DNA of 62,956 nucleotides, the filler included, from Jimgerdemannia flammicorona (Eukaryota), in the NCBI GenBank assembly GCA_003990765.1. It is 2 parts of 2 records of this genome, joined end to end, with 100 filler letters (N's around TTAATTAATTAA, not from the genome) between each part and the next. Parts side by side here need not be neighbours in the genome. Positions count along the whole stretch, not along the records: positions 1 to 31,430 come from RBNJ01000400.1; 1 more part is not named here. The stretch is one strand, 5' to 3'. How positions within the stretch are numbered: the stretch's first letter is position 1; the number at the start of each line of letters is the position of its first letter. The notes under the pieces were generated by a model. That model searched no databases. It saw only the letters and a list, made by a program, of their open reading frames with translations, and was not told the origin of the DNA. Below, piece after piece: positions 1 through 62,956 of the stretch. Position numbers and translations under genes: made by a program.

Positions 1-242
1 AGAAAAAAATTGGCAGAATCAAACTATCCGACAACGCGAATACAAAGGATAATCAAATATTCCTGAGTGATGTCAATGTTCACAACATAACGGCGATGCT
101 TGGATCACGTCAATAATCTGTAAATGTTCATTGCTCTATGAGATGAGCACACATTGAACGTGAATTCTCTCCATCAAACCACTCGCAGCTTTGACCGAAA
201 TGTACAAGACGCCTCTGCCACACACGACTTGCACTAGCTGCA

Positions 243-2821
243 TTAACCAATCAGATTGCTGATCGACGGCAGCCGACTTGCCGTGCCAACACCCCCAGCT
301 GGGAGCCCTGTTCCATCAGAATCCTTTTTGACCTCTGGCTCTAACACATGTGGCCCCGGCTCCTCATCTATCTCCACCTTCAAAACGACCTTGTCGTCGT
401 ATCTGGCTTCATTTGCAGGTGAAGGTGGCCTGTGGTCCAAATGATATGACCAACGTCGTTGGTCGCCGCCTACAGTTCCTCCGTTGTTGCTGACGTGAGG
501 AGCGATGAGGGGTGTACGGCCAGGCGACAAGGCTGAAACGGTGACATTGGACGGAGCGGAGTTGTAGAGAGCATTGGGTATCGGAGCGAAATAGGGCGAA
601 GACGACGTTACGGTCGGTGACGTGGCTGGTGCAGTCGTAGAAACCGACGCACGATTAGGGGTGTCAATCTCCTGTGGTGGCAGCAATATGCCGTGATTCG
701 CGTGATCATGAATTGTTTGCTGTTGTAAGAGGGGTTGTAAGGGGGATAGTCCGGTCATAAGCTGCACAGAAGGCGAGACGGCGGCAACGCCGGAATCGCG
801 TTGATGGTGTGCACCAAGGTTATCTCCGTCGTCCTCAAATAGTCCCCTCCTGAAAGCGATTTCACTCTCCGACAAGACGCGTCCGTGCTTTGGCTCGCAT
901 TCGGCCTCACCCACGGACCGCGAAGAATGATACCCCTCTTCCTCCTCCTGACGATCTGTTGTATCCTGCCAAATTTCGAAATCGGGATCTTTGCGTTTTT
1001 TCCCTGTCGCGGTCGCTGCTAGCAGGGCCAAAGTCAATGCACCTTCTTTAGCCGACCCCAACTGACTTGGCGGAACGGAGCGTGATCGTCTTGATTCGAT
1101 GCCATCGACTTCAACGCTCACTTCCCTTGAGAGTGGACTACGAACTACGGGGAACCAGCTCTGAATTGCTTGGGGATCTATGACGTTATTATTTGCCGCA
1201 GCTACGCGACGACGTTTTTCGACCAGATGGCGGGAGGGTGAATCTGATGATTTGTGCCGCGAATTGTTCCTACCATATTGTATGGTGGAGGGAGGAGTCG
1301 ACGAGCTCCGCCAGAGGTTTGGTGACGCGGCCACTGCATTATTCGATTGTTGAAGTTGGGTTGGTGTCGTTTGAGCTGTCGAAGTGGAGGTGGACGTGAG
1401 CAATGTTGTCGGTCGCGTAGACGCAGACGCACTCCCGTAAGACAATGACTGCGGACCTAGCACGCGGGGAGTAAGCTCGGCGCCCGTGGTGGGAGGGATA
1501 AGAGTGGACGACGTTGCGGGCATAAAGGATGGTGAAGGTGAATTATGGAGCATGACAAGTAGGTTTGCGGCATCAGTGTCGGCAACGGATGCACTCGAAC
1601 TGTGTACGGGAAATGCTGACGGTGATTGAATTTGTTGTCGAGGTGTAGTGGGACCATGTGCAGAGAAGTTGTCAGGCGTCTTATCGGCACGTACGTGATG
1701 TGCATGTCGATGATTAGTGTCTAGAGCATCCGCTGGTAGCTCCAGCTGTGCCGCTGCCGCTAGCAGGTGCTCGGGAGTTCTTACACCGGCCAACAGGTTC
1801 ATCCTTTGCAACGGTGTTGACCGCACGTCCTCGCCCGGGGTGAAGGATGATCGTGGTGTCCCCTTTGGAGACGTTATCCATTCGTCGAAATTAGAGGTCG
1901 ACGGGGAAAGAAATGATGCCATCCGGCCTGTGCCAGAGGTGTTGTTAAATTTACTAGATGTCTTCTTTGGTGTGTGCGTCCGTTTCGCCGAGAGCTTCGG
2001 CGAGTTGAGACCGTGTCTCACCTGAGGGGTGGAGAGGTGCTGCTTTGGGGTGCCAGGCGGGGCACCCACGCATTTTCGGAAATTATCCTCATCCATCTGT
2101 TCGTCTTCATCATAATCATCGTCGTCATCATCTAGCAAAAAGCGGGTACCGTTGAGATGAATGTTTGATTCTGGGGCCGGTTCCAACGTGCGCGTGATGA
2201 AAATGCTTGGTGGCGCTGACGAAATTAACGGGGAGTCTTTAAAGAGTTTTGTCTCAAGCGACGCCAAATCATAATTCTCCAGGCCCTTTTGGGCCTTGAA
2301 ATTGGCAAGGGCAAGGCGTGTCTTGAGCGCTCGAAGAACCTGTATGTATATATATTTGAGAAACAAAGTTTTCATAGATTGGTAAGATCGTGTTACCAAT
2401 ACATAATCGTCCAGATTGTATGAGTTCACTCGGAAGGCCTCCACATATGTTCGAACAAAACATAGTGTAAGTTTCACGACGCGAACAAGTAAGCAGGACG
2501 CACGCGTCGGCGAAACGTGAACGCGTTAACGTCAGGTACACGACAGCCGTTGTAGTTGCGTAATAAGCTGTTTGGGTGTACGTTGATTCGTGGCCGCAGT
2601 CAATGCAGTGTCAAGAACGCGTCAGCCTCCGTAAGGTTGGCCGAATGCAAGATTTCGTCTGCTCTACGAGTTTGGGGTTATGTGCTCATCCGTGGTACAT
2701 TCCGTGCGAGGGCGTCCTACAGCGCGTTGTAGCAGGAATGGAACAGGTCGCATACCTTGGAAACCTCCGCCTTATACAGGACGGTTTCGGTAATCTTCTT
2801 GTTCCGTATCGCCTCGGACAT
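243..2821 (-). CDS. Whi5/Nrm1-family (Stb1-like) G1/S transcriptional regulator, ~720 aa, 2 exons (2821-2756, 2339-243)
   Basis: Exon 1 MSEAIRNKKITETVLYKAEVSK ends AAG|gtatgc and joins in phase 0 to cag|GTT at 2339. This gives VLRALKTRLALANFKAQKGLENYDLASLE, the Whi5/Nrm1 GTB-type motif. The rest is a long disordered region rich in S/T-P CDK sites, with a DAANLLVMLHNSPSP motif resembling the Stb1-type helix. Confidence 0.7.
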
Positions 2822-3144
2822 TGCGGAGAAAGTGGGGGAGGGAAGGAAGGTGTGGCGCGGGTGGGTGGGTAGGGGAAGGTGGGGGCAGCAATTTCTATGG
2901 GCAGGACGGGTGTTGGTGGGGAGAGAAGGAGTGATAAGATAACTGAGCGGCTGTGACGAAGGAAAGCATAGGGAAGGCAGCTCGTGTCGTGTCTACATTT
3001 GGCAAAATCGGCAAAAGCGCAATTTCGCGTCTCACCCACTGACTGCGAATTGTCGCGACCTTTCGCCACTAAAACGAGAATAGGGGGGTGCGGAGTGTGT
3101 GAAAAATGGTGCAAGGCAGACACCAATGATAATTGGTGACGCGT
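2479..3144. promoter_or_regulatory. Cluster of MCB/SCB-like cell-cycle boxes in intron 1 and the promoter of the Whi5-like gene
   Basis: ACGCGT at 2502, 2521, 2617 and 3139. ACGCGAA at 2479, TTTCGCGT at 3023 and TTTCGCC at 3061. Confidence 0.45.
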
Positions 3145-3339
3145 CCCAAGCGGCGGTACTCACGATTGACACCGTCTAAAGATGGTTATATTTATTGTTG
3201 GGAATCTTGAACAGAAGCGTAACTTCAATGTCGTCACGGGCACCAGACCAAGCACACGAGACCCCCAACACGACGTCACCGTCGAGCGCATTCTCACATA
3301 ATTGCACATCAACAAAACCGTCACAAGTTCGTGATTTGT

Positions 3340-3830
3340 AAATTATTAATTATTAGTACTATTTATATTGACATCTATTTATATTAAAATTTATATTATT
3401 ATTCCTTGGACTGCTTACTTGTGGGCTTCTCTCATTTTTGTTATAATTATTATTCTTGATGAATTTTAAAATTTTAATAATGAATATTATTTGGCTAAAT
3501 TAGGTTTATTTTATATTTATTTAAATAATTAAATTACTAAAAGTATTAATATTGTAATAAATTATTTTTAAGTTTATTTTTTAATTTAATAAAATAATAA
3601 TAATTATAAATAATAAAATTTTATTAATTTTATATTTTAAAATAGTTTATTATAGATAAAAATTAAAAATAATAATTTTATTATAATATAAATTAATTAA
3701 TTATTATTATTATTTTTAAAAATAATATTAAAGTTATTTATATCTTATTTAAATTATGTTATAATTTCTATATATTTATACTTAACTTACTCATTGATAA
3801 AAATTATCTCACAGGCTTAATTCAAAATAT
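3340..3830. other. Extremely AT-rich block, probably a mutationally eroded repeat
   Basis: Almost only A/T, TpA-rich, no CpG, with sharp borders against GC-balanced flanks. Confidence 0.6.
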
Positions 3831-4064
3831 AAAATATTCACAACCAGGGTTCTCAGAGTATACCAAGTTCCTTATGAAGATCCCCAGTCTTATGTGGATA
3901 TCTTCAATAAAGTACATCTGCAAGATATAGATAAATAATAATAATAAAGGGATATAAGAAATACCAATCAAATAACACTGGTCGCCCAAGCTCACAAGGA
4001 TACTTTAAGTATATAAATAAAGTTGATGTATCAGAAAATAAAATGAAATGAACAATTGGAATAG

Positions 4065-7000
4065 CTATGTTTGAATAACCAGACTCTTGTTCTGCATCTC
4101 GGCTAGGGAACGCACTCCGTCGTCGCTGATGCTGTTCCCTGTTCATTGGTGGTAAGTGACGGAGAAAACAGGCGCAGGTCGTGAGCCGTGCAGCCTAAGA
4201 CAATGGTTCGTGCGATTCAAACATGCATACTTTCGAGATTCAGCTGGGTCAGCGTCGTATTCTGCTCCAGAGATCCGGCTAGGGCGCGAGTTCCGTCGTC
4301 GCCGATGCTGTTCCCTGTTTATTGGAGGCAAAAGGCGATGACGAAAACACGCGAAGCCTATTAGCCGGATGCCATCGTGCAGCTCAAAACAACAATTTAC
4401 GCGATTCAAACATGCATACCTCTGAGATTCAGCTGAGTGAGGGTCGCGTTCCGCTCCAGAGACCCGGCTAGGGCGCGCGCTCCGTCGTCACCGATATGGT
4501 TCTCTGTTCATTAGGGACAAAAAGTGATAATGAAAACACGCGAAGGCCATGAGCCGAATGCCATCACGTGGCCCAAAGCAACAGTTCACGCGATTCAAAC
4601 ATGCCTACCTCTGAGATCCAGCTGAGTCAGCGCCGTATTCTGCTTCAGAGACGCGGCTAGGGCGCGCACTCCGTCGTCGCCGATGTTGCAATCTGTTCAT
4701 TGGGGGTAAAAAATGATAACGAAAACACGCGCAGGTCGCAGGCCGTGAGTCGGATGCCATCGTGTAGCCCAAAGCAATGGCTCACGCGATTCAAACATAC
4801 ATACTTTCGAGATTCAGCTGGGCCAGAGTCGTGTTCTGTTCCAGAAACTCGGCTAGGGCACGGACCCCTTCATCGCCGATGCTGTTGTCTGAGGGTGAAA
4901 TGATGAGCGAACACGCACGGATTGTAAGCTTGATCCCATGCCAAGCTGTAAACAATGATTCACAGAGTTCTGACATACTTTTGAGATCCAGCTCGGCCAA
5001 GATCGTAATCTGCTTCAGAGACTCGGCTAGGGCACGGGCCCCTTCAGCACTCATCATAATATCTGAAGGTAAATGGAGGTAGGCGAACACGCACTGGTCG
5101 TGAGCTTGATCCGATACACAGCTGCAAAAAAATGGTTTACATACGTCGGAGATTTAGCTCGGTCAAGGCCGTGTTCTGCTCCAGGAACTCGGCTAGGGCA
5201 CGGGCTCCCTCGTCACCGATGCTGTTTCCTGAAGATGAACGGGGGGAAATGAGACACGCACAGGCCGTGGATTTGATGCCTATAACATATCTACAATGGT
5301 TCGCACAGTTCTGACATACCTCCGAGACTCAGCTTGGTCAAGGTCGTGTTCTGCTTCAGAGACTCGGCTAAGGCACAGGCCCCTTTGGTGCAGATGCTGC
5401 TCGCTGAAGATGAAATCGGAGCTAAACTAACATCCACGGATCGCGAGCATGGATTCATGATACTGCTGCAAAAAAATGGCTAACATACCTCCAAGATGCA
5501 GTTTAGTCAAGGTCGTGTTCTGCTTCAGAGACTCAGCCAGAGCACACGCTCCGTCGTCGCCGACACTGGTCCCTGAAGATGAGCGGGAGATGAACGAGCA
5601 CATATAGATCGTGAGATTGAACCCATGACACAGCTGCGAACAATGGTTTACACAGTGCTAACATACTTTCAAGATCCAGCTCTGTCAAGGTCGTGTTCTG
5701 CATCAGAGGCTCGGCTAGGGTACAAGCCCCTTTCATGCCGATCATGTTCGCTGAGGATGAAACAGAAGATAAACTAATATACGCAGATCGCGAGCTTGAA
5801 TCCATGACACAGTTGCAAAAAATGGTTCACATAGTTCCGATATACCTCCGAGACGTAGCACAGTCAAGGTCGCGTTCTGCTTCAAAGATTCGGCTAGGGC
5901 ACGGAGCCCCTCGTCTCCGATATTGTTCTCTGAAAACGAAAGCTGGTCATGAGTTCAACCCATGATGCAACTGTAAATAATGGTTCGCACAGTTCTAACA
6001 CACTTCTGAGATTCAGTTCGGTCAAGGTCGTGTTCTGCTTCAGAGACCCTGCTAGGGCACGGGCCCCCTCGTCGCCGATGCTGTTGGCTGAAGATGAACG
6101 GGGGGACGCGCAGATCATGAGATTGAGCCCATGACATAGCTACAAATAATGGCTTCGCATAGTTCTGACATACCTTCAAGATTCAGCTCGATCAAGATCG
6201 TGTTCTGCTTCAGAGATTCTGCTAGGGTACGGGCCCCCTCGTCGCCGATGCTGTTCACTGAAGATGAACTCGGGGGTGAGCGAACACGCACAAATCGTGA
6301 GCTTACAGCCGCAAACAATGATTCACAGAGTTCTAACATACCTCTGAGATTCAGCTCGGTCAAGTTCGTATTCTGCTTCAGATACTCTGCTAGGGTACGC
6401 GCTCCGTCGTCGCCAATGCTGTTCGCTGAAGATATACGTGGGTGAGCGAATACGCACAGATCATGAGATTGAGCTCATGACATACAGCTACAAACAATGG
6501 TTTCGTACAGTTCTGACATACCTCCGAGATTCAGATCGGCCAAGGTCGTGTTCTGCTTCAGACACTCGGCTAGGACACGGGCCCCCTCATCGCCGATGCT
6601 GTTGCCTGAAGATGAACGGAGGAATGAGCAAACACGCAAGTATTGTGACATAGCCGCAAACAATGTTCACATAGTTCTACATACATTCGAGATTCAGCCC
6701 TGTCAAGAATTTGTTCTGCTTTAGACACTCGGCTAGGGCACGGCCCGACAAAAAGCCGATGTCGTTATCTGAAGAAGACAATTGATGAGCGAATATGCGA
6801 GATCGTGAGCCTGCTTGATAACGATTACATAGATATAAAAGCCCATCATCGATACAGTTCCGACATACTTTCAAGACTCAGCTTGCTACACGTCGTGTTC
6901 TTCATTAAAAATTTGGCGAGAGCAATGGCTGCCTTATCGCCAATTCTCTTGCCTGAAGTAAACAGAGGATAAGCGAACACAAACTTGATCTCATGATCCA

Positions 7001-7287
7001 GCTGTACATGCAGTTCTGACATACCACGAAGATCCAGCTCAGTCGCATTCTCTTTCTGATTCAAAAGCTCAGTAAAGGCACTGGTACCCTCGTTACCAAT
7101 GCTGTTCCCTAAAAATGAACAGCAGATAAGCTAACACACATAGGTCGCGAGCTTTATCTTGCCATATACCTTCAAGCAAATGGTTCACATAATTCTGGCA
7201 TACCTCTGATATTCAACTCGGCCAAGGTCGTGTTCGGCCTCAGAGATTCGGTTCGGTTATCAGCCCCCTCAGCGCCTATGTATTCTT
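4065..7287 (-). CDS. Ribonuclease-inhibitor/NLRC3-type leucine-rich repeat domain encoded by 18 exons of exactly 84 nt plus a terminal exon; probably the C-terminal half of the adjacent kinase gene
   Basis: Exons 7287-7204, 7108-7025, 6952-6869, 6768-6685, 6605-6522, 6425-6342, 6257-6174, 6087-6004, 5929-5846, 5750-5667, 5572-5489, 5403-5320, 5228-5145, 5062-4979, 4888-4805, 4692-4609, 4503-4420, 4314-4231 and terminal 4138-4065 (TAG). All have yAG acceptors and GT donors, all are phase 1-1, and there is no stop after splicing. Consensus xNSIGDEGARALAESLKQNTTLTELNLR. Confidence 0.88.
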
Positions 7288-7413
7288 CTGAACGTAAAAA
7301 TAACCAAATGTAAGGAGCGAAATAGCTGTAAGTCAATCCTGGGATGCCCAACTTTGTTGTGATCCATCCAGTAATCACGTCTCTGACTCGCTACCATTAT
7401 TTTCATGCCACCA

Positions 7414-8972
7414 TTAGACACGAAGTAAGAACACAAATACCTGGCAGTTAGCAAATGTGAACATAATAAGCCATCTCTTGTGCAACTTCATACCTGGATT
7501 CAACTGTTGTCCAACAGTCTCTAGTACCATCGGTGAGTACTGTTTCGTGATTTGCGTGAGCTCGTCACTTGCATAGAATTTGCTTCCAGAGTCACCTGTA
7601 TAGAATTTGCTTCCAGAATCACCTGAATAGGGTTTGCTTCCAGAGTCATCTGTATAGGGCCTGCTTCCGCCGTCCACAAAATTGAAATCGTTGTTGCTGT
7701 CCGTAAAGTCCAGCCCTTGTTGAAGGGTGGCCCGTCGTTCTTCTATGAACGATTGTGTCTCGGGTGAAAAAGACACTGATGCAAGGGATAGTTCTCCAAA
7801 AATTTGATCCTCCATACTCGGTTGAACAGGAGAAATCTCGACTAAACCAGCTGCACACACGATTAGCTGATTGTAGACTTCCCGAGCATTTGGTCGCTGG
7901 TCGGGATCAAGGTGCCAGCAACTCCGGATGACATTGTTGAATGCTGTTGGTGCACCAGGGATCAAGTCCTCACGCAGGCCTTCCGGGTTGCTTTTGGCGG
8001 CTTCCGACGACAAGTCTTGTGGCGGGACACCGACAATCAGCTGCCACAGCAGTGTTCCCAAACAGTAGATGTCTGATTTCTGTGTATACCGCTTTCCCCC
8101 GAAGATCTCTGGAGGGAAGTATTTTAACCGGCCATAGCAACCTTTCATGGAATGTGTGTCTTCCACAGCTCGGCTAATTCCGACATCAATCAAGAGCGTG
8201 GTGAGAGACTTGTGGAATACTACATTACCCGGGTGGAGATCCTCGTGGGTGAAGCCCATTTCGTGGAGACTGGCTAAGCGGCTGGCAAGTTTTGTGGCAT
8301 ATATCAAAGCTGTGTACCAATCATCATCTGGTTGACATGGCCGCTGCTCAAGAGTGCCCATATCAGCATATTGCATAATCATCAGATACACTCCGGTGCC
8401 TGGATGTTGTGACAACCCGATGATATCCATCGTGGGGGTATTTATATAATTTCCAGAGCATCTCAAATAGATATTCAGCGCCAACTGCATCAGGTATAGT
8501 AGGATTACTGATTAGCTATGTCATAGGAAATACTAAGTAAATTCCATCCATTGGACCTCACCTCTGCAACCATTGACATGTTTAATTCTTTGGCAGCCAC
8601 CCAGTTATGAGTTGATATCTCAATATGTGCTCCATATACTTTGGCAAACCCGCCTTCTGCCAGCTGTTTTAAGTCTTGGAGGTCATCGTGCGGAATCCAG
8701 GTAAGATATGGCTCTAACTGCGGCGCACCTAACTTGTTGAGGCAGGCACGGAGTTCTGGGTCCGAATATCGAAACACATTCTTCCACCTCAAGATGGATG
8801 ATTGATGTGCTCTTTCGAGTTCGTGGAATGGTTTGATTCGGGCTAACACTGACTGAAGGCGGTTGTGGGTGGACATGAGAGCTAATGTTTCCAAATAATT
8901 TAGGCGCTCTATCAAAACTGTTGTATAAATTTTAACCGAGGTGAATTTATTGTTGCGAAACCAAGATTCCAA
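7414..8972 (-). CDS. Tyrosine-kinase-like protein kinase domain (non-RD); 5' end of the gene uncertain (possibly extends to ~9425-9545)
   Basis: Motifs WIPHDDL, AEGGFAKVY, VAAKE, HEDLHPGN, DVG, YFPPE, KSDIYCLG and CW..DPDQRP. Intron 8561-8485 (gtgagg..atgcag) joins the two ORFs in phase 0. A phase-1 donor at 7493 (CCA G|gtatga) is compatible with the first LRR exon. Confidence 0.85.
7574..7672 (-). repeat. 27-nt coding tandem repeat, ~4 copies (GSRPYTDDS/GSKPYSGDS/GSKFYTGDS/GSKFYASD) in the kinase-LRR linker
   Basis: Unit tagaatttgcttccagagtcacctgta starting at 7574, 7601, 7628 and 7655 on the + strand. Confidence 0.85.
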
Positions 8973-9811
8973 GATTCCTACTGTGGCTTGGGTCGTACAC
9001 GGGATTTAGTGTCATGTGATATTGTAATGTGTCATTTGTTTTGTTCCTTCTGATCCGGGAAACGGAGTTGAAAAAATTGCCCATCCTCTCATCCTCTTCG
9101 CCGGCGTTTTTTTTTTTTTTTTTCTCTGCCTCTCTACTCTTTCTTTCTTGAGCTTGTTGTCGTGCGATTCTCTGCGGAGAGTCTTCTTGGGGTATAAGGT
9201 TGAGGGGCGACAACGTCGTCCCGCTCACCTTCTTTTCCAGCGTTTTTGTTTGTCCTCTTGTTGTTTCTCACTTGCCGACGACGCCGCTGTGGCCTCTGCC
9301 GAGAAATTTTCTGTTTTCTGCGCGACTCCTTCGATCACCAGCGCAAATTCCACATCAAAAGCTACATCCACAGCCTTCTTTGCGCAGGCCAGGGACTGAA
9401 GCTTGTGTACATAAACAAAATTCATGCCCAGTGTGTGAAGGAAAAGATTGCGCGCTGGGAGAGAGATCGGCGCATCATCGAGTTGTTGCCTATTGTGGTA
9501 CCGGTCGAGGAAACCACGGTGTTGTTGACGGATGGGAGAGGGCTACTGACAGCTCAACCGGTCCAGTGTCGGAAAAGAAATGGGAGGAGAGTGAGGAGTA
9601 GGAAACGAATGTCAGCGGGGGCGAAAGAAGGTGAGGGAGGAGCGGAGGGATGTAATGTAGTGGTGAATGTGTGGGTTTACCACCTGGATTGGAAACGGCC
9701 AAGTTATACGTACAAGGGTTCTTGGCGATGCCTTGTAACAGTGTTCCAAGCGATGATGAAGTGATCTGGTCGAAACGAAGCATGACGGCAAACGTTGCTA
9801 AAGTCGAGTAG

Positions 9812-9849
<38 letters not shown>

Positions 9850-10211
9850 ACACCGAGCATATCCACTGTTCATATCTCATTATCGGTACATTGAGTACCA
9901 TCCATACATTTGAGTACCTATACCATACATTTAAATACAGTATGCATGTATGCGATGTGGTTTTATGATGTACTTCTTATCATACATAAATGTTGCTTCA
10001 GTACAGCACTCAAACGGTGGTATTAATTTCCCAAGAGGCTTGGATTTCAATTACCAATGGCGCAAGTAATGAATTCTCCTACCATGGCAGTAAAACCCTT
10101 TTCCTTAACCCACACGAGTCCACAGCATTGTCATTGTATAAAAATTCCGCCTCTATCATTGTAAGTGCCCTGCTCTTCGGCCACGCATTCCCCATTCTCG
10201 TCCTCCAACGC

Positions 10212-23190: not shown

Positions 23191-25133
23191 ATGGTATGTG
23201 CATCTTCGCAGTCGCCCTTTGCTTTGCGTACGGCTTCCCAGAAAGATGACAATCGATTGATGTGCGAACCGTAAAAAATGGATGGAATGGATGCCGGATG
23301 GATGAAGGGTGGAGAGATGATGTGTATCGGAGGAATGGTATCCGTAGGCGTTGCAGACGGTCGGCAGGAAATGTAAATCATCTATTATCGGATGGATGTG
23401 TCAGGCGTGACTGGTGGCGATGGAACTCGGAAATGTACGGAATGAATCAATGACTGGACGCGTCGAGGGACCAGTGTGATTTTAGTGCACCCACAGCGTT
23501 AATGCAAACGTTTGGAATGGTCTGCCATTGTCCCCAATAGCCGTTCGTCAAAGCTATCAAGACCAAGGCTTACTTCAAGCGCTTCCAGGTCAAGTACCGC
23601 AGACGCAGGGGTAAGCACGAGTTTTTCTTGGGTTGTACTTTGGTGCAAACGCGACATTTCTCCGATGACCAACCCATCCGAAGTCCAGCAATCTACACCT
23701 TTCAGTCAATGGCAGCAGTGATGATACACAAATTTTGCATAGTTCACTCTGAAACTATCGTGTAGATCTACAATATTCTTTCGCTCCTATCTGATACTGC
23801 TTTTGACGGGATTCCGCGGGGCTGTGGTTCAAACTCGGCGTTATAACGTCGAGCGTGTTGTGCACAAGCCGTTGATATCATACAATCCTGATAATCCGAG
23901 CCTCTCTATTCTCGTATTTTGTTCCCTTCCTCGGACGACCCTTTCCTGCACACGAACAGAGGGCAAGACGGACTACTACGCCCGTAAACGCCTCGTGGTC
24001 CAGGCGAAGAACAAGTACAACTCCCCCAAGTACCGCCTGGTGGTCCGCTTCACCAACACCGATGTCATCGCCCAGATCGTCTACGCCAAGATCCAGGGTG
24101 ATTTCATCCTTACTTCTGCATACTCGCACGAACTCCCGCGCTACGGTATCAAGGGCGGCCTGACTAACTGGGCTGCCGGTGAGTTTCGGGTTGTCTGTTA
24201 CGGATGCCTTTCGCAGCGGTTTTGGATGGAGTGGGTGATATAAGTTGGGGGTGGTGATCGTGCGTGATTATGAGCGATATGCGAAGTGGATATATTGAAT
24301 ATATTGAGAGGAATTCCACTTTCTATAAGAGGAGGGCATCAAGCTATGGATTTTCGATGGTGCAGTCGGAAACTCACTATACTATCCCCTATTTTACGCA
24401 GCTTATGCCACTGGTCTCCTCCTTGCCCGGCGCACCCTCGTCAAGCTCGGCCTTGCCGATAAGTACGTGGGTGTTACCGAACCCGACGGTACGGTCTCGG
24501 AGGTCGAGGCTCTCGAAAACGCGCCTCGTCCCTTCAAGGCCTTCCTTGATGTCGGCCTGAAGCGTACCTCCACCGGCTCTCGTGTCTTCGCTGCTCTCAA
24601 GGGTGCGTCGGACGGCGGTATCTTCATCCCCCACAGCGAGAACCGTTTCCCCGGCTACGACGTCGAAGGCAAGAAGCTCGACGCCGAGGTCCTCCGCAAG
24701 TACATCTACGGCGGCCACGTCGCCGAATATATGGAGTACCTCGAAGGTGAAGATGAGGAGAAATACAAGCGCCAATTCTCGACGTTCCTGAAGGAGGGTT
24801 TGGCTTCTGACGATCTGGAGGGCATGTACAAGGATGCGCATAAAGAGATTCGGTATGTTGTATATCTCTGAGTTGTGGGTTATTACGTCGTCATTCCGTC
24901 GACTATCTGGAACCCTCTTGCCTTCTTCAATATATCTCGTTCATAAATCGGAATACCCTTCCCTTCACTCCAGTGCCAACCCCGCATTCAAACCCACGGA
25001 GAAGAAGAAACCCGCCGCTGGCGAGAAGGTGAAGGTCTACAAGGAGAAGCGCCTCAATCTCAAGCAGCGCAAGAACAAGATCGCGCAGAAGAAGGCCCAC
25101 TGGGAGAAGAAGAACCTGGGCGGCGACGAATAA
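23191..25133 (+). CDS. RPL5: 60S ribosomal protein L5 (uL18); exons 23191-23193, 23541-23610, 23960-24178, 24402-24852, 24974-25133
   Basis: [93 protein letters not shown]. Canonical splice sites. The ATG-only first exon (ATG|gtatgt) is inferred. Confidence 0.96.
23715..23800 (+). ncRNA. snR60: Box C/D snoRNA of the snR60/U80/Z15 family in RPL5 intron 2
   Basis: Box C GTGATGA at 23718, internal CTGA at 23749, box D CTGA at 23791, terminal stem GCAGT/ACTGC. Guides GCATAGTTCAC and TCTTTCGCTCCTAT are complementary to the conserved LSU rRNA segments GUGAACUAUGC and AUAGGGGCGAAAGA. Confidence 0.88.
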
Positions 25134-25887
25134 AAAGACGCTGTCGCGGTCGTTGATTGGTGATGAGGATGACGTCTTACTGTCGATGCTGTGCGTTACC
25201 CTCGTAAATAAAAAAAAAACAAAACAAACGAAAAAACATTACTACGGCTCGCACAAAAACAACCATATACGCCGCATCTTCAATTTTACGGACGTTAGGG
25301 CAGAGAGAACTGATACGGTAGAGTCACGGCATAAAAATCTGAATACTCGAGATGCCGTATTCGTTTTACATCAATGCACCTTCAGTAACAAACAAGGCCG
25401 GATGGCCGGTGCTTGCTTTGTTATTGAGTACCCTGAGGTGTTGGAAATGTGAAAATGTTCACCCGAAGGTTTACAATCCTGAAATGTTCTAGCATGTTGC
25501 TCGAACTGGTGAATGCACTTGATGTGATATCAGAGATTGCCAAAGTTTTCGCAAGGCGATCTTCAAATCCCAATAAAATGATGATGCCGTCCCGCATTGG
25601 TTTCCGCGTTTCCGTACCCATTAAGCGCGGAGCCAAATGACAGATCGCTTTATTTGTATTGCTAAGTTACAGGATGTCGAAAACGTGTAATATCTGTTAA
25701 TGAAGTCAGATGATATTTAATGCTTTACTTTGCGTATATGTAGTAATGGCGAAAAAAATTGTTTGTAAAAATTGTAGATGTAGATAACCGTTGAAGTGAA
25801 AGTACAGAGTTCATGATATATACAAGTTGTCGGCCCACAATGTAAGATACATATTAAACATATTAATCGGCAAACTTGCCCACTAAC

Positions 25888-28640
25888 CTACTTCCTTAGG
25901 TTCTTAAACCCAAATTTCTTGATCACGCGTCCAAAATGTCCTGGCCATTCACGACGAACTTTCGAAGAGGCAGGAACAGGTGGCGGTGGCGGTGGTGGCG
26001 AGGCAAGCTGGAAAGTCTGCAATGGTTGGAGGGCTACGGGTTCGGGGGTTGGGGATGGTTGGTATTCGGATGCCAGAGTGGGAGCTGGTGTGGGGGACAC
26101 GAGGAATGTGGGGACTGGCGAGGGCGACAGGCGGGGTGAGGGGCTTGGCGTCGGGGGACGGAGGTGGTGGACGGACGATATCGCGGTGGACTTGAACCCA
26201 AACTTCTTGACGACACGCTCGATACTATCTAAGCCGCGAGCAAGTTCCTCGAGCGGTGGACCGAATGAGAGGCGAACGAAGTGGTGACAAGGTGATTCGA
26301 AAAGCTCGCGCCGGTTAGAGGGCTGTAGATATAAAATAATTGAAGATTGGATGCATGTGTGGTTGTTTAGATGAATCAATGGTGAATTATGCCGTGACCC
26401 AGAGAAATAAGGCTCGAAGAGCAGACACGGAATCTTACGTTGATGTCGAAGAAAATGCCGGGAACTGATCATGACAAAAAAAAAAAAAAAAAAAAAAAAT
26501 CAGACAACAGCGTCAGAATGCGTCCATGTGGTAGCATAAAAGAAGGTGTGGAGGGTAGCGCTTACCAAGAATACTGGGGGCCAATTGTCACGTGTACATG
26601 AAAAATAATCATAAAAGAAAATCGATCAATGACAGACAGACTAGCCAAAGTATATACAATCTTAAAAATCAAAATCCGAATCCGAAAAACCGTTTCATAA
26701 CACCTACACTTTCTCCTTCAGACACTCCTCAAAGAACACTAGGCCTGCATCGATGGGGTGCTTCAAGGTCTTGAGGTCGAGCCACACGTAGAAAGTTGCA
26801 TCAGGCTTGACATGCACCCCGAAGCCTATTTCTTCGAGCCTACGAAGTACAAAGTCACGTTTGGCGCGGAAATGAGTCTGCAGCGCCGCCGCCTCTGTGG
26901 TGTATCTGACCGGATCAAGAAATGGAATAGACGCAAGCTGCAACGGGTGGTTGGCACCACCTTCGAGAAACGAGCCCGCAGATTGCATCGACGAGACGAC
27001 GGGTTTGGGGCCTACGACCCAACAGATACGCCAGCCAGGGAGGCGGAAGTTCTTGGTAAGGCCGTCGATGATGATGACGGGGTCGGTGTTGACGTCTGAG
27101 TAGGTGTGTAGATGAGCGTGGATGAATCTGTTGAATGGTCGGTTTCCATATACACAATTTACACTTCCCCCTTCTTTGGCACCTACCATTGACGAATTCA
27201 CTAATGCTCACACACCTCCCGTTCTGCTCCTCCGGATGCGAGTAGATGTATGCTGAATAAAATTCGTCCATCACTAGAGTGGCGTGCCTTTCCCTTCCTA
27301 TTTCTACCAGCTGGCGTAGCTCGTCACCCTCGATTAGTTGACCTGTCGGGTTCCGTGGATTCGACGCAACAACGACGCCAAGTCCTCGCCCCGATATTTC
27401 TTTGCTGAACGTTTGCGGGTCGATGTGGTACCTTTTTTCCTCTTCCAGCGGCGTTGGTATAGGAACGAACTTTTTGAAGACGGAGAGCATCTGTTCGTAG
27501 GCCGTGTACTGCCGAACATCGGGAACAAGTAAACCGTGGTAGTCTCGTCAGCACCAAAAAAAAAAAAAAAAAAAAGACATCCAGAAAAATGAAAGAGGTT
27601 TTATCAAGCACGCTTACCTCCGGAAGGAAGTATCCAACATTGACGTTACCGATGGCGGCTGCCACACGGGTCAACCCAGCACGACCACCAGGGACCACAC
27701 ACACCTGGTCAAGAGAAATGACCAATATTACATTGGTTATCTGTCATTTCCATACGTAATGATGGCTTATATAATTCGCGTTTTCTTAGGTGATAAATTA
27801 TCTAGCTAGCAAACGGCTTTTGATAACAAAATAGCATGATCTATCAATCCCTGGGATGTAACAACTACTCACATTTTCCCAGGTATATTGCGATTGTTTC
27901 CCTTTTCTGTAGAGGGTGTTATAAAGGTTTGCAATGGCACTACGAAGAGGTTTGATACCTGCAACGGGGGCGTACTCGTAGGAACTCACGGGGACGTCGA
28001 TGTGGGTGGGCTTGTCCATGCAACCATTGATATGGCCGACTTAATTACGTGTGACCGCGATAATTTAAATCAAGTGACTCTGGCACGCTGGTTGCTGACG
28101 AGAGAAAGCGACGAAAACAAACTCATGAACTCACCTTCCGGCGCTCCCTGGCCAAAGTTGGCCCTAAAGTAACGATTTATTAATGCGAACGGAGAATTGT
28201 CATTTGTCACGCGATAGGATGGTGCACGGTGAAAATTGCAGATTTCTAATCTTTCTCCAGGGACAGATATTAAAGACTCTGTCATGGTTCTTGCTACCCA
28301 AACAACTCACCAAGTCTCATCGCCATACGTGAAGCCGCGATCCATGGCGCGGTCCATAACGTAGATCACGCCAGTCGATGCAGGGTGCTGAATGCCATAG
28401 ATGGCGGTATTATCATTACATTTCGGTGCGTTACCCGGATAGGAACGGAGAGTCTGAAAGGCGCTGGAACCCTTTTCGCTGTATAAAGATAATAATAATA
28501 GTTATGAGACATCTTGTAATGACAGTAAATTATGAAAGTGAACTACCCGACAACTTGCGTGCATCATACCTGCGGAGATTTTCGACAACCGTTTTGGCGA
28601 CGTCGGCAAAACGTGCCTTTCCCTTGAGTGTACTCGACAT
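25888..28640 (-). CDS. PLP-dependent aminotransferase class I/II, multi-exon, including an 8-nt micro-exon
   Basis: Motifs STGVIYVMDRA, WANFGQGAPE, YAPVAGIKPLR, VVPGGRAGLTR, SNPRNPTG, MDEFY, DGLTKNFRLPGWR (PLP lysine), TFYVW, VPGIFFDINP and HFVRLSFGP. Confidence 0.9.
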
Positions 28641-29499
28641 TGATTTGAACGATGCAAACACACTGAGAAAGTGACTAAAATCAGGCTGGTGCTTGGGGTG
28701 GGACTCGAGAAATTATGGGCTATGGAATACCCTCGTCCCCTTTTTAAATACATCTGGAAATTGACACATCGCGGCAGGTGAACGACCTTATGTGGGGTCA
28801 GTACGTCAAGGACGCGAAATTCATGGTCACGCCAAATCATCCGCAACTACCACGTGGGGAAGTCTGACTCGTCATAAATTGCAGCAGATACCCGGTGTTA
28901 TTGTTGGGTGGTATTCAATTTTAGTCATTGGCGATATCACGTTGGGGTTTTGCAACCCATCAAAGATAGAGAGATGCGCAAGACTCAGATAATCGCCCGT
29001 TGTGTTAAGAAGGGGGGGTAAATCATGACGCCAATGACCTTACTCTTGCTTTATCACACTTGCAGGAGCTGAGTCTTGTCTTTTCGGGAAGAAAACAAAG
29101 ATAGTTTTAGGATGGAGAGTATTGATGCATATTGAATTCTAATTTACGATGGGGACAGTACATGCCTGGTTGAGGTATTGTAACAGGCGAACAAAAGAGA
29201 ACACAATACTCTGTCATCCAAGCTTTTCTCGTATGTGTACGAAAGACATCAAATCCAATGCATTATATTACTAATATTATAATTATTCATCAACGTGCGA
29301 GTACGTTGAAAGCTTCCGGAGTTTAGCGATTGGCGACATAGGATATGATAATGTGTTTCTTCTTCATAAATCAAGCCCAGGCAACAACCAAATCCCTGTC
29401 CAATTCTGTCTAAACACACACATGACGATAATGGAATCCATTGCGACTTCAGGTTGGTTCCATTGATATTCTTGGGAAGACAAAAATAAAATAAAATAA

Positions 29500-30230
29500 A
29501 TAACGTTCACAAAGAGTAAAGAGATCCCTCCCTCCTCCCAGGGGTCAGGACGAGCCACTTCCATCATGTCACACACACCCACGCTGCAGCAATATCCTCG
29601 CTCTTAGGGTCAACGTTGAAAACGAGGATTTGGTGTGCGGGGGCAAGGGGGGGAAGATGAGTTGTGGGTGGAAATGAAGTGTAAGGGGAAATGAGAGGAG
29701 TATACGTGGTTGCGCACCCGATGATTTCGGAGACGACGTTCTTGTCGCGGCCGGGCATGAAGACGAGGACGTTATGCCGAGTCGCTCATAATGTTCTTGT
29801 TGAAGTCAAGGGAGGCCTCGGCGTCCAGTTGCCGAGGAGGTAAGAAAGCCGAGGCGTTTGTGTTGGGTGGGACTATTGATGTGTTTATGCGGTCTACATG
29901 TGTCTTCTCTCCCACTCTCTCGCCACCCTTCCTCTTTCCCACACCACCGCCTAACATGTACTTCAACCATAAACACGCAGAGAGACTCACTTTTTTTACC
30001 CCCACAAAACGTCAGTGTACAGGATACGCTCGTGCGCCTCGTCAACCGTGATATTGTAGCGGGTCGAAGAGCATGCCGTCCGTCACGTGTCTTTGCCATC
30101 GAGGCCTCCTCCTTGTAGTGGATCGTGGACCGGCCTAAGAACGTGTGTACGTGTGGATTTGCATCACATACGTACGCCTTTGCCGAATATGGCGTCTATT
30201 TCTTCTCAAGCTTGTGGACGGGATGGAATG
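29500..30230 (-). pseudogene. Possible gene remnant truncated by the adjacent retroposon; family not recognised
   Basis: GC-balanced, codon-like stretches with plausible splice sites, but in-frame stops and frame changes. It ends just before the retroposon 5' end at 30261. Confidence 0.25.
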
Positions 30231-30260
30231 AATGAAGGAAAAGAGAAAATCGACATACCA

Positions 30261-31430
30261 GCTCCTTTCTCCACTACCTTACTGGTCACAAGGTTTGGTA
30301 GGCAACCTTCCAAGTCTCCTTTCCCCTATTATTACCCCCTCTACCTTGGGTTGGTTTGCTGTGCCTGCAGGGGCATGGTAGGAGGAGGGCAATGGTGATG
30401 AGTTGCCCCTTTATCGGTGTCAGATTGGTGCTTCTTCCACTTTTTCATAGATTCTGATGCTTTCGGCTGCATCTGGGGTGTACCCATTTTGGTGTGGTGC
30501 CTTCTTCCTTTTGCTGTTGCCAACAAGGTATTGTCTCAGTGTGTCTCGGGCTACATAGAGAGTCAGCTGACCTTGGACATCAAGTGCTCAGTGTAGGTTA
30601 TCTGCAGGTCCTCGGTGCCTATGGTGGGGCCCTCTGGCTTTGGCGAGCTTCCCGGCGAGTGCAGTTCTGGCATAGGTGACTGCTTTTTGGGTGTTGTCGG
30701 GATGGGAGGGGAGATGGCTATTACAGATAGGCAGAAGGGCAATAACGGTGAACCAGTAGGATGCCAGGCTGGGGGTGGTTATTGGGGCTGGGGCAGATGC
30801 TACTTTGGTGGGGCCTTTTAATTGGTGCAGTATGGTTAGGTGGTAGGTGTCACTATTGGCTTCTTTTGGCAGTCAGCAGGGTTGGGCCCCAGTCATCAGA
30901 GGGGGTCAGGAGGCCCGAGGCTACTCATTTCAGACATCTTGGCTGCACTTAACTGGAACCAGGAGCTGACACAGCAACATGATCGAGGCCTGCAGGCTTG
31001 AGTAGTAGGGTATTGGGGGTTTCCTCCTGCCTCACATGTAAGTCCTTTACTCACCTCAACTGGGAGAACCAGGCCTACCCACCATGTTGTGCTTTGATGA
31101 GGGTTTTTTATTTGCTTGTTATTCTCTTTAGGGTGGCAGGGGCTATTCTATTTGGCTCAGGCATGGCCTTGTACAAATGTTGGGTTCTCAGGCATGCGCT
31201 TTCGGTCATTGGCATATGGTTGGGTTTCCCCTGGTGGTAGGGAGAGCATAGTGCACAGAATGAGGTGTGGGCCTATCAGCCCTGCTGCACCTGGCATGGT
31301 CGAGCTGCTGGACAATAGCTAGCCTAGGTTAATAGGGGGGCAGTGCTTGGTGGGTGGTGGGGGAGGGCTTTGGCCTATATAGTCTAGGTTCCCTTCCAAT
31401 AAAAATCCGCGGGACATGAGTCTGTTAAAA
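30261..31430 (+). mobile_element. ~1.2 kb poly(A)-type non-autonomous retroposon, copy A (apparently full length; 3' end runs into the gap)
   Basis: Collinear with the reverse complement of 50500-51694 along its whole length, starting at GCTCCTTTCTC. Confidence 0.8.
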
Positions 31431-31530
31431 NNNNNNNNNNNNNNNNNNNNNNNNNNNNNNNNNNNNNNNNNNNNTTAATTAATTAANNNNNNNNNNNNNN
31501 NNNNNNNNNNNNNNNNNNNNNNNNNNNNNN
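31431..31530. other. Scaffold gap with artificial TTAATTAATTAA spacer
   Basis: N runs flank a six-frame-stop palindrome. Confidence 0.97.
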
Positions 31531-32187
31531 AAAATCCATGGAATATTGAGTCCATTAAAAAAAATAAAAAAAAAAAAAAAAAAAAAAAAAAAGTAGTAGG
31601 TGTCACTCTTAGCTTCTTTTAGCAATATGTGGGATTGGGCCTCAGTCATTGGGGGGGGTTGGGGGGTCCAAGGCTATCTATTTCAGATGTCTTAGCTATA
31701 CTTAACTAGAACCAAGAGCTGATATAACAATGTGATCAAGGTCTACAGACTTAAGTAGTGGAATATTAGAGGTCTCCTTCTGCCTCACATATAAGTTCTC
31801 TACTCACCTCATCTGAGAGAACCAGGCCCTATCCACTGTAATGTACTTTGATGAGGGTTTTTTTCTTTGTCTATCATTCTCCTTGAGGTGGTAGGGGTTA
31901 TTCTATTTGACTTGAGCATAGCCTTATACATATATTGGGGTTTCAGATATACACTTTTGGTTGTTAGTATATGGCTGAGTTCCTCCTGATAGTAGGAAGA
32001 GCATGGTGCACAAAATGAGATATGGACTACTATAAGCTCTGCTGTGTCTGATATGGTCAAGCTGCTAGACAATAGCTAGCCTAGGTTAATGAGGGGGCAG
32101 TGCTCAGTGGGTGGTGGGGGAGGGATTTGGCCTATATAGTCTAGGTTTCCTTCCAATAAAAATCTGTGGGACTCTGAGTCTGTAAAA

Positions 32188-32231
<44 letters not shown>
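31531..32231 (+). mobile_element. Retroposon family: the 3' end and poly(A) of one copy (31531-31592), followed by 5'-truncated copy B (31593-32231) with a long poly(A)
   Basis: Shares ctagcctaggttaat..ggcctatatagtctaggtt..ccaataaaaatc..gagtctgt with copy A; A tail at 32183-32231. Confidence 0.8.
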
Positions 32232-32233
<2 letters not shown>

Positions 32234-32316
32234 TTATATGACTTTGGAAAACTCTGAATTGTACCCTCACAGTTATTATGACACTGATTTTACCCCCAAA
32301 TTGGTTTATATCGAAG

Positions 32317-32850
32317 ATGAATCTTGATAAATTGGGTTGTATGGACTTTGTACTAATAAATGAATATAAATAATACAGCTCACCACTTCCGCACTGGTAA
32401 GGCGGGCATGGGATCAGAAAATATTATAAGTAAATCCTCAAACTCCAAAAAGCTGCTGGTGTCTTTCGCCTCGCGCTACCTATTTTAGCAATCAGGGACT
32501 TATGAAACAAACTAGTAAAGATATAGCAACCTCTCAAAAGTAACAGGAGCGCTTATTATTATTATTGATTGCATCACGACATCATTTTCTTGTGGGCCCA
32601 AAGTCTAGTACTGCGCTTGAAAATCAATCCGCCTCACTTCTACACGGCTGCAGATAACATAAAATTTCCGATTCTCGGATAAACCAATTACAATTAAACA
32701 TACATGCCTGTCTGTCTACGGCGCCGTGCACAGCTTGAAAATGAGGGCTTGGTTACTTTTGAAATTTTCATCGATGCAAAAACAGTCGTAATCGAATTTG
32801 AAATGTCCTGAAATCTATCCAATCTTTCAATGGGATTATCAATATTATAT
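32317..32850. repeat. Dispersed repeat, copy 1 (direct copy at ~37956-38420)
   Basis: Shared blocks gatgaatct..aaattgg.ttgtatg, aaatgaatataaataat.cagct, ttttagcaatcagggact, gcttgaaaatcaat and caattaaacatacatgc. Confidence 0.8.
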
Positions 32851-33948
32851 TATACGCTTGACTCTCGATTTAGCTCGTGGTACGATATCGCCAGCATATA
32901 TCGGCTTCTCGGCATGGTGTTGGCCACGCTCTTAATTATTGAAAGTGTTCAGTGAGCGAATTTACTCCCGCGCGAACCAGGCCAGATACCTTGGGCATGC
33001 AGCGAATTTGATGGTCCAATAACTCGAACAACGTGGCATGCGAAACAATGAGCAAAGAATATAACATGAATATTATCAAATTGAGATGTAGAAAAGTGTC
33101 CATTATGAAAGCATTACAGTACGAAATCCAAAACCCACATGGTGTTCTCAATTATTTCAAATTGATACTTTATTAAGATCACTTAACTCATTTATCTAAT
33201 TATAATAAAGAATGTTTTTGAAAAAAATATGTTAAAAATATACTACTGACCAAGCACTCATATTTTAAAAGTTTCCGTAATCTGATTTTAGATCAAAGTA
33301 AAGGTAATAATTATAAAGATATATAATTTAAAACAAAATCTAGAGTGTGATATATATAAATATTTAAAATAGAAAAGATATCGGTTGTTATATATTATTG
33401 TAAAATTATGTTAAATTATTGAGCTAACAGTTTATAAAATCTTATTAGATTAATTGGTCAAATTATTATAGCAAGTTGGATTATTATCAGATTAATAGTA
33501 TGCATTTTGATTAGTGCTCTGAATATTAAGGATGGAGACGGAGGTTCAACTCTGGAGTCTTGAGAATGACCTGGAGTCAGATGGCCGGACCCCCGGGTCA
33601 ATGAGGTGTCGCCGGGGGTTATTGTTGTCATCGGCTATTGTGGGTGAGTGACGCTCTCAAGATGACTGGAGAGTGTTCTCATATAATGTGTGGTGTGAGC
33701 CATAATCTGGGCACCTGAAAAATCCCTTGGAAACACTGGCAAACCATATCTGACCCCAACCGCCGAACAAAGCTATTAAACCCGAGTCAAGCCCTTTCAC
33801 AACCTGGACAGAGCACCAAAAAGCAATCTTGGCAAACCGTTGTGCCGCCCTTTCTCTTGAGTCGAATAGCACATAAACCGAGCCCACCTTGGCCATGGTA
33901 AATACAGCAGTGCCAAATAATAATAGAAGGCTATTTAGAAGTGCCATG

Positions 33949-33990
<42 letters not shown>

Positions 33991-34122
33991 AAATGTGAGA
34001 TCTGTCAAATGGTTTGTGCAGTGTTTAGCATGATGCGTAAATCATTTGGGTTTGAGTTTATGCAACATCCAACGTATCCATTAGTTCATGATTTTTCGCA
34101 TCTTCTTCAAACTTTTTTTTTT

Positions 34123-36233
34123 TATTGACATCATCTTGAACAAACCCTGTTCTTTGGGATTCTTATTATCTTTCAACTTCAACATCATCCGGCTTCTGCA
34201 TTTTCGGCCATTCATTCGGCTTCTCCGGTGCGAGCACTTGCGCCCCAACCACATCATCCGCCATTTTAACCGCGATCAATCCCCTATCCTCTTCGCTTCC
34301 TCACTGTCTTTTTTCACCAGCGAGGCAGCGAGCCTCCTCTTGCGCCGCCAAAGTAGCAGATAACGACGATGACGCCCACGATGATGCTCACGCTGAGGCC
34401 GTCGGAGGCAGTTGAGATTATGGTGGTGGTCGCTATCGTGGTCACAACCACGGATTGCGGGTTGCCGGAGGCAGTGACGTTTGGGTATGGTATAGGTCGT
34501 GAGCCAAGACCAGGTGGTGGTATTTAGGACAATAGTCTCACTGGTGATACTGGAGGGAGCGGTGAGGTCGAAGTCGATTCCGCCTTTGTCGAAAAGAGAA
34601 AGCATTTTTCAGATTTTGTACATTTTATGATAGAATCGTGTATCCCCAAAGTAGCGAGCGAATTCCTTTTCTCCATTTACACACGTCTCACCTGTTTCAC
34701 TCAATGACAATACCAAGCAATTACTCACCTCCCATCACAATCATCGCATCCCCAACCTGCACTGTAGAGTGCTTAATTAGTGGCGCCGGGACTGTGCCAG
34801 AAATGGTGGGAGCCGACCAGATGAACGTACGTGCATCGAGAACGACGATGTCCCCGAACATGTTCGTCGTCTCTCCCTGGCCACCGTAGATAGTGATCAA
34901 GTAGTCATCCGGACCTGTTGGTGGATTTGGAGGGGTTTAGCGACTGTGCTGTGGACAGATGAGAACTAGATGTCCTCAAAGGTCCACAAACGTAACGAAA
35001 CCCGTCTTCGACATCTCCGTGCGGTGCCAATTTTCAAGGACCTCTCCCTCTCCCCAAAAATATATATATAGGTAAGACGTCGTGATAATTACCGACGGTG
35101 GCACTGTGACTATGTCGCGCCGCTGGAATTGCCCCTGTTGTGGTAACTTCCAGTTTTGTGCTGTATGGAAATATATTATCAGCACTTGCTATGTGATGAA
35201 CAATGATAACCATCAAAGAAAATCCGAGCTCTGACTGTAAAGCAGGCGTCTGGGACGTACTTATAAGTTAATGCTTGGCTCATTGGGATCCATACATTAC
35301 TGGGGGTGTTAATCACACCAGTAAGAATGAGAAGGCCGGAATGTGCGGTGTAAGAAAGAAATGAGGTGGATGCATTTAAGCTCCTGGCTTCAAATCACCA
35401 AGCCAAAGTCCCTCATCATAGGTTCAAAAAGACTGACTAAAGCCACAGACAATCAACTTACGGAAGCCAGACCATCCGATGCAGACGATGGAAAATCACG
35501 TTCAGCAGCTGATTTGGAATGATTGAGTGAGCCGGCTAAACTCGAAATCATCAGGATCACGGTGAAAAGTGTATGAGTGGGGTAGTACACATCACAAGAA
35601 CTTATACAGACCAAGGCTTGCAACTTGAGATGCGCCCGAGATGGGAGAGAAAAGTAAACCCATCCAGACCCAAGCGTTTCCGGAGTCGTCCCAAGCCACG
35701 ATGCTCTTAATGATTATGCAATGTGAGAACCATATTTCGTCAGAGTTTTTTTTTTTTTTCGAAATTTCTCTCCTGTGAGAGAGAAAATGGAGAAATAAGA
35801 AAAGGTCTCACGTCGGTGGAAGCGTTGAGGAAGTCGAACCTGGTAGTATTGTCCATATGTAATTAATGATATCAAACTTCGCCATCCCCATACGTTTTGT
35901 TAGTGCCGCTGTCTGGTCTGCCACGTAGAAGCCTGTCTGATCGGTAGTCGGGAACATTGTCTCGTACTGCGAGAAAGGAGCTTTGGAAAGGTCATCCGCC
36001 CTTTCTGTCCACGGCGGGCTGCTCACGCTCCAGGGTACAGAGACGTCGAGTGTAGCGGCGGTGTTCAGCACGTTCTGCGAATTGTTGGAGAAACCGCCAT
36101 ACACCCCAGATAATCTTTCTCAACAAGACCGCATGGGCGGCGCCGCGTGGTATTACGGCTTCGACCTGGATTCGCGTTGTCAACGCGCCAGGAGGATGAG
36201 TAGGCTCCAGGCGTCCGTTGGGAGAGCAGCCAT
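34123..36233 (-). pseudogene. Kelch beta-propeller single-pass membrane protein, frameshifted (probable pseudogene)
   Basis: Signal peptide MAALPTDAWSLLILLA, Kelch motifs VYGG, PAARHSHSATV, ITIYGG..DIVVLDARTFIWS and IVLNTTTWSW, an S/T stalk, TM SIIVGVIVVI and basic WRRKRR. At least four frame changes are needed to join these parts. Confidence 0.7.
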
Positions 36234-36949
36234 TGATGTCGCATTTCTGACGGGAGTGTTGGGAGTGTTCCAAAAAGTTGGGGAGATTATCTGTAAGATT
36301 GACTGACCTTTTCTAGTACGTTTGCAGTTGCCCAAGGGCAGGCCATCACAAAACCCTGTTACCGTACATTGAGTACCATTGAGTATTTGCGCCGTACATT
36401 TAAGTATATGTGTATGTACACCAAGTATGCCATGTATGTGACGTGGTTTTACGATGCACAGTTTAATTCGTGTAAGTAGGCTGGCTACAAATAGCTTTTG
36501 TTTACCTCAAACCAAACTTCGTAATTGAGCTACGAGAATGTTGTTCTCCTTCACCGTAAAGTGTAACGGACTGCTCGTATAAGAACAACTTTTTATTGAT
36601 CTGACGCCTAGCAACATGGTGTGACATGAATGCGGATTCATAACATCAGTTCGATGAGTGTCACTGTTCAGTAGTTTTATCATTTTGATGGATTGTCCCT
36701 TCACCACGTAATTATACTTCCATAACGGTGTATACGCTGCCAAGATGCTGCGACGGTAATGACCGTGTTGAGGAGCATGGATACTTGTGACGGGGACAAC
36801 GATGAACTTATGCATGCGATCGCTAGTCTTGACACATCTTTTCTGATTCGGTTAATTCTGATCATCAGTAAAAAGTAGTTCTGGCTATCATGCCAACACC
36901 AGATATTTGCTTCTCTTAAAGTCTGGACTTAGACAAGAAATGAAAGTTT

Positions 36950-37950
36950 AGAATAATTAATTTAGTGTCAAGAGAGAGTGATATTATCAGTTCAACTATA
37001 CTAGACAAATATATTAGAATAAAATAAAATAATATATATTAGCTATATACTAGAACCAAGATAAACCATAATAATAGTTAATCTTTAGTAATATATATAT
37101 AACTATATAATTAAATAATTTTTCTATTAATTAATATTATTAAAAAAAAAAAAATTATTAAAAAGAAAAATTATATATAAAATATATTATTTATTAAAAG
37201 ACTTTAGTAATATGTATTAATTATTTGATTATATTTCTTTAACTTCTAAATATATATTATATTTAAGTTATTTAATAAAAAAAATAAAAAAATAAAATTT
37301 AAAATTTAAATATGAAATAATCTAAGATATATATCTTAATCTATAATTATAAAATATAGATTTGTCTAAGCTATATATAAATTAAGATATATATTTTATT
37401 AATTTTGATTTTTATTTATAATTAATCTTAATTATAATATATAACTGAAAATATTATATCTTTTAGCTTTTATTTATAATCTTTTCTATTTAATATTTAT
37501 ATTATTTTATTAAAATTAATTAAAATTAATTAAATATAACTAAAAGATAATATTATATATATATATATTTCTAATTATTCCAGATCTTTATTTCTTCTTT
37601 GAAAAGTTTAAACTTTGAGAGATAGCTTTGTTATACTCTATCATTTCATTACTTAGTCAGCTTGTTAAATTATAAATAAGTATTTCTCTATCTCATCTTT
37701 TTTAATTTCTAATATAAAGCAGATTTATATTCTTACTTAGTTGAAACTTATTATACTTCAATTCTATGTCAGATCTTAATCTTTGTTCTTTTGAAAATTA
37801 AGATACTCTTACTATATAGTTTGATTCTCTACCAGACATCTTGATCAAGATTATATCACTTAGAAGACAATTTACATCTCTGAATTATACTCTCACAGTT
37901 TATAAAATAATACTAATTGCTAACATTCTAATTCTAAATTTGTTTATATC
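36950..37950. other. AT-rich eroded block
   Basis: Very low GC, CpG-free, no ORF. Confidence 0.55.
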
Positions 37951-37955
37951 CTTAG

Positions 37956-38420
37956 ATGAATCTCAATAAATTGGATTGTATGAATTTTGTACTAGTAAAT
38001 GAATATAAATAATGCAGCTTACCAATTCAGCACCAGAAAAGGGCATGGAGGAGATATTATAAGTAAATTCCAAAAAAAAAAAAAAAAACCGTTAGTGTCT
38101 TCGCCTCGTGCTACCCAATTTACATTTTAGCAATCAGGGACTCTTGAAAAAACTATTTTCTTTTTGATCGCATCACGGCATCATTTTCCTGTGAGACCCG
38201 ATAGTACTGAGGCTTGAAAATCAATACGCCTCTACGCGGCTGCAGTTAAACATAAACTTGGACCTGGATTTCTGATTCTTGGATAAACCAAATTGCAATT
38301 AAACATACATGCAGCTTGGAAATGAGGGGTTGGTTACTTCTGAAATTTTCATCGGTCGTAATCGAATAAGAAATATCCTGATATCTATTCAATCTTTCCA
38401 ATATTATTAACATATCCCAA
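37956..38420. repeat. Dispersed repeat, copy 2 (see 32317-32850)
   Basis: Same ordered sequence blocks with indels. Confidence 0.8.
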
Positions 38421-38568
38421 GCAGTCACGCTTGAATGTCATGATGGGGTTGACGAGCTGGGGGCCAGTGCGCAGCGATAAACAAATAGGGATGCAACCTC
38501 CTTTTTCTTCATTCTCTACCCTCTTAACATTTGTCGAAATTACTTTATCCTCAAAAACAGCACGCAAA

Positions 38569-40178
38569 ATGGGCAGCAGGCTCTGTAAGTGGTGACATAT
38601 CAGATTTCCCGAGAGCTATCAAACACGAATCAATTCTCATATACGTTCGACTGAACCATTCCTGTAGCCTCCACAAAAGATTACATCGCCAATATATATC
38701 ATTTTTTACGACGCAGAACTGCTAAACTTAAAGCCACCAGCACAATCGAAGTCCTGCCCATAGAACTAAAAATGGAGATTGCAAATTACCTCGACTTTCC
38801 CAACCTCTATCGCCTCCGCGCCGTTTCAAAGTCATGGAAGTATGCCGTCGGCAACTCGTCCCACGTACTCGACTTCTACCACGACGCCATTAAGTACAAC
38901 ATTGACCAACCCCTCGTCCCGCCAGACGATTTCGTAGCCTACCTAATTTGTCACGCACGCCGCGAGCGGAACTGGAAACGTAGTGTAGCTCATAGCATCA
39001 CCTTGCTGCCTTGCAAGGCTGATTCACACGCTGTTCTCGACCTCGTACTGCACAGTGACATGGTGCTCGCGAATTATGGCCGTCAAATGGCGTTGTGGGA
39101 CCTGGCGAGCGAAAGCTCTGTCGCCACCTATCGCACCCCCTCGAACCAGTGCCTTCGGTGCTGCGGTTTTGATTGGCGTCGAAATATAGTCGTCGCAGGT
39201 ACCATATCTGGGTAGGTTTCGTCAATTCATCTGGTTTTTACAAACCCTTGTGTCACGGCGTGGGGATTAACTTTCGACATGCAGGCTCATAAATCCAACG
39301 CTATCGTAATATTTGCCGCCCCACAGCGCTATCGAATTCTGGGAGGCTCGCACGGGCGTGCATCTCGAGACCTGCCAAGATGAACCGGGCGGAAGAGAAG
39401 GCATCGTATCGATTCACATTGCCGGCTACAATATCGTCACTATGTCTGATAAGGGTCACATCCTTATCACCAGTATTGATCGTCAAAGTCGCCATTGTCT
39501 CCGGTTGGTTGAACATAACGTAGGTGTATTGGTGATTGTTCGTATTTTCCTTTCCCCCCTAAATCGTAGCATCACAACAAATCCCAAAGTGAGTTGTTTC
39601 TCGCCTTATCCTCTGCATTCCCTTTCAAGCCAAACCAGGTCTTCAGAACTTTTCATCTTTTCAACAATCACGTTGTCTCCGTCGCCGACAATATCACCAT
39701 CGTCCCCCTCAACACCTCTAGCCAACAACCTCCCAAAAAAATCCCTCTTCTTCCCGGAGTCCACAAGGTTGTGGGACGTGAGACCGCTGTCCTTCTCGTC
39801 CGCACCGTCGGGTTGGACCAATTTGTCATCGTTCATCTTCCTGATCCCTCCTCCCCCAATCCCACGCCCATCTGCTTCGAGCATACCTCATCGCCACTCA
39901 CGGATCCCGTCGTCGCTATCCACCCGCGCCGTCGCCGCGTCGTTGCCGCCTTCCGCCAGCGCAGCGACCTGGCCAGCGCGCTCGCAATATGGGACTACAA
40001 CCGTGTCGGCGGATCGAGCTCTAATGACTTACGCGTCGGAATCCGAGGGCTGGACCACGAGACGACTCGTAGGCTGTCATTTCCAATGCAAGGCCGGATT
40101 GTTTGGTCGTTGGCCGTGAATGACGAAAGGATTGTTGCGGGCATGTCAGATGGGAGCCTGGCCGTGGTGGAGTTTTAA
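38569..40178 (+). CDS. F-box protein with a degenerate WD40-like C-terminus; exons 38569-38584, 38668-39211, 39327-39519, 39570-40178
   Basis: F-box IEVLPIELKMEIANYLDFPNLYRLRAVSKSWK, RRERNWKR, WD-like ALWDL, VVAGTISG|AIEFWE and VWSLAVNDERIVAGMSDGSL. All splice phases are consistent. Confidence 0.82.
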
Positions 40179-41345
40179 GTGGCTTGGGTCGTGAGGAGAG
40201 TGAGGTGGCATTTGGGAGATCGAATCTTGGGAAAATATGGCAGCGTGCACAAAATTGCACTTCTTAACACGGTTTATAGGAGAACAATTACAAAAAGAAA
40301 AGGAAGGGAATAGAAAGGGAAGCAAAAAACTGAGAAAGCGTGCTTGCACGTACGTCAGAGTATGGAACAATTGTGAATTATAGGGTGCCTCTTTACCTCT
40401 CAAGTCAGCTCCCTAGAGTGGGCACATCGGCCTCTTCGTTAAAAAAAAAAAAAAAATTGTGTTGGCAAAAAACTTCCCTTGCACTGCCTATTGGAACAGG
40501 CGAGCTGACCTCAACTATCGAAGGAGCCGAAATAATTACCCGCCATGTGTGCGACGAATGCATTTGGAGTCAGTTGAGGGACACCCTATTATGAAGACTA
40601 CATTCCCAATCCATTATTCTACCCGAGATCGTCTTGCAAAGGAGTGTGTCGTTAGGCTGTTGTTTTTGTCACCTCTCGAGACTCGGGACAAAGGGCTCAT
40701 CCAGGTACGGGGAAAATAGTAGCTCGCCTAAAGAAAGGGATTGGCACAACAAACCACACAAGACGACAATGTCGTTGTATATTGGAATTTGACAGCGTAA
40801 TTCACCCTATGAACGCCAAAAAACCCATCATCTGTCATACACCTCTGTAACCATTTTCCACTCTCGTCGTATCGCTTATGAAGGATACCGAAGCCCCAAA
40901 GACAGAATGCCGCGTGTTGATCCGTATCCATGTATTCATGATTTACTGGTTCTAAATCTAAAATACAATTTGTAGCTAATAAGAGATAAAATGAAATTGT
41001 GTAGCTGGGTGAATGGAACTTGAGTACCGTCAACGATTGCGTTTCAAAAAGAGAAACTGTGAAAGGAAAATAGGACTTTGCTTGCTCTCAAACGTTGTAA
41101 TTATAATCGCATTCACGAGAAGAAGAAGAAAAAAGTATAATATACTCTCAACAATAATCTCACACTGAGATTCGTGGCGAATATTTAACCGGGATCAACA
41201 AGGGGTAGGATACAATTCTAAAATATACAGTAAAATTTCTCAATCATAAATCAATAAAGGCCCCTAGATCATGGTGTTCGCAAAATATAATACGTATGTA
41301 CAAGCACCCCCGTCCACCTACTGAAATTTAACGTAAGCAACAAGG

Positions 41346-42831
41346 TCAAGGCTTCCTCGCCACCGTCGTATGAAAATCCGAATATGGCATGTACTTTTCA
41401 ACCTCACGTTCCATCACCTCGACATTCCTATCGAACTGGCGGATCGACATGCCCATGTACGGAGCAATTATGTGCTTGACGGATTGCAAGAGCAAACGCA
41501 AGTCTTCGGCGAAAAGCTCACCAAGGCGGCCGCCCCATTTACCGATGGGGATTGAAACCTGTGAGTGCTGGATGTCGGCGAATCCGACGGAACGCGCCAC
41601 ATTTGCAGCAGTGATGCCGAAGGTGGCATTTATGCCCCGTTTTTTGATAATTTCTATGACTGCAAATAAAATAAAAATAACAATGAGTAGCTGAAGATGA
41701 ACGCGGGGGGGGGTTCTCATTAATAATAACGGCGAGCATCGACTGGCGAGCTTACACTTCTTATTGGTTTTTGTTCCAACTGGACCGTGACGTCTGACTG
41801 AATTGATGTTTGATTAGCTTCGATTAAGAGATACGCGCATGCACATTTTTCTCGCCGATAGAAGGGATCGTGCTTACTTTCAATGTCGCACTCGACAATT
41901 TCTATATAACCTCCCTTACGTAATATTCTTCGATATTCCGCAAGCACAAGCGGCCACTGCTTCTCGGTTACATTTGTCAGCATATTCCGTTGAAAGATGT
42001 CTGCATGGGTTGATATGTAGCCAGGTGAGATCAATATTCTCGAGAAGAATTGTAATAACACCTGTTTTCATATTTGTACATAAAAGACTAACAATCAAAC
42101 GATCCATCCTCGAAGGGCAGTGGCGCCGTAATATCGGCCATAACGAAATTGCTGTTTTTTGGCTTGCAGTTCGACGGGAACTCCGAGAGGTTGTCGATGC
42201 CTATAAATTCTGATTTGGGATACTCGGTCGCCATTTCCTATATTACGTGATTGGAATATATATATAGAATTAAGTACGGAGTATAACTAGTGACATAATG
42301 CGTATTAAAACAATTGAAGAGACATAAATACCATTGTCCAAGTTCCTGTGGTATTGTAGGAGCATAAGCATGGAGTAAAGCGCTACTCAGTAAGGGCATC
42401 ACGGTTGGCATATGTTGGCAGACATCTTTTGTTGTAACTGACCTGGACCGCAGCTATGAAGGAAGTATTGTTAAAAAACGTGTCGTCAGGTATTTTGTAC
42501 ATGATTACTATAGCGAGTCGAGCTATTTCAGTCTAACACATACCCTATATCCAACACCTTTGCTCCCCTCTTCAGCGTATCCTTCACAGGAGCTTGAAAG
42601 TATCTGAATTGGTATTCTGAGGTTAAAAATGACGTCCGGACTATACAACATGAATGCGGAGCACATCCTGCGAACATACCCGTCGAATGCGATATGGAGC
42701 GTCCAATGCTGCAGCTGAAGTCTATCAATCTCTACGTTGGCGTTGCAGTTTTGGTATGAGTAAATTTGACCTTTTACAGCACCACGACGACTTTCGGTCC
42801 ATTTGTTGGTTGGATTGGACACTTTGTTCAT
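41346..42831 (-). CDS. Class I SAM-dependent methyltransferase (LaeA/TAM-like fungal family), multi-exon with micro-exons 42453-42443 and 42345-42332
   Basis: EIDRLQLQH, KVLDIG|CGPG|TWTM|EMATEYPKSEFIGID, IFQRNM, WPLVLAEYRRILRKGGYIEIVE, IPIGKWGGRLG and VARKP*. Confidence 0.88.
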
Positions 42832-44600
42832 GATGTGCGTAATTAACGATGACCAAAAGAGAGGGGAAGTTATTTTCTGACGTAAGTAAGATTTTCAGCA
42901 GGACTTTGCGTTGAGTGAGAACCGCACAGAAAACGTCTAGGGCCTCAGAGATACCTCCTTATAATTTTTCAAGTTCCGCATTGTGCATATAGGGATAGCC
43001 GGCCCGTTTCCCGTCGCTCATATGGCTGACTTTTGCGATTGGCCAGCATCAGATCTGAATGACGTGAGAACTACCCTGATCGCGAAGGATATAAAAATGG
43101 GCGGCCACGCTGGAACCTTTTTTGGTTTCGAAGAAATTTGTGTCGCGGATTATTCCAAACTGTGTATTATATACTCGTGTGTTACCAGATAATCGCGAGA
43201 CATGGCACAACACGTCCATCATAGGTAATAAACAATATCGGATGTTTTTTTTGATTTTCGGACTGGTGTCCAGTTGGAGCGAAATCCTGTGCGGGCGTGA
43301 GTAATTCTGGACATAAGAAGAACACTACCCGTGGTGTTGGTCCACTGACATATTGTACCGGCTCTCACATGGCAGGTCGTCGTCGCAAAATAAGTATCAA
43401 TCGGCACCAAGACCGATTTTCAAGCACTGTGTCGCTGGCGACGATCGTGGAACTTTAAAGGCAGATCGGGAAAACGGCTTAAAATTGCCGAAGGGCAATG
43501 GTGCAAAATTGCGGTGAGAATATATAGCGTGGATAATTAGCCCGCGAAGAATGGCAGTAAAACCGTATCAAGAAACCCATTTAGAAGTGACGCTCTTTTT
43601 ACTTCGTATATCCGGCAAAACCGTGAGCAGCACGCTCAACTCCTCAATATCCACACTATAATCAATAGATAATTCGGTTTTTAGATTTACATTTGAGGCC
43701 TATACAGCTCGCAACATATCTGACACATCTGCGTTTGCGTAGGGAACGAGCTCTGACGAGATGGAAAGCTAAAATATTATCTAGTTTAGAGGTTGTTGCA
43801 CATAGTAAGAACTGCATATGTCTAGCTTGCATCCAAATGATGCTGTGAAATATGCAATGTTTGTTGGTGACAGTGGTCGAATGCCTCATCGGGCAGGTAG
43901 TCTCCGCCGTGATACTTCCAAACAGCGACGTAAATTTGAAATCCCAGGTAACTGCACTGTCAAACACTACTTTGCTTCGCCCTCGCTTCTCCCGTGCTTA
44001 TTACTATTCTGCACCATTTATAATCGGGAAAAACATGTGGCCAATTATGGCTCGGATGAACCATTTATGCGTCGCGGTCTTATCGCATAGTCCCGAGGTG
44101 GTCCACCAGAAAGAACGATAGCCTATTTCGACTAGCCGCCGAGTGATCGTATCAATAGGGGAGTTTGGTTGCGATGATGTAAAGGGGTGGTGGTTGCGGT
44201 GCTCGTCGAGTATGCAGCGGGGACGCCCTCTACTCCATGAAGCGACGCTCCTCGCCCTCGACCGGCCCGTCCTCGACCGCCGTCCTCGATCCTCAACCCT
44301 CGTCCTCGTGGCCATGCAAGGATGATCACCATGTTGACTTAGGGGCCAATCTCGCGTTGACGTCAGCCGGCGCAGCTGTCAAGACTGCGCAGCTGCAGCG
44401 TGACTGTCCAAATTGGCGGTAATCATCCAATCATGTGCCACGGCGGGATAGAAAAAAAATTGGCTTGAAAAACCACAAGTGAGTTGTGTCTTCTCTTCCC
44501 ATCCTTGCACATTCGCCACATTCTAGATTGTGGTAGCCCCCCTCCCCCCACTCCTCTGTGCAATCTTTCCCAACTCCACACCACACTCGCAATCATCCAC

Positions 44601-46978
44601 ATGGTCTCCGCATCTAAGCAAAAACGCATGGCCGCCAAGGCCGACAAGGCCGCCAGCTCCCCGGCCGGCACCGGCAAGAGCACCCCTGTCGGCGTCAATC
44701 CGTCTACTGACTCATCCGTGAACGAGCTGTCGCTGGAGAAGCTGAACCTCAAGGTCGACCGTACCGCCACCGGCGTGTATACTGCCCAGGAGAGGAGCAA
44801 AGACATCAAGATCGAATCGTACTCGCTCAATTACCATGGCCGTGTCCTGATCGACAATGCGAACATTGAACTCAACTTTGGTCGTCGGTATGGTCTCATC
44901 GGCGCTAACGGCTCGGGTAAATCCACCTTCCTGGCGAGTTTGGCTGAGCGCGACATCGAGATCCCGAGTCATATTGATGTAAGTTTCTATATATTATATA
45001 TAGTTTTTGCACCTTTGAGTTGCCAGTGGGATGAATGGAGGGATGGCGTAGAGATGGCAAAGTTGGGAGGATGGGTTAATGCCCACCTTGGGCAACGTCG
45101 GAAGAAAATATGTGGCTTTTCTTATCGCAAAGGCCGGCTCATTCAACCAACCTTGTACGAGTATACTCATTTTCCCGTCGACCCTACCAACCAAATCAAC
45201 CTCAGATCTACCTCCTTAACCAAGAAGCCGAACCCGAGGATAAGAACGCTGTACAGGCAGTAATTGAGTCGGCACAGAAGGAAGTGGCACGTCTCGAGGC
45301 TGAGGTAGAACGGCTCCTGTCGGAGGATGTCGACAACCCGTTCCTAGAGGATATCTACGAGCGCATCGAGTCGCTCGATCCCGCCACCTTTGAGACCAGG
45401 GCCTGCACCCTACTTGCCGGCCTTGGCTTCACGGTCAAGCAAATGGCCAAAAGCACCAAGGATATGTCGGGTGGGTGGAGGATGAGAGTCGCGCTCGCTA
45501 GGGCGCTGTTCATCAAGCCTACACTGTTGCTATTAGACGAGCCGAGTAAGTGGTCTTTGTTGAGGTATTGGGAACTGGGGGAGAGGGGAAAAGCATGGGC
45601 AAAAAAAAAAAAAACCCCCCGAAGGGATGGAGGCTTTTTCCAGAGTACATCTTGTGCAAGCTCACCATACTAATCTAATTATCCGCACACCCACAAATCT
45701 CCAGCCAACCACTTGGATCTTGAAGCGTGCGTGTGGCTCGAAGAATACCTCAAGACGTATGACCGCATCCTTGTGATGATCTCCCACTCGCAGGATTTCC
45801 TCAACGGTGTCTGCACCAACATGATGCACCTGACTCACAAGCGCAAGCTCGTCTACTACGGTGGTAACTACGATACATTCATCAAGACCAAGGAGGAGCT
45901 CGAGGTCAACCAGATGAAGGCCTACAACAAACAGCAGGATGAAATTGCTCACATCAAGAAGTTCATCGCTTCTGCCGGTACCTATGCGAATCTGGTTAGG
46001 CAGGCGAAGTCGAAACAGAAGGTGTGTATATCGTATTACTATAGCATTGAAATTTTGAAGTGGCATACACATATGAATCGATATACTCCATATTAACGCT
46101 CTTGACCTATCTTCCAGATTATCGACAAAATGGAAGCCGCCGGCCTGATCGAGAAGGTCGAACCCCCCCCCCAGTTCAAATTCTCGTTCGCGGACGTGGA
46201 CAAACTTCCCCCGCCCGTACTGGCCTTCGATAAGGTGTCGTTTGCTTACTCTGGGGAAATGAGGGACTGCCTATACCGCGACCTGGAGCTCGGCGTGGAC
46301 ATGGACTCCCGCATCGCTCTCGTCGGACCCAACGGCGCCGGAAAATCCACTCTCCTCAAGCTCATGAGCGCAGAGCTCAATCCAACTGGCGGTCGTATCG
46401 GTAGACAGACGGGCCTCAAACTCGGAAAGTACTCACAGCATTCGAACGATCAGTTGGATATGGATTTGTCGCCGATAGATTATTTGAAGAAGCAGTTCCC
46501 GGATATTAAAGAGGATATTGATGTAGGTTTACCTTCCCACGATTCCCCTTTTTTTTGAGGGGTTTGATGCCGTTAGTCTGAGTTGACGCGAATTGAACTT
46601 TATATTTCCCATTTCTTTTGCTAGTTCTGGCGTCGCCAAATCGGCCGCTACGGTCTCACGGGTACCCACCAGACCTCTCCCATTTCCCACCTTTCCGATG
46701 GTCTCAAATCGCGCCTCGTCTTCGCGGAGCTGGCGATGGCGCACCCGCACATTATTCTTCTAGACGAACCGACCAACCATTTGGACATGGAATCGATCGA
46801 TGCACTGGCGGATGCGATCCGCAAGTACAGCGGCGGCGTCGTGCTCGTGTCTCACGACTTCCGCCTCATCGGACAGATCGCCGAGCAGATTTGGAAGTGC
46901 GAGAACGGAAAGGTCAAGCCATGGAGCGGAACCATCAAGGAGTACAAGGAGAGTCTAAGGAAGAATGTCAAATTGTAA
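44601..46978 (+). CDS. ARB1: ABC-F family ribosome-associated ATPase ABCF2/Arb1, 5 exons
   Basis: [101 protein letters not shown] and [10 protein letters not shown]. Confidence 0.95.
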
Positions 46979-47450
46979 TTGAGTCGCGGTGTGAGCTCGG
47001 AAGATGGGGGTGGATTGGAATTACACATATATTGACAATGGCCATAAAACAAGTGTTATGAAAGTCCTCCCTTCGGAGGCAAAACGGTCTTGTCCCATCG
47101 TACATGACATGCCAAAAAGGCGTGGTCCCACCATCGAAATTTATATATTGTTGTTCTCTCTTGCATATTCTTTTTGTTCGACAGTCATCACTCCGATAAA
47201 TACTTGCATCTTGGTTTTCTTTTCTCCTTTTCCTTTCCTTTTCCTCCCCTTGTCTCCCTTTGCATATGCGATACAACCTTCACCCCTTGTATTAGTGGAA
47301 TGATAGAAATTTTTTTTCCTTAAGTTGTTCTCCTGAGATTTTGGTAATAACCAGTGGATTGCGATTGGTTCACGGATGGCTCTGAGCGATCACCACTAGC
47401 TATCACTAATCAATACCAGTCAACTAGCTAAACACGTGATTTTCACCGTA

Positions 47451-47533
47451 CACATATGGGGCGTAATTTTTCAAAAGGTGCCTTATGGCCTATCAGGATT
47501 AGTACCTTTTTGAAAAATTGTGTCCCATATGTG
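47451..47533. repeat. Imperfect inverted repeat (~30-bp arms, short spacer)
   Basis: cacatatggggcgtaatttttcaaaaggtg versus tacctttttgaaaaattgtgtcccatatgtg. Confidence 0.8.
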
Positions 47534-48079
47534 CAGCTCCATCAAGCAAAGCTCAAAGACCTCCTCTCGAGGAACAGAAAGATCCTTTGGGCACTATTTA
47601 CATTTGTAATTCCAGTATTAGAAAACTTTTGACCATCTAGACTATGATTAATTTACTCACATATACTATAGGTTTTTGATATATGTATATGTCTCAGATA
47701 CAATTACAACCTTTTTACCCAGCCTCTCAGTCTTGCTGAGTAGTCAGTTGAGGAAGTATCTGTGACTCTATGTTAGTATCTTCTGAATCTGATAGAATAA
47801 ATGAAAGTATAAATATACAAGCTATAAAATAAAAAATAGATTATAATATTTCTGTAATACTGTATCATATGTCTGTTCAACCTTCTCTTCTTTTTTCCAG
47901 CTATAAAATGTGAGTTGAACCAGGAGATGATTACTATATCAAACATCCTTAGCAGTCACAATACTGCTTTCTTATAAACCTTATTAATTAGATTATATAT
48001 ACTTATTAGTATATATATTATATATAACAGAACTCATCTCATCATCATACAGATACCTGGTAGATATATAATATGATAT

Positions 48080-48486
48080 CTGCCTCATATGTATGTAAGT
48101 CCTTTACTCATCTCATCTGGGAGAACTAGACTCTACCCACTATACTATACTTTGATGAGAGTTTTTTTTTATCTGTTATTCTTCTTAGAGTGGCAGAGAC
48201 TATTCTATTTTACTTGGATATAGCCTTATATATATATTGGGGTTTCAGATATGCACCCTTGGTCATAGGTATATGGTTGTTCCTCTTTAGTAATAGAGAG
48301 AGTATAATATATAGAATAAGATATAGACAATAATACTCTATTATACCTGATATAATTGAGCTACTAGACAATAGCTAGCCTAAGTTAATAGGAGTATAGT
48401 ACTTGAGAGGTAGTGGGGGAGGGTTTTGGTCTATAGTCTAGGTTCTTTTCTAATAAAATCTACAAAACTTTGGATTTATTAAAAAA
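48080..48486 (+). mobile_element. Retroposon family copy C, 5'-truncated and heavily transition-mutated
   Basis: Aligns to the 3' ~400 bp of copy A with numerous C>T and G>A changes. Confidence 0.75.
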
Positions 48487-48491
48487 TATAT

Positions 48492-48742
48492 CCCTTATTC
48501 TATAATATAATGCAGCCAAATTTGGCTGCAAAAAAATTTTAAATTTTTAAATTTTTTTTTGACTTAATATTTATTATAAAATTATAAAAAAAAAATTTTT
48601 TTGAAAAAAGTTAGGAAATTTGAAAAAAAAAATTGAAATTTTTTTTGATAATTTCATTTTTTTGATTTTCTTTTGATTTTTATAATATTTTTATAGTTTT
48701 TTTTTTTTTGCAGCCAAATTCAGCTGCATTACAGAGTAAGGG
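48492..48742. mobile_element. MITE-like element with ~35-40 bp terminal inverted repeats beginning CCCTTA
   Basis: Left end cccttattctataat..gcagccaaatttggctgcaaaaaaa; right end ttttttgcagccaaattcagctgcattacagagtaaggg. Flanked by ATAT on both sides with an A/T-only interior. Confidence 0.7.
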
Positions 48743-50499
48743 ATATATATATATATAATATATATGAGATTATCAAGAGCAAGTAGTAGTTGAATTATAT
48801 ACTAGATATTGTTTTTATCAAAGCAACTATGATCTTATTAGGGGTTTTATTATAAATAAAAGAATAAAAATTTATATATTATACTTATAAGTAAGCTATA
48901 TAAAGATAGAGTATAATATTATAATATTTCAATAAATCTTATATAAGTGAGTACTATATCAGAAAGATCTAAACATCAGAATCAATAATATAGATATTGA
49001 CTCTATTTAGTCTTTATAGGCTAGTATAACTTTCTTATCATATATTTAAATAAATGTTTACTATCTAAGTTGCTAATTATATATATGAGCTTTAAGTCTA
49101 TTTCAACAAGTCTATTATTAGATTAGTAGTAGTTCTTTCTTTAATATTTATAATATATAATAGTAGTTTTATCTTGTAATATAGGTGGTCAGAATCTATA
49201 GATAGTAGCTTCTTATTATATAATAGCTAAAGGTAGAATTAGAGAGATATATAACAATATTGAGTATAAATTATAATAATCTGAATGAGATTTTTTTTAG
49301 TTACAACACTAAGTATATACTATAATGACTGCTCTATCTTCTTGAGCTCATCATTGTATCAGTATATATATCTTATCTTATATTTAAATTGCTAATATAA
49401 TTATATGATCTAGGATCTTATAGAACTATCTTTATGAAGTACTAGTAATATATAGTTTTAATTTCATACTTAAGTAGAATATAGAAGAAGAATTGATGAT
49501 TATAATATCTCATTTGCTAATAATTAATAATAACTATATTATATATAACTCTTTTTTAAAAAGAAAGAAAATATATTAATAATATGTTTGAATAAATAAA
49601 TAAAATAAAATAAAATAAAATAAATAAACTTATCTAATATAACTTATTTATTATTTTATCAATAAACTCTATCTTATATTTAGTATTATATAATAGATAC
49701 TGAGTCCTTTAAATATATCAGATTTTCTTTAAAGTGTATCTCTTAGACTAACTATAAGTTTATTATAAGTAAGTTTTTATTGGAATGCTTTTCTAAGATC
49801 TTATAGTCCTCAAACTTCTTATCTTTAAACTGTCTTGTTATCTCTTAGATTATTTATATAGAATTAAGTATAAGTAAACTGAGAGAATTGACTTTATTTT
49901 TAGAAAAATAAGAGAGATATATATATAAAATATAATTCAATAGTTACTAAGATATAAAGCTAAATATAAATCCAATAACTAAATAAAATACTGAAATACA
50001 GAAAACTTCAGTTGTAAGTATAAATTTGAATATCTGTACAAATAGTTACATAAGTTTAGAATATTGATAGATTTCAGTAATATAAGAAAAGGATGCCAGA
50101 AGATTTAGATATTATAAGGAACTTAGAGCAGAATATTCAGAACTCTGAGTACTTCATCTTTATCACTATTATTAAGACTAGAGGTTAGAGATAGGATGTC
50201 TTTGAAGGAGATGAGGTTAGTGAATATTTTATCTGTCTTATATATTTTGTATATGTCATATATTTTATATACTTCATACATATTGCCAATTAGTGAGATA
50301 ACATCATTACATTTGGCAGCAGAGAGGAGATCAAGGAGATCTAGGACTCTCCAATCTATGATATTCTCTTCTACAAAATAAAAGACAAATATGGGATCTT
50401 GGGGGGGTCTAACCTGGATGCTGAGGCCTTAGAATACTGAGATCAATTCTTGTAGAAATTAATCAGGATTGTCCTTGAGGATGGAATTCTAGAACTCTT

Positions 50500-62956: not shown

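Follow-up and report, generated by a model that had tools for sequence, protein, structure and literature searches.

A single expressed gene joins a kinase to an array of one-repeat LRR exons in Jimgerdemannia flammicorona

A kinase exon followed by a long run of equal-sized LRR exons in Jimgerdemannia flammicorona raises the question of whether these parts form one gene and, if so, what the repeats do for the kinase. We analysed the locus in a window of 62,956 nucleotides, the whole stretch of DNA under study. The reading that we favour, and consider reasonably probable, is one gene for a soluble, LRR-coupled cytoplasmic signalling kinase of 963 aa, in which the LRRs would be the ligand-binding part and the array has grown by unequal recombination.

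The gene model lies on the minus strand and runs from an ATG at 8876 to a stop at 4065; it has two kinase exons and, beyond a 206-nt intron, an array of 18 84-nt exons closed by a last LRR exon. The original prediction had placed the gene limit at 8972, a position that marks no more than where a listed ORF begins. In exon 1 (8562..8876; 315 nt, phase 0), about 65 aa of conserved N-terminal extension precede the glycine-rich loop of the kinase and its beta-3 lysine (VAAKE). After intron 1 (8485..8561; 77 nt, GT..AG), exon 2 (7494..8484; 991 nt) completes the kinase domain (motifs HEDLHPGN, DVG and PPE) and continues as a linker of about 120 aa, in which Tandem Repeats Finder and translation revealed 3.9 copies of a 27-nt tandem repeat (7564..7668) encoding 9-aa Ser/Gly/Tyr-rich repeats. 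Exon 2 leaves the frame in phase 1, at a GT donor at 7493, as had been predicted, and phase 1 is kept through each 84-nt exon. Intron 2 (7288..7493; 206 nt, GT..AG) separates the kinase from the LRR array.

An AG-N84-GT scan of positions 3900-9200, minus strand, returned 32 matches, of which 18 form a regular series in which the third frame of each exon is open and on translation encodes an RI-type LRR. The series occupies 4231..7287: exons 1-6 at 7287-7204, 7108-7025, 6952-6869, 6768-6685, 6605-6522 and 6425-6342; exons 7-12 at 6257-6174, 6087-6004, 5929-5846, 5750-5667, 5572-5489 and 5403-5320; and exons 13-18 at 5228-5145, 5062-4979, 4888-4805, 4692-4609, 4503-4420 and 4314-4231. Scan and gene model together confirmed the expected run of 18 consecutive exons, each exactly 84 nt long, in phase 1-1 and encoding one 28-aa LRR. 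The array holds 17 homologous introns, and the introns that follow the 18 LRR exons measure 72-112 nt; the mutual homology claimed for them held, and their claimed size of about 75-115 nt required correction. The terminal exon (4065..4138; nhmmer E 7.4e-9) carries a truncated 19th LRR and a TAG stop (4067-4065). Interchangeability, proposed for 19 exons, is therefore limited to the 18 frame-neutral ones, as the 19th carries the stop. All 20 introns are GT..AG, and the joined frame of 2892 nt (963 aa) is without an internal stop, as anticipated for the spliced product. The kinase-LRR gene structure is solid; it is the function that we infer.

Expression was assessed in Logan contigs from three runs, X1, X2 and X3, contigs of a kind that lose rare isoforms. 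X1 and X2 were presumed to be RNA from their records, and their spliced contigs argue for RNA. Intron 1 was removed in contigs of all three runs, with 8562 joined to 8484 (records 5, 13 and 19). The contigs of the kinase exon covered 8292-7494 and ended exactly at the donor, 7494. In X1 record 4 (1200 nt, depth 29.1) the kinase piece ended at 7494 and was followed by 401 more letters; in X2 record 12 (1455 nt, depth 122.8) it ended at the same position and was followed by 656 more. The bin 7353-7539 had a depth of exactly 46/187 of the kinase contig depth in X1 and X2 alike, so positions 7353-7493 were uncovered in both. Bins holding a single LRR exon showed 84/187 of the kinase contig depths (29.1 in X1, 122.8 in X2), and position 6915 in LRR exon 3 had these same depths, 29.1 and 122.8, in a piece that begins at the exon edge, 6952. 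The join of 7494 to 7287 is deduced from the lengths of the contigs and the agreement of their depths. Further along the array, X3 record 15, from a root metatranscriptome, joined 4979 to 4888 with 0 mismatches: two LRR exons were spliced exactly. X1 record 1 and X2 record 8 each began a piece at 4137 in the terminal exon and continued to 3800. In X1 record 1 (892 nt), 4137..3800 corresponds to positions 545-882 of the contig with 10 letters left over, giving a 3' UTR of about 275 nt (3790..4064) whose end coordinate is approximate and inferred from the contig.

These data bear on the possibility that the locus is two separate genes or is decaying, with the kinase terminated by read-through at 7414 and an LRR array that is separate or dead. 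If the donor at 7493 is read through, a stop in intron 2 follows 27 codons later. A product with the kinase alone is thus formally possible, and an ORF listing spans 7414..8490. However, 7353-7493 was uncovered in both RNA runs, the same contigs continue past 7494 into LRR exons, the last exon and 3' UTR are present in RNA, all exons are open, and a protein model from Endogone joins the same domains. We regard this reading as extremely improbable. In this Endogone-like fungus the kinase-LRR locus is a genuine gene that is expressed, and the claim of a single gene was upheld by RNA contigs, from two runs, in which the kinase is spliced to LRR exons.

The exon pattern and the transcripts also bear on another reading, in which the product is a variable receptor for non-self or microbes whose LRRs are re-assorted by exon skipping and unequal crossover, a fungal counterpart of the NLRC and ROCO receptors. 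We consider this unlikely. In its favour, all 18 of the 18 exons are symmetric, so that any skip keeps the frame, and in brown algae a one-LRR-exon layout accompanies shuffling and alternative splicing, according to the accessible portions of two reports (PMC3341825, PMC11378527). Many related LRR transcripts in the organism are pointed to by the number of contigs matching the region at >=90% (972 in X1 and 682 in X2) and by a summed depth over one exon of up to about 48,000 versus 29 for the gene's own contig, although summed contig depth is not copy number. Against the receptor reading, no skip from exon boundary to exon boundary was present among the 15 contig joints listed of 138. Those 15 fell within exons and out of register, and their depths greatly exceeded that of the gene's own contig; such joints come from repeats or paralogues. 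The exon skipping envisaged in the original prediction was not seen among them. The neighbouring genes are ordinary, and the product is without a NOD or Roc-COR switch domain.

The kinase itself is atypical. Pfam matched exon 2 to PK_Tyr_Ser-Thr (81.2 bits, 9.8e-23) and Pkinase (77.8 bits, 1.1e-21) and reported no family on exon 1 alone; the solved kinases FAK and Aurora A matched the kinase domain at 2e-17. In translation the catalytic Lys (VAAKE), the Asp and Asn of HEDLHPGN and the Asp of DVG are kept. Glu replaces the HRD Arg, His replaces the loop Lys and DVG replaces DFG, making the kinase non-RD. With the HRD Arg and the catalytic-loop Lys absent, it may be a pseudokinase. The loop His is common to the clade: among 150 listed representatives, 92 motif instances had His versus 102 with Lys. 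The HxDLHPGN motif occurs in most of the closest representatives (150 listed), the closest named kinase matches are from Endogone sp. (57%) and Jimgerdemannia (39-44%), and the Atlas kinase clusters are commonest in Mucoromycota. The predicted kinase domain belongs to this Mucoromycota HxDLHPGN clade, and Endogone and Jimgerdemannia as nearest named relatives support the proposed early-diverging fungal host. Kinase-like proteins expanded in Mucoromycota, those of Endogone and Jimgerdemannia and the multi-kinase and Sel1-linked forms of related fungi, fall in the same kinase cluster with the motif HxDLH(P/S)GN. Unlike the gene here, none of the 43 relatives scanned (of 150 listed) had LRR_6; Sel1 was found in one of the 43 and Ras/Roc in one.

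Non-RD kinases are a trait linked to pattern-recognition receptor kinases, which favours the receptor reading. The degenerate kinase motifs favour an ordinary scaffold or regulatory protein, in which a constant RI-type LRR interaction module is coupled to a lineage-expanded kinase or pseudokinase and the exon pattern is a trace of recent duplication with no role in diversity. The housekeeping genomic context also agrees with a scaffold protein, a reading that we hold to be rather unlikely. In RanGAP, LRRC34 and LRR proteins of the dynein regulatory complex, RI-type LRRs serve as a constant protein-protein interaction module.

No piece of the protein has a membrane segment: the highest 19-residue Kyte-Doolittle mean was 1.13, inside the kinase. 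Hydropathy thus bore out the expected absence of a transmembrane segment, and the predicted protein is soluble.

The 18 repeats, exactly 28 aa each, fit the RI-type 28-29 aa pattern LxxLxLxxNxIgdeGaxxLaxxL, with invariant Leu in columns 16 and 25 and near-invariance in columns 4, 5, 8, 12, 13, 19, 22 and 27. Pfam LRR_6 was run on 4 single exons: one exceeded the 23.4-bit cut-off (25.4 bits, E 1.2e-5), two fell below it (21.4 bits, 2.3e-4; 16.5 bits, 8.7e-3), and the first LRR exon gave no match. An nhmmer exon profile found exactly 19 units in the window, all on the minus strand (E 2e-25 to 7e-9), with 6 other rows at E > 1. On neither strand of the window did it detect further LRR exons, inactivated or inverted, whether in introns or elsewhere; their absence, unlike Ectocarpus, is a further point against the receptor reading.

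The array introns fall into two homology classes, A (introns 1-14), mostly 65-88% identical, and B (introns 15-18), 75-84% identical. Since they are homologous, the array has grown by tandem duplication of exon-plus-intron units. Tandem Repeats Finder reported the array with periods of 168, 189 and 347-348 nt, corresponding to one and two units, and together with the intron homology this supports the earlier proposal of unequal crossover. Judged from these patterns, unequal recombination of whole exon-plus-intron units, two-unit blocks included, is shown to have expanded the array and to keep it partly homogeneous. Exon identity (70-88%) was no better than intron identity (65-88%), so much of the similarity among repeats may reflect recent duplication or conversion and not constraint, as the scaffold reading would have it. 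The first four repeats were much more diverged, with 48-57% mutual identity. Against the scaffold reading, the frame and all 40 of 40 splice sites are intact across 19 units.

Among repeats 5-18, pairwise dN/dS was about 1.1 (1.08) at the concave-face x codons versus 0.33 at scaffold codons, with the qualification that pairs of repeats within one gene are non-independent. Column entropy peaked at 2.91 bits in the codon split across the exon junction. The contrast found in this per-site comparison fits a putative variable binding face, a point in support of the earlier reading. Variability highest at the concave face and the junction codon favours a receptor; that same location of the variable part, and purifying selection on the scaffold codons, count against a mere scaffold. 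The pattern is no proof of a sensor role, because it is common to most LRR proteins.

Only one other predicted protein combining a kinase with RI-type LRRs was found. BC937DRAFT_86469 of Endogone sp. FLAS-F59071, an unstudied, independently annotated "hypothetical protein" of 769 aa, shows its parts in the same order, from N-terminal extension through kinase (HEDLHPGN, DVG) and linker to 28-aa RI-type LRRs. It was 57% identical in kinase exon 2 and 50% identical along the full length, and its residues 1-107 matched exon 1 at 54% (tblastn). Pfam gave kinase at 1.9e-22 and LRR_6 at 112.8 bits (1.3e-33). Compared as a protein, it differs in having about 12 LRRs versus 19, another linker without the 9-aa repeats, and 3 residues fewer at the exon 1/2 junction. 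The kinase-LRR architecture is old and maintained, because a second fungus has retained it although identity is only 50-57%. This retention argues against the scaffold reading, and the difference in repeat number is in keeping with a receptor and with growth of the array by unequal crossover. Against solved structures, the Endogone protein matched ribonuclease inhibitor (5e-29) and the NOD2 LRR (2.6e-26), and its predicted Atlas model fell nearest to a NOD2 structure cluster (TM 0.52). Its closest solved LRR relatives also include LRRC34, DRC5 and RanGAP, which, beside RI and NLRs, lend support to the scaffold reading, as does an Atlas "RNI family protein" cluster common in Mucoromycota.

Our preferred reading remains the LRR-coupled signalling kinase. 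Its product comprises, in order, the extension of about 65 aa, the atypical kinase, the low-complexity linker of about 120 aa and 19 C-terminal RI-type LRRs. The LRR horseshoe, most variable at its concave face and at the junction-split codon, would be the binding part; by binding a cytoplasmic protein or other ligand, it would control or place the kinase.

A broader proposal is that Endogone-like mycorrhizal fungi express a large family of cytoplasmic LRR-cassette receptors to which the gene belongs. In these, a kinase in place of the NOD would be coupled directly to an RI-type LRR sensor; they would recognise microbes, endobacteria, viruses or plant partners and renew specificity by unequal crossover and skipping of the frame-neutral one-repeat exons. 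We judge this quite improbable. If true, fungi would have arrived independently at LRR-based innate recognition, which the accessible parts of reviews say they lack. A receptor would, more generally, be a candidate LRR-based recognition system in an early-diverging mycorrhizal lineage, and even a scaffold kinase would be a clean example of repeat-domain growth via exon and intron duplication. A partial literature search found no published description of such a kinase plus one-LRR-per-exon gene in fungi, which is weak evidence.

Several known systems share parts of this design. Animal NOD/NLRC NLRs and ribonuclease inhibitor have the same LRR class (LRR_6, 28-aa unit, cytoplasmic); LRRs of animal NOD/NLRC genes lie on 84-nt exons, and those of RI/NLRP on 171-nt exons. 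Animal NLRs have NACHT/NB-ARC, CARD or PYD, whereas the gene here is without these and fuses a kinase directly to the LRRs. Pfam at E up to 1 found no NACHT or NB-ARC in exons 1 and 2, the rest of the protein being LRR. With no nucleotide-binding domain, membership in the NLR/STAND class was rejected, and the NLR comparison is an analogy only. Plant LRR receptor kinases and LRRK/ROCO proteins, like the gene here, combine an LRR sensor with a kinase in a single polypeptide. In plant receptor kinases a signal peptide and extracellular N-terminal plant-type LRRs are followed by a membrane segment and a C-terminal kinase, and in LRRK the order is N-terminal LRR, Roc-COR, kinase. The gene here, unlike both, has the kinase first and RI-type repeats after it. 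A plant-type receptor kinase was rejected on the lack of a membrane segment and the reversed domain order, and ROCO/LRRK membership on the absence of Roc and COR from the Pfam results. In the accessible text of fungal-immunity reviews, the sensor repeats of fungal NLRs are WD40, TPR, ankyrin or HEAT, and LRR sensors are a plant and animal trait.

In layout the gene resembles the Ectocarpus LRR-ROCO genes, which, in the accessible portions of the reports, have one LRR per exon and for which diversification through exon shuffling and alternative splicing is proposed (PMC3341825, PMC11378527). Both have equal-length, symmetric-phase exons in a tandem array within a cytoplasmic signalling protein. 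In Ectocarpus a 72-nt exon specifies a 24-aa plant-like LRR N-terminal to Roc-COR, whereas here an 84-nt exon specifies a 28-aa RI-type LRR C-terminal to a kinase, without Roc-COR; the inactivated or inverted LRR exons in introns that are a hallmark of Ectocarpus in the accessible part of PMC3341825 are absent here. The gene has the Ectocarpus-type layout of equal, symmetric one-LRR exons, a likeness of mechanism and not homology. If its product is a receptor, brown-algal ROCO and animal NLRC genes would be joined by a third independent example of "one LRR, one exon" modularity.

We examined the kinase-LRR gene on the minus strand of the RBNJ01000400.1 part of the window. A scan of the minus strand of 3900-9200 for AG-N84-GT returned 32 matches, 18 of which form a regular series from 7287-7204 to 4314-4231. 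The third frame is open in all 18 of these serial 84-base units, and each encodes a 28-residue leucine-rich repeat (LRR). The gene model, all on the minus strand, consists of exon 1 (8876-8562, with its ATG at 8876), exon 2 (8484-7494), the second of two kinase exons, the 18 LRR exons of 84 nt each, and a terminal exon (4138-4065) that carries the stop. With 1306 nt in the two kinase exons together, the donor that follows 7494 falls in phase 1, and this phase is kept throughout the array. Joined, the exons make 2892 nt and 963 aa without stop. Every one of the 20 introns has GT..AG ends; intron 2, which separates the kinase from the array, measures 206 nt and the 18 later introns 72-112 nt. 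In translation, reading through the donor at 7493 leads to a stop after 27 codons. Using a profile of the 18 exons, nhmmer found exactly 19 LRR units in the window (E 2e-25 to 7e-9), all on the minus strand and all in the array; no additional unit was detected in the introns, on the opposite strand or in the remainder of the 63-kb window (six other rows had E > 1). Tandem Repeats Finder also detected the array, at periods of 168, 189 and 347-348 nt. The original prediction of a one-LRR-per-exon array of 84-nt, phase-1 exons is therefore borne out by the exon scan, the open spliced frame, nhmmer and Tandem Repeats Finder. Two small corrections apply: the start codon is at 8876 rather than 8972, and the last of the 19 LRR exons bears the stop.

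To assess expression, contigs of four public sequencing runs (X1 to X4) holding parts of the window were aligned to 3800-9400. Three runs have a contig from which intron 1 is spliced out (records 5, 13 and 19); these contigs use the donor after 8562 and join 8562 to 8484. One X1 contig (record 4; 1200 nt, depth 29.1) and one X2 contig (record 12; 1455 nt, depth 122.8) cover 8292-7494, end exactly at the donor and carry 401 and 656 further letters downstream, respectively. In the bin 7353-7539, depth was 7.16 in X1 and 30.2 in X2, exactly 46/187 of 29.1 and 122.8, so coverage is limited to 7494-7539 and intron 2 is uncovered. The bin 6979-7165, holding one LRR exon, had a depth of 13.1 in X1, or 84/187 of 29.1. 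At position 6915 in LRR exon 3 the depths were again 29.1 (X1) and 122.8 (X2), and the covering piece starts at the exon edge 6952. The kinase-LRR join 7494>7287 was thus inferred from the depth table and the contig ends rather than from a listed joint row. X1 and X2 contigs (records 1 and 8) include the terminal-exon acceptor together with some 275 nt of 3' UTR, and a contig of the root metatranscriptome X3 (record 15) joined 4979 to 4888 with zero mismatches. X3 and X4 had small word shares (0.07); they contributed two exactly spliced contigs and no habitat information. From the run records alone, RNA would be a guess; that X1 and X2 are RNA is shown by their spliced contigs and the uncovered intron.

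The array gene is real and supported by RNA. Read-through of the kinase exon was considered as the true gene end and ruled out by the depth arithmetic, intron 2 being uncovered. The predicted linkage of kinase and LRRs stood: X1 and X2 contigs show expression of the LRR exons and their joining to the kinase, so transcripts do not always end before 7287. Two separate genes, or a dead locus, would be very hard to reconcile with such contigs, and we consider this highly improbable. X1 contigs matched 3800-9400 without differences. X2 contigs differed at a few places (e.g. 3862, 3903, 6915, 7626, 7997 and 8820, plus a 1-nt deletion at 8893), so that X2 looks like another strain or haplotype, in which the first exons are spliced identically.

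Exon 2 matched PK_Tyr_Ser-Thr (9.8e-23) and Pkinase (1.1e-21). Against solved structures it matched kinases of several groups at similar scores (about 2e-17), so that these matches assign it to no single known kinase group. The translation retains the beta-3 Lys (VAAKE), the catalytic Asp and Asn (HEDLHPGN) and the DFG Asp (DVG). Glu replaces the HRD Arg, making this a non-RD kinase by sequence, a state that work on plants associates with pattern-recognition receptor kinases. The catalytic-loop Lys is replaced by His. HxDLHPGN occurs in most of the closest among the 150 nearest cluster representatives, and, counting every motif instance among the 150, the position is His in 92 and Lys in 102; judged by these motifs, the His is a clade trait. 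Kinases are expanded in Rhizophagus; a literature search found nothing about this among the papers listed. Neither a membrane segment nor a signal peptide was found in the product, whose highest 19-residue hydropathy mean is 1.13, within the kinase, in agreement with the predicted lack of a TM segment. Between kinase and array lies a linker of about 120 aa with four 9-aa Ser/Gly/Tyr-rich repeats, which might be phosphorylated or act as a flexible tether. These repeats correspond to a 27-nt tandem repeat of 3.9 copies at 7564-7668 on the minus strand.

The original prediction proposed for this gene a variable sensor kinase, rebuilt by exon skipping or unequal crossover and possibly serving non-self recognition. 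The non-RD state, through its link with plant pattern-recognition receptor kinases, would speak for such a role. The 15 joints listed, beyond which there are 123 more, give exon skipping no support: all fall within exons, out of register. Such joints (e.g. 4270>6008 and 5045>5323), tried as skipping events, have depths of 110-1300, far above the 29 and 123 of this gene's own contigs. They derive from repeats or paralogues. Inactivated or inverted intronic LRR exons, as in brown algae, are absent as well, and we regard a skipping-based non-self receptor as unlikely. The region was matched at >=90% by 972 contigs in X1 and 682 in X2, with summed depth reaching about 48,000 over 5296-5482. The organism may thus express many related LRR transcripts, although a summed depth of contigs is no copy number.

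The array introns (i1 to i18, kinase-proximal first) are mutually alignable, confirming their predicted homology, and fall into two classes. Introns i1-i14 form one class, mostly at 65-88% identity (best pairs i5/i7 at 88% and i4/i6 at 85%), and i15-i18, whose 3' end is longer, form the second, at 75-84%. The blocks recur in exon identity: 48-57% for repeats 1-4, 63-88% for repeats 5-15 and 80-81% for repeats 16-18. Homologous introns together with matching exon blocks indicate that the array grew through tandem duplication of whole exon-plus-intron units. The two-unit periods of Tandem Repeats Finder and the pairs i4/i6 and i5/i7 point to duplication of two-unit blocks. Tandem exon-plus-intron duplication, as read from these alignments, is the outcome expected of unequal recombination. 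Conservation of exons does not exceed that of introns, and much of the likeness among repeats is therefore recent.

The 18 full repeats, 28 aa each, follow the RI-type pattern. Variability was highest at column 1, the codon split by the intron (2.91 bits), followed by columns 24 and 3. By the established layout of RI-type LRRs rather than a model, columns 3, 24, 26 and 28 are taken as concave-face residues, the x positions in LxxLxLxxNxL. Among repeats 5-18, dN/dS was 1.08 at these four columns and 0.33 at the other codons (pairs non-independent), a contrast usual in LRR proteins. The gene product is a soluble kinase-LRR protein, encoded by a modular gene grown by unit duplication. We think it fairly probable that its RI-type horseshoe binds a cytoplasmic partner via the variable concave face and thereby controls or localises the kinase; binding might, for example, release autoinhibition or bring kinases together. 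That the repeats serve instead as a constant scaffold seems improbable.

The top protein match was P0001 (BC937DRAFT_86469, a hypothetical protein of 769 aa from Endogone sp. FLAS-F59071), with identities of 57% across exon 2 and 50% at full length. It shares the N-terminal extension and the HEDLHPGN and DVG motifs, has about 12 RI-type repeats (LRR_6 1.3e-33) and lacks the 9-aa linker repeats. Another GT is found 9 nt before the exon-1 donor (8562-8570, minus strand); its use would remove three residues that are a gap in the Endogone gene model. Against solved structures the LRR part of P0001 matched ribonuclease inhibitor (5e-29), rabbit NOD2 (2.6e-26), and also LRRC34, DRC5, RanGAP and NLRPs, and its predicted Atlas structure was nearest a NOD2 cluster (TM 0.52). 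Other named relatives were kinase-only (Endogone, 43%; Jimgerdemannia flammicorona, 39-44%), and no protein identical to the gene's own product was among the matches. These relatives mark the host as Endogone-like and as belonging to the Mucoromycota. Kinase plus LRR_6 occurred in 1 of 25 matches among proteins of 579-2000 aa, in 1 of 15 in a second protein search (the query itself), in 0 of 15 in a search limited to 181-578 aa, and in none of 43 representatives scanned of the 150 listed, but many database proteins are short pieces called on intron-bearing contigs, and a missing combination is weak evidence. The 43 were chosen as about 300 aa or more and either closest or with several kinase stretches; one has Sel1 and one Ras/Roc. 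A metagenome scan with the kinase gave two loci: a kinase of 69% identity on a 1602-nt contig, too short to reveal the part downstream, and a weak match. The kinase-plus-LRR clusters shown by the Atlas carry LRR_4, and those with recorded taxa are bacterial; their architecture is a different one. P0176, a NACHT and RI-type LRR protein from ENA with 53% identity to the array over 324 aa, was also set aside as a relative, since consensus-like RI repeats reach such values easily; were its source a related fungus, P0176 would represent a fungal NLR with LRRs.

Within the window, tblastn with P0001 found no second kinase-LRR gene. The remaining genes are ordinary (BAR, MFS, aminotransferase, ABC transporter, NIF phosphatase), plus a retroelement protease. 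This retroviral-type aspartyl protease ORF (56209-56766, plus strand; RVP_2 1.3e-10) lies within 52000-60000, where strand skew is strong (about -0.2 for GC and up to +0.23 for AT), and probably marks an LTR retroelement. For a 744-aa open frame at 243-2477 (minus strand), Pfam gave no family with E of 0.001 or below. At 17176-17308 there are 7.4 copies of an 18-nt tandem repeat (96% matches), some 300 nt away from the MFS transporter ORF (17605-18768). Very AT-rich islands (GC 0.22-0.30) occur at about 3500-3800, 20000-22000, 36000-38000 and 48000-50000, between genes with GC of 0.45-0.53; long stretches of A or T occupy 13046-13095, 21426-21507, 32184-32231 and 61253-61332.

The gene product has neither NACHT nor NB-ARC and is thus not an NLR; without Roc-COR it is not a ROCO protein. 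Unlike plant-type receptor kinases, it has the reverse domain order, no membrane segment and RI-type repeats, and does not belong with them. Animal NOD/NLRC genes have 84-nt LRR exons; a statement of 84-bp LRR exons in NLRC3 was not found in our literature search. The gene unites two known kinds, an LRR-coupled kinase and a one-repeat-per-exon LRR array, in a lineage without described LRR sensors; one unstudied relative, P0001, is already annotated. Two papers describe the repeats of fungal NLRs as WD40, TPR or HEAT and assign LRRs to plants and animals (PMC12258605, PMC10197012). The portions seen of a search of 122 fungal proteomes, LRR models included, mention no LRR-bearing fungal NLR (PMC12258605), and those of two further papers hold nothing on LRR kinases in these fungi (PMC8778642, PMC12574304). 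Brown-algal LRR-ROCO genes carry inactivated or inverted intronic exons, whereas nhmmer found none in this gene. They resemble it in having one LRR per exon, at 72 nt rather than 84 nt, and these 72-nt single-LRR exons are reported to undergo shuffling and alternative splicing (PMC3341825, PMC11378527).
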